Source of the DNA: Bacilli bacterium
GTDB lineage: Bacteria > Bacillota_I > Bacilli_A > RF39 > UBA660
NCBI GenBank assembly: GCA_017441065.1
Contig: JAFSAI010000044.1
Span: 1-61,291 of the forward strand
Length of the DNA stretch: 61,291 nucleotides
Reading direction: 5' to 3'
Within the stretch, counting starts at the first letter, position 1, and every line of letters starts with the position of its first letter. Shown in pieces: positions 1 to 61,291 of the stretch. The position numbers and the translations under genes are program-made. The notes beneath the pieces were generated by a model. The model was not told the DNA's origin. It saw only the letters and a program-made list of their open reading frames with translations, and did not search any database.

Positions 1-94
1 TAACTTGTCTTGATACACTCAGCTTTTCTGCAAGTTGTTCTTGTGATAAATTAAATATTTTTCTATATTCTTTTATCTTTTCATTTAATTTCAT
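1..94 (-). CDS. XRE-family helix-turn-helix regulator (5' part only, runs off window)
   Basis: Read by hand: RBS AAGGAGGA (101-108), then MKLNEKIKEYRKIFNLSQEQLAEKLSVSRQV, a typical HTH_3 pattern. Confidence 0.85.
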   Translation of the reverse strand, partial: MKLNEKIKEYRKIFNLSQEQLAEKLSVSRQV

Positions 95-201
95 TAATAT
101 TCCTCCTTACAGTTTTAATATACAATTTAAAATACTTTTTTAAAAGCAATACTATTTTACATTTATGCTACTTATCGTAGCAATCATTAAATTGTAATTT
201 G

Positions 202-957
202 TTAGTTAATTTTATATGTAGCAGTTAAATTTTTCTCATTATCTACATTTTCTTCTATATATAATGTTCTTTCAAATTTGATATTATTTTTATTTAAACA
301 TAATTCTATGAAACATAAGAAAATACCAATATCTATCTGATTATAGTATTTAACCATTTCTATAGGCATTATTCCTCTTTTTCCTGGTTTTCTATATCTA
401 TAGACTTTCAGTTCTTTTTCAGAAGATTCTACAAGCCATGGTTGAGTATTACATGCACTTGGAGTAAATCTTACAATATTTGCTATGTCTAAATAATAAT
501 CTCCATTCCAAATTTCGGATAATTCTTTTCTTTTACTTTTATACATATCTTTTCTAAATTTAGTTTCATCGTCTATTTTTGCGATTGCAATCATTATCAC
601 AAAATCTAAACCATCTAATTGTTTTTCTTCTACTTTGCCTATACCAAACCAAAGTGTACCAATGTTTTTAGATACTAAATATAAATCTAATTGTTCTCCA
701 ATATAACCTATGTTTTGTAAGTAATTATCTTTCTTTTCAGAATATAAAAGTATGCAATACTCTTGACCTCTTTTGCATGTAGTTGAATCCTTTACTATCT
801 TCATTTTCACTTTAATATCTTCAACTAATGGTTTAAAATCATTAAACTCATTTTCAATGTCTTTTAGTTCATCTTCTGTAATATGTTCATTTCCAATATT
901 TCTAAATAAATGAAAAGATTTTCTTTTAAAAATCATATCATATAAATTATTATTCAT
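202..957 (-). CDS. Nitroreductase-family protein (TM1586-like two-domain type)
   Basis: IFKRKSFH start, PSACNTQPW motif, IDIGIFL motif. Confidence 0.8.
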   Translation of the reverse strand: MNNNLYDMIFKRKSFHLFRNIGNEHITEDELKDIENEFNDFKPLVEDIKVKMKIVKDSTTCKRGQEYCILLYSEKKDNYLQNIGYIGEQLDLYLVSKNIGTLWFGIGKVEEKQLDGLDFVIMIAIAKIDDETKFRKDMYKSKRKELSEIWNGDYYLDIANIVRFTPSACNTQPWLVESSEKELKVYRYRKPGKRGIMPIEMVKYYNQIDIGIFLCFIELCLNKNNIKFERTLYIEENVDNEKNLTATYKIN

Positions 958-1120
958 TTAATCACCTCTACAAATTACTATTTATCTGTCTATTTAATTA
1001 TATCATGTTTTTTATAATTAAATTGTCAAGATTATGCTCAAAATCACTGAAAAAATCGTATGTAAAACGTATGTAGAAGCACTTTTTGAGTAAAAAGTAC
1101 AACTTTTTGAAAAAAGAAAA

Positions 1121-1160
1121 AACCTCACGAGCCCTTATTTTATGGGGCTTTGCGAGGTTA
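1121..1160 (-). terminator. Intrinsic terminator of secA
   Basis: Imperfect inverted repeat AACCTCACGAGCCC/GGGCTTGCGAGGTT followed by a T-run on the minus strand. Confidence 0.7.
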
Positions 1161-3644
1161 TTTACCACAACACTGTTTATACTTGCGACCGCTGCCACAT
1201 GGACATGGGTCATTTCTACCAATTTTAGTTACTCTTTTTGGAGCACTTTTGATTGTTTCTTTACCATCATTAGCAACTCCATTTAATGTTTGTTTTCTTT
1301 CAGCGTTTTGTCTTACTTCTGATTTTAATAAAAATTGTGCAGTTAAATTTTCAATTTTTATTAATAAATCATCAAACATTTCAAACCCTTCCATAGTGTA
1401 GGCTTGAATCGGATTTGTTTGACTATATCCACGAAGAGAAATACCTTCTTTTAAATGTTCCATTGCGCTCATATGATCTACCCAATTTGAATCAATTATT
1501 TTTAGGGATATTGCTTTTTCAAATTCATTCATAACTGGTTCTTCAATCATTTTCTTTTCATAGTCTTTTATAATTAATTCATAAATAGAATCTCTTAATT
1601 CTTCATCATTTAATTTAGCAACATCTTTGAATGTTAAACTGTTATTTTTTAAGTAATTAGCATTTACATATTCAACTAATTCTTTTTTATCTTCATCACT
1701 CATCGTTCCATCTTTTGAATAATGACTTTCAACTAAATTAGTTATAGTATTTTTGAATACTCCTAAAATATTTTCATGAATACTTTCTTCATTTAAAATA
1801 TCATTTCTTCTATTATAAATAATTTCTCTTTGTTCATTTAATACATTATCATAATCAAGTAAAGTTTTTCTTATATCGTAGTTATTTCCTTCTACTTTTT
1901 TTTGAGCTGTTTCTATACTTTTTGTTAATGCTCCAGAACGAATTGCTTGACTTTCATCTATACCTAAAGATGTTAACATTGTCTTAATTCTATCAGTACC
2001 AAAACGACGCATTAAATCATCTTCAAATGATACAAAGAATTGGCTCTTACCTGGGTCACCTTGACGTCCAGCACGACCACGAAGCTGATTATCTATACGA
2101 CGAGATTCATGTCTTTCGGTACCAATAACACAAAGACCACCAAGTTCTTTAACGCCTTTTCCAAGTTTAATATCTGTACCACGACCAGCCATATTTGTAG
2201 CAAGAGTAATTGAACCTATTTCACCAGCTTTAGCAATTATTTCAGCTTCTCTTTCATGATTTTTAGCATTTAATACTTCATGCTTTAATCCTGCTTTTTT
2301 TAATAATCCACTTAAATATTCATTAGCTTCTACTGAGATTGTACCAATAAGTATTGGCTCTCCTGTTTTGTGTACTTCAGATACATATCTAATTATTGCA
2401 TCATATTTACCTTTACTAGTTGCATAAACTAAATCAGCATAATCTTCTCTTATTACATCTTTATTAGTTGGTATTTCGATAACATACATGTTATAAATAC
2501 TTCTAAATTCTTCTTCTTCGGTTTTAGCAGTACCTGTCATACCAGATAATTTTTTGTACATTCTAAATAAGTTTTGGAATGTTATTGTAGCCATTGTTTT
2601 AGTTTCTGTATTAATTGTTACACCTTCTTTAGCTTCAATTGCTTGGTGTAACCCTTCACTAAATTGTCTTCCTTGCATTAAACGTCCAGTAAATTGGTCA
2701 ACAATTATTACTTCATTTTCTTGTACTACATAATCTACATCTTTTTTAAATCCATAGTTAGCTTTTAAAGCTTGATTTAGATGATGTACTAAAGCAGTAT
2801 TATCTAAGTCATAAAGATTTTTTAAATTAAATATTTTTTCAATTTTCTTACTTCCTTCTTCAGTTAAAGAAACATTTTTTGTTTTAACATCAATGTCATA
2901 ATCTTCATTTTCTTTTAATTTTTTAACTGCTCTATCAGCATCCACATATAAGTTTTTAGAATTAAATTTACCTCCACTTATAATTAATGGAGTTCTTGCT
3001 TCATCAATCAAAATAGAGTCTACTTCATCGATAATACAATGATTTAATGGTCTTTGTACTCTATCTTCTTTTCTTACTACCATATTGTCTCTTAAATAGT
3101 CAAATCCTATTTCATTATTTGTAGAATATAAAATATCTTTACTATATGCTTCTTGTTTTTCTAATGGATTCATACTTCTTAAGTTAACTCCAACAGTAAC
3201 TCCAAGCAAATCATATACCGGTTTCATCCATTCAGCATTTCTTGAAGATAGGTATTCATTTGTAGTAACTACATGCACGCCTTCACCAGTTAATGAATTA
3301 ACATAAGCTGGTAATATAGTAGTTAATGTTTTACCTTCACCAGTTTTCATTTCAGCTATATTACCATAATGAATAGCAAGACCGCCTAAAAGTTGTACAT
3401 AATAGGCTTTTTCACCAATAGTTCTCGATGCTGCTTCACGAGCTAAAGCAAAAGCTTCTACTAAAATATCATCTAATGTTTCACCATTATTTAGTCTATC
3501 TTTAAATTCTTGTGTTTTCTTTGCAAAATCTTCATCTTTTAGCTTTTGCATTTCTTCATCTAAAAGTACAATTTTATCTGCTATACTTTTAAATCTTTTT
3601 AATTCTTTATACTCACTATCGAATAATTTCTTGAATAGTCCCAT
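1158..3644 (-). CDS. secA: Preprotein translocase ATPase SecA
   Basis: MKTGEGKT, DEVD, QLRGRAGRQG and C-terminal GRNDPCPCGSGRKYKQCC; start moved to the ATG after GAGGTG. Confidence 0.99.
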   Translation of the reverse strand: MGLFKKLFDSEYKELKRFKSIADKIVLLDEEMQKLKDEDFAKKTQEFKDRLNNGETLDDILVEAFALAREAASRTIGEKAYYVQLLGGLAIHYGNIAEMKTGEGKTLTTILPAYVNSLTGEGVHVVTTNEYLSSRNAEWMKPVYDLLGVTVGVNLRSMNPLEKQEAYSKDILYSTNNEIGFDYLRDNMVVRKEDRVQRPLNHCIIDEVDSILIDEARTPLIISGGKFNSKNLYVDADRAVKKLKENEDYDIDVKTKNVSLTEEGSKKIEKIFNLKNLYDLDNTALVHHLNQALKANYGFKKDVDYVVQENEVIIVDQFTGRLMQGRQFSEGLHQAIEAKEGVTINTETKTMATITFQNLFRMYKKLSGMTGTAKTEEEEFRSIYNMYVIEIPTNKDVIREDYADLVYATSKGKYDAIIRYVSEVHKTGEPILIGTISVEANEYLSGLLKKAGLKHEVLNAKNHEREAEIIAKAGEIGSITLATNMAGRGTDIKLGKGVKELGGLCVIGTERHESRRIDNQLRGRAGRQGDPGKSQFFVSFEDDLMRRFGTDRIKTMLTSLGIDESQAIRSGALTKSIETAQKKVEGNNYDIRKTLLDYDNVLNEQREIIYNRRNDILNEESIHENILGVFKNTITNLVESHYSKDGTMSDEDKKELVEYVNANYLKNNSLTFKDVAKLNDEELRDSIYELIIKDYEKKMIEEPVMNEFEKAISLKIIDSNWVDHMSAMEHLKEGISLRGYSQTNPIQAYTMEGFEMFDDLLIKIENLTAQFLLKSEVRQNAERKQTLNGVANDGKETIKSAPKRVTKIGRNDPCPCGSGRKYKQCCGK

Positions 3645-3743
3645 AATCCACCTCATTATTTATTATAACACCATAAATTATAAACTCAAAGTTTAATCAC
3701 AAAAAATTCATAATCAACCATTAAAAAAAGGCTTTTTCAAGCC

Positions 3744-4280
3744 TTATTTAACATTAATAATTCCGTATTTATTGTCTTTTCTTTTATAAATAACAGATAC
3801 ACATTCTTCATCAATATTTTTAAATACAAAGAAGTCATGATTTAAAAGTTGCATTTGTAATAACGCTTCTTCTTCATCCATTGGTTTAGTATCAATATCT
3901 TTTCTTTTAACGATATCTAATACTTCTTCTTCCTCATCATCTACTATTTCAAAGTTTAAATACATTTCTTGCATTTCTACTTTTTCATATCTATTTTTAA
4001 GTCTAGTTTTATTTTTTCTTATTTGTCCTTCTAATTTATCAACAACTAAATCTATAGCAGCGTATAAATCCTTTTCTGATACTTCAGCTCTTAAAATAAA
4101 TTTATTAGCAGGTATAGTAACTTCGATGCTTTGTAAGTTATTTTTACTTCTTACTACTACTTTGCATTCTAAATCTTTAGAGTTTTCGTAATATTTATTA
4201 AGTCTATCTAACTTCTCTTCAATGTACTCTTTAATTGATTTAGTAACAACTAACTTATCTCCTCTAATGTTGTATTTCAT
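3744..4280 (-). CDS. hpf: Long ribosome hibernation promoting factor (HPF/YvyD/RaiA)
   Basis: DLYAAIDLVVDKLE and KPMDEEEALLQM motifs; upstream of secA. Confidence 0.96.
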   Translation of the reverse strand: MKYNIRGDKLVVTKSIKEYIEEKLDRLNKYYENSKDLECKVVVRSKNNLQSIEVTIPANKFILRAEVSEKDLYAAIDLVVDKLEGQIRKNKTRLKNRYEKVEMQEMYLNFEIVDDEEEEVLDIVKRKDIDTKPMDEEEALLQMQLLNHDFFVFKNIDEECVSVIYKRKDNKYGIINVK

Positions 4281-4442
4281 TATATCACTCTCCTAATTAA
4301 AGTATAACATAAAAATCTTGTAAACAAAACAAAAGAAAAGAGAAATTGCGACTATTTCTCTTTCCAAGAATTTTTGAGCTTGCCGATATGACATAAATGA
4401 ATCCATAAGTACTTCGGTCATGTATGCACTAAAAAAAACTAT

Positions 4443-4655
4443 TTAAGCAATAGTTTTTTGTTCTTCTACTACATCAATAGCTTGTAATCCCTTAGATGTT
4501 TCAACAAGTTTAAAATTTACAAGCGCACCTTCATTTAAAGTTTTGTAACCTTCTTTAACAATTGCAGAATAGTGAACAAAAATATCCTCTAAATTTTCGT
4601 ATTCAATAAAGCCATAACCCTTGTCGTTGTTAAACCACTTTACTTTACCATGCAT
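4443..4655 (-). CDS. Cold-shock protein
   Basis: GKVKWFN-KGYGFI and FVHYSAI (RNP1/RNP2); start at ATG 4655 after GAGGTGG. Confidence 0.95.
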
Positions 4656-4817
4656 ACATCCCACCTCTTTCCTTTGCAGATTCATTATTTCATACCATAT
4701 GTTGTTTTTGCAACAAAATTCGTATGCCATAAATCGACAAATTTTTTATTTGGGACATCTTAATGATAGCAAATAAATGAATTATTTAAAAGATTATTTT
4801 GTTAATTTTTTTCTACT

Positions 4818-5408
4818 TTACACTTTTTTATTATGAAGCAAAAATTTGATCAACAAATTATCACTATCATCATAAAAATAGTAATCTATTTTTTCTTTTT
4901 TTAATATATTTTCTAATTCTTTAATATTTTTCCCATAAAGTATTATATTTTTAGCATTTAAACTCTTTATTATATATTTTATAACACCATTATTTATATC
5001 ATCTTTTTTATATAAATTAACCTCTATTTTACCTAATTCATTTATATATAAAATATAAAAATAACTGTTGTTATAATTAATATATATATTATCTTTATTT
5101 AGTTTTAGATATTCTGTTTCTTGTATAAATTTGATATTCTTATAATTTAATTCTTCCATTATATCTTTTAACAATATTTTATCTTCATAAGTATGTAAAT
5201 TGTTAATAACAATAAATATGTTTTCATTAAAAAAAGTACTACCTAAATTATATTCATCAATTATTTTTTGAAATTTTTTGATAAACTTATTTCTATCTAT
5301 AATCATTCCGTTTCTTAATGTATTTCTATATGGTTTCAAAATTATCAAAGCATGATTCTTTTTACTATATAAATTTATAAAGTCATCTAAATATAATATA
5401 TTATCCAT
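4818..5408 (-). CDS. Hypothetical protein, possibly a degenerate MreB/Mbl-like actin fold
   Basis: 196-aa ORF with RBS; weak motif echoes (LRNGMIID, IILYG) and mbl-like position after spoIID-spoIIQ. Confidence 0.55.
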   Translation of the reverse strand: MDNILYLDDFINLYSKKNHALIILKPYRNTLRNGMIIDRNKFIKKFQKIIDEYNLGSTFFNENIFIVINNLHTYEDKILLKDIMEELNYKNIKFIQETEYLKLNKDNIYINYNNSYFYILYINELGKIEVNLYKKDDINNGVIKYIIKSLNAKNIILYGKNIKELENILKKEKIDYYFYDDSDNLLIKFLLHNKKV

Positions 5409-5454
5409 ATAAAATATTCCTTTCTAAAAAAATAATCCACTAATGGGATTATTT

Positions 5455-6087
5455 TTAATTATAATCAGTTACTTTTGTTTCAATAAATGTTTCCGGATTT
5501 ATTAATTCATTATTATGATAAACTTCAAATAAGAATGATTTTTTGTTATTCATTATTTCATTATTTTTACTAACACCTATAACTGTACCAACTGCAAGTT
5601 CATCCCCAATTGCAACTTCAATTTTATCAAGACCATAATAATATGTTCTTAAAGAACCTGTATGTTCTACAACAACACATTTACCAAAAAATTCGTCATC
5701 TAATATTTCTGTTACTTTACCTTCAAAAGATGTTAAGACGTTAAATTCATTATCGCTTGTATAAAGTACACCTGTATTTGGTAAATAAGTATTTTCGAAA
5801 TAAATTAGACTACTTTGTTGTCTAGCTTCATCTTCGTCTTTACTATAAAAATGAACACTTATTTCTGCTTTCCCTTCTTCAACTGGTGATGATATTTTAC
5901 TAGAGGCAATTGTATCTTCTACTATAACTGATTCGACATTATCTTCAAGTGCGTTAATACCATAATCATAATCTTTTTCTTCTAATACAAAGTTATTGCC
6001 TAATAATATTACACTAGTAAAAATACATATTGTAATTAGTAAATACAACGTTGGTAAAACAAATCCTTTTAACTTTCTTTTCTTCAT
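5455..6087 (-). CDS. spoIIQ: SpoIIQ-like degenerate M23 peptidase-domain membrane protein
   Basis: N-terminal TM helix; YFENTYLPNTGV, G-V-VEH and FEV...INP; Zn ligands absent; follows spoIID. Confidence 0.85.
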   Translation of the reverse strand: MKKRKLKGFVLPTLYLLITICIFTSVILLGNNFVLEEKDYDYGINALEDNVESVIVEDTIASSKISSPVEEGKAEISVHFYSKDEDEARQQSSLIYFENTYLPNTGVLYTSDNEFNVLTSFEGKVTEILDDEFFGKCVVVEHTGSLRTYYYGLDKIEVAIGDELAVGTVIGVSKNNEIMNNKKSFLFEVYHNNELINPETFIETKVTDYN

Positions 6088-6134
6088 AATTCACCGTCCT
6101 ACTTAAAGTATTGACGAAAAAAATATCTTTATAC

Positions 6135-7034
6135 TTAAATAGAACTTATTTTTATATTTTTATAATAATATTTTAATATTTCTTCATAATTGTAACCTTC
6201 TTTAGCCATTCCATTAGCACCATATTGACTCATTCCGACACCATGACCATATCCTCTAGTGGTTATTTTTATCAAATCATTCTCTTCTTCAATTGTAAAA
6301 TCTGTCGATCTTAAACCAAGTTTATTTCTAAACACTGTTCCTTTAAAAGTAGTATCATTGACTGTTATTGAATTAACCCTATTAGTATTGCTTCTAATAA
6401 TATTTGAAAAAGATAACGAAGCACATTTAATATTTAATTTTTGGCATATTTCTTCTTTCTCAAAATTTACTGTTACTTCAAAATTCTTTAAATTACTATT
6501 ATCATATGTAGATTTTACACTTTGCAAATAATCTTTATCTTCACTAAATACTAATCCCGCTTGTTCAGTATAACCATTACTCATTGCAAAATAATAAGCT
6601 TCTACTATTTCATCATCATAATACATAATCATACCCTTAGTAGCATTTACTGCATTAGCTATTTTAGTGTAATATTTATTAAATTCACTTTCCCACTTGT
6701 TTTTCATTTCTTCTATAGTTATATAACTTTGGTTAGAAACATCTGTTACCACATCATATTCTTTGCTCTCTTGTTCCATTTTATACGCTGCATAAGTTCT
6801 AGATGCTATAGCTTGGGCCTTTAGTGCTTCATCACTAAACGAAGCAGGCATTTCTGCAGCTACTACACCTATAACATACTCTTCTAAATTTAGTGAATCT
6901 ATTTCATCCGTTTTTGTATTTTTTATCTTAATATTTGGCTCACTATTAAAAAAAGTAGTATTTTTATTACTACTTATTGATACTAAAATTAAACTTAAAA
7001 TAAATACTACTATTATAAGTATTCTATTTTGCAT
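6135..7034 (-). CDS. spoIID: Stage II sporulation protein D (lytic transglycosylase)
   Basis: LEEYVIGVVAAEMPASF, EALKAQAIASRT, GYGHGVGMSQYGA. Confidence 0.96.
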   Translation of the reverse strand: MQNRILIIVVFILSLILVSISSNKNTTFFNSEPNIKIKNTKTDEIDSLNLEEYVIGVVAAEMPASFSDEALKAQAIASRTYAAYKMEQESKEYDVVTDVSNQSYITIEEMKNKWESEFNKYYTKIANAVNATKGMIMYYDDEIVEAYYFAMSNGYTEQAGLVFSEDKDYLQSVKSTYDNSNLKNFEVTVNFEKEEICQKLNIKCASLSFSNIIRSNTNRVNSITVNDTTFKGTVFRNKLGLRSTDFTIEEENDLIKITTRGYGHGVGMSQYGANGMAKEGYNYEEILKYYYKNIKISSI

Positions 7035-7043
7035 TTTTCTCCT

Positions 7044-7232
7044 TTAAGCTAAGTTTAAGAAATCTAATACAAAATTAGTTAGTAAATAGGATAAAGCAAA
7101 GCTTAAACTCATTACTAATAATCTTGCTTCGATTACTTTATCTCTTCTCATTATTTTTTCAAAATTTACACCAGAAAATATGAATATACTTAAGAATAAG
7201 AATATAGTATATAAACATACTTTATAATTCAT
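7044..7232 (-). CDS. DUF1146 (YwzB-like) small membrane protein
   Basis: Two hydrophobic segments, NFEK...ARLL...ALSYLLTNF pattern, located upstream of spoIID. Confidence 0.75.
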   Translation of the reverse strand: MNYKVCLYTIFLFLSIFIFSGVNFEKIMRRDKVIEARLLVMSLSFALSYLLTNFVLDFLNLA

Positions 7233-7677
7233 TATATTCTCCATTTTCATAACTTATGATTTTATTTATTCTATTTACATATCTATCAAGAGATGCTGGT
7301 TTTGTTGAAATAAAAGTATCAACTATTTCTTTTATTCTTTCAATACCTAAATTAGCTCCTAATGCAAGAACATTTGCTCCATTATGATTTTTTCCTTTAA
7401 AAGCATCATCTGAATCTACAGCTCTTACACATCTAATGCCATCTACTTTATTTGCAGCGATAGCCATTCCTACTCCATTACCACAAATTAATATTCCTAA
7501 TGAATTCTCGTTTTCTCTAACTAATCTCCCTAATTTAAATGCAAAATCAGGATAATCATCTAATTCACTATTTTCAATTCCTATTTCTAATGCTTCTATT
7601 TCATTTGATTTTAAATATTCAATCAATTCTTTTTTTACTTCTACCCCTAAATGATCTGCTGCTATAAATAATTTCAT
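7222..7677 (-). CDS. rpiB: Ribose-5-phosphate isomerase B
   Basis: AADH, DYPDFA, LICGNGVGMAIAANKV, HNGANVL. Confidence 0.93.
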   Translation of the reverse strand: MKLFIAADHLGVEVKKELIEYLKSNEIEALEIGIENSELDDYPDFAFKLGRLVRENENSLGILICGNGVGMAIAANKVDGIRCVRAVDSDDAFKGKNHNGANVLALGANLGIERIKEIVDTFISTKPASLDRYVNRINKIISYENGEYNEL

Positions 7678-7728
7678 GTAATCACTCTCCATATTAATTA
7701 TATCAAATCATAAAAAAAGAACAACTTT

Positions 7729-7938
7729 TTATTGTTCTTTATTGAAACCATATTTTTTGTTAAATTTTTCAATGTTACCAGTTTTTTTAGTTTTTCCTTG
7801 AGCACCAGTATAGAATGGATGACATTCACTACAAACTTCTACATTGATTTCATCTTTAGTTGATTTTGTATTAAATGTTGCACCGCAAGCACATTTTACT
7901 ACTGCATCTTTCATTTCTGGATGAATATTTGCTTTCAT
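7729..7938 (-). CDS. rpmE: 50S ribosomal protein L31 (Zn-binding type)
   Basis: IHP...CACG...[11 protein letters not shown]. Confidence 0.98.
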
Positions 7939-7944
7939 ATTTCT

Positions 7945-7990
7945 CTCCTCTCGCCATACTAACTTTTAAGTATAGTAACTTTCGTTCTTA
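7945..7990 (-). promoter_or_regulatory. Hairpin in the rpmE leader (possible r-protein leader)
   Basis: CTATACT/AGTATGG stem directly before the RBS on the minus strand. Confidence 0.35.
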
Positions 7991-8071
7991 AGTATTATAT
8001 CACATTTTTCATACTCTGCAAGTTTTTTTATAAAAAACAAAAGTAAACAACGTATACTAAGTTAATATCAA

Positions 8072-8755
8072 TTATATTGAATGGATAATCATTTCTGCAA
8101 TTTCTTTATGTCCTTTATAATTAAAATAAAAACTATTATCATTTACATAAAAATCTTTGTTTAACATTAAATCACTAATATTTATAAAAATTGCTTGATA
8201 TTTAATAGCAATATTAGATAATTCTGAATTTAATATTATAACTTTTCCTTTATCTAAATATTTATTTTCATAAAAACCTACTAGAACTATTTTTGCTTCG
8301 GTAATATCTTTTAATAAATACATTAAATCATCATATTCGTTTATAAATTTCTTTAAATAATCAGTATCTAAATCTTTTGTTATTGCTAATTTTACTAATT
8401 CTTCTTCACCAATACTTATTGTAATTAAAGAAGCATTATGAAGTATTTGTTTTATAAATAAATCTTCATCTTCATGAAGATTATTGTTTTTTAAATCATT
8501 TATTAAATCATTAATTTTATAATTTTTAAAAGCATATTTATTGTCATAATTTTTTAATAATTTTTTACTATCATAATATTCTTTTATATAATCATTAAAA
8601 CTTATACCGTCAATGTTATAAGAGGTTTCACCACTAGCTATTCCATCTCCTAATGCTACAATACTTATTTTTTCATCTTTATTAAAGAAATATATTAAAT
8701 ATGTTAGAATTGCACTTATTAAAACTATTAAAATTATTTTATATTTTCTTTTCAC
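8072..8755 (-). CDS. Membrane-anchored SGNH/GDSL hydrolase-like protein (catalytic Ser apparently lost)
   Basis: VALGDGIASG (vs GDS), ITISIG, YFNYKGH (vs HPN). Confidence 0.75.
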   Translation of the reverse strand: MKRKYKIILIVLISAILTYLIYFFNKDEKISIVALGDGIASGETSYNIDGISFNDYIKEYYDSKKLLKNYDNKYAFKNYKINDLINDLKNNNLHEDEDLFIKQILHNASLITISIGEEELVKLAITKDLDTDYLKKFINEYDDLMYLLKDITEAKIVLVGFYENKYLDKGKVIILNSELSNIAIKYQAIFINISDLMLNKDFYVNDNSFYFNYKGHKEIAEMIIHSI

Positions 8756-8793
8756 TAATTCACCCCAAATAAAAATGTAGAGATTTCTCTACA

Positions 8794-10053
8794 TTATATT
8801 TCTTCTAGACTTATTTTAGCACCAACATTACTTAACTTATTAATTATATTTTCATATCCTCTAAGTATATAATCAATATCATAAATAGATGTTGTTCCCT
8901 CTGCTATTAATCCGGCTAGTATTAATGCTGCTCCTCCGCGAAGATCTGTTGCATTAATATCTGTACCAATTAATTTTGATTTACCTTTAATAGTTGCTTT
9001 TAAACCATCTAATTTGATTTTTGCTCCCATTTTTTGTAAATATGGATAATGGCCAATTCTATTTTCCCAAATTGTTTCTTCCATAATTGAAGTTCCTTTT
9101 GCTTGAGTAAGTAATACACTCATTGGTTGACCTAAGTCAGTTGGGAAACCAGGATAAACTTCTGTTGTAACATTTGTTGGTTTTAAATCATCTCTTTTAT
9201 TTAAGATAACACTATTACCTTCTATTTTATAATCAACATTCATTTCTGTTAACTTTTCAAATAATGCTTCATTATGTTCTGGAACAATACCTTCTACTTT
9301 TAAATCTTTTCCCATTAAAGCACCCATAAGTATATAAGTTCCTGCTTCAATACGGTCTGGAATAACTTCTATTTCAGCTCCATTTAAATGATCAACACCT
9401 TCAATAGTTATCATTTCTGTTCCTGCACCAGTTATTTTTGCACCCATCTTATTTAAGAAATCTGCTACATTAATAATTTCTACTTCTTTAGCAGCATTAT
9501 TAATAATAGTAGTTCCTTTTGCTCTAACAGCTGCAAACATAATGTTAATAGTAGCACCAACACTAGCAAAAGCTAAATTAATGTTAGCACCATGTAATTC
9601 TTCAGCACTTATTGTGTATTTATGTTTGCTCTTAGTAACTTTTGCTCCTAATGCTTTAAATCCCTTTAAATGAATATCAATAGGTCTTGTACCAATATTA
9701 CATCCTCCAGGAAAATATATTTCTACATGTTTATACTTTCCAAGTAATACTCCCATAAAATAATAAGATGCTCTTAGTTTAACACTTAATGCTTCACTAA
9801 TTGGAACATTTTCTAATTTTGTTGAATCTATTTCAATAGTTTTATCATTCTGTTTAATATCACAATTTAATAATCTTATAATTTCAAATAAAGCATCTCT
9901 GTCAGTTATGTTAGGTACATTTTTTATTGTACAAACACCATCAGCTAGTAATGCTGCCGGGATTAACGCTACCGCACTATTTTTAGCTCCACCTATAGTG
10001 ATAGTACCACTTAGAGGGAACCCACCCTTAATAACAATTCTTTCCATACTCAT
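8794..10053 (-). CDS. murA: UDP-N-acetylglucosamine 1-carboxyvinyltransferase
   Basis: GAKNS, LRASYY, PGGCNIGTRPID, PGFPTD, DLRGG. Confidence 0.98.
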   Translation of the reverse strand: MSMERIVIKGGFPLSGTITIGGAKNSAVALIPAALLADGVCTIKNVPNITDRDALFEIIRLLNCDIKQNDKTIEIDSTKLENVPISEALSVKLRASYYFMGVLLGKYKHVEIYFPGGCNIGTRPIDIHLKGFKALGAKVTKSKHKYTISAEELHGANINLAFASVGATINIMFAAVRAKGTTIINNAAKEVEIINVADFLNKMGAKITGAGTEMITIEGVDHLNGAEIEVIPDRIEAGTYILMGALMGKDLKVEGIVPEHNEALFEKLTEMNVDYKIEGNSVILNKRDDLKPTNVTTEVYPGFPTDLGQPMSVLLTQAKGTSIMEETIWENRIGHYPYLQKMGAKIKLDGLKATIKGKSKLIGTDINATDLRGGAALILAGLIAEGTTSIYDIDYILRGYENIINKLSNVGAKISLEEI

Positions 10054-10221
10054 TCCTTCTTTTGAATATACAAGATTTTTTCAGATGAAATTACCTTTTA
10101 CTATTATTTATGTAATTTCTGGGTTTTTGTGATATATATCAAAAATCCTCAAAAAAAATATGTATATTTATATTTTTGTTTTTCTATTACTAATCCGAAT
10201 ATCTCGGCCTTTCTAAGCAAT

Positions 10222-10250
10222 AATATACGATTTAAAAAATCGTTTGTCAA
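10222..10250 (-). promoter_or_regulatory. SigA promoter for murA
   Basis: TTGACA-17 nt-TATATT on the minus strand. Confidence 0.7.
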
Positions 10251-10281
10251 TACAAATGAGTTAAATTGTTATTTACAAGAT

Positions 10282-10455
10282 TTATATCAAATTTGATAAT
10301 TTCACCCTTAAATATTCGTAAAATGTGACATCATTTGGGCTTATTAAGTCTTTTGTTAAAATACTTTTTATTATCAAATATAACATAACAAACTCTATAA
10401 AAAAGAGAAAAACATTAATTATTACAAACATTTTTTTAGTTACATATCTATTCAT
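10282..10455 (-). CDS. Small membrane protein, 57 aa (not in ORF track)
   Basis: MNRYVTKKMFVIINVFLFFIEFVMLYLIIKSILTKDLISPNDVTFYEYLRVKLSNLI; ATG overlaps the stop of the upstream gene (ATGAATAG). Confidence 0.6.
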   Translation of the reverse strand: MNRYVTKKMFVIINVFLFFIEFVMLYLIIKSILTKDLISPNDVTFYEYLRVKLSNLI

Positions 10456-11404
10456 TTTCTTTATCTAAGTAAATACTGCAACTAATTATTTCAGATGATT
10501 CAATATTTATATAACCATCTTCATAAGTAATATCAGTATCTGTCCTTTCATTATTATTGTTAATACAAACACTTTTAGTTTCATTTAATACATAATTTAT
10601 ATTAGAGGGTATACTTATTCTTTCAATGTAATCTCCCATTTGATAAGTTTCTTCTACATATAAATTTACTTTTATATCAGAGGATTCTTGAGTAAAATAA
10701 ATACTACAATGTTCTTTTGTAGAAGAAGATAATTTTACTGTATGAAGTTCGCTATTATATTCTAACGTACCATCGTTAGCACATTCATAATAGCTATATT
10801 TATAACCATAAGCTGGTATTCTTTCACTAATTGTATAAGTATTACTTCCTGGATTATCTTCTAACATAATTTGTACGGATAAATCCATACTACCTATTAC
10901 GTCAAAATAAACAGAACATACTTCTTTTTTTTCTATGGTAACGCTTGTTGTTTTTGTTTCTTCATCATAAATTAACGTTGAATTGTTTTGACATTTATAA
11001 CCACTGTAATTGTATCCTAATGTTGGAATTTCATCTCCTAAACGATATTTACCATTACCATTTCCTGTAGAATCCATATTTTCTAAATAAACCAATAAAA
11101 CATAGTCATATTCTTCTAAGTACATATTTCCGACAGTAGCTTTTATCAAAGATAATGATGCATTTTCATAATAATAGCCAAAAGATATATATATATTAAT
11201 TAAAAGTAAATTAATTATAATCAGAATACCTGTTGTAGTTAAATATTTTTTTCTATTCTCTTTTTTCAAAAAATTTTCTTTTATTTTTTTATAATAATAT
11301 AAAAACTTCTTATAAGATTTTTTTGTTTTTCTTTTTTAAATTTTCATATATTTTAAAAATTCATCTTTATAATCATTATATATTTTTAATATTTTATTTT
11401 TCAA
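10448..11404 (-). pseudogene. Secreted protein with three Cys-containing tandem repeats; 5' end interrupted by an in-frame TAA
   Basis: RBS GAGTGGTGA + TTG at 11404 is in frame with ORF 10448-11269, with a single TAA at 11338-11336; the TTG at 11269 has no RBS. Confidence 0.55.
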
Positions 11405-11458
11405 AATATCACCACTCATTTATATAATGAAAAAGTATTTTAATTTTTATACAATATA

Positions 11459-11995
11459 TTATTTAAAAATGTGCATTATACCTAAAAAAATAAGCAAAAT
11501 TATCCCTAAAATATTAGCATAAACACCTAATTTTTCGCCAGAATATTTTCCAATCAAAAGGCCTAAAAATGTAAAAGAAGCGGCACATGTACTAAAAATT
11601 ATACCTGAAAGGAAGACATTTTCAGTAATTGCACTTAGCCCTAATCCAGTGGAAAAACTATCCAAACTAACTGAAATAGATATTAACATCATATTAAATA
11701 AAGTTAATTCAAAATATTTTTCTTCCGTTTTTATTAAATCTAGTATCATTTCGATACCAATAAATAAAAGAATTATTCCAAGTAAAAAATTAACATTAAT
11801 GTTTAAAAAAGTAATTATTTTATTTCCTAATAATGAACCTAAAAGAGGCATAAAAAAGTGCATTACACCTACTAAAAAACATAAAAAAATAGTTTTTTTC
11901 CTAGTTATATTAAAAGTTCCTATGCTTAAAGAAATTGAAAATGTGTCCATTGACAAGGAGATACCTATTATAAATAGTGAAATTATTATTGACAC
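11459..11995 (-). CDS. mntP: Manganese efflux pump MntP family (YwlD-like)
   Basis: Duplicated SMDTF/SLDSF motifs, multiple TM helices. Confidence 0.85.
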   Translation of the reverse strand: MSIIISLFIIGISLSMDTFSISLSIGTFNITRKKTIFLCFLVGVMHFFMPLLGSLLGNKIITFLNINVNFLLGIILLFIGIEMILDLIKTEEKYFELTLFNMMLISISVSLDSFSTGLGLSAITENVFLSGIIFSTCAASFTFLGLLIGKYSGEKLGVYANILGIILLIFLGIMHIFK

Positions 11996-12017
11996 ATAAT
12001 CACCCTAATTAAATATA

Positions 12018-12527
12018 TTAATTATTTCGAAATTTATTAATTATTTTTGTAGCATAAAACTCATATTCAGCATTGCTTAAATTATTTTGCTCATCAAGTA
12101 AACATAACGGAGGAAATAAAACACACCACCAATTTTTACCTAATCCTTCTCCTACTGTTATTACTAAACTTTCATAATTTCCTGATTTATAAGTTATACC
12201 TTTATACTCCTTAGTTGGAAAATAATTATCTCCATAACTTATGTCATATTCTACATTATAGTCATTTAATATAGAATCAACTTTATTTATATTATTATTA
12301 ATTATATTTCTTGCTTCTTCTATATCTTTTGCATTACTAATTAACGCATACAATTCTTTTTCTACGTCATTTTTGATACTTAATTTCAATTTTTGATCTT
12401 CTATACTATCACTGTTTGCAATAACTCTAAATCTAATTGCATTATCCGGTATTAAAATATGTTCTTTTTCATTTATTCCAACTGATATTACAACTACCAT
12501 AAATAATATAATAATTATTTTCTTCAT
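12018..12527 (-). CDS. spoIIR: Stage II sporulation protein R
   Basis: AIRFRVIANSDS, FPTKEY, GKNWWCVLFPPLC. Confidence 0.97.
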   Translation of the reverse strand: MKKIIIILFMVVVISVGINEKEHILIPDNAIRFRVIANSDSIEDQKLKLSIKNDVEKELYALISNAKDIEEARNIINNNINKVDSILNDYNVEYDISYGDNYFPTKEYKGITYKSGNYESLVITVGEGLGKNWWCVLFPPLCLLDEQNNLSNAEYEFYATKIINKFRNN

Positions 12528-12703
12528 TATTTCACCTAAATAAATATTGTCATACTTTACTTATATTTATTCAAATTAATAAAATTTTGTTGATAAGTTC
12601 GGTATTTGTAACATATAATATTATATATAGATAATAAAAGAAGTCTTTTGTGGCTTCTTAGGGTTAAGTCTATTTTAATGTCTTTATTGACAAAAAAGAG
12701 ATA

Positions 12704-13432
12704 TTATTCAAATATCTCTTTTTTATTTGTTATAAAAATATATCTTTCAAAATCATTATAATCTTTTTCTATTTTTACATATGCTTCTGGCATAAATGAT
12801 TTAACAATATTTTTAATTAAATTTCCTTCTTTATCTCCAATTTCAAATGCTATTAGAAAATCTTTATTTAAATTGTTATGAAGTCTTTCTAATATTATTT
12901 TATAAAAATGTATTCCATCCTCTGGAGCAAATATTGCGTTTTGAGGTTCATATTTAGTTTTTTGATCAACATTCGAATTAAATGGTACGTATGGAGGATT
13001 ACTTATAATTAAATCATATTTTGCTTCTGTCTCAAATTCATGAATATCTTTATGCAAAAATGTTATATCAACATCATTATTTAATGCATTAAGCTTTGCT
13101 ACTTCTAAAGCTTCATCACTTATATCAATGGCTAAAATATTAGCATCTAACGCCTTTTTTAAAGCAATACTTATACATCCACTTCCAGTTCCAATCTCTA
13201 AAATATTTGGTTTTGAAATATTAAATTTATTGAAATATTTCAAAGCTTTTTCAATTAAATATTCCGTTTCAAATCTTGGTATTAATACTTTTTCTGAAAC
13301 ATTTATAATATTCCCATAAAATTCTACATTACCTATTATATATTGAACCGGATAACCTTTTTCTAGTTTTTCAAAAGCTTCTTTTTGGCTTTCTAAAGGA
13401 ACATATTTCTTTATTAATTCAATATCATTCAT
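12704..13432 (-). CDS. prmC: Release factor glutamine methyltransferase (short N-terminal domain)
   Basis: PVQYI, LIPRFETE, GTGSGCI, SNPPY; coupled to prfA. Confidence 0.95.
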   Translation of the reverse strand: MNDIELIKKYVPLESQKEAFEKLEKGYPVQYIIGNVEFYGNIINVSEKVLIPRFETEYLIEKALKYFNKFNISKPNILEIGTGSGCISIALKKALDANILAIDISDEALEVAKLNALNNDVDITFLHKDIHEFETEAKYDLIISNPPYVPFNSNVDQKTKYEPQNAIFAPEDGIHFYKIILERLHNNLNKDFLIAFEIGDKEGNLIKNIVKSFMPEAYVKIEKDYNDFERYIFITNKKEIFE

Positions 13433-14499
13433 TATGAATTAAAATTTTCTCCTGCTAATTTCAAACGCATATCTTCTGTTATTAATGCTTCTACTATAGG
13501 AGCTAAGTTACCATCCATTACTCTATCTAGTTCCATAAGAGAAAAATTAATTCGATGATCTGTAACTCTGTTTTGAGGATAATTATAAGTTCTTATCTTC
13601 TCAGATCTATCCCCAGTACCAATCTTAGTTTTTCTTGTTGCTCCAACTTCTTGTTCTTGCTTTTGTTTCATCTCATCATGAAGCTTTATTCTTAAAAGTC
13701 TCATAGCATTTTCTTTATTTCTTAATTGACTTCTTTCAGTTTGACAACCAACTACTACACCAGTCGGTACGTGTGTTATTCTTACTGCTGAATTTGCAGT
13801 ATTTACTGATTGTCCACCAGCTCCACTAGAGTGAAATACGTCTATTTTTAAATCGCTTTCTTTTATTTCAATATCAACATCTTCTACTTCTGGCATAACT
13901 AGTACTGTTGCAGTTGAAGTATGTACTCTACCTTGAGTTTCTGTTGCAGGAACTCTTTGAACTCTATGAGAACCACTTTCGTATTTTAATTTAGAATAAA
14001 CATTAGTTCCTTTAATCATACATTCAATTTGAGAAAAACCACCAGACGTACCTTCAATAGAGTTTAAAACTTCTATTTTCCATCCCATTTCTTCAGCATA
14101 ATAAGAGTACATTCTAAATAAGTCTCCAGCAAAAATATTTGCTTCATCACCACCTGCTGCTCCTCTTATTTCCATGATTACGTTTTTACCATCATTTTCA
14201 TCTTTTGGTACTAATAAAATTTCTAATTCCTTGTGTAAAGATTCTATCTTTTGAGATAAATTTTCAACTTCTACTAATGCTATTTCTCTAAATTCTTCAT
14301 CATTTATAAGTGATTTTGCTTCTTCTAATGCTTTTTCTGTTTCTTTATATTCATTATAAACATTTACAGTTTCTTCTAAATCACTTTGTTCTTTTGATAA
14401 TTCTTTCAATTTATTATAGTCATTCAAAACTTCTGGTTTTGTTAACTCTAATTTCAATTCTTCTGATTTTTTTAAGATATTTTCTAATCTTTCAAACAT
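13432..14499 (-). CDS. prfA: Peptide chain release factor 1
   Basis: GAGGQ and PAT motifs, RTYNYPQNRVTDHR. Confidence 0.98.
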   Translation of the reverse strand: MFERLENILKKSEELKLELTKPEVLNDYNKLKELSKEQSDLEETVNVYNEYKETEKALEEAKSLINDEEFREIALVEVENLSQKIESLHKELEILLVPKDENDGKNVIMEIRGAAGGDEANIFAGDLFRMYSYYAEEMGWKIEVLNSIEGTSGGFSQIECMIKGTNVYSKLKYESGSHRVQRVPATETQGRVHTSTATVLVMPEVEDVDIEIKESDLKIDVFHSSGAGGQSVNTANSAVRITHVPTGVVVGCQTERSQLRNKENAMRLLRIKLHDEMKQKQEQEVGATRKTKIGTGDRSEKIRTYNYPQNRVTDHRINFSLMELDRVMDGNLAPIVEALITEDMRLKLAGENFNS

Positions 14500-14613
14500 A
14501 AAAATCACCTTTCTTTTTAAATTATAACATATAATTAAAATTTGTAAAAAACACTAGAATGATTATACTATTCAGACTATTTTTTTACAAGAAAAAAATA
14601 CAATAATCTATAA

Positions 14614-15051
14614 TTATTGTACGTTTTCATCTTCATCAATGATAACTAAATCTTTTAAATCATCATCTTCATCATCATTATCATCTAATTCATTATCATA
14701 GAAAATATCTTCATCTTCTTCATTTTCTATTTCTAAATCTTCATCTTCAGGTAGTTCTTCACTTGTATCAATATCTTCTTCATCTTCAACTACTATATTT
14801 TGTAAATGATTTGTAGCTAAATCCCAATATCCTTTTGGAAGTAATACAAATTTTTTATTAATTGAAAGTAGTTCAAAGAAATCCCCAATTCTATCTTCAA
14901 CAGTATTTTCTGGTAATTCTAATACTTTACATACTTTTTTAAACAAATCAAGAAGCTTCATTTTCTTTCCTGCTTGTTCTAAAATTAAATAAGCAATTTC
15001 ATCATATCCCATTGTTTCTAATTCTGCTTTTGATATATCTTTTAAACTCAT
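14614..15051 (-). CDS. rpoE: RNA polymerase delta subunit
   Basis: HARE-HTH-like N-terminal domain (F...G.W.L) and acidic C-terminal tail. Confidence 0.9.
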   Translation of the reverse strand: MSLKDISKAELETMGYDEIAYLILEQAGKKMKLLDLFKKVCKVLELPENTVEDRIGDFFELLSINKKFVLLPKGYWDLATNHLQNIVVEDEEDIDTSEELPEDEDLEIENEEDEDIFYDNELDDNDDEDDDLKDLVIIDEDENVQ

Positions 15052-15099
15052 AATTATCTCCTTTTCAAACTCATTATATGCAATTTATTATATATGTTA

Positions 15100-15435
15100 T
15101 TATAATAAATGTATTATTATTCTTTTTTCTTCATCTAATTTATAATTTAATATAATTTTATCTTTATCCTTTATAAAACTACACTCAATTTTATCTTCGA
15201 TATTTATATTATTTTCTTTTAATATATAATTAAATAAAGATTTATTAAAATCTATTTTAAACATAAATTCATTATTTTCTCTTATATAAATTTTATCTTC
15301 TAAATTTATATAATTTGAAGTATTATTATCTTCTTCATATTTAACAAATTTATCTACTATATACTCACACTCAATTTTTTTATCAATGATTATAAAACCA
15401 TTACTTAATAAACTTAAGTTTATTGCTTTTTTTAT
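15100..15435 (-). CDS. 111-aa hypothetical protein with ATA start, at the DUF1934/YwiB position (not in ORF track)
   Basis: AAGAGGTG-attat-ATA followed by an open frame IKKAINLSLLSNG...KRIIIHLL*; in-frame TGA at 15468 and no canonical start upstream. Confidence 0.75.
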   Translation of the reverse strand: MKKAINLSLLSNGFIIIDKKIECEYIVDKFVKYEEDNNTSNYINLEDKIYIRENNEFMFKIDFNKSLFNYILKENNINIEDKIECSFIKDKDKIILNYKLDEEKRIIIHLL

Positions 15436-15532
15436 ATAATCACCTCTTTTTTCTAGAAAACTATATCATAACATATATATAATTTCAACATAATTTTCTA
15501 GTTTCTTTACATAATAATTTTAGGTGATTTAA

Positions 15533-17485
15533 TTGAAAGCTTTAAAATTTTTTTCTAAACTTTGTATTTTCAGTTTTGTATCTTTTATTATTTGTTATAT
15601 TGGCATAAATATTTATGCAATGATTATACCTAATTTAAATATTACTAATAATGGAACATATTATTTATTTGATAATAAAGATACCTTAGTATATCAAGGA
15701 AGTAGTACTAGTTCATGGGTGGATTTAAAAGACATTGATGAAGATCTTATAAATGCTGTTATAGCTATTGAAGACAAAAAATTTTATAATCATTTTGGGT
15801 TTGATATCTTGAGAATTGGTAAAGCAATGATTACAAATATTCAAACTGGACATATTGTACAAGGTGCTTCAACAATTACACAACAATTAGTAAAAAATTT
15901 GTATTTAGAATTTGATAAAACTTGGGAAAGAAAAATTAAAGAAGCTTTTTTAACAATTATTACAGAATTACAATATAATAAAGAAGAAATACTAGAAGCT
16001 TATTTAAATACAATTAATTATGGAAATGGCAACTATGGAGTAAGCAATGCCAGTAAATACTATTTTAATAAAGATGTTAGTAATTTATCTCTTGAAGAAG
16101 CTATAATACTTGCAGGTATTCCTAAAAGTCCAAATAAATATAATCCTGTTTCTAACAAAGAAGAATCATTAAAAAGAGCGTCTATCGTTGCTAAAGCATT
16201 ATTAAATAATGAATTTATTAATAATGATACTTATAATAATTTAAATTTTAATAATATTGAAATTTATGGTAAAAATGATAAAAATAATTTACAAATGCTT
16301 ATGTATTATCAAGATGCTGTTTATAAAGAGTTAGAAAGTTTAGGTATTAGTAAAGAAACATTAGAAACTGGTGGACTTAAAGTTTATACAAACTTAGATA
16401 TTGAAAAACAAAGCGCTTTAGAAAAGAATATTTTAAATACTATAACTCAAGATAAAGAATTACAAGTAGCAAGTGTTATTGTTGATCCTGAGACAGGAAA
16501 AATAGAAGCTTTAACTGGTGGTATTGATTATGGTACAAGTCAGTATAATCGCGCTACTGAATCCAAAAGACAAGTTGGTTCTACAATGAAACCATTTTTA
16601 TATTATGCAGCTTTAGAAAATAACTTAACAGCATCATCTAAGTTTAAAAGCGAATATACAATATTTAATATTAACAATAAAGAATCTTATTCTCCAACAA
16701 ACTATAATGATAAATATGCTAATAAAGATATTACTATGGCTGCTGCTATTGCATTTTCTGATAATATATATGCTGTTAAAACTAATTTATTTTTGGGTGT
16801 TGATAGATTAGTAGATACTGCTAAGACTGTTGGAATTAAAGAAAATTTGAGTGCTGTACCATCACTTGCATTAGGTACAGGTGAAATTAATATTTTAGAT
16901 TATGCTACTGGATATACTACTCTAGCAAGTGGTGGTTATAAGAAAGATTTATACTTTATTAGAAAAATTGAAGATAAAGATGGAAATGTTATTTATACAA
17001 AAGAAAACAAAAAAAGTTTAGTACTAAATCCTAATTACGTTTATATCCTAAATGAATTATTAGCTAACACTTCTAGTAGTGCTTTTAAAGACTATACTAG
17101 TGCAACTGCCAGTACAATTGCTAGCAAATTAAGTAGAAAGTATTCTATAAAAACGGGAACTACTGCAAGCGACTATTGGACTGTTGGATATAATAAAGAT
17201 GATTTAATGTTAATATGGATTGGTTATGATAATAATCGAGAATTTACAAAAAGTTATGGTTATATGACAAAAAATATTTGGGCAGATACTATGGAAGAAA
17301 TCCAATCAGATATTTCTAATAATTGGTATGAAACTCCAGATAACGTAGTAGGTGTTATTCTAGATTCTGTTACTGGAGAGGTTACCAATAATGAAGAAAG
17401 GGCTGTAGTATATTATTACTTAAAAGGTAGCGAACCATTAATTAGTAGTGCATCTACTATAGATAATGAAAAAAAGAAGAACTAG
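15533..17485 (+). CDS. Class A penicillin-binding protein (PbpG/YwhE-like)
   Basis: EDKKFY.H.G, GASTITQQL, RKIKE, SxxK (STMK), SDN, KTG. Confidence 0.93.
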   Translation: MKALKFFSKLCIFSFVSFIICYIGINIYAMIIPNLNITNNGTYYLFDNKDTLVYQGSSTSSWVDLKDIDEDLINAVIAIEDKKFYNHFGFDILRIGKAMITNIQTGHIVQGASTITQQLVKNLYLEFDKTWERKIKEAFLTIITELQYNKEEILEAYLNTINYGNGNYGVSNASKYYFNKDVSNLSLEEAIILAGIPKSPNKYNPVSNKEESLKRASIVAKALLNNEFINNDTYNNLNFNNIEIYGKNDKNNLQMLMYYQDAVYKELESLGISKETLETGGLKVYTNLDIEKQSALEKNILNTITQDKELQVASVIVDPETGKIEALTGGIDYGTSQYNRATESKRQVGSTMKPFLYYAALENNLTASSKFKSEYTIFNINNKESYSPTNYNDKYANKDITMAAAIAFSDNIYAVKTNLFLGVDRLVDTAKTVGIKENLSAVPSLALGTGEINILDYATGYTTLASGGYKKDLYFIRKIEDKDGNVIYTKENKKSLVLNPNYVYILNELLANTSSSAFKDYTSATASTIASKLSRKYSIKTGTTASDYWTVGYNKDDLMLIWIGYDNNREFTKSYGYMTKNIWADTMEEIQSDISNNWYETPDNVVGVILDSVTGEVTNNEERAVVYYYLKGSEPLISSASTIDNEKKKN

Positions 17486-17498
17486 TCTTCTTTTTTTA
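17473..17498. terminator. Bidirectional terminator-like hairpin at the convergent pbp/noc stop overlap
   Basis: AAAAAGAAGA-actag-TCTTCTTTTT. Confidence 0.5.
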
Positions 17499-18486
17499 TT
17501 GTAATTGTATATTTTAATTCTTCTGTATTTTCATCTTTAATAACATTGATTTGATAATTATTATTTGTTAACTCACTAGCTAATTTATCCAAAAGATTTG
17601 TAGCTATACTCATATCTTTTTTATTATTCTCCACTGGTGCTAAAAAATCCAACATTTCTATTTCTTCTACCGGACTTGTAACTACAGTTTCTTCAATACT
17701 CATATTAGCTGATTCATCTTCTAAATAATTAAAGAATTTATTAGGAATAGATGAACTACTAGTATTTTTATTTGTAGGTATTATATCTTCAAATTGAGGA
17801 ACTGGAGGAATTTCAACAACCGGTGTAACATTTTCTACTTTTGGTGGCACTTCTGTAATTGGAATTTCCACTTTTTTATCATCCTTTTTTCTTCCTTTTA
17901 ATCTTTTATCTAATTCTCTTACTGTTAATCTTTCTTCAATAATTGTTTCTAACCACTTTTCTTGTTCTTCTAAATCATCTACTTGTAATAGACTTCTAGC
18001 ATGCCTTTCAGAAATTTTACCTTCCATTAAAGCATTTTGAACACCATTAGCTAACGATAATAGACGTAGTTTATTTGAAATTGCTGATTGGCTTAAACCC
18101 ATTTTTTTAGCTAACTCTTCTTGAGTTAAATATCCTTTATCAAGAAGTGCTTTATAAGATTTTGCTTCTTCTATCGAAGATAAGTCTCTTCTTTGAACAT
18201 TTTCTACTATTGCAACTTCCGCACTTTTTTGATCATCTAAAGCTGATATAATAGCAGGAACAGATGTTAATCCTGCTAACTTTGAAGCTTTATATCTTCT
18301 TTCTCCAGCAATAATTTCGTATTTATCTCCTAAGCGTCTTAAAACTAGGGGTTGAATAATCCCATGTTCTTTTATTGAAGCAGCTAATTCTTTTAATCCA
18401 TTTTCGTCAAAATTTAATCTTGGTTGAAAACGATTAGGAATAATATCTTCAATTGGCACATTTAAAACTTGTGATTCTGTATTCAC
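17482..18486 (-). CDS. noc: Noc-type ParB-family CTPase / DNA-binding protein
   Basis: IPNRFQPR, GERR box, Noc-type HTH (SQSAISNKLRLL...ERHAR), directly after rsmG. Confidence 0.8.
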   Translation of the reverse strand: MNTESQVLNVPIEDIIPNRFQPRLNFDENGLKELAASIKEHGIIQPLVLRRLGDKYEIIAGERRYKASKLAGLTSVPAIISALDDQKSAEVAIVENVQRRDLSSIEEAKSYKALLDKGYLTQEELAKKMGLSQSAISNKLRLLSLANGVQNALMEGKISERHARSLLQVDDLEEQEKWLETIIEERLTVRELDKRLKGRKKDDKKVEIPITEVPPKVENVTPVVEIPPVPQFEDIIPTNKNTSSSSIPNKFFNYLEDESANMSIEETVVTSPVEEIEMLDFLAPVENNKKDMSIATNLLDKLASELTNNNYQINVIKDENTEELKYTITIKKED

Positions 18487-18525
18487 AATAAATCAAGCCC
18501 CTTTACCTTTCTATTTAATTCTAAC

Positions 18526-19242
18526 TTATTTAGAATTTTTTTTCAATGGCTTTTTGATTATTTTGTCATACGGTCTTAAAAGTTTTACGTCTGTGCTTTT
18601 TTCTTTTTTTATTACAATAATATTTCTTAATCCAGAATTATTATATAGATTAAAAGTAATTCTATTAATAATCTTAGAATCAAGTATTTCAATAGTACTA
18701 ATTGAATCTTCTAAAGAATCGTCCATATTTCCTTTTAAAGCAATAAATAATCCATCAACTTTTACAAGAGGGATTGCTAATTCTGCCAAAACTCTTAAAT
18801 TTGCTACAGCTCTAGACGTTACTATATCAAATTTATTTAAGTTGTTTTTGGAAAAATTTTCAACTCTATCATTTACAACATCTACATTTAAAGATAATTT
18901 TTTTGAAAGTTCTATTAAAAATTTTGTCTTCTTGTTATTAGAATCTATTAATGTAATATTTAATTGAGGAAAAAATATTTTAAGTACCATTCCAGGAAAA
19001 CCAGCACCACTACCAATATCTACAAGACTATTATACCTACTTAAATCAACACTTTTTACAATAGTTAAAGAGTCATAAAAATGTTTTAGATAAATTTCTT
19101 CTGGTTCTTTTATTGCAGTTAAATTTGTATGACTATTATACTCAATTAGATAATTCATATAAATATCTAACTTATTTAAATAATCATCTTTTACTTCTAT
19201 ATTTAATTTTCTTAATTCTTCTATAAATGTATCTTTATTCAT
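18526..19242 (-). CDS. rsmG: 16S rRNA m7G methyltransferase
   Basis: NLTAI, HFYDSL, DIGSGAGFPG, SRAVA. Confidence 0.97.
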   Translation of the reverse strand: MNKDTFIEELRKLNIEVKDDYLNKLDIYMNYLIEYNSHTNLTAIKEPEEIYLKHFYDSLTIVKSVDLSRYNSLVDIGSGAGFPGMVLKIFFPQLNITLIDSNNKKTKFLIELSKKLSLNVDVVNDRVENFSKNNLNKFDIVTSRAVANLRVLAELAIPLVKVDGLFIALKGNMDDSLEDSISTIEILDSKIINRITFNLYNNSGLRNIIVIKKEKSTDVKLLRPYDKIIKKPLKKNSK

Positions 19243-21106
19243 TTTTACTATATTCCTTTTTTAAATAAATAGCTAATATTGTTATATCAGCAGGATTTAC
19301 ACCACTTATTCTTGATGCTTGAGCTATTGTTTTTGGCCTTACACTATTTAATTTTTGTTTAGCTTCGCTTGCTAAATTTTTAATTTTATTATAATCAATA
19401 TCATCTGGTATTTCTTTTTCCTCTATTTTTTGTAATTTTTCTGCTTCTTTGTATGCCTTTTTTATATAACCACTATACTTTAATTCTATTTCAACTTGTT
19501 CTAACACATCATCAGTATAATCAAAATTTTCAAAATTCTTCAAAAAATTAAATGTTATTTCTGGCCTTTTTAATAAATCTTCATATGTCATTGATTGTTT
19601 TGGTACATCATAACCATTATTTATAAATTTTTCTTTTACTTCTTCTTTAATTAATAATTTTTTATTTTTAACTTCTTCAAATAATTTATTGATATTTGCC
19701 ACTTTTTCAACATATCTTTTATATTGTTCTTCACTAACTGAACCAACTTGATATCCAGTTTCTCTTAATCTCAAATCTGCATTATCATGTCTTAATAATA
19801 ATCTAAATTCTGCACGGCTTGTAAGCATTCTGTATGGATCTGTTACACCTTTTGTTACTAAATCATCTATTAATACACCTATATATGCTTCATTTCTTTT
19901 TAAAATTAATGGACTTTTTCCTTTTAATTTAAGTACTGCATTAATACCTGCAACAAGACCTTGTCCTGCAGCTTCTTCGTAACCACTTGTTCCATTTATT
20001 TGTCCTGCAGTAAATAATCCCTCTATTAATTTATTTTCTAAACTTGGATTAATTTGCAAAGGACTAATCGCATCATACTCTATTGCATACGCATATTTAG
20101 TAATAACTGCATTTTCTAATCCTTTTAAACTATGAACCATTTCTTCTTGAACATATCTAGGCATACTTGTAGAAAAACCTTGTAAATACCATTCATCATA
20201 ATACATACTCTCTGGTTCTAAAAATAATTGATGTCTTTCTTTATCAGAAAATCTAACAACTTTATCTTCTATTGAAGGACAATATCTAGGTCCAACACCT
20301 GTTGCATAACCACCATACATTGCAGATTCATCTAAGTGATTTTGTATTATTTTATGAGTTAATTCATTTGTATATAATAAGTAACATTTTTGTTGATTAT
20401 TTATTTCATAAACAGGATTTATGTCATGACTAAATGACCAATATGTGTTATCACCATTTTCTTCGTGCATTTTTGAAAAATCTATTGATTCTTTTTTTAT
20501 TCTTGGAGGAGTTCCTGTTTTTAGTCTTATTATGTTTAATCCATTTTCTTTTAATCTTTCGCTTAAATAATTACTTCTTCTCTCCCCATGCGGTCCATTC
20601 GGAGTATTTTCACTACCAATTAAAATATTTGCTTTTAAATATGTTCCTGTTGTAAGTATAACTGTTTGTCCGAAAATTTGTGAATTATCTTCTAATATAA
20701 CTCCTTTAACTTTACTATCTTCAATTACTAAATCTTCTACCATTCCTTCTTTAATTTCTAAATTAGGATTTTGTTCTAGAAATTCTAACATCTTTTTTGG
20801 ATATATTTTTTTATCAGCTTGTGCACGTAAACTTCTTACAGCAGGACCTTTAGAATTATTAAGCATTTTTATTTGAAAATGACTTAAATCTGCTACTATT
20901 CCCATAAGTCCACCTAAAGCATCTATTTCTCTTACAATTATTCCTTTAGCTGTTCCTCCAATTGAAGGATTACAAGGCATATCAGCAATATTATTTTTAT
21001 TGATAGTTAATAATAAAGTTTTCATCCCCATTTTTGCAGAAATATTTGCCGCTTCACAACCGGCATGTCCTCCACCAACAACTATAACATCATACATTTT
21101 TATCAC
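19235..21106 (-). CDS. mnmG: tRNA modification enzyme MnmG (GidA)
   Basis: GGGHAGCEA, PRYCPSIEDK, GQINGTSGYEEAA. Confidence 0.99.
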   Translation of the reverse strand: MIKMYDVIVVGGGHAGCEAANISAKMGMKTLLLTINKNNIADMPCNPSIGGTAKGIIVREIDALGGLMGIVADLSHFQIKMLNNSKGPAVRSLRAQADKKIYPKKMLEFLEQNPNLEIKEGMVEDLVIEDSKVKGVILEDNSQIFGQTVILTTGTYLKANILIGSENTPNGPHGERRSNYLSERLKENGLNIIRLKTGTPPRIKKESIDFSKMHEENGDNTYWSFSHDINPVYEINNQQKCYLLYTNELTHKIIQNHLDESAMYGGYATGVGPRYCPSIEDKVVRFSDKERHQLFLEPESMYYDEWYLQGFSTSMPRYVQEEMVHSLKGLENAVITKYAYAIEYDAISPLQINPSLENKLIEGLFTAGQINGTSGYEEAAGQGLVAGINAVLKLKGKSPLILKRNEAYIGVLIDDLVTKGVTDPYRMLTSRAEFRLLLRHDNADLRLRETGYQVGSVSEEQYKRYVEKVANINKLFEEVKNKKLLIKEEVKEKFINNGYDVPKQSMTYEDLLKRPEITFNFLKNFENFDYTDDVLEQVEIELKYSGYIKKAYKEAEKLQKIEEKEIPDDIDYNKIKNLASEAKQKLNSVRPKTIAQASRISGVNPADITILAIYLKKEYSKNE

Positions 21107-22450
21107 CTACTTTCCTAAACAAAAATTACTAAATAATGTTGTAATTAATTCATCTTGGTATGTATCTCCTGTAATTTCACCAAGCAAATTCCAAGCATTT
21201 GTAATATCAATTTCTGCTATATCTACTGGCATACCTGCCTCTAAATTTTGAATTGCATTTTCTATAGCAGATAATGATTTTTTTAACAAATCTATTTGTC
21301 TAACGTTAGACATATATGTCATATCTTTATTTAAAATATTATCAAGTTTTAATTTATTAATTATTGCTTCTTTTAAACTTAACAAACCATCTTGATCAAT
21401 AGTATTTCCTGTAATATAGTCAAAATCAATTTTAATTTTCTTATCTAAATCTGATTTATTTATAAATATTATTCTTTTTTCTGTTGGAATCATTTTTAAT
21501 AGTTCTTTATCATAATCAGTTAAATCTTCATTATTATTTAATACTAATATTACTAAATCAGCTGTTTCTATTGCTTTTTTACTTTTTTCAACACCAATTT
21601 TTTCAACAACATCTTCAGTATCTCTTATACCTGCAGTATCTATAAATTTTATTAAAAATCCATTTAAAGTCATACTACCTTCAACAATATCTCTTGTAGT
21701 TCCAGCAATATTTGTTACAATTGCTTTTTCTTCATCTAATAAAGAATTCAATATACTACTTTTTCCTACATTGGGCTTACCTACTATTGCTATATTTATC
21801 CCTTCATTTATTAGTCTGCCATTTCTTGAATCCTTTAGTATATCTTCTATTTCCATTTTTACTTTACTTAATTTTGGTAATAAAGTATCTTTTGTAACGA
21901 TTTCTATATCTTCATATTCAGGATAATCGATATTAACTTCAATATTTGCCATTATTCCAACAACTATTTCTCTTATACTTCTAATTTTATTAGTTAAATT
22001 GCCCTTCATATTATTTAGTGCTAAATTTCTAGCAGCGTCATTTTTGGCATTAATAAGATCATTTACAGATTCAGCCTCTATTAAGTCTATTCTTCCATTT
22101 AAAAAAGCTTTTTTTGTAAATTCACCTGGTTCAGCTAGTCGGCATCCTTTTTCTAATAATAATTCTAATATTTTATTTGTTGTGTTAATTCCACCATGAC
22201 TATTTATTTCAATAATATCTTCCATTGTATATGTTTTTGGCGCTAACATAACACTTACTAAAACTTCATCTATTTTTTCTTCATCATCATAAATAAATCC
22301 ATAATTTATGGTATGTGATTCTACTTCTTTTAAATTTTTGCCACGATAAATTTGTGATACTATATCTAAAGTTTTTGGTCCACTTACTCTTATTATAGAT
22401 ATTGCTCCAATTCCTGGGGCTGTTGATATTGCACATATTGTATCTTCCAT
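21107..22450 (-). CDS. mnmE: tRNA modification GTPase MnmE
   Basis: GKPNVGKSS, GTTRD, DTAG, NKSD, FCLGK. Confidence 0.99.
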   Translation of the reverse strand: MEDTICAISTAPGIGAISIIRVSGPKTLDIVSQIYRGKNLKEVESHTINYGFIYDDEEKIDEVLVSVMLAPKTYTMEDIIEINSHGGINTTNKILELLLEKGCRLAEPGEFTKKAFLNGRIDLIEAESVNDLINAKNDAARNLALNNMKGNLTNKIRSIREIVVGIMANIEVNIDYPEYEDIEIVTKDTLLPKLSKVKMEIEDILKDSRNGRLINEGINIAIVGKPNVGKSSILNSLLDEEKAIVTNIAGTTRDIVEGSMTLNGFLIKFIDTAGIRDTEDVVEKIGVEKSKKAIETADLVILVLNNNEDLTDYDKELLKMIPTEKRIIFINKSDLDKKIKIDFDYITGNTIDQDGLLSLKEAIINKLKLDNILNKDMTYMSNVRQIDLLKKSLSAIENAIQNLEAGMPVDIAEIDITNAWNLLGEITGDTYQDELITTLFSNFCLGK

Positions 22451-22525
22451 AGTAATCGCCTCTTCCGTCTTATATTAGCACAAAATAGTAATAAATTCAT
22501 TAAAAAAACTAAAGAAATCTTTAGT

Positions 22526-23134
22526 TTATTCTGGTTTAATTACTACATGTCTATTTGGTTCTTCGCCAACACTTGTAGTTGAAACACCTTTAAAATTAGT
22601 AAGTGCATTATGAATTATTCTTCGATCATAAGCATTCATATTTTCTAAATGTACTTCTACATTTGTTTTGCTAACTTCTTTAGCTAAATTTTTAGCTAAT
22701 CTTTCAAGTCTTTTTTGTTGTTTTTCTCTATAATTTTCAACATCTAAACTTATAAATGGTCTAATGTTAAAATCAGTATTTATTTTTTGTTTAACCAAAG
22801 TTTCTAATGCTTTAAGAGTATTTCCTCCCTTACCAATTAGAACAGGGTTATTTGATGAATATATTTTTACATATATTATATCTTCTCTTAGCTTAGTCTC
22901 AAAATTAGCCTCTAATCCCATATTATTTAGTAATTCTTCTAAATAATCCTTAATATATATAACTAATTCATTTTTTAATATTATATCTACTGAAACAGTA
23001 CTATTTTTATTAAATAGTCCACTTTTCTTTTCAGTATATTTATAGTAAAAATCATTTCTTTCTACATTAAGTTCACTACAAACATCATTTAATACTGTTT
23101 CTAATTCTTTTCCTTCTCTATTTATTATTTCCAT
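22526..23134 (-). CDS. jag: Jag/EloR/KhpB RNA-binding protein (KH + R3H)
   Basis: LIGKGG, DVENYR, RRIIH, GEEPNRHV. Confidence 0.94.
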   Translation of the reverse strand: MEIINREGKELETVLNDVCSELNVERNDFYYKYTEKKSGLFNKNSTVSVDIILKNELVIYIKDYLEELLNNMGLEANFETKLREDIIYVKIYSSNNPVLIGKGGNTLKALETLVKQKINTDFNIRPFISLDVENYREKQQKRLERLAKNLAKEVSKTNVEVHLENMNAYDRRIIHNALTNFKGVSTTSVGEEPNRHVVIKPE

Positions 23135-24164
23135 ACTTAAGACCTCTCTTCACTTCTAATTTTTCTTTTATTTTTGAATTATTTTTTTTATCTTCTTTTG
23201 GCTTTTTATTTCCTTCACCAGATAGTTTTTTAAAAATAAAAGTTTGAATTGCTATAAAAGCATAAGTTATTATCCAATAAAATGCTAATGCTGTTGTTAA
23301 TGAGAATGATGTAACTACAATTAATACAACCATAATATTTGTCATCATTTTCATTTGACTTTCCATTTCAGGAGATTGATTCATTGCTCCTGTTGATTTC
23401 ATTGAATATTTAAATGAGAAGTATGTTGATACCGCTATTAATATAATAAGGATAATGTATAAGTAATTTCCATTTGATAAACCAACATAAGGAGTCATAC
23501 CTAAATTAAATCCTAATAATTTATCTTCAAAGATTGCCGGAACACGATTAATTGCTTGTAAGAAAGCAAAGAATAAAGGCAATTGAATAAATGATACTAA
23601 ACATCCTGACATTGGTTTAACATTATACTTTTTATATAATGCCATCATTTCTTGACTTTTCATCATCATAGATTCGTTATCATCACGTCCACGATATTTA
23701 AGTTCAAGCTTTTGCATTTCTTTATTAACCTTTTGCATATTTTTACTTTGTTTATGTGTTTTATATGAGAAAGGTAATAAAATTAAACGAATTAATAATC
23801 CTATTATAATTAAGGATATACCCATATTACCAACTAAGTTACCTAATTTTAAAATTAAAAAGGCTAGTGGTTTAACAAATAAAAATTCCCAAATTCCAGA
23901 ACTCTTATTAGATGTTATTTTAAATTCGCTACAAGTTGGTAGTTCATTAAGTGATATTTTTAATTCTTTATCATATTGTTCATATAATTTATATAATTCT
24001 GAACTTTCTTCTGGTTTACATAAAATATCATTTGGCAAGTTTTGTCCTGTTTCAGAATATTGAACAATTTTTTTATCTTTATCCTTAATATAATTATTAC
24101 TTCCACATCCACTTGTTAGTAAAACCATCATTATTAATATAATGGCTAATAATTTATTTTTCAT
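23118..24164 (-). CDS. yidC: Membrane protein insertase YidC/SpoIIIJ (lipoprotein)
   Basis: Lipobox LTSGC, IRLILLP, GCL...QLP; between rnpA and jag. Confidence 0.95.
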   Translation of the reverse strand: MKNKLLAIILIMMVLLTSGCGSNNYIKDKDKKIVQYSETGQNLPNDILCKPEESSELYKLYEQYDKELKISLNELPTCSEFKITSNKSSGIWEFLFVKPLAFLILKLGNLVGNMGISLIIIGLLIRLILLPFSYKTHKQSKNMQKVNKEMQKLELKYRGRDDNESMMMKSQEMMALYKKYNVKPMSGCLVSFIQLPLFFAFLQAINRVPAIFEDKLLGFNLGMTPYVGLSNGNYLYIILIILIAVSTYFSFKYSMKSTGAMNQSPEMESQMKMMTNIMVVLIVVTSFSLTTALAFYWIITYAFIAIQTFIFKKLSGEGNKKPKEDKKNNSKIKEKLEVKRGLKYGNNK

Positions 24165-24492
24165 TTTGTTCTCCTTTATTTAATAATTTAATTAATTCTT
24201 TTTCCATTTCACTATAAGATAATTTTAATATCTCTTTCTTACATATTATAATATAATTGTGAAAATTTGGAAATAATTTCAAATTATTATCTATAATATT
24301 TCTTAATTGTCTTTTTATTTTATTTCTAGTAACTGCATTACCCACTTTTTTTCCTACAGCTATTCCAAAATTATTACTAACCTCATTTTTACTAACACTA
24401 CAAATAACAAAATACTTATTAGCATTTCGTTTTCCAGTTTGAATTATATCATTAAATAAAATTTTTGATCTAACTACGTTTTTCTTTTTCAT
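24154..24492 (-). CDS. rnpA: RNase P protein component
   Basis: KKVGNAVTRNKIKRQLR. Confidence 0.96.
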   Translation of the reverse strand: MKKKNVVRSKILFNDIIQTGKRNANKYFVICSVSKNEVSNNFGIAVGKKVGNAVTRNKIKRQLRNIIDNNLKLFPNFHNYIIICKKEILKLSYSEMEKELIKLLNKGEQNEK

Positions 24493-24516
24493 AATATTAA
24501 AAAAACACGTAAGAAA

Positions 24517-24639
24517 TTATTTAGTTAATTCCTTACGACCTTTTCTACGACGATTGTTAATAATCTTTGTTCCTTTACGTGCAAAGAAACCATGCTTTTT
24601 AGCTTTTTTTCTATTATTTGGTTGATAAGTTCTTTTCAT
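24517..24639 (-). CDS. rpmH: 50S ribosomal protein L34, 40 aa (not in ORF track)
   Basis: [40 protein letters not shown], with RBS GAGGTGG. Confidence 0.96.
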
Positions 24640-24670
24640 TTCGAATTCCACCTCTTTCTTCAGCGTTATT

Positions 24671-24700
24671 ATTATAATATTATTAAGATAAGAATGTCAA
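24671..24700 (-). promoter_or_regulatory. SigA promoter for the rpmH operon
   Basis: TTGACA-18 nt-TATAAT on the minus strand. Confidence 0.75.
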
Positions 24701-24711
24701 GAAATAACGGG

Positions 24712-24963
24712 TTTTCAACATTTTATCTCTATTTTTTTATTTTAAATAACACTTTGTTTTCTAGTTTGTTGAAAACTTTTTATCTTTAAACAGTATACTT
24801 AATTATAAATATCCAATATGTAACACTTTCAACAATTCTAAAAAATTAATCAACATGTTAATAAGTTAAAAAGTTAAAACTTTTTTGTTGAAATTGTTAA
24901 TAACTTTTTGTATTATAGATTTTATCAAGAAAAATAATGTTGAAAATTGTGTTGTTATTAACA
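24712..24963. other. oriC upstream DnaA-box cluster
   Basis: About ten 9-mers of type TTWTYAACA in both orientations between rpmH and dnaA; gene orientation switches here. Confidence 0.85.
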
Positions 24964-25042
24964 ATTTTTTAAATTTTTCTTGTAATAAAAAATCATTTAA
25001 GTTAAAATGAATTTGGGATATATTTGATTGTGGGGTGAGGTA

Positions 25043-26398
25043 TTGAAAACACAAGAAATTTTTAAACAATTTTTGAGTGAAATAGCAGAAACTGTAAGTC
25101 CAAGCACATATTCTGTGTGGTTTAATGATCTTGAACTTGTGAATATGGATGATAAAGAACTTGTTATTAAAGTACCTCTTCCAGTACATAAAAAAATATT
25201 AAGAACAACTTATATAGATTTATTTGATGAAACAATTTTTTCATTGACTGGTATTAATTACTCTTTTAAATTTGTAACCGAAGATGAACTTGAAGAAATA
25301 AAGGAAGTTACTAATATAATACCTGAAGAAGTTCATGAAAAAACAGTAGAATGGAATACTAATTTAAATCCAAATTTAAATTTTGATAACTATGTTGTTG
25401 GAGAATCAAACAGACTTGCTTTTATATCAGCGATGAACGTAGCTCAGTCACCTGGAACCATACGTAATCCTTTATTTATATATGGTAGAAGTGGAATAGG
25501 TAAGACTCATTTAATGCATGCAATAGGTAATTATATTACTGAACATTCTAATAAAAAGGTATTATATACAACGAGTGATGATTTTAAAAATGAATATGTT
25601 GAAATATCTAAATTAGAACGAGGGCAAGCATCAATTGAGTATGCTAAACAATTTAAAAATAAATATCGTGGAGTAGATGTACTGATTGTTGATGATATAC
25701 AATTCTTAGTTGGTGCTGAACTAACACAGCAAGAGTTTTTCCACACATTTGAGGCGTTACATCAAGCTAATAAACAAATTATAATATCTAGTGATAAGAG
25801 TCCTGATGATTTAAAGAAAATCGAAGAAAGGTTACGAAGTAGATTTACTTGGGGACTTCCAGTTGATATTTACCCACCGGACTTTGAACTTAGATGTGAA
25901 ATAATTAAACAAAAACTATCAAATACAAGTATTAAAAATAAAGTAAATAGAGATGTTATTGAATATATTGCCAATGCTTGTCCAAATGATGTTAGACAAA
26001 TAGAGGGAACAATTAATAGATTACTAGCTTATACAGCGATGTATGCTCCAGATATTATTACACTTGATTTTACTATAGAAGCTATAAAAGATTACGTTAA
26101 TACTAACGTTTATCAAGAAAATACAATATCACATATTCAAAAAGTTGTTGCAGATTTCTTTAAAATAACAGTAGAAGACTTAAAAAGTAAAAGAAGAAGC
26201 AATAATATAGCGAAACCAAGACATATAGCTATGTATCTATGTAGAATAGAAACTGATGAAAACTTAGCAAAAATTGGTTTAGAATTTGGTGGTAGAGATC
26301 ATTCAACTGTAGTTGCAAGTTGTGATAAAATAAAAAATGATTTAAAGAATAATACTAATCTTGATAATATGTTAAAAGAAATCAAATCAAAGTTATAA
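25043..26398 (+). CDS. dnaA: Chromosomal replication initiator DnaA
   Basis: NPLFIYG..GIGKTHL, DDIQF, RLRSRF, GGRDHSTV; TTG start after GAGG. Confidence 0.99.
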   Translation: MKTQEIFKQFLSEIAETVSPSTYSVWFNDLELVNMDDKELVIKVPLPVHKKILRTTYIDLFDETIFSLTGINYSFKFVTEDELEEIKEVTNIIPEEVHEKTVEWNTNLNPNLNFDNYVVGESNRLAFISAMNVAQSPGTIRNPLFIYGRSGIGKTHLMHAIGNYITEHSNKKVLYTTSDDFKNEYVEISKLERGQASIEYAKQFKNKYRGVDVLIVDDIQFLVGAELTQQEFFHTFEALHQANKQIIISSDKSPDDLKKIEERLRSRFTWGLPVDIYPPDFELRCEIIKQKLSNTSIKNKVNRDVIEYIANACPNDVRQIEGTINRLLAYTAMYAPDIITLDFTIEAIKDYVNTNVYQENTISHIQKVVADFFKITVEDLKSKRRSNNIAKPRHIAMYLCRIETDENLAKIGLEFGGRDHSTVVASCDKIKNDLKNNTNLDNMLKEIKSKL

Positions 26399-26401
26399 TA
26401 T

Positions 26402-26520
26402 TGTGGATAAAGTATTAGTTATTAACACCCGTATTTATCGTGATTTAAGTTAATAAATAGGGAGTTATCAACATTTTCAACACTATAATAAATACAATAA
26501 TATAATATTAATAATAAAAA
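26402..26520. other. oriC downstream part: DnaA boxes and AT-rich unwinding element
   Basis: TGTGGATAA 26402, TTATTAACA 26419, tandem TTATCAACA-TTTTCAACA 26465-26482, then an AT-rich tract with ATA-ATA-TTA-ATA-ATA (26502-26516). Confidence 0.85.
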
Positions 26521-26536
26521 GAAAGAAGGAGATAAA

Positions 26537-27655
26537 ATGAAATTTGTTATTGATAAAAATATTTTATTAGAAGCACTTACTAATGTTACTAGAGCAATAG
26601 GAACTAGAACTACAATACCAATTCTTAATGGAATTAAATTTGATTTAACAAATGAAGGATTAAGTTTATTAGCAAGTGATTCTGAATTAACTATTAAAAT
26701 AAATATTCCAGAAACTGAAATTAAAAAAATTGATAAATGTGGAAGTATGATTATTCAAAGTAAATATATATTAGAAATTATTAGAAAAATGCCATCTGAT
26801 GTTATTAATTTTGAATCTGTTGATAGTAGTAAAATTAAAATCTTTACAGATAATAATGAATATAATTTAAATTGTTATGATATTAATGATTATCCACATA
26901 TATCTTTAGAAGAAAGTAAAGAACCAATTACTATTAAAGCAGAAACCTTAAAAGCTATTATAAATGAAACTTCTTATGCAGTATCAACTCAAGAAGTAAG
27001 ACCTCTTTTAACAGGTATTAACCTTAAAATAACAGGAGATATGCTTGAATGTATTGCTACAGATTCATATCGTCTTGCTAAAAAGAATATAAAATTAGAT
27101 ACTATGGTAAATGCTACTATAAATATTGTTATTCCAGGAAAAAGTATTAATGAATTTGAAAAAATGTTAACAGATGATGACGATATAGTAATGCATATAT
27201 TTAATAATAAAATATTATTTAAGTATAAAAATATTCAATTTCAAACAAATTTATTAAGTGGTACTTATCCTGATACAAATCATTTTATTCCAAATGAATT
27301 TGCATACATGATAAATTTAGATTTAAAAGCGTTTAATGATGCTGTTGATCGTGCTTCATTACTTGCACAAAGTAAAGATAAAAATATTGTAAGAGTGTTA
27401 ATTGATGATAAAACTATGGTTATTTCATCTAGTGCAAGTGAAATTGGAAAAACTGAAGAAAAAATAGCTATTGAATGTAGCAACAAAGATAGATTAGAAA
27501 TAGCATTTAGTTCTAGATATATGTTAGAAGCTTTAAAAGTTATTAAAGATGATAATATATTATTGTTAATTAATAGTGATGATAAACCAATTTTAATAAA
27601 ATCAGTTAAAGATGAGTCATTAATTGAACTTATATTACCAGTAAAAACTTATTAA
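26537..27655 (+). CDS. dnaN: DNA polymerase III beta clamp
   Basis: IPILNG, RPLLTG, ATDSYRLA, LILPV. Confidence 0.98.
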   Translation: MKFVIDKNILLEALTNVTRAIGTRTTIPILNGIKFDLTNEGLSLLASDSELTIKINIPETEIKKIDKCGSMIIQSKYILEIIRKMPSDVINFESVDSSKIKIFTDNNEYNLNCYDINDYPHISLEESKEPITIKAETLKAIINETSYAVSTQEVRPLLTGINLKITGDMLECIATDSYRLAKKNIKLDTMVNATINIVIPGKSINEFEKMLTDDDDIVMHIFNNKILFKYKNIQFQTNLLSGTYPDTNHFIPNEFAYMINLDLKAFNDAVDRASLLAQSKDKNIVRVLIDDKTMVISSSASEIGKTEEKIAIECSNKDRLEIAFSSRYMLEALKVIKDDNILLLINSDDKPILIKSVKDESLIELILPVKTY

Positions 27656-27660
27656 TCGTA

Positions 27661-27689
27661 AAAATTAGCTAAATATAGCTAATTTTTTT
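27661..27689 (+). terminator. Terminator after dnaN
   Basis: AAAATTAGCTA/TAGCTAATTTT followed by a T-run. Confidence 0.7.
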
Positions 27690-27699
27690 GTGAAAAAAT

Positions 27700-27713
27700 A
27701 TTTCCCGGGAAAT
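27700..27713. promoter_or_regulatory. Noc-binding sequence (NBS)
   Basis: Perfect ATTTCCCGGGAAAT palindrome. Confidence 0.85.
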
Positions 27714-27772
27714 ATTTTGACAATTTTTTTAAACTTTTTATGTTATAGTAGGCCATATTCAGGAGGATTATT

Positions 27773-28219
27773 GTGGAAAACTATATAATTAATAACAAAA
27801 CTATAGCAATATTAAAAAATAATAATAAGACAATTATTTATGATGTTGATAACATACGAGTTATTAACAAAAATATAAAGAGAATATTAGATGAAAATTG
27901 TAGTTTTTATGGTAGTAGTTTAAGCGGGAGAAAGAAAAGTGCTAAAAATATATTAAATATTCATTATAAAGTCCCAGTTGTAGTAAAAGAAGATGTTATT
28001 TTATTACAAGTTAATAACATTAGAAACAAAGAATGTTTATTTTTAGTGTTAAATAAAATTGTTGATTATAAATTAGAAAATCAAAAATTAAAAATAATAT
28101 GTATTAACAAACAAGTATTTTTAATTAATATATCAAAAAATAGTTTCGAAAAAATGTTAATTAATTCTATTAAATTAAATAACATTTTAAAATGGCAAAA
28201 ATGTGAGAATTTTGTTTAA
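27773..28219 (+). CDS. comK: ComK-family competence transcription factor (short)
   Basis: YIIN..TIAI, ILDENCSFYGSSLSGRK, YKVPVV match the ComK pattern; AGGAGG RBS. Confidence 0.8.
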   Translation: MENYIINNKTIAILKNNNKTIIYDVDNIRVINKNIKRILDENCSFYGSSLSGRKKSAKNILNIHYKVPVVVKEDVILLQVNNIRNKECLFLVLNKIVDYKLENQKLKIICINKQVFLINISKNSFEKMLINSIKLNNILKWQKCENFV

Positions 28220-28309
28220 AACACGTCTATTTTATGTTATAATTATATATAGGTATAGGTGTACTTAAATTACCTTAAAATTAAATAAGCATCAAAAGAA
28301 AGGCAAAAT

Positions 28310-29398
28310 ATGAAAATCAGCTCATTAAAATTGGTTAATTTTAGGAATTATGAAAAAATAGAATTAGACTTCAATGATTCTTTAAATATTATCTATGGAA
28401 ATAATGGAGTTGGGAAGACAAATTTAGTAGAAGCAATATATGCTTTGTCTTTAACAAAATCATTTAGAACATCAAATGATAAAAATTTAATAAAAAAAGA
28501 TGAGTTAAGTACAAAAATAGAAGGAGTAGTAGAGACTAATACCACAAATAGTTATCAAGTTATTTTAAATAAGGAAGGTAAAAAAGTAAAAATAGACGGA
28601 GATATAATATCTAAAATTAGTGATTATATTTCTAATATAAATATTGTTCTATTACAACCAGAGGAACAAATGATTTTTACAGCACCACCATCATCAAGAA
28701 GAAAACTTCTAAATATCGAAATTAGTCAATTAAAAAAAGACTATATTATTTATTTAAATAATTATAATAAAGTATTAAAACAAAGAAATTTTTATTTAAG
28801 AGAATTGTATATTAATGGAAATGCTAGTAAAGATTATTTAAATATTCTAACTAAGAAGTTGATTGAATATGGTAAAAAAATATATGATATAAGATTTGAA
28901 TTTATTGAAAAAATTAATACTTATATAAATGATTGTTACCATAATATCTTTGAATCTGGTGAATTAAAGATTAAATATGTTTCTGATTATAATAAAAAAA
29001 ATGAAGAAGAGCTATTTAATATTTATGTTAAGAATTATAATAAAGAGATAATTTTAGGAAAAACATCTTTAGGGATTCATCATGATGATTTAGTATTTAT
29101 GTTAGATAATCAAAATATAGCCGAATGGGGAAGTAATGGGCAAAGAAAAAATGCTATATTTGCCTTCAAATTGGCTGAAATTGAGGTATTTAATAAAGAA
29201 AAAGGTAATTATCCTATTTTAATACTAGATGATTTATTTAGTGCTCTTGATAACAATAAAATTAAAAACATTGTTAAATTATTAAATAACAATATTCAAA
29301 CATTTATAACTACTACAGAATTAGAAAGAATAGATGAAACACTTTTAAGTAACGCAAAATTATTTAATGTTACTTATGGTAATATTACGGAGGTATGA
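28310..29398 (+). CDS. recF: DNA replication/repair protein RecF
   Basis: [32 protein letters not shown]. Confidence 0.97.
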
Positions 29399-29399
29399 A

Positions 29400-31325
29400 A
29401 TGGCAGAAAATAATTTACATTATAGTGATAATGATATTCAAGTATTAGAAGGATTAGAAGCTGTTAGAAAAAGACCTGGTATGTATATTGGTACAACTGA
29501 TGTTAAAGGGTTACATCATCTTGTATGGGAAATTGTTGATAACTCAATAGATGAAGCTTTAGCGGGTTTTTGTAAAAATATTGAAGTTATAATTAATAAA
29601 GACAATTCTATTACAGTAAAAGACGATGGTCGTGGTATTCCTGTAGGAATTCACCCAAAAACAGGAATTTCGACAGTTGAAACAGTTTATACAGTGTTGC
29701 ATGCTGGTGGTAAATTTGGTGGAGGCGGATACAAAGTAAGTGGCGGTCTTCATGGTGTTGGTGCATCAGTTGTTAACGCTTTGTCAAAATGGGTTACAGT
29801 AACTGTATATAAAGATGGAAAAATTTATGAAACTAAATTTGAAAATGGTGGAAAAACGCTTCAAAGATTAGAAATAATTGGTGAATGTGAATTAAATAGA
29901 ACTGGTACTCATGTTACATTTAAACCAGATCCAGAAATATTTGATACAGATATTTATGATTATGAGACTTTAAAAGTAAGAATAAGAGAACTTGCTTTTC
30001 TTAATAGAGGATTATGTCTTACTATTAGAGATGATAGAGATGATGAAGATACAATTGGTGAAAAATTCCTTTATGAAGGTGGAATTAGTGAGTATGTTAA
30101 GTACTTAAATCAAAATAAAACTCCTATTCATAATGAAATTATTCATTTAGATGGTGAAGAAGATGGAATTATGTTTGAAGTTGCAATGCAATATAATTCT
30201 GGATATAACGACAGTATTTATTCATTTGTTAATAATATAAATACCCATGATGGTGGAACTCATGAAGAAGGTGTTAGAAGAGCCTTAACAAGAGTTATTA
30301 ACAACTATGCAAGAAAAACTAACATGTTAAAAGAAAAAGATGATTCTTTAACTGGAGATGATGTTAAAGAAGGTTTAACAATGATAGTATCTTGTAAGCA
30401 TCCAAATCCTCAATTTGAAGGACAAACTAAGGGTAGACTTGGAAATTCTGAGGTTAGAAAGTTAGCTGATAATGTATTCTCTCAAGGATTTGATAGATTC
30501 TTAATGGAAAATCCCGAAGAAGCTAAAATTATTGTTGAAAAAACAATGACTGCAGCAAGAGCAAGAGTAGCCGCTAAGAAAGCTAGAGAATTAACAAGAA
30601 GAAAAAGTGACTTAGATGTTGTCAATTTTGGTGGAAAACTAGAAGATTGTAAGGATAAAGATCCTTCAGTATGTGAAGTATTTATAGTCGAAGGTGATAG
30701 TGCCGGTGGATCTGCTATTAAAGGTAGAGATTCAATGACACAAGCAATATTACCGATAAGAGGTAAAATACTTAATGTTGAAAAAGCAAGACTTGATAGA
30801 GCTCTTTCTAATGAGGAAATAAGAACTATTATTACTGCATTTGGTACTGGAATAGGTCAAGAATTTGATTTAAGTAAACTTAGATATCATAAAATAATAA
30901 TCATGACCGATGCCGATGTCGATGGAGCACATATTAGAGTATTGTTATTAACATTATTCTATAGATTCTTTAAACCAATTGTTGAAGCAGGGCATGTATA
31001 TGCTGCTCAACCTCCACTTTTCTGTATTAAACATGGGAAAACAATAAAATATGTTTTAGATGAAAAGGAAAGAGATGAGTATATAGCATCATTAAATCCT
31101 AATACTAAATACGATATTTCTCGTATGAAAGGTTTAGGTGAAATGGATCCTGAAGAATTAAACGAAACAACAATGGATATTAATAAACGTGTGTTAAGAA
31201 AAATAACAGTAGAAGACGCTATTGAAGCAGATGCTGCATTCTCTAAACTTATGGGTGAAGAAGTAGAACCTAGAAGACAATTTATTGAAGAAAATGCAAA
31301 ATTTGTTGAAAACTTAGATGTTTAG
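29400..31325 (+). CDS. gyrB: DNA gyrase subunit B
   Basis: [27 protein letters not shown]. Confidence 0.98.
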
Positions 31326-31338
31326 AAGGGAGTAAAAC

Positions 31339-33783
31339 ATGGATAAAGATAAATTAACAGTAAATAATATTGTAGATGAAATTGAAAAATCCTTTTTAGA
31401 TTATTCCATGAGTGTAATTGTATCTCGTGCTTTACCAGATTTAAGAGACGGTTTAAAACCTGTTCATAGAAGAATTTTATGGTCAATGTATGAGTCTGGT
31501 TATACTCCAGATAAACCACACAAAAAATCAGCTCGTATAGTTGGGGATGTTATGGGTAAATATCACCCACATGGAGATTCAAGTATATATGAAGCAATGG
31601 TTCGTATGGCTCAAGATTTTAGCTATAGAAATGTTTTAGTAGATGGTCACGGAAACTTTGGTAATATTGCTGGAGCTGGAGCTGCAGCTATGCGTTATAC
31701 AGAATCAAGACTTGCTAAAATTTCTTTAGAATTATTAAGAGATATTAACAAAGATACAGTAAATTTCATTCCAAACTTTGATGAATCTGAAAAAGAACCT
31801 GAAATATTGCCTTCTAGATTTCCTAATATTCTTGTTAATGGAACAATGGGAATTGCCGTAGGTATGGCTACAAATATACCTCCACATAATTTAGGAGAAG
31901 TAATTGATGGATGTGTAGCGTATATTGATAATCCGGATATAGATGTTGATGGATTAATGCAACATATTAAAGGTCCAGATTTTCCAACTGGTGGTTTAAT
32001 ATTAGGTAATAGTGGTATTAAAAAGGCTTATGAAACAGGTCGTGGTAGTATTACTATTAGAAGTAAAGCGACTATTGAAGAAAAAGATGGTAAACATTAC
32101 ATAATTGTAGATGAAGTTCCATATGGTGTAAATGTTTCTGATTTAAAAAATAAAGTTGCAGAACTTGTACATAATAAGGTAATTGAAGGAATTGCGGATT
32201 ATCATACAGACTTAAAAAATGGTATTAAAATTACTATAACTTTAAAGAAAGATGCTAATCCACAAGTTGTTCTTAACAATTTGTATAAACACACTCAATT
32301 TCAAGTAAATTACGGAATTATATTCCTAATGATAGATAATAAGGTACCTAGAACTTTAGGTTTAAAAGATATAATCTCTAAATACATTAATTATCAAGAA
32401 GAAGTTATTATAAGACGTACTAGATTTGAATTAGATAAAGCAGAAAAAAGAGTTCATATTCTAGAAGGCTATAAGATTGCTTTAGACAACATAGATGAAG
32501 TTATTAAAATTATTAAAGAATCAGAAACAGATTTATTAGCTAAAGAAAAACTAATGTCAAAATTTGGATTTAGTGAAATTCAAGCTGATAGTATTTTAGA
32601 ATTAAAATTACGTCGATTAACAGGTCTAGAACGAAATAAAATCGAAGAAGAATTAAAAGAATTACTTGCTAAAATTCAAGATTATAGAGCAATTCTTGCT
32701 TCTAGAGAAAGAATTTTGGAAATAATAAAAACAGAATTACTAGAAATTAAAGATAAATACGGTGATGATCGTCGTACTAAAATTGATATGACTGCAGTTG
32801 AATACATTGAAGATGAATCTTTAATTCCTGAAGAAGATGTTATGGTTGTGTTAACTAATAAGGGCTATATTAAGAGAACAACAAATGATACATTTAAAGT
32901 TCAAAATCGAGGAGGTGTTGGTGTTAAAGGTTTAACAACAAACGATGAAGATTATGTTGAACATTTAATTAACTTATCAACTCATGATTATATTATGTTC
33001 TTTACTAATAAAGGTAAAGTTTACCGTATAAAAGGTTATGAAATACCCGAATTTAGTCGTCAATCTAAAGGAATACCAGTAATTAATTTACTTCAAATAG
33101 AAAAAGATGAAAGAATTAATTCAGTTGTTAAAATCAATAAAAATGATGAATATAAATACTTATTATTCGCCACTAAAAAAGGTGTTGTTAAAAAGACTTT
33201 ATTAACTGAATTTGAAAATATTAGAACATCTGGTAAATTATGTATTAGTTTAAATGAAAATGATGAATTATTAGATGTTAAAAAGACTAATGGCGACAAT
33301 ATTATCCTGTTAGGTAGTGATAATGGTAGAATGGTAAAATTTGATGAGAATGAAATCAGAGCCATGGGTAGAACTGCTACTGGTGTAAGAGGAATTAACC
33401 TAGAAGGTGGAAATTGTATTTGTTGTGAAGTTGTTAATGACGATTCAACAATATTATTAGTTACAGAAAAAGGTTACGGAAAACGAACAGAAGTTCGTGA
33501 ATTCAGACAAACAAAACGTGGAAGTAAAGGTGTTTTAGCTCTTAATATCACAGAAAAGAATGGAACTTTGGTATCTGCTAAGTTAGTAGAAAATGATAAG
33601 GATGTAATAATCATGAGTAATGCTGGTATTACAATAAAACTACCAGTTGATCAAATTTCTTTATTAGGAAGAGTTACACAAGGACTTAGATTAATCTCAT
33701 TAAGAGATAATCAAACTGTTGCAACAATTAGTGTTGTTGATAAAATTGAAGTTGATTCAGAGGAATCAAGTTCTGAAAAATAA
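31339..33783 (+). CDS. gyrA: DNA gyrase subunit A
   Basis: [18 protein letters not shown], GyrA-box-like QNRGGVG. Confidence 0.98.
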
Positions 33784-33796
33784 TAAATAAAAAAAT

Positions 33797-33810
33797 ATTT
33801 CCCAGGAAAT
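33797..33810. promoter_or_regulatory. NBS (one mismatch) embedded in the gyrA terminator-like hairpin
   Basis: ATTTCCCAGGAAAT with extended A/T inverted flanks. Confidence 0.75.
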
Positions 33811-33879
33811 ATTTTTTTTATTTGTATTAAACAATTTTTCTAAAGGCATCAATATTTTTATTTTAAAACACAGGAAATT

Positions 33880-33893
33880 ATTTCCCGGGAAAT
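33880..33893. promoter_or_regulatory. NBS
   Basis: ATTTCCCGGGAAAT. Confidence 0.85.
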
Positions 33894-33909
33894 AATTTTG
33901 AGTGTTGAA

Positions 33910-33925
33910 AGTTTCACGTGAAACA
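33910..33925. promoter_or_regulatory. parS site
   Basis: AGTTTCACGTGAAACA (15/16 match to TGTTTCACGTGAAACA). Confidence 0.9.
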
Positions 33926-34239
33926 TTTTTTATGTTGAAAACTTATGTCTTTTTAACAAAATTATTAAAAATTGCCGGCAAAATAAAAAATTTATTAATA
34001 AACCAATTATTTATTTTGAATAAAATAAACATTAAAGATAAAAAATATGTTTGTGAAAATCTTACTAGATATGGCCTTAAATCGCTGGTGATTCATCGCA
34101 AAGATGAAGAATTGTTTGTTTTTGCATTTTTATTTTTGAAAAAACAAAGAAATCCTTTATTTTTCTTAAATAGATAAATTATCCTATTACAACAATTAAA
34201 TATGAGTGTTTAAAACGAAACTAATTATTTTAAATAAAT

Positions 34240-34253
34240 ATTTCCCGGGAAAT
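34240..34253. promoter_or_regulatory. NBS
   Basis: ATTTCCCGGGAAAT. Confidence 0.85.
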
Positions 34254-34274
34254 AAAAAATGTTGAAAATTATGA

Positions 34275-34290
34275 TGTTTCACGTGAAACT
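34275..34290. promoter_or_regulatory. parS site
   Basis: TGTTTCACGTGAAACT (15/16 match). Confidence 0.9.
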
Positions 34291-34348
34291 AATTCAAAAA
34301 CATAAAAATAAGCTTATTTTGATGTCAAAAAACAAAAAATGGATAATT

Positions 34349-34362
34349 ATTTCCCGGGAAAT
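34349..34362. promoter_or_regulatory. NBS
   Basis: ATTTCCCGGGAAAT. Confidence 0.85.
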
Positions 34363-34408
34363 ATCTAAATGAATTGAATTATAAAAACAAATATGCTATT
34401 ATTTTTAT

Positions 34409-34479
34409 GCACAACAAATATATCGTAAACTGGTCAGAGTTGGAAGACAGCAGCCACATCGTTCACTATTTGTGTGTGC
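34409..34479 (+). ncRNA. ffs: Small (4.5S-type) SRP RNA
   Basis: Domain IV GGTCAGAGTT-GGAA-GACAGCAGCC within a GCAC..CAAATA/TATTTG..GTGC closing stem, then a T-run; promoter TTGAAT-17-TATTAT (34374-34402); near tadA-dnaX. Confidence 0.85.
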
Positions 34480-34499
34480 TTTTTTTATGAGGTTATATT

Positions 34500-34916
34500 A
34501 TGACAGAAAAAATTATAGAAACAATGTATAAAGAAGCCGTAAAAGCATACAAAAAAGGTGAAATACCTGTAGGAGCTTTAATAACAAAAAACAACAAAAT
34601 TATTGCTAAATCTCATAATAATAGACAAAAAAAACATAATTTACTAGGTCACGCTGAAATAAATTGTATTTTAAAAGCTGAAAAACGTATAAAAGATTGG
34701 CGATTAGATGAATGTGAAATGTATGTAACATTAAGTCCGTGTTCAATGTGTGAAACTATTATTGAAGAATCAAGATTAAAAAAAGTTCATTTTTTAGTAA
34801 AACAGCATAATTATAACGAAAAAAACTCTAAAATAGTTCAAATTAGTGATCAAAATAATCAAAAAGAAGAATATGAGAAACTTTTAAAAAGTTTTTTTGA
34901 ACGATTAAGAAAATAA
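34500..34916 (+). CDS. tadA: tRNA adenosine deaminase
   Basis: EIPVGA, HAE, PCSMC. Confidence 0.9.
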   Translation: MTEKIIETMYKEAVKAYKKGEIPVGALITKNNKIIAKSHNNRQKKHNLLGHAEINCILKAEKRIKDWRLDECEMYVTLSPCSMCETIIEESRLKKVHFLVKQHNYNEKNSKIVQISDQNNQKEEYEKLLKSFFERLRK

Positions 34917-34969
34917 ATATAAAAAAAGCGATTAATCGTGATATAATATTAATTGAAAGGAATCTCATC

Positions 34970-36529
34970 ATGAATTATAAAGTACTTTATAGAAAATATA
35001 GACCAACAAACTTTGAAAATATAATTGGTCAAGAATATATTGTAAAAACACTAAAAAATTCAATAATTAACAACAATATTTCTCATGCATACATTTTTTC
35101 GGGCCCTAGAGGGACAGGAAAAACTAGTACTGCAAAGGTTTTTTCAAAAGCTATTAATTGCATAGAACATATTGATGGTTCTCCGTGTGAAAAATGTGAA
35201 TTTTGTCTTAATTTTGTAGAAAATCCCGACATTATTGAGATAGATGCTGCTTCAAATAATGGTGTTGATGAAATAAGGGGTTTAATTGATAACATTAAAT
35301 TAACCCCAACAAATGGTAAATATAAAGTTTATATAATCGATGAAGTTCATATGCTAACAACAAGTGCTTTTAATGCTTTATTATTAACATTAGAAGAACC
35401 ACCAGCACATGCAATTTTTATTTTAGCTACGACAAATATAGAAAACGTGCCGATTACTATCTTGTCCAGATGTCAAAGATTTGATTTTCAAAAAATAACA
35501 ATAGAAAATTTAGTAAGTGGGTTAAAAAAAGTTTGTGAAAAAGAAAACATTTCTATAGATGAAGAAGCTTTAACTGAAATAGCTTATTTATCTGAAGGTG
35601 GAATGCGTGATGCCTTAAGTTTATTGGACCAGCTATCGAAAAATGGCCAAAATATCTCATTAGATTTAGTAGAAAAACAAATAAAAACTATTTCACAAAA
35701 AGGAATAAATGAATTAATAGAAACAATTGAAAAAAATGATGTTGAAAATTGTTTAAGACTTATTAACGAATATAGAATTAGAGCTATAGATTATAAGACT
35801 TTAATTAAAAAGGTAATTGATATTTGCAGTTTTAGAGCAAAAAATATCAAGAAAACAGGCCGTATTGTAAGACTTGATTTCAAAGATTATAAAGATTTAA
35901 TTATAAATTTGTCTGATTGTTTAACTAAAATTAACATTAATGTTGAACCATATACAATCATTGAAATGATATTATTAGAATTTTTCAATGTTGAAACCAA
36001 TAATACCGAATCAATAACGATGATAAAAGAAGAGAATAGCAAAAAGATAGAAACAAATGTTCAACAAACAAAAGTTTTTGAAAGTGAAATTGATAATGAT
36101 TTAATAAATATTAGAATTAATAATACATTTGTAAATGCACAAAAAGTGTTCTTAGAAGAAGCTAAAAATGTTATAGATAGTTGTAATAATTCGGTATCAA
36201 TAGATGGAAAAATTAAATCAATTCTGATAGATAGTAATGTTGTAGCAGCATCTGATGAATATGTTATTCTTACTTGTATTAGTGATCACGCTGCTGATAA
36301 TGCTAATAAATTATTAAATGAAATTGAAAAAAGTATTAAAGATAGTTTAAATAAAAAATATAAGTTAGTATTTATATCAGAAGAAAGATGGCAAAAGGAA
36401 AAATCTGATTATATTTTAAATATTAAATCCAATAAAAAGTATGAATATATTGAGGAAGAAGTAACTGAAGAAAGTACTGAACCCATTATAAATGATATAT
36501 TTGATATGTCGAAAGTAGAAATTATTTAA
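34970..36529 (+). CDS. dnaX: DNA polymerase III gamma/tau
   Basis: LYRKYRP, GPRGTGKT, EIDAAS, IIDEVHML, SRCQ. Confidence 0.98.
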   Translation: MNYKVLYRKYRPTNFENIIGQEYIVKTLKNSIINNNISHAYIFSGPRGTGKTSTAKVFSKAINCIEHIDGSPCEKCEFCLNFVENPDIIEIDAASNNGVDEIRGLIDNIKLTPTNGKYKVYIIDEVHMLTTSAFNALLLTLEEPPAHAIFILATTNIENVPITILSRCQRFDFQKITIENLVSGLKKVCEKENISIDEEALTEIAYLSEGGMRDALSLLDQLSKNGQNISLDLVEKQIKTISQKGINELIETIEKNDVENCLRLINEYRIRAIDYKTLIKKVIDICSFRAKNIKKTGRIVRLDFKDYKDLIINLSDCLTKININVEPYTIIEMILLEFFNVETNNTESITMIKEENSKKIETNVQQTKVFESEIDNDLINIRINNTFVNAQKVFLEEAKNVIDSCNNSVSIDGKIKSILIDSNVVAASDEYVILTCISDHAADNANKLLNEIEKSIKDSLNKKYKLVFISEERWQKEKSDYILNIKSNKKYEYIEEEVTEESTEPIINDIFDMSKVEII

Positions 36530-36543
36530 GGAGGTGAAAAATT

Positions 36544-36843
36544 ATGAATATGCAAAATTTAATGGCTCAAGCTCAAAGAATGCAAAGAGAAATAACTGCA
36601 AAAAAAGAAGAACTTGAAAAAATGGAATTTGTAGGTAAATCTGAATGGATAGAAATGACATTTAATGGTGCTAGACAAATATTAAATGTTAAGATTATAA
36701 AAGATGGCGATATTGAAGACGAAGATAAAGAAATATTAGAAGATATGATTCAAATTGCTACAAAAGATGCTTTTATTCAAATAAATAACGCAATGAATGA
36801 TAAATTAGGACAATATGCTGGTGCATTAGATGGGTTAATGTAA
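36544..36843 (+). CDS. YbaB/EbfC nucleoid-associated protein (YaaK)
   Basis: MQNLMAQAQRMQ, EDKEILEDMI; between dnaX and recR. Confidence 0.92.
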   Translation: MNMQNLMAQAQRMQREITAKKEELEKMEFVGKSEWIEMTFNGARQILNVKIIKDGDIEDEDKEILEDMIQIATKDAFIQINNAMNDKLGQYAGALDGLM

Positions 36844-36844
36844 T

Positions 36845-37447
36845 ATGATATATCCTGAATTATTGCAAAAATTGATAAATTTTTATAAAAAATTACCTGG
36901 TATAGGAGATAAATCAGCTGAAAGAATGGCTTTAGCTACATTAGAATTAAAGAAAAATGATGTTGAAGACTTTTCAGAAGCTTTGGTTGATTCTAAAAAT
37001 AATTTAAGAAATTGCAAAATATGTGGACACATTACTGAAAATGAAATATGTCACATATGTAGCAATCCAAATAGAAATCAAAATTTAATATGTGTAATTG
37101 AAGATTATAAAAGTGTTTTTTCTTTTGAAAAAGTGGGAAATTATCAAGGTGTATATCATGTATTAAATGGTTTAATCTCTCCTATGGATGGGACTGGACC
37201 AGAAGATATTAATATTTCATCTTTAGTAAAAAGAGTTGAATCACTAGAAAATCCAGAAATAATTTTGGCATTGAAATCATCAATTGAAGGTGAAACAACA
37301 ACGCTTTATATAAAAAAAATATTTGAAGAAAAGAATGTTACTATATCTAGATTATCATATGGTATACCAATTGGAGCCGAAATAGATTATTTAGATATTA
37401 TAACGTTAGATAAGGCATTAGAAGATAGAAAAAAAATATCAGAATAA
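36845..37447 (+). CDS. recR: Recombination protein RecR
   Basis: LPGIG, C4 zinc finger, YHVL.G.ISP, EGETT. Confidence 0.98.
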   Translation: MIYPELLQKLINFYKKLPGIGDKSAERMALATLELKKNDVEDFSEALVDSKNNLRNCKICGHITENEICHICSNPNRNQNLICVIEDYKSVFSFEKVGNYQGVYHVLNGLISPMDGTGPEDINISSLVKRVESLENPEIILALKSSIEGETTTLYIKKIFEEKNVTISRLSYGIPIGAEIDYLDIITLDKALEDRKKISE

Positions 37448-37484
37448 ATTGAATTATTAAAAATATAATTTATTGGTGATATAT

Positions 37485-37673
37485 ATGAAAAGTAAGCTAG
37501 GTACTATATTAAAAAGATTAGTATTTGCATTTGGTATTATTTATGGAATAAATGTAATGCTTAAAAATGTCGGAATATACATTCCAATTAATATTATTAC
37601 TATTGGAATAACATCTTTTTTAGGAGTACCTGGTTTATTATCATTATTTACAATCTTCTATATAATTAATTAG
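37485..37673 (+). CDS. bofA: Pro-sigmaK processing inhibitor BofA-like (short)
   Basis: IPINIIT...LGVPG; after recR. Confidence 0.8.
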   Translation: MKSKLGTILKRLVFAFGIIYGINVMLKNVGIYIPINIITIGITSFLGVPGLLSLFTIFYIIN

Positions 37674-37683
37674 GAGGTTTATT

Positions 37684-38550
37684 ATAAATAGTAGTGAGTT
37701 AGAAAAATTAATACAGTATTATAAAGATGGTAAATTATCACACGCTTATTTAATCTCTACAAATAATACTAGGAAATGTATGGAAGTTCTTTTAAAAGTC
37801 ATAAAGAACATTTTTTGTAATGAAGAATATTCAGAAGAATGTAAAAAGTGTTCTTTATGCCATTTAATTGATATTAATAGCCTTCCAAGCTTAAAAATTA
37901 TTGAACCAGATGGAAATTTTATTAAAAAAGATCAAATATTAGAACTTAAAAATTTATTTTCTAAAGATTCTCAATATACAAAGGAAAACATATATGTTAT
38001 AAAAAATTGTGAGAAAATGAATAAAGAATCTGCAAATACAATGTTGAAATTTTTAGAAGAACCAGATGGTAATGTAATAGGGTTCTTTATAACAAATCAT
38101 CAAGATAATGTAATGTCAACAATTCAGAGCAGATGCCAACACATAGATATAGTCTTTGATAATGATTTATATGAAGATTTTAATATAGAAGAAGAAAAAT
38201 ATAATGAACTAAAATCCATATTAGATGAATACTTATATAAAATTGAAGTTGATAGAAAAGAACTTATTTTATATAATAAAACTTATTTAACCGGTCTTTC
38301 AAAAGAAGATATAAAAATATTTTTTCAAATATTATTATCAATATATAAAGGTGAGTTAAATAGAAGATATGGGTTAGAAACTAGAGAAAACATGTATGAT
38401 TTTCTAAGCAAAAGTAAAATAAACAACATTATAAAAAAAGTTAATTTAATAATAGAATTACTTAAAGAGATAAATTATAATGTGAATGTAGATTTACTTC
38501 TTGATAGGTTTGTTATAGAAATGGATGGTATTAATAATGAAACTTTATAG
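37684..38550 (+). CDS. holB: DNA polymerase III delta' subunit, probable ATA start
   Basis: AGGAGG + 6 nt + ATA; the 32-codon extension contains KLSHAYLI; C4 motif, ANTMLKFLEEP, TIQSRC. Confidence 0.9.
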   Translation: MNSSELEKLIQYYKDGKLSHAYLISTNNTRKCMEVLLKVIKNIFCNEEYSEECKKCSLCHLIDINSLPSLKIIEPDGNFIKKDQILELKNLFSKDSQYTKENIYVIKNCEKMNKESANTMLKFLEEPDGNVIGFFITNHQDNVMSTIQSRCQHIDIVFDNDLYEDFNIEEEKYNELKSILDEYLYKIEVDRKELILYNKTYLTGLSKEDIKIFFQILLSIYKGELNRRYGLETRENMYDFLSKSKINNIIKKVNLIIELLKEINYNVNVDLLLDRFVIEMDGINNETL

Positions 38551-39325
38551 TGTTATTTTCAAAAGTCATGGTAAAGGATATTATTTTAATGGTGATGATA
38601 ATCTTAATATAAAAGACTATGTAATTGTAGAAACAGAAAAGGGTCTACAATATGGTCAAATAAATAATATTTTAACAGAACCATCAGATAGCGAAAAATA
38701 TAAAAATATTATTAGAATTGCAACAAAAGAAGATGAAAATAACTATCATAATCTATTAAAAGAAAGCTCTAAAGCTTTACAAAAATGTAAGGAATTAGTT
38801 CGTAAATTAGATTTGAATATGAATGTTATTAATGCTGATTTTACTTTTGATAAGACTCAATTAATATTTAGTTTTGTATCCGATGAAAGAGTAGACTTTA
38901 GAGAATTAGCAAAGAAATTAGCTGCAATTTATCATACAAGGATTGAACTTCGTCAAATTGGAGCTCGTGATAAAGCTAAAGAAGTTGGTGGAGTTGGAGT
39001 TTGTGGGCAAAATATCTGCTGCGGTAGATTTTTAGATCATATTGATGCAATATCTATGAATATGGCTAAAAATCAAAATTTAGCTTTAAATCCATCAAAA
39101 ATAAATGGTTTATGTGGAAGATTACTTTGTTGTTTACAATATGAAGATGAAAATTATCAAGAGTGTGGTAAGGGAATGCCTAATGTAGGTAGTACTTATA
39201 AAACACAAAACGGTGAAGGAAAAGTAATAAGTGTTGATATATTAAATCGTAAATGTAAGGTATTAATTGGAAGCAATAAAGAAGAAATAGATTTTGGTGA
39301 AATAGATGCAAATAGTACTAAATGA
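38537..39325 (+). CDS. ricT: RicT/YaaT (PSP1 domain)
   Basis: RVDFRELAK, RIELRQIG, CG..CC motifs. Confidence 0.95.
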   Translation: MKLYSVIFKSHGKGYYFNGDDNLNIKDYVIVETEKGLQYGQINNILTEPSDSEKYKNIIRIATKEDENNYHNLLKESSKALQKCKELVRKLDLNMNVINADFTFDKTQLIFSFVSDERVDFRELAKKLAAIYHTRIELRQIGARDKAKEVGGVGVCGQNICCGRFLDHIDAISMNMAKNQNLALNPSKINGLCGRLLCCLQYEDENYQECGKGMPNVGSTYKTQNGEGKVISVDILNRKCKVLIGSNKEEIDFGEIDANSTK

Positions 39326-40022
39326 TTTATTTGACTATACTAATTTAAAAATATATCAATATGTAGAAGGATTTAAATTTTCTTTAGATTCAATTCTCTT
39401 AGCTGAATTTGTAAAAGTGACTAGTAAAACAAAATCAATTTTAGATTTATGCAGTGGAAATGCTGCAGTACCTATGATTTTATCTACAAAAACAAAGGCA
39501 CAAATTGATGCTTTTGAATTACAAGAAAGTATTTTTAAGTTAGCTAAAAAATCTATTGATTATAATAAATTAGATAAACAAATAACGTTATACAATAGTG
39601 ATATTAAAGAAATAGATAATTATAAAAAAGGTAAAAAGTATGATATAATTACATGCAATCCACCTTATTTTAAAGTGGAAGATAATGAACATATAAATGA
39701 TACTGAAGTATTAGCTATAGCTAGACATGAATTAAAAATTAATTTAGAAGATATTTTTATGATTTCATCAAATCATTTAGATGACAAAGGTGAATTTTAT
39801 TTAGTTCATCGTGTATCTCGTTTAGATGAAATTATAATTTTAGGAAATAAATATAATTTAAATGTTAAGAATGTAGAACTTATTAAAACAAAAGATAATG
39901 GTAAGCCATATATTGTTTTGGTAAGATGTATAAAGAATTCTAAATTAGGAATAAAAGTAAATTCTGAAAAAAATATAGGGAACTTAAAAACATATCAAAA
40001 CATGTTCAAGGAGGAATTATGA
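39306..40022 (+). CDS. tRNA1(Val) A37 N6-methyltransferase (YabB-like)
   Basis: FSLDSILLA, DLCSGN, CNPPYF, ARHE. Confidence 0.9.
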   Translation: MQIVLNDLFDYTNLKIYQYVEGFKFSLDSILLAEFVKVTSKTKSILDLCSGNAAVPMILSTKTKAQIDAFELQESIFKLAKKSIDYNKLDKQITLYNSDIKEIDNYKKGKKYDIITCNPPYFKVEDNEHINDTEVLAIARHELKINLEDIFMISSNHLDDKGEFYLVHRVSRLDEIIILGNKYNLNVKNVELIKTKDNGKPYIVLVRCIKNSKLGIKVNSEKNIGNLKTYQNMFKEEL

Positions 40023-40570
40023 AATTAATTGTTGGACTTGGTAATCCTGGTAGAGAATATAAGAATACGCGTCATAATGTTGGGTTTATGGTATTAGATA
40101 ATTATTTAGGTAAAGTTGATTGGAAAACAAAAATGGAAAGTTATTTCTATAGTACAGAAATAAAAGGAGAACAAATATTATTTATTAAACCATTAACATA
40201 TATGAATTTATCAGGATTGGCAGTTAGTAAAATAGTAAATTTCTATAAGATAGATATTAAAGATATTTTAATTATTCAGGATGATTTAGATTTAGATACA
40301 GGAGTATATAAAATAAAACGTAATAGTTCATCTGGAGGTCACAATGGTATTAAATCAATTATCTCAGAATTACATACTGAAGAATTTGCTAGACTTAAAA
40401 TAGGAATTAGCAAAAATGCACAAATTCCTGTAGATAAATATGTATTAGCAAAATTTAGTTCTGAAGAATCAGAAAAAATAAATTCTAATATGAATAATTA
40501 TTGTGATGTTGTAGATACATTTATTAAATTTGGTATAGAAGAAACAATGGCTAAGCATAATAAAAATTAA
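40019..40570 (+). CDS. pth: Peptidyl-tRNA hydrolase
   Basis: GLGNPG, TRHNVGF, GGHNG. Confidence 0.98.
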   Translation: MKLIVGLGNPGREYKNTRHNVGFMVLDNYLGKVDWKTKMESYFYSTEIKGEQILFIKPLTYMNLSGLAVSKIVNFYKIDIKDILIIQDDLDLDTGVYKIKRNSSSGGHNGIKSIISELHTEEFARLKIGISKNAQIPVDKYVLAKFSSEESEKINSNMNNYCDVVDTFIKFGIEETMAKHNKN

Positions 40571-40578
40571 GGTGTATT

Positions 40579-43500
40579 ATGAATTTTAGTAAGTATTTTA
40601 ATTATGAAAATGGAAGTATAACATATGGGTTAACAAATGAGTTAATCGCTTTTTTCGTTGTAGAATTATTTAAAAAGAAGAAAGAAAATATTATTTTACT
40701 TACAAGCAATTTATATGAAGGTAATAAAGCTTTTAATGCAATAAAAAATCATACTGATGATGTTGTTATGTTTCCTATGGATGATTTTGTAACATCTAAA
40801 GTAGTAGCTATGTCACCAGAATTTCAATCAGGTAGATTGAATGCTTTAGATAAGATAAAAAAAAGTAATCAAATTATAGTAACTAATTTAATGGGATATT
40901 TAAAGTATTTACCAAATAAGAATGTAAATAATACTTTGAATTTAAATGTTAATAAAGAAATTAAATATGATGATTTAATAAATGAACTAATTAGATTTGG
41001 ATACAAAAGAGAATCTTTAGTAACAACTACAGGAGAATTTTCTGTAAGAGGATTTATAATAGATATTTATCCAATAAATGAACTACATCCAATTAGAATT
41101 GAATTTTTTGGAAATACAATCGAATCTATTAGATATTTTGATGAAAATACTCAAAGAAAAATAGAGGATATAAATGAAATAAATATTAGCTCATTTCAAG
41201 AAATAAAAACTGAAAATAATGATTCATTATATAATTATACTAATAATGGAATTGTTGTATATTTGAATAAAGAACAAATAGATGTTGCTTATAAAAAATT
41301 ATGTAATGAAATTGCGGAATATAAAGAATCAAATAATAGTAGTGAAAAATATATGTATGAATTAGAAGAAATTAATCCTTCATATGAACTTTTTATTGAT
41401 ACTATTAATAATCCAACTAATGTTACTTCATCAGAAATTCCTTCATTTAATGAAGATTTTGAATATTTAAAAGATACTGTTTTTAAATGGAAAAAAGAGG
41501 GAAAAGAAGTATTCTTTTACTTATCTAAAGATAGCGAAATAAAGATTATTAAGGGCTTGATACCCGATGCAAATATTATTAATAGCAAATTAACTAAAGG
41601 TTTTATGATAGATAATATTGTATGTATTTCAGAAAATGATATTGGAACACATGCAATAACCCAAACTAAATTTAGTAGTAATTTACATATTGGTAAAAAA
41701 ATAAAAAGTTATAATGATTTAGAAAAAGGAGATTATGTAGTACATATTAATCATGGAATTGGAGTATATAATGGTTTAGTTACTTTAACTAAAGATGGAC
41801 TAAAAAAAGACTATATTCAACTATTATATGATGGAAATGATAAAATCTATATTCCTGTAGAAAAAATAAATTCAATATATAAATATTCAGGTAAAGATAG
41901 TTTAAAACCTAAGTTAAATAAGTTGAATTCTTCTAGTTGGGCTAAAACAAAAACTTATGTTAAAGCCAAAGCAAAAGATATTTCTAAAGAATTACTCTCA
42001 TTATATGCTAAAAGAGCTCAAGTAAAAGGTATACCTTATAAAGATTATGTTGAACAAGATATGTTTGCATCAAGTTTTGAATATACTGAAACTAGAGATC
42101 AAGCTAAAGCTATATCTGAAATAAATAGTGATTTAAATAGTGAAGTACCAATGGATAGACTTTTATGTGGTGATGTAGGTTTTGGTAAAACAGAAGTTGC
42201 TATGCGAGCTATATTTAAAACAGTAGTTAATAATATGCAAGTTATGTATTTATGTCCTACTACAATTCTTGCTAAACAACAATACAATGTTATTAAAGAA
42301 AGATTTAAAGATGTTCCTGTAGAGATTCGCCTTTTAAATAGATTTACTACTCCTAAAGAAGTAAAAGATACAGTTGAAAAATTAAAGTTGGGACAAATAG
42401 ATATTCTAGTTGGAACACATCGATTATTAAGTGATGATATTAAACCTAAAAAGTTAGGGCTTTTAGTTGTTGATGAAGAACAAAGATTTGGAGTTAAACA
42501 CAAAGAAAAAATAAAAGAGTTTAAAAATGATGTTAATGTTTTAACATTATCTGCAACCCCAATACCAAGAACTTTAAAAATGGCATTATCAGGTTTAAGA
42601 GATTTATCAATAATTGATACAGCTCCAGTTAATAGATATCCTGTTCAAACTTATGTAGTAGCAGAAAATGATTTGTTAATTAAAGATGCAATTTATAAAG
42701 AATTATCTAGAAAAGGACAAATTTTTATTTTATATAATAAAATTGAAGGTTTAGATAAAATAGTTGATAGAGTTCAAAAATTAGTTCCAGAAGCCAGAAT
42801 TAAATATGCTCATGGTCAAATGAAAAAAGAAGAATTAGAAAGTATCATGGATGACTTTGTTAATTATCAGTATGATATTTTAATTTGTACTACTATTATA
42901 GAAAATGGTATTGATATATCTAATGCAAATACATTAATTGTCTTTGATGCTGATCATTTTGGACTAGGACAGCTTTATCAAATTAGGGGTAGAGTTGGAA
43001 GAAGTGATCGTATTGCTTATGCATATTTACTTTATGATAATAAGAAAATGTTAAATGAAATAGCAGTTAAGAGATTACAAGCAATTAAAGAATTTACGGA
43101 ACTCGGAAGTGGATATAAAATTGCAATGCGAGATTTATCGATTCGTGGTGCTGGTGATATCTTTGGAAGTGATCAAGCTGGATTTGTTGATTCAGTAGGA
43201 ATTTCTTTATATATGAAACTTATTGAAGATGAAATGAAGAAAGCTAAGGGTGAATATGTAGAGGAAGAAGATGAAGATAATACAAATCTAATTGAAGTAT
43301 CAACTCATATTAAAGATGATTATGTTAGTGATGAGGATATAAAAATAGAGATTCACCAAAAAATAAATGAAATAGATTCCCTAGAAAAACTTAATGAAGT
43401 AAAAGAAGAATTAGAAGATCGTTTTGGTAAGATTGATAATGATATGGAAATATATATGTATGAAGAATGGTTTACTAATCTTTGCAAGAAATTAAATATT

Positions 43501-43725
43501 ACTAAGATAAATAAAACAGATAGATTTGTTGAAATAACTATACCTGAAGAAATATCAAATACTATTAAAGGTGATAAGTTGTTATTTGAAACAATGAGTA
43601 TTACAAATAAATTTAATATAAAATATATTCATAAAAATATTATAATAACTTTGTTTTATAAAGGTCTTGATAAACATTACGTTTATTATTTAGTTAAACT
43701 TTTGATTGCTATAAAGGATAATTAA
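40579..43725 (+). CDS. mfd: Transcription-repair coupling factor (compact)
   Basis: VVH..HGIG, GDVGFGKTEVA, DEEQRFG, QIRGRVGRS, TRCF C-terminal domain. Confidence 0.98.
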   Translation: MNFSKYFNYENGSITYGLTNELIAFFVVELFKKKKENIILLTSNLYEGNKAFNAIKNHTDDVVMFPMDDFVTSKVVAMSPEFQSGRLNALDKIKKSNQIIVTNLMGYLKYLPNKNVNNTLNLNVNKEIKYDDLINELIRFGYKRESLVTTTGEFSVRGFIIDIYPINELHPIRIEFFGNTIESIRYFDENTQRKIEDINEINISSFQEIKTENNDSLYNYTNNGIVVYLNKEQIDVAYKKLCNEIAEYKESNNSSEKYMYELEEINPSYELFIDTINNPTNVTSSEIPSFNEDFEYLKDTVFKWKKEGKEVFFYLSKDSEIKIIKGLIPDANIINSKLTKGFMIDNIVCISENDIGTHAITQTKFSSNLHIGKKIKSYNDLEKGDYVVHINHGIGVYNGLVTLTKDGLKKDYIQLLYDGNDKIYIPVEKINSIYKYSGKDSLKPKLNKLNSSSWAKTKTYVKAKAKDISKELLSLYAKRAQVKGIPYKDYVEQDMFASSFEYTETRDQAKAISEINSDLNSEVPMDRLLCGDVGFGKTEVAMRAIFKTVVNNMQVMYLCPTTILAKQQYNVIKERFKDVPVEIRLLNRFTTPKEVKDTVEKLKLGQIDILVGTHRLLSDDIKPKKLGLLVVDEEQRFGVKHKEKIKEFKNDVNVLTLSATPIPRTLKMALSGLRDLSIIDTAPVNRYPVQTYVVAENDLLIKDAIYKELSRKGQIFILYNKIEGLDKIVDRVQKLVPEARIKYAHGQMKKEELESIMDDFVNYQYDILICTTIIENGIDISNANTLIVFDADHFGLGQLYQIRGRVGRSDRIAYAYLLYDNKKMLNEIAVKRLQAIKEFTELGSGYKIAMRDLSIRGAGDIFGSDQAGFVDSVGISLYMKLIEDEMKKAKGEYVEEEDEDNTNLIEVSTHIKDDYVSDEDIKIEIHQKINEIDSLEKLNEVKEELEDRFGKIDNDMEIYMYEEWFTNLCKKLNITKINKTDRFVEITIPEEISNTIKGDKLLFETMSITNKFNIKYIHKNIIITLFYKGLDKHYVYYLVKLLIAIKDN

Positions 43726-43754
43726 GTATAATAAATAAAAAATTATTCACACTA
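43726..43754 (+). promoter_or_regulatory. SigG-like forespore promoter of spoVT
   Basis: GTATA-17 nt-CACACTA. Confidence 0.55.
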
Positions 43755-43776
43755 TTAGATAGAGGAGTGAGTAGTT

Positions 43777-44286
43777 TTGAGTAAAAGTGGAATTACAAGG
43801 AGAATTGATGAATTAGGTAGAATCGTAGTTCCCAAAGAAATAAGATTTAATTTAGGAATTAGAGATGGTGAACCATTAGAAATATATACAGAAAATAATT
43901 CTATAGTTATAAAAAAGTATTCTCAAGTAGAGAATATTAAAGATATTAGTATAAATATATCTAAAATAATTAGTGATGTATGTAATGTAGGAATACTTAT
44001 CAGTGATAGAGAAAAAATTATTGCAGCAAGTGATAATTTAAAAGAATTAATAAATTATAAATTAGAAGAAAAATACAAATTATTAATTGATGGTAGAGAA
44101 ACATATATTAGTGAAAAAGAAGAAATATCTTTTAATACTAAAAGTTTCTTTACTATAGTTCCTATAATAACTTCTACTGATTGTAGTGGTCTTGTTATAA
44201 TAGTAAGCAAAAATAAAAATGATGTTAACTTAAAATATGCCAAAATAGCTTGTAAGCTTATTGTTCATAAATTAGATGTTGCTTGA
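43777..44286 (+). CDS. spoVT: Stage V sporulation protein T
   Basis: AbrB-like GITRRIDELGRIVVPKEIR plus GAF-like C-terminal domain; follows mfd. Confidence 0.93.
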   Translation: MSKSGITRRIDELGRIVVPKEIRFNLGIRDGEPLEIYTENNSIVIKKYSQVENIKDISINISKIISDVCNVGILISDREKIIAASDNLKELINYKLEEKYKLLIDGRETYISEKEEISFNTKSFFTIVPIITSTDCSGLVIIVSKNKNDVNLKYAKIACKLIVHKLDVA

Positions 44287-44323
44287 TAAAAAAAACAACT
44301 TGTGCTAAACTAAATTTAATTAA

Positions 44324-44514
44324 CGGAGAATAAGCATAAAAATTGTGAAATTTTAAAGAGAGTTAATGGTTGGTGTAAATTAACAAAGGAAGCAATCTAG
44401 TATGGGCTTAGGAGTTAAATCGGTGATGATCGTTAAAACTAAGAGTGTATGATTAATTTCATAAATAAAGGTGGTACCGCGGATATATCCGTCCTTTGTT
44501 TATGAAATTTTTTT
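44324..44514 (+). promoter_or_regulatory. T-box leader, probable Met specifier
   Basis: AGAGA and GGTGTAA stem I motifs, ATG at 44402-44404 in the specifier position, T-box AAAGGTGGTACCGCG, 3' strand CCGTCCTTT. Confidence 0.9.
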
Positions 44515-44529
44515 ATTGTAAGGAGTATT

Positions 44530-44994
44530 ATGAAAGATATAGTATTGTTATTAAAAAAGAAAAATAAAACTATTTCAACTATGGAATCATGTACCGGTGG
44601 AGGTGTTGCTAATGCAATTACAAACATTGAAGGTGCCAGTGAAGTTTTAAAATATTCAGCAGTAACTTACTCTAATGAATTTAAAATAAAAATGGGAGTT
44701 AGTAGTGAAGTTATAGATAAGTATTCTGTATATAGTATGGAAACTGCTATGGAAATGAGTAAAGCTATATCTGAATTTACTAATTCATCAATAGGAATAG
44801 GTATTACTGGTAAACTTAATAGAGTAGATATTAATAATCCTTATGGTGAAGATAATATAGTTTATATAAGTGTTTATAATAGAGAAGAAAATAAATACTA
44901 TAATAAAGAATTAAAAGTAGATAAATCATCACGTAAAGAGAATAAAGAATTAGTTATTAATGAAATTATTAATATGTTAAAAGATATAATTTAA
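44530..44994 (+). CDS. CinA C-terminal / PncC family (NMN deamidase)
   Basis: MESCTGG, GASEV, VTYSN..K, GITG. Confidence 0.88.
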   Translation: MKDIVLLLKKKNKTISTMESCTGGGVANAITNIEGASEVLKYSAVTYSNEFKIKMGVSSEVIDKYSVYSMETAMEMSKAISEFTNSSIGIGITGKLNRVDINNPYGEDNIVYISVYNREENKYYNKELKVDKSSRKENKELVINEIINMLKDII

Positions 44995-45003
44995 GGAGGC
45001 ATT

Positions 45004-45498
45004 ATGGAAAGATATTTTGAAAAAATTAGTTTTGAACAATTCAAAAAAGATATTAAAGATGATAGTAATTTATATGAAGAATATAAATTGCCAATAAGAA
45101 AAACTAAATGTAGTGCTGGTTATGATTTTCTAGCTATTGAAGATTTTGAAATAATGCCAGGTGAAATAAAGAAAATACCAACTGGTTATAAAGCAAACTT
45201 TGGTGCTGATGAAATGCTTATGTTACTTGTAAGAAGTAGTATGGGATTTAAGTATAATATGCGAATGTGCAATCAAGTTGGTATTGTTGAAAGTGATTAT
45301 TTTAATAATCCTGATAATGAAGGACATTTATTTGTAGCACTTCAAAATGAAGGTGACAAAATATTTAAAGTAAAAAAAGGAGAAGCTTATTCTCAAGGAA
45401 TATTTACAAAATTTCTAACTTGTGGTGATGAAGTTAATGAAATAAGAACTGGTGGAATAGGTAGTACAAATAAGAAAGAAGGAAATGAAAATGAATGA
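45004..45498 (+). CDS. dut: Trimeric dUTPase
   Basis: SAGYDF, RSS, GIVESDY, QGIF, RTGGIGST. Confidence 0.93.
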   Translation: MERYFEKISFEQFKKDIKDDSNLYEEYKLPIRKTKCSAGYDFLAIEDFEIMPGEIKKIPTGYKANFGADEMLMLLVRSSMGFKYNMRMCNQVGIVESDYFNNPDNEGHLFVALQNEGDKIFKVKKGEAYSQGIFTKFLTCGDEVNEIRTGGIGSTNKKEGNENE

Positions 45499-47017
45499 TA
45501 AAAAATTTTATATAACAACTCCAATATATTATCCAAGTGCTGAGTTTCATATTGGACATTGTTATACAACTATAATTGCAGATGCAATTGCAAGATATAA
45601 AAGATTAGATGGATATGATGTGTTTTTTCAAACTGGAACTGATGAACACGGATTAAAAATTGAAACAAAAGCAAAAGAAAAAGGTGTTACACCAAAAGAA
45701 TATGTTGATGTAATAATTGAAAATGCTAAAGACCTATGGAAATCTTTAGGTATATCTTATGATTTCTTTATAAGAACTACTGATGATTTTCATGTAGAAA
45801 AAGTTCAACAAATATTTAAAAAATTATATGATCAAGGAGATATTTATAAAAGTGAATATCAAGGATTATATTGTGTTCCATGTGAATCATTTTGGACTGA
45901 AACGCAACTTGTGGATGGTAAATGTCCTGATTGTGGAAGAGATGTTCATGAAGTTACTGAAGAAGCTTACTTTTTTAAATTAAGTAAGTATCAACAAAAA
46001 TTAGAAGAATATTATGAAACACATCCAGAATTTATACAACCTGTATCTCGTAAAAATGAAATGTTAAACAATTTTATTAGACCAGGTTTAGAAGATTTAT
46101 GTGTTTCTCGTACTAGTTTTAAATGGGGAATACCAGTATCTTTTGACGATAAACATGTAATTTATGTATGGATAGATGCCTTAACTAACTACATAACAAG
46201 TTTAGGTTATCCAGAACTTACTCCAGAATTTAAAAAATATTGGCCAGCAGATTTACATTTAGTTGGTAAAGAAATAGTAAGATTTCATACCATTATTTGG
46301 CCAGCAATTTTAATGGCTTTAGATTTACCATTACCTCATCAAGTGTTTGGTCATGGTTGGTTAATTATTGACGGTGGAAAAATTAGTAAAAGTAAAGGAA
46401 ATTATAAAGATCCAAGAGAATATATAAATACTTATGGTGTAGATGCAGTTAGATATTTTGCATTACGTGAAGTACCTTTTGGAAGTGATGGAAACTTCTC
46501 AGAAGAATCATTAATTACAAGAACTAATGCTGATTTATGTAATGTTTTGGGAAATCTTGTTAGTAGAACTATTCAAATGGGAATTAAATATTTTGATGGT
46601 TTTATTTCTAATAAAAATGTATCTCAAGATATAGATAATGAATTAATTGATGCAACTAACAATTTAAAATCTTTAGTAGATGATAAAATGAGTGAGTTAA
46701 AAATTAATGAAGCATTAGAAAGTATATTTGAAGTACTTCGAAAATGTAATAAATATATTGATGATACTACTCCTTGGATATTAGCAAAAGATGAAACTCA
46801 AAAAGATAGACTTGAAACAGTAATATATAACTTGCTTGATTCAATAAGAGTATGTGCTATTTTATTACAAGCATTTATCCCAACTACATCTGAAAAAATA
46901 TTTAGTGGTTTAAAGATTAGTAATACTAGTTTTGAAGATTTATATGTAAAAAATGATACTTATGAATTAGGTTTAGAAAAACCAGCTAATTTATTTGAAA
47001 GGATTAAAGAAGATTAA
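45485..47017 (+). CDS. metG: Methionyl-tRNA synthetase (short form, no C-terminal tRNA-binding domain)
   Basis: HIGH, GTDEHG, YVWIDAL, KISKS. Confidence 0.98.
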   Translation: MKMNDKKFYITTPIYYPSAEFHIGHCYTTIIADAIARYKRLDGYDVFFQTGTDEHGLKIETKAKEKGVTPKEYVDVIIENAKDLWKSLGISYDFFIRTTDDFHVEKVQQIFKKLYDQGDIYKSEYQGLYCVPCESFWTETQLVDGKCPDCGRDVHEVTEEAYFFKLSKYQQKLEEYYETHPEFIQPVSRKNEMLNNFIRPGLEDLCVSRTSFKWGIPVSFDDKHVIYVWIDALTNYITSLGYPELTPEFKKYWPADLHLVGKEIVRFHTIIWPAILMALDLPLPHQVFGHGWLIIDGGKISKSKGNYKDPREYINTYGVDAVRYFALREVPFGSDGNFSEESLITRTNADLCNVLGNLVSRTIQMGIKYFDGFISNKNVSQDIDNELIDATNNLKSLVDDKMSELKINEALESIFEVLRKCNKYIDDTTPWILAKDETQKDRLETVIYNLLDSIRVCAILLQAFIPTTSEKIFSGLKISNTSFEDLYVKNDTYELGLEKPANLFERIKED

Positions 47018-47766
47018 TGTTTACTGATAGTCATTGTCATTTATATGATGAATACTATGATAATTTAGATAATATTTTAAAAATATCTGAAGATAATAAA
47101 GTAAATAGATTTATAAATAATGGTTGTGATTCAAAAACTAATAAGGAAGTATTAGATAAAGTTTCTAAATATAAAAATATGTATGGAACTATTGGAATAC
47201 ATCCAGAATATGTTGATAATTATACTGATGAAGATATTTTATTTATAAAAAGTAATTTAAATAATAAAAAAATTATTGCTATTGGAGAAATTGGACTTGA
47301 TTACCATTACACTAAAGAAAATAAAGATAAACAAATAGAATTATTTGAATCTCAGTTAAAATTAGCAGAAGCATCTAATATGCCTGTAATAATTCATAGT
47401 AGAGAAGCTACTCTTGATACAATTAATACATTAAAAAAATATAATGTTAGAGGTGTAATACATTCTTTTTCTGGTAGTTTAGAGACAGCTAAACAGTATA
47501 TGAAGATGGGATTTCTAATCGGGGTTAATGGGGTTATTACTTTTAAAAATGCTAATTTAAAAGATGTTATAAAAGAGATACCTTTAGAACATTTAGTATT
47601 AGAAACTGATTCTCCATATTTAACTCCAGAACCATTTAGAGGAAAACAAAATTATCCAGGTCATATTTTAGATATTGCCAAATATGTTTCTGAATTAAAA
47701 GATATATCATTGGAAGAACTATCTAATATAACTAACAAGAATTTAAATAAATTGTTTAATATATAA
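47017..47766 (+). CDS. tatD: TatD-family DNase
   Basis: DSHCH, GEIGLD, HSR, ETDSPYL. Confidence 0.95.
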   Translation: MFTDSHCHLYDEYYDNLDNILKISEDNKVNRFINNGCDSKTNKEVLDKVSKYKNMYGTIGIHPEYVDNYTDEDILFIKSNLNNKKIIAIGEIGLDYHYTKENKDKQIELFESQLKLAEASNMPVIIHSREATLDTINTLKKYNVRGVIHSFSGSLETAKQYMKMGFLIGVNGVITFKNANLKDVIKEIPLEHLVLETDSPYLTPEPFRGKQNYPGHILDIAKYVSELKDISLEELSNITNKNLNKLFNI

Positions 47767-47863
47767 AAAGTGTTGAAAACATTTAAGTTATCAACACTTT
47801 TTATTTTCCCTTTTTGACAAAATATTCTAACTTATGTATAATTTAGTTGTATAAAGAAGGTGA

Positions 47864-48397
47864 ATGATGAAAAGATTATTTAGTAGAACTATACGTATGA
47901 TTATAATTATTCTTTTTGTTATGGCCTCAACTAGTTATGTACATATAATTGAAACTAAATCTTTTAGTGATAATACAAATAAAAATGTTAACTTATCTAC
48001 AATGGCAATGAAGGTTGAAGAATTAAAAGAAAATGATATATATAGTGCAAAAGATACTTTTACTGGAGATTTAACTGGTTATGTTTTTAATTGTCCTTTA
48101 TGTAATGGTACTTTAGGATGTATGAGAAGTTATGATATTACAGATGGAAAAACTACTTATCCGGATGAAATATATGGTAATGTTAGAATTGTAGCATCTT
48201 CTAAAAATTTACCTTGTGGTTCAATTGTAAGGTTCAATAATGCTAGAATATCTAGTGAACCAGTTTTAGCTATAGTATTAGATCGTGGTGTTAGAGGAAA
48301 TGCTCTAGATTTATTAAGTGAAAATATTGATTATGCTTATATGGTAGGTAGAAGTGTTATAACTTATGATGTATTAAGGGAAGGATGGGGAAAATAA
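47864..48397 (+). CDS. Secreted/membrane-anchored 3D (double-psi barrel) domain protein at the yabE position
   Basis: N-terminal TM; RIVASS..LPCGS, LDRG, ALDL; between tatD and rsmA. Confidence 0.65.
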   Translation: MMKRLFSRTIRMIIIILFVMASTSYVHIIETKSFSDNTNKNVNLSTMAMKVEELKENDIYSAKDTFTGDLTGYVFNCPLCNGTLGCMRSYDITDGKTTYPDEIYGNVRIVASSKNLPCGSIVRFNNARISSEPVLAIVLDRGVRGNALDLLSENIDYAYMVGRSVITYDVLREGWGK

Positions 48398-48405
48398 CTC
48401 GTCTT

Positions 48406-49179
48406 ATGAAAGCAAAAAAAAGTTTAGGACAAAATTTTTTAATTGATAAAAATATTATAAATAAAATTGCTGATAGTATTACAGCTACAAAGGATGATTT
48501 AATAATTGAAATAGGTCCTGGAATGGGAGCTTTAACTAAAATAATAAAGAATAAGGGATCTAATATAATCTGTTATGAAATTGATACAGATATGAAACCA
48601 TATTTAAATGCTCTTTTAGATGATAAAACAAAAGTTATTTATACTGATATACTACTTAGTGATATAAAGAAAGATATTAAAGATATTAAATATAATAATC
48701 TATATATTGTTGGAAATTTACCATATTATATAACAACTCCAATTATAAAATTTTTAATTAGTTTAAAATTAAACGTTAAAGAAATGATTTTTATGGTACA
48801 AGAAGAAGTAGCTGATAGATTTTCATCACTTCCTGGTAGTAAAGAATATGGAAGTATAACACTATATTTGAAATATTATTTTAATGTTGAAAAATTATTT
48901 AAGGTAAGTAAAAAATGTTTTAATCCTGTACCTAAAGTAGAGAGTGCTATTATTAAATTAGAAACAAGAACTAATAGGCCAGAAATAGATGAAGATAAAT
49001 ATTTTAAATTAATAAATGATAGTTTTAAAATGAAAAGAAAAACTTTAAGAAACAATTTAAATAATTATGATTTTGATAAGATTAAAAAAATTTTAGAAAA
49101 ATATAATTTATCTGAAACAGTAAGAGCAGAAGAATTATCTGAAGAAATATTCTTGAGTATTTATAACGAAATAGAATAA
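48406..49179 (+). CDS. rsmA: 16S rRNA dimethyltransferase KsgA
   Basis: KKSLGQNFL, EIGPG.G, GNLPYYIT. Confidence 0.97.
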   Translation: MKAKKSLGQNFLIDKNIINKIADSITATKDDLIIEIGPGMGALTKIIKNKGSNIICYEIDTDMKPYLNALLDDKTKVIYTDILLSDIKKDIKDIKYNNLYIVGNLPYYITTPIIKFLISLKLNVKEMIFMVQEEVADRFSSLPGSKEYGSITLYLKYYFNVEKLFKVSKKCFNPVPKVESAIIKLETRTNRPEIDEDKYFKLINDSFKMKRKTLRNNLNNYDFDKIKKILEKYNLSETVRAEELSEEIFLSIYNEIE

Positions 49180-49225
49180 TAATTCTATTTTTTTTATTTG
49201 TGAATATAATTTACTGGTGATATTT

Positions 49226-49999
49226 TTGGAAATTAATAAAGGGGATTTTGTAACAAGAAAAAGTTATAATCACGATACTATTTTTAAAGTTATTAATATA
49301 AAAGATGGTATTTATTATTTAAAGGGTGCGGAAGTAAGATTATATGCTGATAGTGATTATAATGATTTAGTTAAATGTAAAGAACCAGAAGAGGATCTTT
49401 TTGAAGAAGGGAATCGTGGAGAAAAGATTAAACAACTTGATGAGTACTTTTTTCTTATTCCCAAAATTTTACATCTAGATGGAGATTCAGAATTTCTAAA
49501 TAAGTGTTTAAAATTTTATAAAAATGCAGGAATTTATGCTATTGGTAAAAAGGTAAAAGAAGAAGATGTAAGTGATCAAATAGGAATATTATTAAGAGAA
49601 TATAAACCTGATATAGTTATTATTACAGGTCATGATGCTTATTATAAGAAAAAAGGTAGTATTAATGATTTAGATAATTATAAAAATTCAAAAAATTTTA
49701 TAAAGGCAGTTAAAACTGCTAGAAATTATGAAAAAAGTCATGAAAAATTAGTAATTATTGCTGGTGCTTGTCAAAGTAATTATGAAGAATTAATTAAGGC
49801 TGGTGCTAATTATGCTTCAAGCCCTAAAAGAGTAAATATTCATGCTCTAGATCCTGCTATTATTGCAATTGCAGTAGCACTTACTGAAAGAAACAAAGAA
49901 ATAGATTTAAAAAAAGTACTAGAAAAGACAAAATATGGTAAAGATGGAATGGGTGGAATTATAGGTAATGGATTAATGTATGTGGGGTATCCAAGATAA
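49226..49999 (+). CDS. yabG: Sporulation peptidase YabG
   Basis: ILHLDGD, ITGHD, AGACQS, SSPKRVNIHALDP. Confidence 0.95.
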   Translation: MEINKGDFVTRKSYNHDTIFKVINIKDGIYYLKGAEVRLYADSDYNDLVKCKEPEEDLFEEGNRGEKIKQLDEYFFLIPKILHLDGDSEFLNKCLKFYKNAGIYAIGKKVKEEDVSDQIGILLREYKPDIVIITGHDAYYKKKGSINDLDNYKNSKNFIKAVKTARNYEKSHEKLVIIAGACQSNYEELIKAGANYASSPKRVNIHALDPAIIAIAVALTERNKEIDLKKVLEKTKYGKDGMGGIIGNGLMYVGYPR

Positions 50000-50211
50000 T
50001 GAATATAGATTTAGTTAGACAAAAAATTGAAAGTAATCTTAATAAAAAAGTAATGGTATCAGTTTATGGACTTAGAAATAAAGTATCAAGATATGAAGGA
50101 ATACTTTATAAAACGTATCCAAATATCTTTAGTATTATAAGTGATGGTGTAGAAAAAAGTTTTTCATATAATGAATACATTACTGGCGATGTAAAGATTA
50201 AATTTTTATAA
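49999..50211 (+). CDS. veg: Veg protein
   Basis: GIL..TYP.IF, SFSY; follows yabG. Confidence 0.85.
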   Translation: MNIDLVRQKIESNLNKKVMVSVYGLRNKVSRYEGILYKTYPNIFSIISDGVEKSFSYNEYITGDVKIKFL

Positions 50212-50295
50212 ATTATCATGATGTGAAAATAGTTGAAAAAAATTATTCAATGTTTTAAAATGATAATAAGTAATATTCAAGATAGGAGTGGTAAG

Positions 50296-50568
50296 ATGGA
50301 AATTACAAAAGTTCGTGTACATAGAGTAGATAGAGAAGGTTCAAAACTTAAAGGTTATGCTACTATTGAAATTGATAATTGTTTAGAAATTAATAATATT
50401 AGAATTATTGAAGGGAATACAAGAATATTTTGTGCAATGCCAAGCCATAGAATAAATGATGATAAATTTGAAGATTATGTTCATCCAAAAAATCAAGAAA
50501 CTAGAGATATGTTTGAAGCTGTTATTTTAGAAGAATATAACAATCCAAAAACTGAAGAAGAAAAATAG
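50296..50568 (+). CDS. spoVG: SpoVG
   Basis: MEITKVRV, IRIIEG, AMPS, FEDYVHP. Confidence 0.93.
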   Translation: MEITKVRVHRVDREGSKLKGYATIEIDNCLEINNIRIIEGNTRIFCAMPSHRINDDKFEDYVHPKNQETRDMFEAVILEEYNNPKTEEEK

Positions 50569-50623
50569 TATTAAAAAGTACTATTTTTTTTTATTTATGA
50601 ATATCATTTATCAGGAGGATTTT

Positions 50624-50914
50624 ATGGAAAGTGGCATAGATTTAAATAGTTATGGTAATCATGAAATAAAAATAACTGATAGAAGTATAATTAGTTTAAG
50701 TGGGATTAATAAAATAAGTAGTTTTGATGACCAAGAATTTTTAATGGAATCTAATATGGGAATGATTTTATTAAAAGGTGAAGGTCTTGAAATTATTAAG
50801 TTAGATACTCACGATGGTAATGTAAAAATAAAGGGAAAATTAAATAGTTTTGCATATATTGAAAATATAAAAAAAGGTAAGGAAGAAAGTCTAATTTCCA
50901 AGTTATTCAAATAA
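50624..50914 (+). CDS. yabP: Sporulation protein YabP
   Basis: SFDDQEF, G.ILLKG..L.I.KLD. Confidence 0.9.
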   Translation: MESGIDLNSYGNHEIKITDRSIISLSGINKISSFDDQEFLMESNMGMILLKGEGLEIIKLDTHDGNVKIKGKLNSFAYIENIKKGKEESLISKLFK

Positions 50915-51216
50915 TGAATAGTAATATGCAGTTATTATCATTTTTTATATCATTCATATTTGGAATAGTATTTTGTTTGATAACCATATTGAATTTTAAG
51001 TTAATAAAAGATTTAAAACGATATGTTCAACATTTACTTACATTCATTTATGTAATAGATATGGTAATAATTTATATAATACTTTTATATCATTTGAATA
51101 AAGGCTATTTTCATATTTATTTTATAGCAATGGTATTTTTAGGATTTTTTTGTGGGTTTATAATATATAAAAAATTACTTAGTAAAATTAATGTAAATAC
51201 ATTGTTTAAGAATTGA
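50914..51216 (+). CDS. yabQ: YabQ-like membrane protein (N-terminal domain only)
   Basis: Three hydrophobic segments; between yabP and divIC. Confidence 0.7.
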   Translation: MNSNMQLLSFFISFIFGIVFCLITILNFKLIKDLKRYVQHLLTFIYVIDMVIIYIILLYHLNKGYFHIYFIAMVFLGFFCGFIIYKKLLSKINVNTLFKN

Positions 51217-51266
51217 AAAAAGTCTAGACCTGTGCTAGTATCAAATTGAAATAGGATGGGTAAAAG

Positions 51267-51557
51267 ATGCGTGCTAGAACTAGTAAAAAGGAAAAAAAGA
51301 GACTTTTTTTGATTACCATAGCAATTATTACATTGTTAGCGCTTTTGATTGGCAGTGTATATTCAGATTGGAAACAAATACTGAAAAATAGAAGAACTGA
51401 AGTAGAGCTTACCCAAAAATATGAAGAGCTTTTAGAAAACGAATTAAAATTAAGTGCTGAAATTACTAAATTACAAGATGATGAATATTTAGCAAGATAT
51501 GCTAAAGAAAAATATATGTTATCTGCTGAAGGAGATACAATTATAAAAATCGATTAA
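51267..51557 (+). CDS. divIC: Septum formation initiator DivIC/FtsB
   Basis: TM helix, coiled coil, DDEYLARYAKEKY. Confidence 0.9.
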   Translation: MRARTSKKEKKRLFLITIAIITLLALLIGSVYSDWKQILKNRRTEVELTQKYEELLENELKLSAEITKLQDDEYLARYAKEKYMLSAEGDTIIKID

Positions 51558-51599
51558 ACTCAAAATACACTTTGAGTTTTTTTGTAATAAAAAATAGCA

Positions 51600-52172
51600 T
51601 TACGCTATTATTTCATCAATGAGACCATATTCTAAAGCATCTTCTGGATCCATAAAATTGTCTCTTTCAGTATCTTGTTCAATTGTTTTAATATCTTTAC
51701 TAGTTACTTTAGCTAATATATTATTAAGCTTATCTTTTATTTTTAAAATTCTTTCAGCAGCAATTTTTATATCAGTTGCTTGGCCTTGAGTGCCACCTAG
51801 TGGTTGATGAATCATTATTTCTGAATTAGGAAGACTACATCTTTTTCCAATTGTACCATTTGCTAGTAAGAATGCTCCCATACTTGCAGCTAACCCTATA
51901 CAAATTGTTTTTACATCACTTTTTATATAATTCATTGTATCGTAAATTGCCATTCCACTTGTAATTGAACCACCAGGAGAATTTATATATAAATAGATAT
52001 CATTATGATTTAAACTATCTAAATATAATAATTCAGAAACAACTATACTAGCTAAATTATCATTAATTTCCCCATTAATAAAAACTATACGATCATTTAA
52101 AAGTCTTGAGTATAAATCGTATGCATATTCTTTATTACTGCTTTTTTCAATAACTGTTGGAATTATATTCAT
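51600..52172 (-). CDS. clpP: ATP-dependent Clp protease proteolytic subunit
   Basis: YINSPGG, AASMG, MIHQP, ERDNFM. Confidence 0.98.
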
Positions 52173-52272
52173 TTTTTCACCTATAATTATAATATAAAAA
52201 ATAGTAAGTTTTTATTCAAAAAAATTATAATTTATGATAAACTATTTTATAGTAAAGGGTTGGCTAGATGTT

Positions 52273-53913
52273 ATGATAACTATAACGGATGACTTTGGCA
52301 AAAAATTAGAGTTTGAAAAGAATACAACTTACTATGAAATTAGTAAGGGGTTTAATTTGGGAAAAGAAATATTAGGCGTTAAAATTAATAACGAAGTTTT
52401 TTCGTTAAGTGAAAAAGCTAATCAGGATTCTAAAATAACATTTATTGATTTAAATGATTTAACTGGTAATAAAATATATAAAAGTGGTTTAGAATTTATT
52501 TTTGAAGTTGCATTGAAAGAAGTATTTCCTAATCTAGAAATAACATATCAACATAGTGTACCTAAAGGTGTTTTAGGAGAAATTGTTGGAGATAAAGTTA
52601 TAACTCAAGAAGATTTGGGTAAAATAAAAAGTGTGATGGCTAGAATAATTTCTGAAGATAAAATATTTAAAAAATTAAATATTAAGAAAAAGGAAGCCAT
52701 AGAATTTTATAAAACTGTAGGACAAGAAGAAAAAGCTACAAATATTCAAAATATATCTGATAAAGTTGTTACTTTATATGAATTAAATGGAATTTATAAT
52801 TACTATTATTCAGATATGCCATATTCTACAGGGAGTATAACACAATATGATATTATTTATTTAGGTAGAAATAGATTAGTATTTGTTGTACCAAGTAATA
52901 GAACAGATGGAAAATTACCAGAGTATGTTCATTATGATAGTATTATTAATTCATTTTTAGTAGGTAAAAAATGGTTAGAAACTTTAGATATGAAGTATGT
53001 AACATCAATTAATAAAACTATTAGTGATAATAAAATAAAAGAATTTATTAAATCATGTGAACTAGTATTTAATTTAAATGTTTCTAAAGTAGCAACGGAA
53101 GTTACTAACGATAGAAATGTTAAATTTGTTTTAATAGCAGGACCTTCTTGTAGTGGTAAAACAACTACTACAAAAAGATTATCATCTTATCTTATTGCTC
53201 AAGGATTTGATCCAATAAATATTTCTATTGATGATTTCTTTGTTAATAGAGAAGATTCTCCGAAAGATGAATTTGGAAATTATGATTTTGAATGTTTGAC
53301 TGCAGTAGATTTAGAATTATTTAATGACACTTTAAAAAGATTATTAAATAAAGAAGAAGTTAGAATGCCATTATATAATTTTCAAACTGGTAAAAGAGAA
53401 TTTCAAGATAAGTACATTAAATTAAAAGATAATAGTATTGTTTTAATTGAAGGCTTACATGCTTTAAATGATGACTTATTATTAGGAATTGATAATAAAT
53501 ATAAGTATAAAATTTATTTAAGCCCATTTATTCCATTAAATCTTGATAAACATAATTATATATCTACAGTTGATTTAAGATTAATGAGAAGAATTATTAG
53601 AGATAATAGAGATAGAAATCAAAGTATTAATAAAACTATTCATAGATGGCAAAGTGTTAGAAATGGTGAAGAAAAATATATATTCCCGTATATACATCAA
53701 GCAGATGTAATAATTAATACAGCACTTCCATATGAAATCGGAGTAGAAAGAGTTTACATTGAACCACTTCTTCGTTCAATAAGTGTAGAAAGCATTTATT
53801 ATGAAGAAGCTAGAAGGTTATTAAACTTCTTGAAGTTATTCTTTTTAATTCCAAGTGAATATGTAAATGGAGATTCAATAATTAGAGAATTTATAGGAGG
53901 AAATTATGATTAG
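52273..53913 (+). CDS. Nucleoside (uridine) kinase fused to a ThrRS-like N-terminal region
   Basis: Walker A AGPSCSGKTTT, DDFF, IEGLHALN, RRIIRD. Confidence 0.85.
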   Translation: MITITDDFGKKLEFEKNTTYYEISKGFNLGKEILGVKINNEVFSLSEKANQDSKITFIDLNDLTGNKIYKSGLEFIFEVALKEVFPNLEITYQHSVPKGVLGEIVGDKVITQEDLGKIKSVMARIISEDKIFKKLNIKKKEAIEFYKTVGQEEKATNIQNISDKVVTLYELNGIYNYYYSDMPYSTGSITQYDIIYLGRNRLVFVVPSNRTDGKLPEYVHYDSIINSFLVGKKWLETLDMKYVTSINKTISDNKIKEFIKSCELVFNLNVSKVATEVTNDRNVKFVLIAGPSCSGKTTTTKRLSSYLIAQGFDPINISIDDFFVNREDSPKDEFGNYDFECLTAVDLELFNDTLKRLLNKEEVRMPLYNFQTGKREFQDKYIKLKDNSIVLIEGLHALNDDLLLGIDNKYKYKIYLSPFIPLNLDKHNYISTVDLRLMRRIIRDNRDRNQSINKTIHRWQSVRNGEEKYIFPYIHQADVIINTALPYEIGVERVYIEPLLRSISVESIYYEEARRLLNFLKLFFLIPSEYVNGDSIIREFIGGNYD

Positions 53914-54919
53914 AGTAGCAATAAATGGTTTTGGTAGAATTGGTAGAATTGCATTTAGAGAAATGATTACAGGAACAGATTTTGATATAGTAGCAATTAA
54001 TGACTTATCAAATGCTGAAGAATTAGCACATTTAGTTAAGTATGATACTATTCATAGAACATTTCATGAAGATGCTATAACTTTTGAAGATGACACTATA
54101 GTAGTAGCAGGTAGAAAGAAAATTAAAGTTTTTGCAGAAAAAGATCCTGTTAATTTACCATGGAAAGATTTAAATATTGATTTAGTATTAGAATGTACTG
54201 GTGTTTTTACTAAAGAAGAAGGCGCTAGAAAACATATTGAAGCTGGGGCAAAAAAAGTTTTAATATCAGCTCCCGGTAAAGGTGAAATGAAAACAGTGGT
54301 ATATGGTGTTAACGAAGGTATTCTAGATGGTAGTGAGAAAATCGTTTCAGCAGCTAGTTGTACAACAAATTGCTTAGCGCCTGTACTAAAAGTTATACAA
54401 GATAATTTTGGTATCGAAAAAGGATTTATGACTACAGTGCATGCTTTTACTAATGACCAAGTTACATTAGATATATCTCATAAAAAAGGAATATATGCTC
54501 GTCGAGGTAGAGCAGCAAGTCAAAATATAATCCCAGCATCAACTGGAGCAGCATCTTCAATAGGCCTAGTAATTCCTGAACTTAAAGGAAGAATGGATGG
54601 TAATGCATATCGAGTTCCTATCCCAGATGGTTCCTTAGTAGATGTAACACTTGATTTAAAGAAAGATGTTACTATTGAAGATATTAATAATGCTTTTAAA
54701 AATAATCAAGGTGATGCTTTAAGATATACAGAAGATCCAGTTGTATCAAGTGATATCATTGGTAAACGCTATGGTGGATTAGTAGATGGACTTTTAACTA
54801 ATTTAGTTGAAGTTGATGGAAAGAAATTATATAAGATAGTTGCTTGGTATGATAATGAGTTAGGTTATACTGCTCAAATGTTAAGGGTAGCTAAGTGTAT
54901 GTTTAAAAATGTTAACTAA
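53906..54919 (+). CDS. gap: Glyceraldehyde-3-phosphate dehydrogenase
   Basis: INGFGRIGR, ASCTTNCLAP, WYDNE. Confidence 0.98.
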   Translation: MIRVAINGFGRIGRIAFREMITGTDFDIVAINDLSNAEELAHLVKYDTIHRTFHEDAITFEDDTIVVAGRKKIKVFAEKDPVNLPWKDLNIDLVLECTGVFTKEEGARKHIEAGAKKVLISAPGKGEMKTVVYGVNEGILDGSEKIVSAASCTTNCLAPVLKVIQDNFGIEKGFMTTVHAFTNDQVTLDISHKKGIYARRGRAASQNIIPASTGAASSIGLVIPELKGRMDGNAYRVPIPDGSLVDVTLDLKKDVTIEDINNAFKNNQGDALRYTEDPVVSSDIIGKRYGGLVDGLLTNLVEVDGKKLYKIVAWYDNELGYTAQMLRVAKCMFKNVN

Positions 54920-54987
54920 TTGTTAACATTTTTTAATTTTTATAAATAATAGATTGCAACCATGTTAAAATAATAGTGGTGAATAAT

Positions 54988-56145
54988 ATGAATTATTTAA
55001 GCGAGAATTCTTTTTCTAATAAAAGAGTAATATTAAGATGTGATTTTAATGCGCCAGTTAAAGATGGTGTTATTACAGATGATAGTAAAATAACTAGAAG
55101 CTTAAAGACAATTAAACATTTATTAGATAATGATAATACAGTTATTTTATTGAGCCATTTTGGTAGAGTAAAAAAAGAAGAAGATAAAGAAAAGAATAGT
55201 TTATATGTAGTTTATGAATATTTAAAAAAAGATATTGATTTAGAATTTATACAAGATCCATTAGATTTAAATAATATAAGTACGTCAAATAGCAAATGTT
55301 TTTTAGTAGAAAATACTAGATTTACTGATGTGCCTGAAAAACGTGAAAGCGCCAATGATTTAGAACTTGCACATATGTGGAGTGAATATGCTGATATTTT
55401 TGTATTAGATGCATTTGGTTCTGCTCATAGAGCTCATTCATCAACTGCAGGTATTAGCAAATATTTACCAACTTATTATGGATTTCTAGTTGAAGAAGAA
55501 CTTAAGAATTTAGAATGCCTTATAAATATTGAGAATCGACCTTTTATAGTAGTAATGGGTGGTGCCAAAGTTGATGATAAGATAAAAATAATTGAAAGTA
55601 TGTTATCTAAATGTGATAAGTTAATTTTGACTGGTGGAATACTTAATACTTTCTTAAAAGTGTCTGGAAAAAATATAGGCAATAGCTTGGTAAGTGATGA
55701 AGAAGAAGTTTTAGAAAGCGTTAGAAATGTATTAGATAAATATCAAGAAAAAATATATTTTACTGATAAATTTATAATCAATAGAAATGATGAAATAAAA
55801 GAAGTTACTATTGATGAAGTGGAAAATGAAGATGTTATTTATGATAATGTAGTTAATGTTAAAGATTTATTACAGAATGCAAAAATTGTTTTCTTTAATG
55901 GTACCTGTGGTAAATATGAAGATAAAGAATATGCAAAAGGAACTTATACATTATTAAGTGAATTAAGTAATATAGATGGGAAAGTTATAATTGGTGGAGG
56001 AGATACAGTATCTGCAGTTACTAAATTAGGGTTCCTTGATAATTTTGATTATTTATCTAGTGGTGGAGGAGCAACACTTGAATATGTTGCGTATGGAAAA
56101 CTTAAAGCTTTAGAATGGATAAAAGAAAATGGTGTTGATAACTAG
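54988..56145 (+). CDS. pgk: Phosphoglycerate kinase
   Basis: DFN.P, SHFGR, DAFGSAHR, GGAKV, GGGDT. Confidence 0.96.
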   Translation: MNYLSENSFSNKRVILRCDFNAPVKDGVITDDSKITRSLKTIKHLLDNDNTVILLSHFGRVKKEEDKEKNSLYVVYEYLKKDIDLEFIQDPLDLNNISTSNSKCFLVENTRFTDVPEKRESANDLELAHMWSEYADIFVLDAFGSAHRAHSSTAGISKYLPTYYGFLVEEELKNLECLINIENRPFIVVMGGAKVDDKIKIIESMLSKCDKLILTGGILNTFLKVSGKNIGNSLVSDEEEVLESVRNVLDKYQEKIYFTDKFIINRNDEIKEVTIDEVENEDVIYDNVVNVKDLLQNAKIVFFNGTCGKYEDKEYAKGTYTLLSELSNIDGKVIIGGGDTVSAVTKLGFLDNFDYLSSGGGATLEYVAYGKLKALEWIKENGVDN

Positions 56146-56186
56146 AATGTTATCAACATTTTTTAATTTTGGTTAATAATTCATAT

Positions 56187-56193
56187 TTCGACA
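56187..56193 (-). promoter_or_regulatory. Spo0A box upstream of spo0A
   Basis: TTCGACA (TGTCGAA on the minus strand); near match TGTCAAA about 50 bp downstream. Confidence 0.6.
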
Positions 56194-56307
56194 TTTCTTT
56201 ACATAGTTAGACAAATGTTGTCAATACTTCCTATGGCTTTTTGTCAAATAATCTTTTATAATGAATTTACAAGCAGTACAAAATTATTAATTTAAAAGGA
56301 GAAAATC

Positions 56308-57063
56308 ATGAAAACTAGTATTAAAGTATTAGTTATTGATAGTAATGAATCAATGACTAAAGACGTTAAGAAGTACTTTAGCAGTCATGAAGTAATTGAA
56401 GTAGTAGCTTGTAAAAAAGATGGAGAAGAAGGATTAAGTTATATACTTAATAATCATAATAATATTGATGTTATAGTAATGGATTTAATACTTCCGAAGT
56501 TAGATGGTTTATTTATATTAAGTGAACTTGATAAAAGAGAAATTAATAAAAATATAATAATCACAACTAGCTTTAAAGATGATAGAGTAATGGATGAAGC
56601 TAATGAATTTGGAGTAGATTATTATATGCTTAAACCAGTTAACTTTATGAGTCTTGAAAAAAGAATATTAAGTGTAAGTTTAAAAAATAAGAATGATAGA
56701 TTATTTAATCAAGAAGCAATTGTTACAGATATGCTTCATAATTTAGGAATACCTTCACATATAAGAGGCTATCAATATATAAAAGAAGGAATTCTTTATG
56801 TATATAAGAATGCTCATAGAATTTCTTATATAACTAAGGACGTATATCCTGAAATTGCTAGAAAATTTAAAACTACTCCAACTAGAGTTGAAAGAGCAAT
56901 AAGACATGCAATAGAAATTAGTTGGAATAGAGGAGATTTAGATTTAATGGAAAGTATATTTGGAAATAGTTTAAATGTTAATAGAGATAAACCAACTAAT
57001 GCTGAATATTTAACAACTATTGCCGATAGACTAAAAATAAATCAAAACTTAATTTATAACTAA
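56308..57063 (+). CDS. spo0A: Sporulation master regulator Spo0A
   Basis: Receiver MDLILPKLDG; effector GIPSHIRGYQY, ITK.VYP.IA, RVERAIRHAIE, KPTNAE. Confidence 0.95.
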   Translation: MKTSIKVLVIDSNESMTKDVKKYFSSHEVIEVVACKKDGEEGLSYILNNHNNIDVIVMDLILPKLDGLFILSELDKREINKNIIITTSFKDDRVMDEANEFGVDYYMLKPVNFMSLEKRILSVSLKNKNDRLFNQEAIVTDMLHNLGIPSHIRGYQYIKEGILYVYKNAHRISYITKDVYPEIARKFKTTPTRVERAIRHAIEISWNRGDLDLMESIFGNSLNVNRDKPTNAEYLTTIADRLKINQNLIYN

Positions 57064-57120
57064 AATTACATTTATTGTAATTTTTTTTTGAGTGTGATAT
57101 ATTAAACCTAAGGTGAGACT

Positions 57121-58614
57121 ATGAAGAAAATACTTACTATTATATTAGATGGATTTGGTTACCGAGAAGAGGCAGAAGGAAATGCTATTAAAGATGCCGA
57201 TATGACATGTTTTAATAAATTGTGGGAAGAATATCCTCATTCACTATTAAAAGCTTCAGAAGAGGCAGTAGGACTTCATGAAGGTCAATTTGGTAATAGT
57301 GAAACTGGTCATATGACAATAGGTGCTGGTAGACTTATTAAACAAAATGAAACTTTGGTAAATGAATTTTTAGATAGTGATGTATTAGAAAATGAAGTGT
57401 TTCAAAAGTTACTTTTAAATAAGGATAAAGATGTACATTTAATGGGATTGTGCAGTGATGGTAATGTTCATGCTGGTATAGATGATGCTTTGAAAATGTA
57501 TGAAATATTAGTTAAGAATGGTTTTAAAAAGATTCATTTTCATGTAATAACTGATGGTAGAGATACAGAAGTACATTCTTCTTATAAGTATATTTCCCAA
57601 ATAGAAGAGTTAATTAATAAATATAAAGTAGGTAATATATCAACTATATGTGGTAGATATTATGCCATGGATAGAGATAATAATTTTGATAGAACTAAAG
57701 TATATTATGATTTAGTTACTAGAGGAGTAGGAATTACTACTTATGATATAAATAAAACACTAAATAAAATGTATGAGAAAGAAATAACTGATGAATTTTT
57801 AAAGCCAATTGTATTAGATACTAATTCATTAATTAAAAATGGTGACGTATTAATTTGGTTAAACTATAGAGCAGATAGATCAAAACAAATAATATCATCT
57901 TTTGTAGATAGTTTATTTGATGGATTTAATGCTTATAAGATGGATGAGTTAGAAGTATATAGCTTTTTTCCAATTGATAAAGCTATTCCAACATTACATT
58001 TTTTAGAAGAACAAAAGATAACAAATCCATTAGGTTTGTATTTATCTGAGTTAGGTATAACTCAAGCTAGGATAGCTGAATCAGAAAAGTTTCCTCATGT
58101 AACTTATTTCTTTGATGGTGGCTATAATGGGAAAATTCAAAAATGCAATATGTTTCATATTCCATCACCGAATGTTCCTACATATGATTTAAAACCTGAA
58201 ATGAGTGCGATTGGTGTTACTAAAAAATGTATAGAATGTATGGTTCAAGATTATGATTTTATTTTAGTTAACTTTGCTAATCCAGATATGGTCGGACATA
58301 CTGGGGTGTATGATGCTGCTGTTAAAGCTTGTATGGCGGTTGATTTATGTTTGGCTAAGATTATGGAAAAAGCTGAGGAAAACTTTTATAAAGTTATAAT
58401 ATTAGCAGATCATGGTAATGCAGATATAATGTGCGATAGCGAAGGTAATAAAGTTACAACGCATACTTTATCTAAGGTTCCTTTTATTATAGTGGATAAG
58501 AATGTGTCTTTAAAAGAAGAAGGAGATTTAACAATGGTAGCTCCGACAATATTAGAATACATGGATATAGCTGTACCAGATGAAATGAAAGACACAGAAA
58601 ATTTAATTGATTAA
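57121..58614 (+). CDS. gpmI: 2,3-BPG-independent phosphoglycerate mutase
   Basis: ILDGFG, GNSE.GH, GRYYAMDRD, NPDMVGHTG, ADHGN. Confidence 0.98.
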   Translation: MKKILTIILDGFGYREEAEGNAIKDADMTCFNKLWEEYPHSLLKASEEAVGLHEGQFGNSETGHMTIGAGRLIKQNETLVNEFLDSDVLENEVFQKLLLNKDKDVHLMGLCSDGNVHAGIDDALKMYEILVKNGFKKIHFHVITDGRDTEVHSSYKYISQIEELINKYKVGNISTICGRYYAMDRDNNFDRTKVYYDLVTRGVGITTYDINKTLNKMYEKEITDEFLKPIVLDTNSLIKNGDVLIWLNYRADRSKQIISSFVDSLFDGFNAYKMDELEVYSFFPIDKAIPTLHFLEEQKITNPLGLYLSELGITQARIAESEKFPHVTYFFDGGYNGKIQKCNMFHIPSPNVPTYDLKPEMSAIGVTKKCIECMVQDYDFILVNFANPDMVGHTGVYDAAVKACMAVDLCLAKIMEKAEENFYKVIILADHGNADIMCDSEGNKVTTHTLSKVPFIIVDKNVSLKEEGDLTMVAPTILEYMDIAVPDEMKDTENLID

Positions 58615-58636
58615 TCTCGTTTTTACGAGATTTTTT
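58614..58636 (+). terminator. Terminator after gpmI
   Basis: AATCTCGT-tttt-ACGAGATT followed by a T-run. Confidence 0.75.
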
Positions 58637-58664
58637 ATATGTAAAGAAAATGAAATTTTAGGGG

Positions 58665-58694
58665 TTGCAAATCATATAATTAGTGTGCTATAAT
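58665..58694 (+). promoter_or_regulatory. SigA promoter of the S10 operon
   Basis: TTGCAA-18 nt-TATAAT with extended TG. Confidence 0.75.
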
Positions 58695-58699
58695 GGTAG

Positions 58700-58800
58700 T
58701 CGTATGACTGCGATGATGCGCGAGGTTGCTGATACACTAGGAAGAGTTGGTAAATATCTTTCTGGTTAACCCAGGTAATTCGGGTGGAGCAAGTCTATAC
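58700..58800 (+). promoter_or_regulatory. Firmicute S10-operon leader RNA
   Basis: GC-rich leader with CGATGA...GAGGTTGCTGA.ACAC...GGAG..AGTCT, resembling the conserved rpsJ leader. Confidence 0.7.
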
Positions 58801-58828
58801 TAGATATAGGCGAAAGGAGGACATGGAA

Positions 58829-59137
58829 ATGTCAAATAGTAAAGTAAGAATCAACTTGAAAGCATATGATCACAGATTACTTGATGTGGCTGCTAGCAAA
58901 ATAGTTGAAACTGTAAAAAGAACTGGTGGAGAAGTTTCTGGTCCAGTACCACTTCCAACTGAAATTGAGAAGTTTACTGTATTAAGAGCTGTTCACAAAT
59001 ATAAAGACTCTCGTGAACAATTTGAAAGAAGAACTCATAAGAGACTTATTGATATTAAAAATCCTAGTAAGGAAACAATTGATGCTTTAACTCATTTAGA
59101 TTTACCAAGTGGTGTAGACATCGATATTAAATTATAG
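58829..59137 (+). CDS. rpsJ: 30S ribosomal protein S10
   Basis: [23 protein letters not shown]; start after AAGGAGG. Confidence 0.99.
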
Positions 59138-59159
59138 TAATAAAGGAAGGAAATAAAAA

Positions 59160-59918
59160 ATGAAAGGAATCTTAGGACGCAAAGTTGGAATGACTCAAGT
59201 ATTTACTAAAGATGGTAAATTAATTCCTGTAACAGTAGTTAGTTGTGAACCAAACGTAGTAATGCAAGTTAAAACTGTTGAAACTGATGGTTATAATGCT
59301 ATTCAACTTGGCGTATTCGACAAAAAAGAAAATCGTGCAAATAAGGCTGAAAAAGGTCATGCACAAAAAGCAAATACTACTCCTAAGCGCTTCTTAAAAG
59401 AAATCAGAGATGCTGCTGGAACTTATAACGTTGGAGATAAAGTTGGAGTAGACATTTTTGAAGTAGGTGCTGTTGTTGATGTAACTGGTACTTCAAAAGG
59501 AAAAGGAACACAAGGTGTTATTAAAAGACATAACCAATCTCGTGGTCCAATGGGACATGGTTCACATTATCATAGAGGACCAGGTTCAATGGGTACAATG
59601 TTACCAAAAAGAGTATTAAAGGGTAAAAAACTTCCAGGACATATGGGAGCTGATACTGTAACAATTCAAAACTTAGAAATAATTGAAGCTAATGTAGCTG
59701 AAAATTATATCTTAGTAAGTGGCAATATTCCAGGTGCTAAAAATTCTTTAGTTTATATTAGAGAAGCAGTTAAAAATTCTCGTAAAGAAGATCCAAAAGA
59801 AATAATTCTTTATGAAGAAGAAACTGTTGTAGATGCTGTAGAAGAAGTTGTTGAAACTACTGAAGCAGTAGCTGAAACTGAAGAAGTAAAAAGCGAAACT
59901 CCGGAAGAAAGCAAATAG
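59160..59918 (+). CDS. rplC: 50S ribosomal protein L3 with acidic C-terminal tail
   Basis: [20 protein letters not shown]. Confidence 0.99.
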
Positions 59919-59937
59919 GCTTTAGAAAGGAATTAAT

Positions 59938-60561
59938 ATGACAAAGATAAGTGTTAAAAATATAAAAGGCGAAACTGTTAAAGATATTAATCTTGATAGT
60001 AAAATCTGGAATATAGAAGTTAATGACGATGCTTTAAAGAAAATGATTAGATTACAACTTGATAGTATGCGTCAAGGAACTAGAAAAACTAAAACAAGAA
60101 GCGAAGTATCTGGTGGTGGAAGAAAACCATGGAAACAAAAAGGTACTGGACGTGCTCATCAAGGTAGTATCAGAGCTACTCAATGGCGTGGTGGTGGAAT
60201 TGCTTTTGGTGTTAATCCAACAAATTTCACATTCAAAATTAATAAAAAAGAAAGAGTATTAGCATTAAAAACTGCTTTAACTTATAAAAATACAGAAAAA
60301 GCTTTAGTAGTTCTTGATAGTGTTAAATTAGATACTCTAAAAACAAAAGAAATTACAAATATCTTAACTACTTTAGAATTAAGTGGAAAAATCTTATTTG
60401 TAACTAAGAACGAAAATGAAAACTTATACATGGCTACAAGAAATTTAGGAAATGTATTAGTTCTTATGGCTGATGAAATCAATTGTTATGACATCGTTAA
60501 TGCTGATGTAATGGTAGTTGAAGAAGAAGCTATTAGCACAATTGAGGAGGTGCTTAAATAA
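59938..60561 (+). CDS. rplD: 50S ribosomal protein L4
   Basis: [14 protein letters not shown]. Confidence 0.99.
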
Positions 60562-60836
60562 TGAAACATTATAGTGATATTATTATAGCGCCAGTTATTA
60601 CTGAAAAATCTATGGTTGAAAGACAAAACAATGTTTATACATTTAAAGTAGCTAAAGATGCTACAAAAGATGAAATTAAATTCGCTGTAGAAGAAGCTTT
60701 CAAAGTTAGTGTTAAAAAAGTTAACACATTAAATACTAAAGCAAAAAGACGTAGAGTTGGTAGATTCACAGGAAAGAGTAAAACTTATAAAAAAGCAATA
60801 GTTACTCTTGCAGAAGGATCTTCAATAGATTTATAG
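60561..60836 (+). CDS. rplW: 50S ribosomal protein L23
   Basis: PVITEKS, KKAIVTL. Confidence 0.98.
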
Positions 60837-60849
60837 GAGGGAATAGAAT

Positions 60850-61291
60850 ATGGCAATTAAACATTATAAACCTACGACAAATGGTCGTAGAGGTATGACT
60901 ACACTTCTTAATGAAGAAATTACTGTAAACAATACTCCTACTAAATCATTACTTAAAAAAGTAAATAAAACTGGTGGAAGAAATAATCAAGGTAAAATGA
61001 CTGTTCGTCACATTGGTGGTGGAGCAGGGAGAAAATATCGTGTTATTGATTTCAAAAGAAATAAAGTTGGAGTTACAGGTCGTGTAGCTACTATCGAATA
61101 CGATCCAAATAGAAATGCAAATATCGCATTAATAAATTATCGTGATGGAGAAAAAAGATATATTATTGCTCCTAACGGATTAAAAGTAGATATGATTATT
61201 GAAAATGGTGAAAATGCTGATATCAAAGTTGGTAATGCATTACCACTTCAAAACATACCTGTTGGTACAATGGTACATTGTATCGAATTAA
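60850..61291 (+). CDS. rplB: 50S ribosomal protein L2 (partial, runs off window)
   Basis: [14 protein letters not shown]...GGRNNQG...IEYDPNR. Confidence 0.98.

Follow-up and report, generated by a model that had tools for sequence, protein, structure and literature searches.

What can a Noc protein do for its cell when the helix that ties it to the membrane is missing? Noc serves as the model both of nucleoid occlusion that works by tethering DNA to the membrane and of a CTP switch acting on a membrane helix. The window analysed here, the whole stretch of 61,291 nucleotides, encodes a ParB-family protein of Noc type in which a sequence-only reading had found no such helix. It had been suggested from this that the clamp cannot occlude division in the canonical way, and may act as a second segregation or SMC-loading ParB or use a relocated membrane or partner motif.

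Gene locus and reading frame

The gene and its nearest neighbours are located as follows:

17482..18486, minus strand: noc-type gene of the ParB family, 334 aa, starting with GTG, coordinates including the stop codon
18526..19242, minus strand: rsmG (gidB), which precedes noc in the canonical origin cluster
15533..17485, plus strand: PBP1A gene, convergent with noc, 4-bp overlap

On the minus strand, the gene order is yidC-jag-mnmE-mnmG-rsmG-noc, with noc directly downstream of rsmG (gidB), and rsmG also stands before noc in the canonical origin cluster (PMC8136486). The protein begins at MNTESQV with GTG as the initiation codon, and this start, proposed earlier, was borne out when the upstream codons were read: ahead of the GTG lie ATT, TTT and, three codons upstream, an in-frame TGA. 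An N-terminal extension under genetic code 4 (TGA = Trp) was also considered and rejected, with a TAA seven codons further up and no ATG, GTG or TTG between; thus, an extension is ruled out under both codes. Only 16 residues precede the ParB box.

No ParA- or ParB-like gene follows noc at this locus, the next gene being the convergent PBP1A gene. The earlier remark that neither soj nor spo0J follows is correct for the locus and fails for the source genome as a whole (1.21 Mb, 25.9% GC, 95% complete, 44 contigs), in which a soj-spo0J pair sits on another contig (C7) and not by noc; Soj there is normal and Spo0J keeps its N-terminal LGKGLE-type motif. The idea of a second segregation or SMC-loading ParB standing in for an absent spo0J is therefore not supported: because soj-spo0J is present on another contig, the window Noc is not a substitute ParB, and a role as the sole or a dual-purpose ParB was ruled out on the same ground. 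Besides Soj-Spo0J, the genome encodes FtsZ, a DivIVA-domain protein, a GpsB-like protein and SMC; no MinD was found in it above the cut-off.

Placement in the Noc lineage

As judged from its residues, domains and position in the tree, the window protein is a member of the Noc lineage of the ParB family with NBS-type residues. Its folded domains are:

18193..18471, minus strand: ParB N-terminal (CTP-binding) domain, residues 6-98 (Pfam ParB_N, E 1.9e-33)
17890..18186, minus strand: HTH DNA-binding domain, residues 101-199 (Pfam HTH_ParB, E 9.6e-33)
17485..17622, minus strand: C-terminal domain (CTD), residues 289-334, helix and two strands, homologous to the Noc CTD

The CTP motifs GERR (residues 61-64) and ENxQR (residues 95-99) are present, with G61, E62, R63, R64, E95, N96, Q98 and R99 invariant in 23 sequences. 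Alignment of the HTH stretch GLSQSAISNKLRLLSLANGVQNALMEGKISERHAR to Noc chains gives Q133, K139, S144 and R161 as the specificity residues; this Q-K-S-R set contains three of the four Noc specificity residues and not all four, position 184 being Ser rather than Lys. Across the long-linker clade described below, this position is mostly Asn (96 of 150 sequences), with Ser in 19 and Thr in 10. According to Jalal (2020), Q173 and R201 together with a Lys at either 179 or 184 are enough for NBS binding.

The closest solved structures are those of Noc (7ng0, 7nfu and 7ol9; E 3e-54 to 3e-50), ahead of Spo0J/ParB. The best NCBIfam model is TIGR04285 (nucleoid_noc), matched with 270.7 bits over profile positions 1-200 of 255, a score below the model cut-off of 315 bits, which is reached in no genome of family f1 (21 genomes, the present one included). 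In a tree of 75 rows, built from the N-terminal and HTH core by a quick method (without bootstrapping, with Spo0J rows in part truncated and a number of long branches), Spo0J and Noc were split with an SH-aLRT of 100, and the window protein fell in the Noc half, inside a 22-row long-linker clade (SH-aLRT 99). Phylogeny, the Q-K-S-R residues and the cognate NBS in the same genome thus all agree with the Noc-type specificity first read from the HTH region. The CTDs of the clade, compared by hhalign with 30 canonical Noc CTDs, were matched with a probability of 93.8% (E 1.7e-7, 46 columns), and AlphaFold2 gives the window CTD one helix and two strands at a pLDDT of 82-88, its dimerisation being a prediction.

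Absence of the N-terminal membrane helix

In the alignment to chain 7ol9 (B. subtilis Noc), residue 4 of the window Noc falls opposite residue 27, which leaves about 23 residues at the N-terminus of Noc without a counterpart here. The first four 11-residue windows of the protein have hydrophobic moments of 0.23-0.27, and the N-terminal peptides of relatives that do carry an extension score 0.53-0.54. No N-terminal helix was found across the long-linker clade, at 74 loci and in 147 of 150 cluster representatives, and it is also missing in the canonical-length Noc of two other families. An N-terminal amphipathic helix was predicted in all the Noc homologues examined by Adams (2015), and function requires it. 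The absence of the membrane helix noted earlier thus stands on the upstream stop, the alignment to 7ol9 and the 74 related loci; on the aligned relatives, its loss is not peculiar to the window gene and is common to a large clade of uncultured gut Bacilli.

Noc-binding sites and their arrangement around the origin

The following sites, none assigned to a strand, were found in the window:

27699..27714, no strand: NBS, perfect 16-bp match, between dnaN and a ComK-family ORF
33796..33811, no strand: NBS, one mismatch to the consensus (CCCAGG), first site in the array that lies behind gyrA
33879..33894, no strand: NBS, perfect, 31 bp from the next parS
33910..33925, no strand: parS, perfect 14-bp core, 1 mismatch in the 16-mer
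34239..34254, no strand: NBS, perfect, 36 bp from the next parS
34275..34290, no strand: parS, perfect 14-bp core, 1 mismatch in the 16-mer
34348..34363, no strand: NBS, perfect, 40 bp upstream of the SRP RNA gene

The 16-mer TATTTCCCGGGAAATA is the NBS of the published Noc crystal and CTP studies. In the 1.21-Mb genome it has four perfect matches and one with a single mismatch, all within the window, a count obtained by strict consensus matching that would miss degenerate NBS and that refers to a genome 95% complete in 44 contigs. All five candidate NBS lie 1.3-8 kb downstream of dnaA, at 27.7-34.4 kb of the window beside dnaA-dnaN-gyrA, and behind gyrA four of them are intermixed with the two parS. 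Shuffled windows contained 0.05 NBS matches on average, none of 100 shuffles reaching five, and a search with the 14-mer at up to two mismatches added only two matches genome-wide. The earlier view that the clamp cannot occlude division canonically is in line with the missing helix; chromosome-wide occlusion of the canonical kind is unlikely mainly because only five NBS exist, all beside oriC.

Two of the sites adjoin promoter-like sequences: a -35 element begins 3 bp past the NBS at 27699-27714, upstream of the ComK-family ORF, and a promoter-like site ending at the SRP RNA start lies 11 bp past the NBS at 34348-34363. Promoter-like matches around NBS occur at chance frequency (8 against 6.9 expected and 2 against 1.4 expected).

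The arrangement recurs in relatives. An NBS in the dnaN/comK-like intergenic region is present in all three relatives examined. Among 24 congeneric genomes, 23 have NBS, with 1-7 matches each at up to one mismatch (0-1 for a reversed-pattern control), and parS is likewise present in 23 of 24. Spacing was counted in the 16 congeneric genomes with coordinates listed for both NBS and parS, leaving out three off-array NBS matches (G023 C45, G016 C47 and G006 C32). Among the matches listed for these 16 genomes, the nearest NBS is no more than 451 bp from any of the 43 parS and no more than 100 bp from 22 of them, a parS-NBS pair 30-33 bp apart occurs in 8 of the 16, and no array contig has its sites spread over more than 9.7 kb.

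More distant long-linker genomes have few NBS, within about 25 kb that includes noc. Complete genomes with a canonical-length Noc have matches scattered over the chromosome (eight in G054, six in G136). Canonical Noc has numerous NBS spread through the origin-proximal half or two-thirds of the chromosome; among the published sets, that of S. aureus comprises 41 loci across the origin-proximal half, and the NBS of B. subtilis are described as scattered. In family f23, Noc is also without the helix, yet NBS-like sites are scattered in the one complete genome searched, so a Noc without the helix does not always go with sites clustered at the origin.

A variable acidic linker with two conserved islands

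The HTH domain and the CTD are separated by a linker with two short conserved segments:

17623..17874, minus strand: acidic Pro/Glu-rich disordered linker, residues 205-288 (84 aa), from composition and AlphaFold2
17701..17748, minus strand: linker island 1, residues 247-262, IPNKFFNYLEDESANM (FF motif), from conservation
17644..17667, minus strand: linker island 2, residues 274-281, EEIEMLDF, from conservation

This linker corresponds to the low-complexity insert of about 80 residues reported earlier, with the NKFFNYL segment at residues 249-255. Residues 205-290 include 16 Asp and Glu against 6 Lys and Arg, together with 11 Pro (Pro counted by eye), and the AlphaFold2 pLDDT of the linker is mostly below 50. 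Among 23 homologues (63-89% identity), the linker proved hypervariable outside two near-invariant islands, IPNKFFN[FY]LEDE and EEIEMLDF, which makes the observation more than chance. In an alignment of 142 sequences, whose linkers are otherwise unalignable, N249, F251, F252, N253, L255, E256, E258, N261 and M262 each reach a conservation of at least 90%, the polar positions N249, N253, E256, E258 and N261 being as conserved as the hydrophobic ones.

The 11-residue hydrophobic moment of the FF island, 0.578, is the maximum of the linker, a measure that does not discriminate, since windows within folded helices exceed it. The island also has an aromatic core in common with the N-terminal peptides of those relatives that carry an extension (MGLFDFLG.., MFNIFSR.. 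and MNIFS..). The strict conservation of NKFFN[FY]L, together with the highest amphipathic moment of the linker, lends support to the earlier suggestion of a relocated motif. AlphaFold2 places a short helix at residues 254-257 in the otherwise disordered linker, with a low island confidence of about 50-58, and in the AlphaFold2 monomer made with the 142-row alignment neither island docks on either domain with any confidence.

The FF island is followed by E-D-E, and residues 245-262 have a net charge of -2; clade linkers are net negative in 249 of 250 cases (median -20) and range from 12 to 735 residues in length. Because the strict FF pattern occurs in only 46 of 150 cluster representatives and some subclades are without the island, it is not the universal effector of the clade; EEIEMLDF-like islands are kept in the subclades that have no FF island. 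A six-frame regex scan of the genome found no FF island outside the noc gene and one EEIEMLDF-like match inside another ORF, taken as chance. The islands were also compared by eye with the consensus of a beta-clamp-binding motif, an FtsZ C-terminal peptide and a ParA-stimulating peptide, and no fitting register was obtained.

Discussion

All that goes beyond sequence, sites and phylogeny is what we infer from them: the window protein would bind the NBS sites, spread from them and be restricted to the origin, and the probable task of the helix-less Noc is to organise or tether the origin rather than to protect the chromosome as a whole. The reading preferred here, to which a probability of roughly 0.38 is given, is that of an origin-restricted Noc clamp with its output through the linker islands. 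A CTP-dependent DNA clamp of the Noc lineage, having lost its N-terminal membrane helix, would load at the five NBS 1.3-8 kb downstream of dnaA, four of which are interleaved with the two parS where a separate Spo0J would load. Since these loading sites lie by the origin, the nucleoprotein complex would be confined to the origin region and not be chromosome-wide. Output would pass through the two conserved islands of the acidic linker that joins the DNA-binding domain to the C-terminal dimerisation domain, with the FF island as a helix of weak, multivalent affinity for the membrane, transferred to the linker from the N-terminus. Present in numbers on origin DNA, such clamps would tether the origin domain to the membrane, and this tethering would help to position the origin and/or hold the division ring away from origins not yet segregated. 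Of the mechanisms considered, membrane binding through the FF island is the most likely and is putative.

The acidic surroundings of the FF island count against a membrane helix, since extra negative charge on the Noc helix abolished membrane association (Adams 2015). Moreover, the conserved polar positions are at least as compatible with a specific contact surface for a protein as with a face that binds lipid. It is thus quite possible, if tentative, that the same origin-restricted clamp uses the FF and EEIEMLDF islands as short linear motifs recruiting a protein partner and not lipid, the candidates being the division proteins FtsZ, FtsA, SepF, DivIVA and GpsB, or Soj, Spo0J, DnaA and DnaN. 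Near-invariant polar and hydrophobic positions in a hypervariable acidic linker are the usual signature of a peptide-protein interface, the EEIEMLDF-like islands outlast the FF island in some subclades, FtsZ, DivIVA-domain and GpsB-like proteins, SMC and Soj-Spo0J are all encoded in the genome, and a species-specific Noc partner has been argued for from failed cross-complementation (Pang 2017). However, the occurrence of the FF island in no other ORF of the genome leaves no shared-motif clue to a hub, the islands, judged by eye, resemble neither a clamp-binding motif nor the C-terminal peptide of FtsZ, and Adams (2015) reports that no partner was found for B. subtilis Noc.

A second origin-proximal clamp with neither envelope nor partner output appears improbable. 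Here, the acidic linker would tune DNA entrapment or be a spacer or DNA mimic, and the clamp would organise or insulate DNA locally or exert KorB-like control of adjacent promoters (the comK-like gene and SRP RNA). A spacer function fits the range of linker lengths from 12 to 735 residues, but a pure spacer leaves the two near-invariant islands unexplained. Control of promoters would suit the two NBS adjoining promoter-like sites and the intergenic NBS kept between dnaN and the comK-like gene in the three relatives, but such promoter-like matches are at chance frequency, and several NBS interleaved with parS look more like a loading platform than an operator. Canonical nucleoid occlusion over the bulk chromosome, by way of degenerate NBS, which published NBS sets include, and some other membrane route, would be open to a Noc clade member with NBS-type residues but is very improbable given the missing N-terminal helix, the mere two further 14-mers at up to two mismatches in 1.21 Mb and the clustering of perfect sites at the same place across the genus.

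A wider arrangement may also be considered, although it is more doubtful than likely. In this large clade of uncultured gut Bacilli, two paralogous CTP clamps, Spo0J and a helix-less Noc, loaded from paired parS and NBS, would spread over the same origin DNA as a composite centromere. Spo0J would then provide the Soj and SMC functions, and the linker motifs of Noc would serve to anchor the origin or to license division specifically at the origin, not to occlude division along the whole chromosome. If this is true, the textbook mechanism of Noc, with an N-terminal helix and scattered NBS, would be only one of several uses of the protein.

Compared with Noc (YyaA) of B. subtilis and Geobacillus thermoleovorans (7ol9, 7nfu, 7ng0 and 6y93; TIGR04285), the window protein has the same GERR and ENxQR motifs, a Q173/K179/R201-type HTH, a homologous CTD, a gene directly after rsmG and the published 16-bp NBS in its genome. 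It differs in having neither the N-terminal amphipathic helix nor the alpha-2 helix, in its 84-aa acidic linker with two islands, in Ser at 184, in its few, origin-clustered NBS among parS and in soj-spo0J not being adjacent. With Spo0J and chromosomal ParB, it shares the fold, the CTP motifs and loading sites near oriC, its NBS being physically beside the ParB sites, but it lies across the Spo0J/Noc split, has Q and R rather than R and G/S at positions 173 and 201, and is without both an adjacent parA and the N-terminal LG+GL-type peptide, which the Spo0J of the same genome keeps. The helix-less canonical-length Noc of Erysipelotrichaceae and of families f5 and f23 are also in the Noc clade, with Q-K-x-R residues and 13-16 residues before the ParB box, leaving no room for a helix; f5 and Erysipelotrichaceae Noc form a weakly supported sister of the long-linker clade (SH-aLRT 84). 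These proteins, of 252-272 aa, differ in having a normal short linker and no FF island, and the Erysipelotrichaceae genome gave no NBS match. RicO of S. aureus binds an origin site and anchors origins to the membrane by an amphipathic helix (bioRxiv 10.64898/2026.03.06.710092). The likeness is a functional analogy, in which origin-proximal sites are linked to the membrane by an amphipathic helix that is not N-terminal, the membrane step of the window protein being putative; compared by description only, RicO differs in that its abstract does not describe a ParB-type protein.

In the literature searched, which lay outside most subscription-journal papers, no paper was found on a Noc without the N-terminal helix or on NBS-parS arrays. 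The clade keeps the DNA specificity of Noc and its exact binding site, drops the helix, gains an acidic linker with motifs and has its sites confined to the origin, beside parS. If upheld by experiment, the clade would offer a natural system for Noc roles besides occlusion (compare replication control in S. aureus), for two ParB-type clamps sharing one stretch of DNA, and for the relocation of effector motifs within ParB-family proteins.

The Noc-type protein and its DNA-reading residues

The gene closes a series on one strand (yidC, jag, mnmE, mnmG, rsmG), and its 3' end overlaps a convergent PBP1A gene by 4 bp.
17482..18486, minus strand: noc-type ORF, 334 aa, GTG start

The in-frame codons 5' of the start are ATT, TTT and TGA. 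An extension with TGA read as Trp was considered and rejected, as a TAA follows seven codons further upstream with no intervening start codon; an N-terminal extension of the protein is thus impossible.

Pfam assigned ParB_N to residues 6-98 and HTH_ParB to residues 101-199. The top NCBIfam model was nucleoid_noc (TIGR04285), with 270.7 bits against a cut-off of 315, a shortfall due to an alignment that covers no more than profile positions 1-200 of 255. The closest solved structures are the Noc chains 7ng0, 7nfu and 7ol9, with Spo0J/ParB ranking behind, and in the structure-relative alignment residue 4 pairs with residue 27 of B. subtilis Noc. According to the accessible text of Jalal 2020 (PMC7383237), NBS is specified by Q173 and R201, given Lys at 179 or 184. 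The protein carries Q-K-S-R at the four specificity positions, so the three Noc-type residues (Q, K, R) named in the sequence-only reading were correct and the remaining position is Ser; in 150 clade representatives this position is often occupied by a residue other than Lys (N in 96, S in 19, T in 10). The protein belongs to the Noc lineage and very probably binds NBS.

Phylogeny and loss of the N-terminal helix

The N-terminal and HTH cores of 75 ParB/Noc proteins, taken from the window's genome, from related MAGs and from a sample of the class, were used for a tree made by a quick method without bootstrap and with part of the Spo0J rows truncated. It separated Spo0J from Noc with SH-aLRT 100, placing the protein on the Noc side within a 22-row long-linker clade (SH-aLRT 99), to which a group of short Noc proteins is sister with weak support (SH-aLRT 84). 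Metagenomes yielded more than 120 full-length homologues of 319-424 aa with 53-99% identity. The best 150 cluster representatives were 227 to 982 aa long, and 147 of them had at most 22 residues ahead of the ParB box. At 74 loci from named MAGs, mostly labelled uncultured Bacilli and in two cases Candidatus Onthocola (Bacilli incertae sedis), the stop-to-stop frame was too short for an N-terminal helix. In the 200-genome class sample, each of the 20 further genera in the window's family had the long form together with a Spo0J, and none of them reached the TIGR04285 cut-off.

In the same sample, a hydrophobic N-terminal peptide was kept by canonical-length Noc in three families (MGLFDFLG.. in 4/4, MFN[IL]F-type in 7/8 and MN[IL]F-type in most of 12). 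Normal-length Noc proteins (252-272 aa) with just 13-16 residues before the box were found at these loci:
L102, L109, L110, L112: family f23, four proteins
L111, L113: family f5, two proteins
L080:3992-4756: one Erysipelotrichaceae genome

As these proteins have no room for the helix, its loss extends beyond the long-linker clade, which contradicts the generalisation of Adams 2015, in whose accessible text the helix is present in every Noc homologue examined. NBS-like sites were nonetheless scattered in one complete f23 genome. A further family, f24, had the whole Noc profile (positions 2-255) within open frames of 681, 377 and 372 aa, which may represent a different kind of extended or fused Noc:
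G104:C11:115091-115861, G129:C12:2775-3536, G078:C41:18936-19697: f24 Noc matches

NBS and parS sites at the origin

The genome was searched with the 16-mer serving as NBS in the published Noc crystal and CTP papers. Its whole 1.21 Mb (25.9% GC) contained four perfect matches and one with a single mismatch, all five within the window, against a chance mean of 0.05 from window shuffles.
27699, 33796, 33879, 34239, 34348: NBS
33910, 34275: parS, perfect 14-bp cores
25028-26398: dnaA
27773-28219, plus strand: ComK-family ORF, 148 aa (PF06338, E 8.9e-20), between dnaN and recF
34403-34488, plus strand: small SRP RNA gene (Rfam), directly past the NBS/parS array

The sites lie in the series dnaA, dnaN, ComK-family ORF, recF, gyrB, gyrA (end 33783), SRP RNA, tadA and dnaX, with a single NBS directly past dnaN and the other four, together with both parS, in the 620 bp that separate gyrA from the SRP RNA gene. 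The perfect NBS upstream of the ComK-family ORF stops 3 bp short of a promoter-like -35. A 91-aa ORF within the array (33902-34177, plus strand), whose start codon lies inside a parS, had no match in Pfam or NCBIfam and is probably not a real gene. Rfam also placed a T-box leader at 44317-44499 (plus strand).

In congeneric genomes, NBS matches (1-7) and parS matches were each found in 23/24. Sixteen genomes had listed coordinates for both sites, the congeneric set holding 52 NBS-search and 50 parS-search matches beyond those listed; among the listed matches, and omitting three off-array NBS (G023 C45, G016 C47, G006 C32), every parS had an NBS within 451 bp (43/43), and 22/43 had one within 100 bp. 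For the same listed matches, a parS-NBS pair 30-33 bp apart recurred in 8/16 genomes, and the sites on the array contigs spanned at most 9.7 kb. The NBS between dnaN and the ComK-like ORF, with the same ORF arrangement, was kept in all three relatives examined, and two relatives had an additional NBS past recR. Remoter long-linker genomes carried 1-4 NBS-like sites, which in two of these genomes lay in a stretch of about 25 kb including noc. In contrast, complete genomes with canonical-length Noc show NBS matches scattered across megabases, and for S. aureus the accessible text of PMC5540599 describes 41 bound loci over the origin-proximal half, with 8-10 kb of spreading each. A full-text literature search, thin on subscription journals, returned no account of a Noc lacking the helix or of arrays in which NBS and parS alternate, and neither appears in the accessible parts of Adams 2015, Jalal 2020 and 2021, Pang 2017, Hajduk 2019 and Garcia 2021.

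Spo0J, Soj and division genes

Another contig encodes Soj (261 aa) together with Spo0J (296 aa, with an LGKGLE-type N-terminal peptide):
C7:72545-73264 (locus L004:1447-2337), minus strand: Spo0J, outside the window

The specificity residues of this Spo0J are R-L-K-S, with Ser instead of Gly at position 201; 17 Spo0J of the family have G in 9, S in 7 and A in 1. The accessible text of Jalal 2020 (PMC7383237) gives G201 as absolutely conserved in extant ParB and T or S at 201 in most dual parS/NBS binders of its mutational scan, and by that analogy the Ser-bearing Spo0J proteins might tolerate NBS. The genome also has FtsZ, a 141-aa DivIVA-domain protein (C37), a GpsB-like protein (C31) and SMC (C34); a MinD search of this 95% complete assembly gave nothing above cut-off, its sole match being Soj (92 bits).

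The linker and possible output of the protein

In an AlphaFold2 model (142-row alignment, mean pLDDT 74), the N-terminal and HTH domains and a C-terminal helix with two strands were modelled with confidence, and residues 205-288 were disordered (pLDDT mostly below 50) apart from a short helical stretch (254-257). A profile-profile comparison showed homology between the final 46 residues and the canonical Noc C-terminal domain (probability 93.8%, E 1.7e-7), so the insert is an expanded linker between the DNA-binding and dimerisation domains. It is acidic (D+E 16 vs K+R 6, residues 205-290) and unalignable among 23 homologues save two islands:
Residues 247-262: island 1 (FF island), IPNKFFN[FY]LEDExxNM
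Residues 274-281: island 2, EEIE[ML]LDF

At least 90% conservation in 142 sequences was found for N249, F251, F252, N253, L255, E256, E258, N261, M262, E277 and D280. The strict FF pattern was present in 46/150 cluster representatives; many remoter members have variants (N[KRT]FFN..), at times in two copies, and certain subclades lack the FF island, retaining just an EIxxxDF-like one.

The protein probably acts through these conserved islands. At a probability of about 0.38, the FF island would contact the membrane directly, weakly and multivalently, making the protein an origin-membrane tether. The hydrophobic moment of this island (0.578) is the maximum of the linker and similar to that of N-terminal peptides of relatives keeping an extension (0.53-0.54); the first four 11-residue windows of the protein's own N-terminus reach 0.23-0.27. 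Against lipid binding count the E-D-E directly after the island, the net negative linkers of 249/250 clade members (median -20) and the abolition of B. subtilis helix membrane binding by extra negative charge, reported in the accessible text of Adams 2015. The conserved islands could instead recruit a protein partner, itself a tentative reading. That the protein has neither a membrane nor a partner output, and serves local organisation or promoter control, is doubtful. Retention of canonical, B. subtilis-style chromosome-wide nucleoid occlusion is very improbable on two independent grounds, the absence of the helix and of distributed sites. With all five NBS adjoining oriC, the predicted coverage is limited to the origin region, and, if the membrane reading of the FF island holds, the protein would resemble in function RicO, described in its abstract as an origin-membrane tether.

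Follow-up and report, generated by a model that had tools for sequence, protein, structure and literature searches.

What are the candidate binding sites of two different ParB paralogues doing side by side in a single short spacer near a bacterial replication origin? Noc is the textbook ParB paralogue, a protein that took on a new DNA site with two changed bases, acquired a membrane helix, has sites all around the chromosome and acts in nucleoid occlusion; nucleoid occlusion by Noc and its binding sites (NBSs) was reportedly treated by Wu et al. in 2009. Canonical NBSs cover a wide stretch of the chromosome, the half to two-thirds of it that lies nearest the origin. The family of small-genome gut Bacilli that we consider here appears to keep its NBSs at the centromere only, interleaved with parS, and has a Noc of different architecture. 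The stretch of DNA that we analysed, called the window throughout, is 61,291 nt long and constitutes contig C43 of a 1.21-Mb assembly (25.9% G+C, 44 contigs, 95% complete). An initial annotation had described the gyrA-ffs spacer of this window as a block near the origin where two ParB paralogues would load, with DnaA-box-like 9-mers set between their sites. Our analysis suggests that such a composite centromere, together with a Noc restricted to the origin, is probably characteristic of the family as a whole; binding and function we infer from the sequences.

Results

The spacer under study is 619 bp long and lies between gyrA (31339..33783, plus strand) and ffs, the gene for the small SRP RNA (34403..34488, plus strand, assigned with Rfam). 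It had been called the longest gene-free stretch of the window, and indeed no wider gap there separates ORFs of 90 aa or more. On the 3' side of ffs follow tadA, dnaX, ybaB and recR. Upstream of the spacer, the minus strand carries mnmE, mnmG, rsmG and a gene of the ParB family, and around the strand switch lie rpmH, dnaA, dnaN, a comK-like gene, recF and gyrB. The rpmH-dnaA spacer contains a cluster of DnaA boxes (24641..25027), with five TGTTGAAA boxes, at the point where gene orientation switches, and the cumulative GC skew has its minimum at 24-25 kb; boxes, skew minimum and strand switch together place oriC at 24.6-26.5 kb. Since the rpmH-dnaA boxes and the skew minimum both fall at 24-25 kb, the distance from oriC rightwards to the gyrA-ffs spacer is about 9 kb. 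An Rfam search of the spacer itself returned nothing but ffs. An ORF at 33902-34177 (91 aa) was considered as a hidden gene and rejected: it has no Pfam match, gave no tblastn match in 25 related loci and lies where the spacer is least conserved. A GC-rich palindrome, TTGCCGGCAA, at 33972-33981 is present in the window's genome only, among 22 spacers compared.

We searched for sites with the NBS and parS consensus sequences given in PMC7383237, the latter being the 16-bp palindrome TGTTTCACGTGAAACA. The spacer contains four NBSs, three of them exact and one with a single mismatch, and two parS sites, and every site that had been claimed there is present at its position. NBS 1, TATTTCCCAGGAAATA, has the mismatch and lies just past the gyrA stop codon (33796..33811). 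NBS 2 (33879..33894), NBS 3 (34239..34254) and NBS 4 (34348..34363, 40 bp upstream of ffs) all read TATTTCCCGGGAAATA, exactly the 16-bp consensus in print in PMC7383237. parS 1, AGTTTCACGTGAAACA (33910..33925), and parS 2, TGTTTCACGTGAAACT (34275..34290), each match their consensus at 15 of 16 positions. The array had been described as two units 360-365 bp apart, and we measure 360 bp between the NBSs and 365 bp between the parS sites. A recent tandem duplication was considered as the origin of these 360-bp units and discarded after a repeat search found no in-register similarity beyond the sites; because the two units share nothing in register but the sites, the NBS/parS pattern has been kept rather than recently copied.

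A scan of the whole assembly for both palindromes shows that NBSs are far from dense in this genome, which is not what a chance cluster would look like. With up to one mismatch allowed, there are four exact NBSs and one with a mismatch, all on the contig of the window and within 6.7 kb, and with up to two mismatches allowed there are two parS sites, both in the gyrA-ffs spacer; this exclusivity refers to assembled DNA, and further sites are possible in the missing part. The assembly's only NBS outside the spacer, NBS 5 (27699..27714, exact), lies after dnaN, in the spacer between dnaN and the comK-like gene, about 6 kb from the array. Of the five copies of CCCGGG in the assembly, four are the cores of NBSs. 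From the G+C content, our own arithmetic gives an expectation of about 0.002 exact NBS 14-mers in 1.21 Mb, and a reversed-pattern control found none in any genome searched.

Which proteins might read these sites? The genome has two ParB paralogues. One, of 334 aa (17482..18486, minus strand), adjoins rsmG and belongs to the Noc clade. It has a GERRYK CTP motif and a C-terminal domain of the dimerisation type, its best PDB matches are Noc structures, and it aligns without gaps with the Nocs of B. subtilis and Geobacillus (7ol9, 7nfu) through the recognition helix. PMC7383237 defines four specificity positions, and this protein has Q, K, S and R there; according to that paper, NBS specificity requires no more than Q173, R201 and a lysine at either 179 or 184. 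Among 44 orthologues, the corresponding Q133, R161 and K139 vary little or not at all. Against the NCBIfam model TIGR04285 the protein scores 270.7 bits, under the cut-off of 315, with a match that covers model positions 1-200 only. The other paralogue (contig C7, 72491-73381) has R, L, K and S at the specificity positions, with R at position 173, and an N-terminal KKALGKGLEQL stretch; directly upstream of it lies a ParA-like ATPase, the two forming a Soj-Spo0J pair near ychF and rpsF-ssb-rpsR. In a maximum-likelihood tree of 36 sequences the R-type ParBs and the Q-type Nocs split with 100/100 support, and the Noc sequences of this family group as a single clade (100/99) within the Noc part of the tree, where they have neighbours that score above the NCBIfam Noc cut-off. 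The view of the spacer as an origin-proximal block of predicted loading sites for two ParB paralogues is consistent with this, both being encoded and both having matching specificity residues. The NCBI label of one such Noc-clade protein (P0047) reads merely 'ParB/RepB/Spo0J family partition protein', which is a caution for annotators. Genes for SMC and DivIVA are present in the assembly, and a search for MinC and MinD found none in it (95% complete; they could sit in the missing part). The sporulation genes spoIIR and spoIID are present in the window's genome.

The initial annotation had called this Noc 'helix-less', which holds for its N-terminus. As described in PMC4331003, the N-terminal amphipathic helix of Noc is highly conserved, targets the protein to the membrane and is necessary for function. 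Here the protein starts 16 residues ahead of PNRFQPR, and we conclude that the N-terminal amphipathic helix is absent, because the open frame reaches only two codons further upstream and the N-terminus is equally short in the 70 orthologous loci that yielded an ORF. The term does less justice to the rest of the protein, which has a conserved motif in its linker similar to the helix at the N-terminus of related Nocs. This motif, IPNKFFNYLEDE, lies at about aa 247-258, with acidic residues after it; PNKFFNFLE recurs in 58 of 71 orthologues within an otherwise variable linker and is much like the N-terminal sequences of related Nocs of the same class (VFSFFSKDD, FRVFNIFLRDD, ASLFNIL). The AlphaFold model is confident for residues 1-203 and for the C-terminal domain; its linker is disordered, the motif being a low-confidence coil (pLDDT about 50) with no helix. 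The motif may tie the origin domain to the membrane, or to a partner in division or replication.

The architecture of the locus is kept across the genus and much of the family. Of 24 same-genus genomes, 23 have exact NBSs, from 1 to 6 apiece, on one contig and within about 12 kb except in G016, whose sites lie on two contigs. The region was fetched from 23 same-genus genomes, yielding 21 complete spacers, one partial spacer and one locus that ends before the spacer, and all 22 genomes with spacer data have a mixed array in the same place, with 1-7 NBSs and 2-6 parS sites each. Most of the parS sites in these relatives match the consensus at 16 of 16 positions. When the window is compared with its nearest relative, the site positions are identical at 92 of 96 bases and the remaining spacer at 336 of 522, a pattern that points to selection on the sites. 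On a scaffold shared by 244 sites from 46 sources, we count 130 pure NBSs, 114 pure parS sites and not a single NBS/parS hybrid. A k-mer enrichment across 22 spacers with NBS and parS masked returned, in place of a third conserved motif, only the 3' end of gyrA and the promoter and 5' end of ffs.

Beyond the genus, we looked at 19 genomes of other genera, which are the top of a list rather than a random sample and whose gyrA is 61-73% identical to that of the window. Eleven of the 19 have a mixed array in the same spacer, four have a spacer with parS only and an NBS nearby, and four are incomplete or otherwise different; because of the four parS-only spacers, interleaving must be considered common rather than obligatory. 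Exact tight NBS-parS dyads were found in 27 of 150 other genera, with one genome taken from each, and were missing at exact match in the other 123; the reversed control gave 0. The distance between NBS and parS varies among genera (29, 35, 59-60 and 95-97 bp), which speaks against a fixed contact between Noc and Spo0J at their nucleation sites. In the family as a whole, exact NBSs are present in 104 of 119 genomes (1-10 each) and lie close together in the loci fetched, and exact parS is present in 34 of 60 genomes, nearly always as one tight array, some of them split across contig ends. Outside the family, 5 of 133 genomes of the class have an exact NBS.

Discussion

We propose, with a probability of roughly 0.65, that the gyrA-ffs spacer is a single origin-proximal composite centromere that would load two paralogous clamps, and that Noc would be restricted to the origin. 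In such a scheme the parS sites would load the Spo0J/ParB clamp, encoded with ParA/Soj on contig C7, and the NBSs, which are interleaved with the parS sites and also bracket them, would load a second CTP clamp, the Noc-clade protein, whose gene lies at a distance of 16 kb. With their nucleation points next to each other, some 9 kb from oriC, the two clamps would share the origin-proximal domain over which they slide, and the Noc of this family would therefore mark the origin region only, not two-thirds of the chromosome. Through the linker motif of Noc this domain would be connected with the membrane or with a division or replication partner, and the outcome would be origin-specific nucleoid occlusion, or anchoring of the origin, in a cell where no MinCD was found. 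The binding, the spreading, the contact with membrane or partner and the physiological role are all inferred here from sequence. Co-loading of the proteins, loading of SMC and a part in sporulation, which the initial annotation had put forward, may be further functions of the locus.

How else might such an array be read? Three DnaA-box-like 9-mers, all on the plus strand, lie among the sites: TGTTGAAAG at 33903..33911, overlapping the first two bases of parS 1, and TGTTGAAAA at 33933..33941 and again at 34260..34268. They had been likened to the 9-mers of oriC, and they are of that type (TGTTGAAA followed by A or G), which has five copies in the rpmH-dnaA spacer and one in the dnaA-dnaN spacer. 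One could imagine, and we consider this unlikely, that the locus is a hub of replication control, where Noc would cover oriC and restrain initiation and where the boxes would titrate DnaA or hand it over near Soj/Spo0J. Measured from the dnaA-dnaN spacer, NBSs are indeed found at 1.2 kb and at about 7-8 kb, and in S. aureus, as reported in PMC5540599, Noc limits initiation and its enrichment spans 8-10 kb around its sites. The boxes are also statistically unusual: the spacer has three copies of TGTTGAAA, where Markov shuffles average 0.11 and not one in 5000 gets to three, and only three loci genome-wide reach three copies per 619 bp. Moreover, the three 9-mers are identical at 25 of 25 positions in the nearest relative, and in two other genera (G193 and G408) a canonical TTATCCACA, read by eye, lies between an NBS and a parS. 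However, TGTTGAAA is absent from the spacer in all seven other same-genus genomes for which oriC is in hand, six of which use the box in oriC, and the boxes are sporadic in the genus (3 of 21 spacers). The repeated order of NBS, DnaA box and parS seen by the initial annotation holds in the window and its nearest relative and fails in the other same-genus spacers; as a general order for the genus we dropped it, retaining it for the nearest relative only. We treat the three 9-mers as a lineage-specific and possibly functional addition outside the conserved design.

Slightly less likely still is that Noc clamps loaded at the NBSs serve mainly to fence in the ParB/Spo0J domain, the two kinds of clamp being unable to pass each other, so that NBSs at the edges would limit the sliding of ParB at both ends of the array, at one end into gyrBA in the direction of oriC, at the other into ffs-dnaX. 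Several features of the arrays have the look of such a fence. The site nearest gyrA is an NBS in the window and in all 21 complete same-genus spacers; at the ffs end, 13 of these have an NBS as their outermost site and 8 a parS, and some of the latter 8 have an NBS just after recR, a position occupied in 8 of 21 same-genus loci and empty in the window. NBS-parS pairs with start-to-start offsets of 22-35 bp recur in the genus and are often mirrored at both ends, the NBSs outermost and the parS sites within. Against this, many arrays are interleaved rather than bracketed (L025, L039 and L126, for example), and a clamp that slides off its loading site, as described in PMC8429893, should make a poor fixed barrier. 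Nor do all NBSs have a parS to fence in, since those after dnaN (the position of NBS 5, occupied in 10 of the 19 same-genus loci covering the junction) and others within dnaX in other genera flank no parS. The conserved linker motif, finally, suggests a role as effector beyond mere blocking.

The palindromes have features that could also be read with no protein in mind. NBS 1 with its A7/T8 flanks forms a terminator-like hairpin, with a U8 tail and an AT-rich stem, that may double as the terminator of gyrA, and the RNA fold of 33784-33826 has -11.2 kcal/mol (z -4.8); NBS 2 with its flanks also folds better than shuffles (z -3.9), and a terminator consensus scan, which did not call NBS 1 on the plus strand, gave one terminator-like site at NBS 2 on the minus strand. 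It is nevertheless very improbable that the palindromes are terminators, REP-like repeats or chance occurrences with a coincidental likeness to NBS and parS, since NBS 3, NBS 4 and parS 1 fold no better than shuffles, the matches to consensus are 14/14 and 15-16/16 where chance would give about 0.002, the sites are exclusive to the locus and conserved while their flanks diverge, hybrids are absent among the 244 aligned sites, and the genome encodes the cognate protein for each type of site, with specificity residues to match.

If the spacer is indeed a composite centromere, how could it have come about? We offer, as a speculation that we ourselves hold to be doubtful, that an early stage in the emergence of Noc-NBS from ParB-parS survives in this family or has been re-created in it. 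Taken as one joint proposal, this would mean that the NBS arose through a two-base change in copies of a centromeric parS array, that Noc was at first a second clamp on the centromere or origin with a membrane or partner motif in its linker, and that both the scattering of NBSs and the N-terminal helix are later inventions of the Bacillus and Staphylococcus lineages. Were this true, an origin-restricted Noc would keep contacts with division machinery or membrane tied to the segregated origins in cells without a MinCD that could be found, a distinct coupling of segregation, division and perhaps initiation. Quite apart from its history, if binding follows the specificity residues, Noc can act as an origin-specific factor, and the family would offer a natural system for studying how two CTP clamps that cannot pass each other use the same DNA. 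On the same assumption the path from parS to NBS, studied in vitro in PMC7383237, would become testable in real genomes.

Comparison with known systems

We rate the composite centromere as a variation on known systems, and the interleaved array itself as apparently undescribed; the initial annotation had said as much of an interleaved NBS/parS/DnaA-box array, and our full-text literature searches found no such description. With the Noc-NBS systems of B. subtilis and S. aureus (PMC4331003, PMC8429893, PMC5540599) the locus shares, as far as these papers describe them, the same 16-bp NBS consensus. Also shared are a Noc-clade ParB paralogue encoded beside rsmG/gidB, the NBS-type specificity residues, an intact GERRxR CTP motif and a C-terminal domain of the dimerisation type. 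The differences are that here five sites lie within 6.7 kb at oriC, interleaved with parS, that the N-terminal amphipathic helix is missing and a similar motif is found in the linker, and that the protein scores under the NCBIfam Noc cut-off. In S. aureus, Noc occupies about 41 loci over +/-700 kb (PMC5540599), and in B. subtilis the NBSs are 'scattered around the chromosome' (PMC8429893). These Bacillus and Staphylococcus figures come from the papers, and our own comparison with Nocs of canonical type is with genomes of the same class: in five closed genomes, NBSs with up to one mismatch, in numbers of 5, 8, 6, 2 and 3, lie scattered across 2-3 Mb, with a Noc above the NCBIfam cut-off in four and just under it, at 303.8 against 315, in the fifth (G247).

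Origin-proximal parS clusters load ParB-CTP clamps and SMC, as described in PMC7333895 and PMC7053999, and with such ParABS centromeres the locus shares consensus parS near oriC, an encoded ParA and ParB, the presence of SMC and, across the family, one tight array per genome. What differs is that the array here is shared with the putative loading sites of a second, paralogous clamp. In model organisms the two sets of sites are separate.

Clusters of DnaA boxes outside oriC are known as the DBCs of B. subtilis and as datA of E. coli. The spacer resembles these in having three oriC-type 9-mers within 365 bp, intergenic, near oriC and kept in the nearest relative, and differs in that the boxes are only three, have a single orientation, are embedded between NBS and parS and are not conserved in the genus. 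A set of sites in the origin region is also used in B. subtilis sporulation by the RacA-ram system. RefZ-RBM, another such sporulation system of B. subtilis, described in 10.1101/459685, shares with our locus DNA sites that are confined to the origin region and that position the origin or the septum. RefZ-RBM and RacA-ram differ from the system proposed here in their protein families and motifs, and the context is shared in that spoIIR, spoIID and DivIVA are encoded here as well.

Placement of Noc-binding sites and DnaA boxes

In other genera of the family we find that the coding region of dnaX contains an exact Noc-binding site (NBS), and that this site lies in a similar place each time (loci L128, L129, L130, L134, L136, L137, L138 and L141, fetched from relatives). 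Three to four NBS in tandem, spaced 66-74 bp apart, stand immediately 3' of gyrA at three further loci (L131, L132 and L133, from the related genomes G084 and G046), and it is at these tandem arrays that the assemblies break, leaving contig ends.

A density of three TGTTGAAA boxes per 619 bp, the length of the gyrA-ffs spacer, is reached in the window's own genome (G000) at oriC, in the spacer and at only one more locus, around position 17001 of contig C17. Read by eye, the canonical DnaA box TTATCCACA is also flanked by NBS and parS in two other genera (contig C21 of G193, 21591-21633, and contig C36 of G408, 74306-74345).

The 27-nt block TTTATTTTTCTTAAATAGATAAATTAT (34156-34182) is identical in the nearest relative, while the sequence around it belongs to an otherwise poorly conserved part of the spacer in the same comparison. 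Near the middle of the spacer lies a GC-rich palindrome, TTGCCGGCAA (33972-33981), which was not found in 21 related spacers and which has one further copy elsewhere in the window's genome.

Genomic setting and the Noc protein

The window comes from a genome of 1.2 Mb that carries genes for SpoIID (6135-7034) and SpoIIR (12018-12527), and a search of its whole assembly found neither MinC nor MinD. In this assembly noc and soj-spo0J are found on separate contigs. Between dnaN and recF we see a ComK-family gene (27773-28219; Pfam, 8.9e-20), which is retained in the same-genus loci that cover this stretch and which appears, more weakly, at the same position in some other genera. Upstream of the open reading frame at 44530, Rfam identifies a T-box leader (44317-44499; 99 bits).

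The linker of the window's Noc (17482-18486) contains a second conserved motif, EIEMLDF, at residues ~275-281. Under a loose pattern this motif is present in 26 of 71 Noc orthologues, and F281 is nearly invariant in an alignment of 44 sequences. Noc-type proteins (Q..K..R) also occur in another family of the class (L151, L152, L155 and L156), where their N-termini are short and without the helix; thus the window's family is not the only one in which the N-terminal helix has been lost or is absent.
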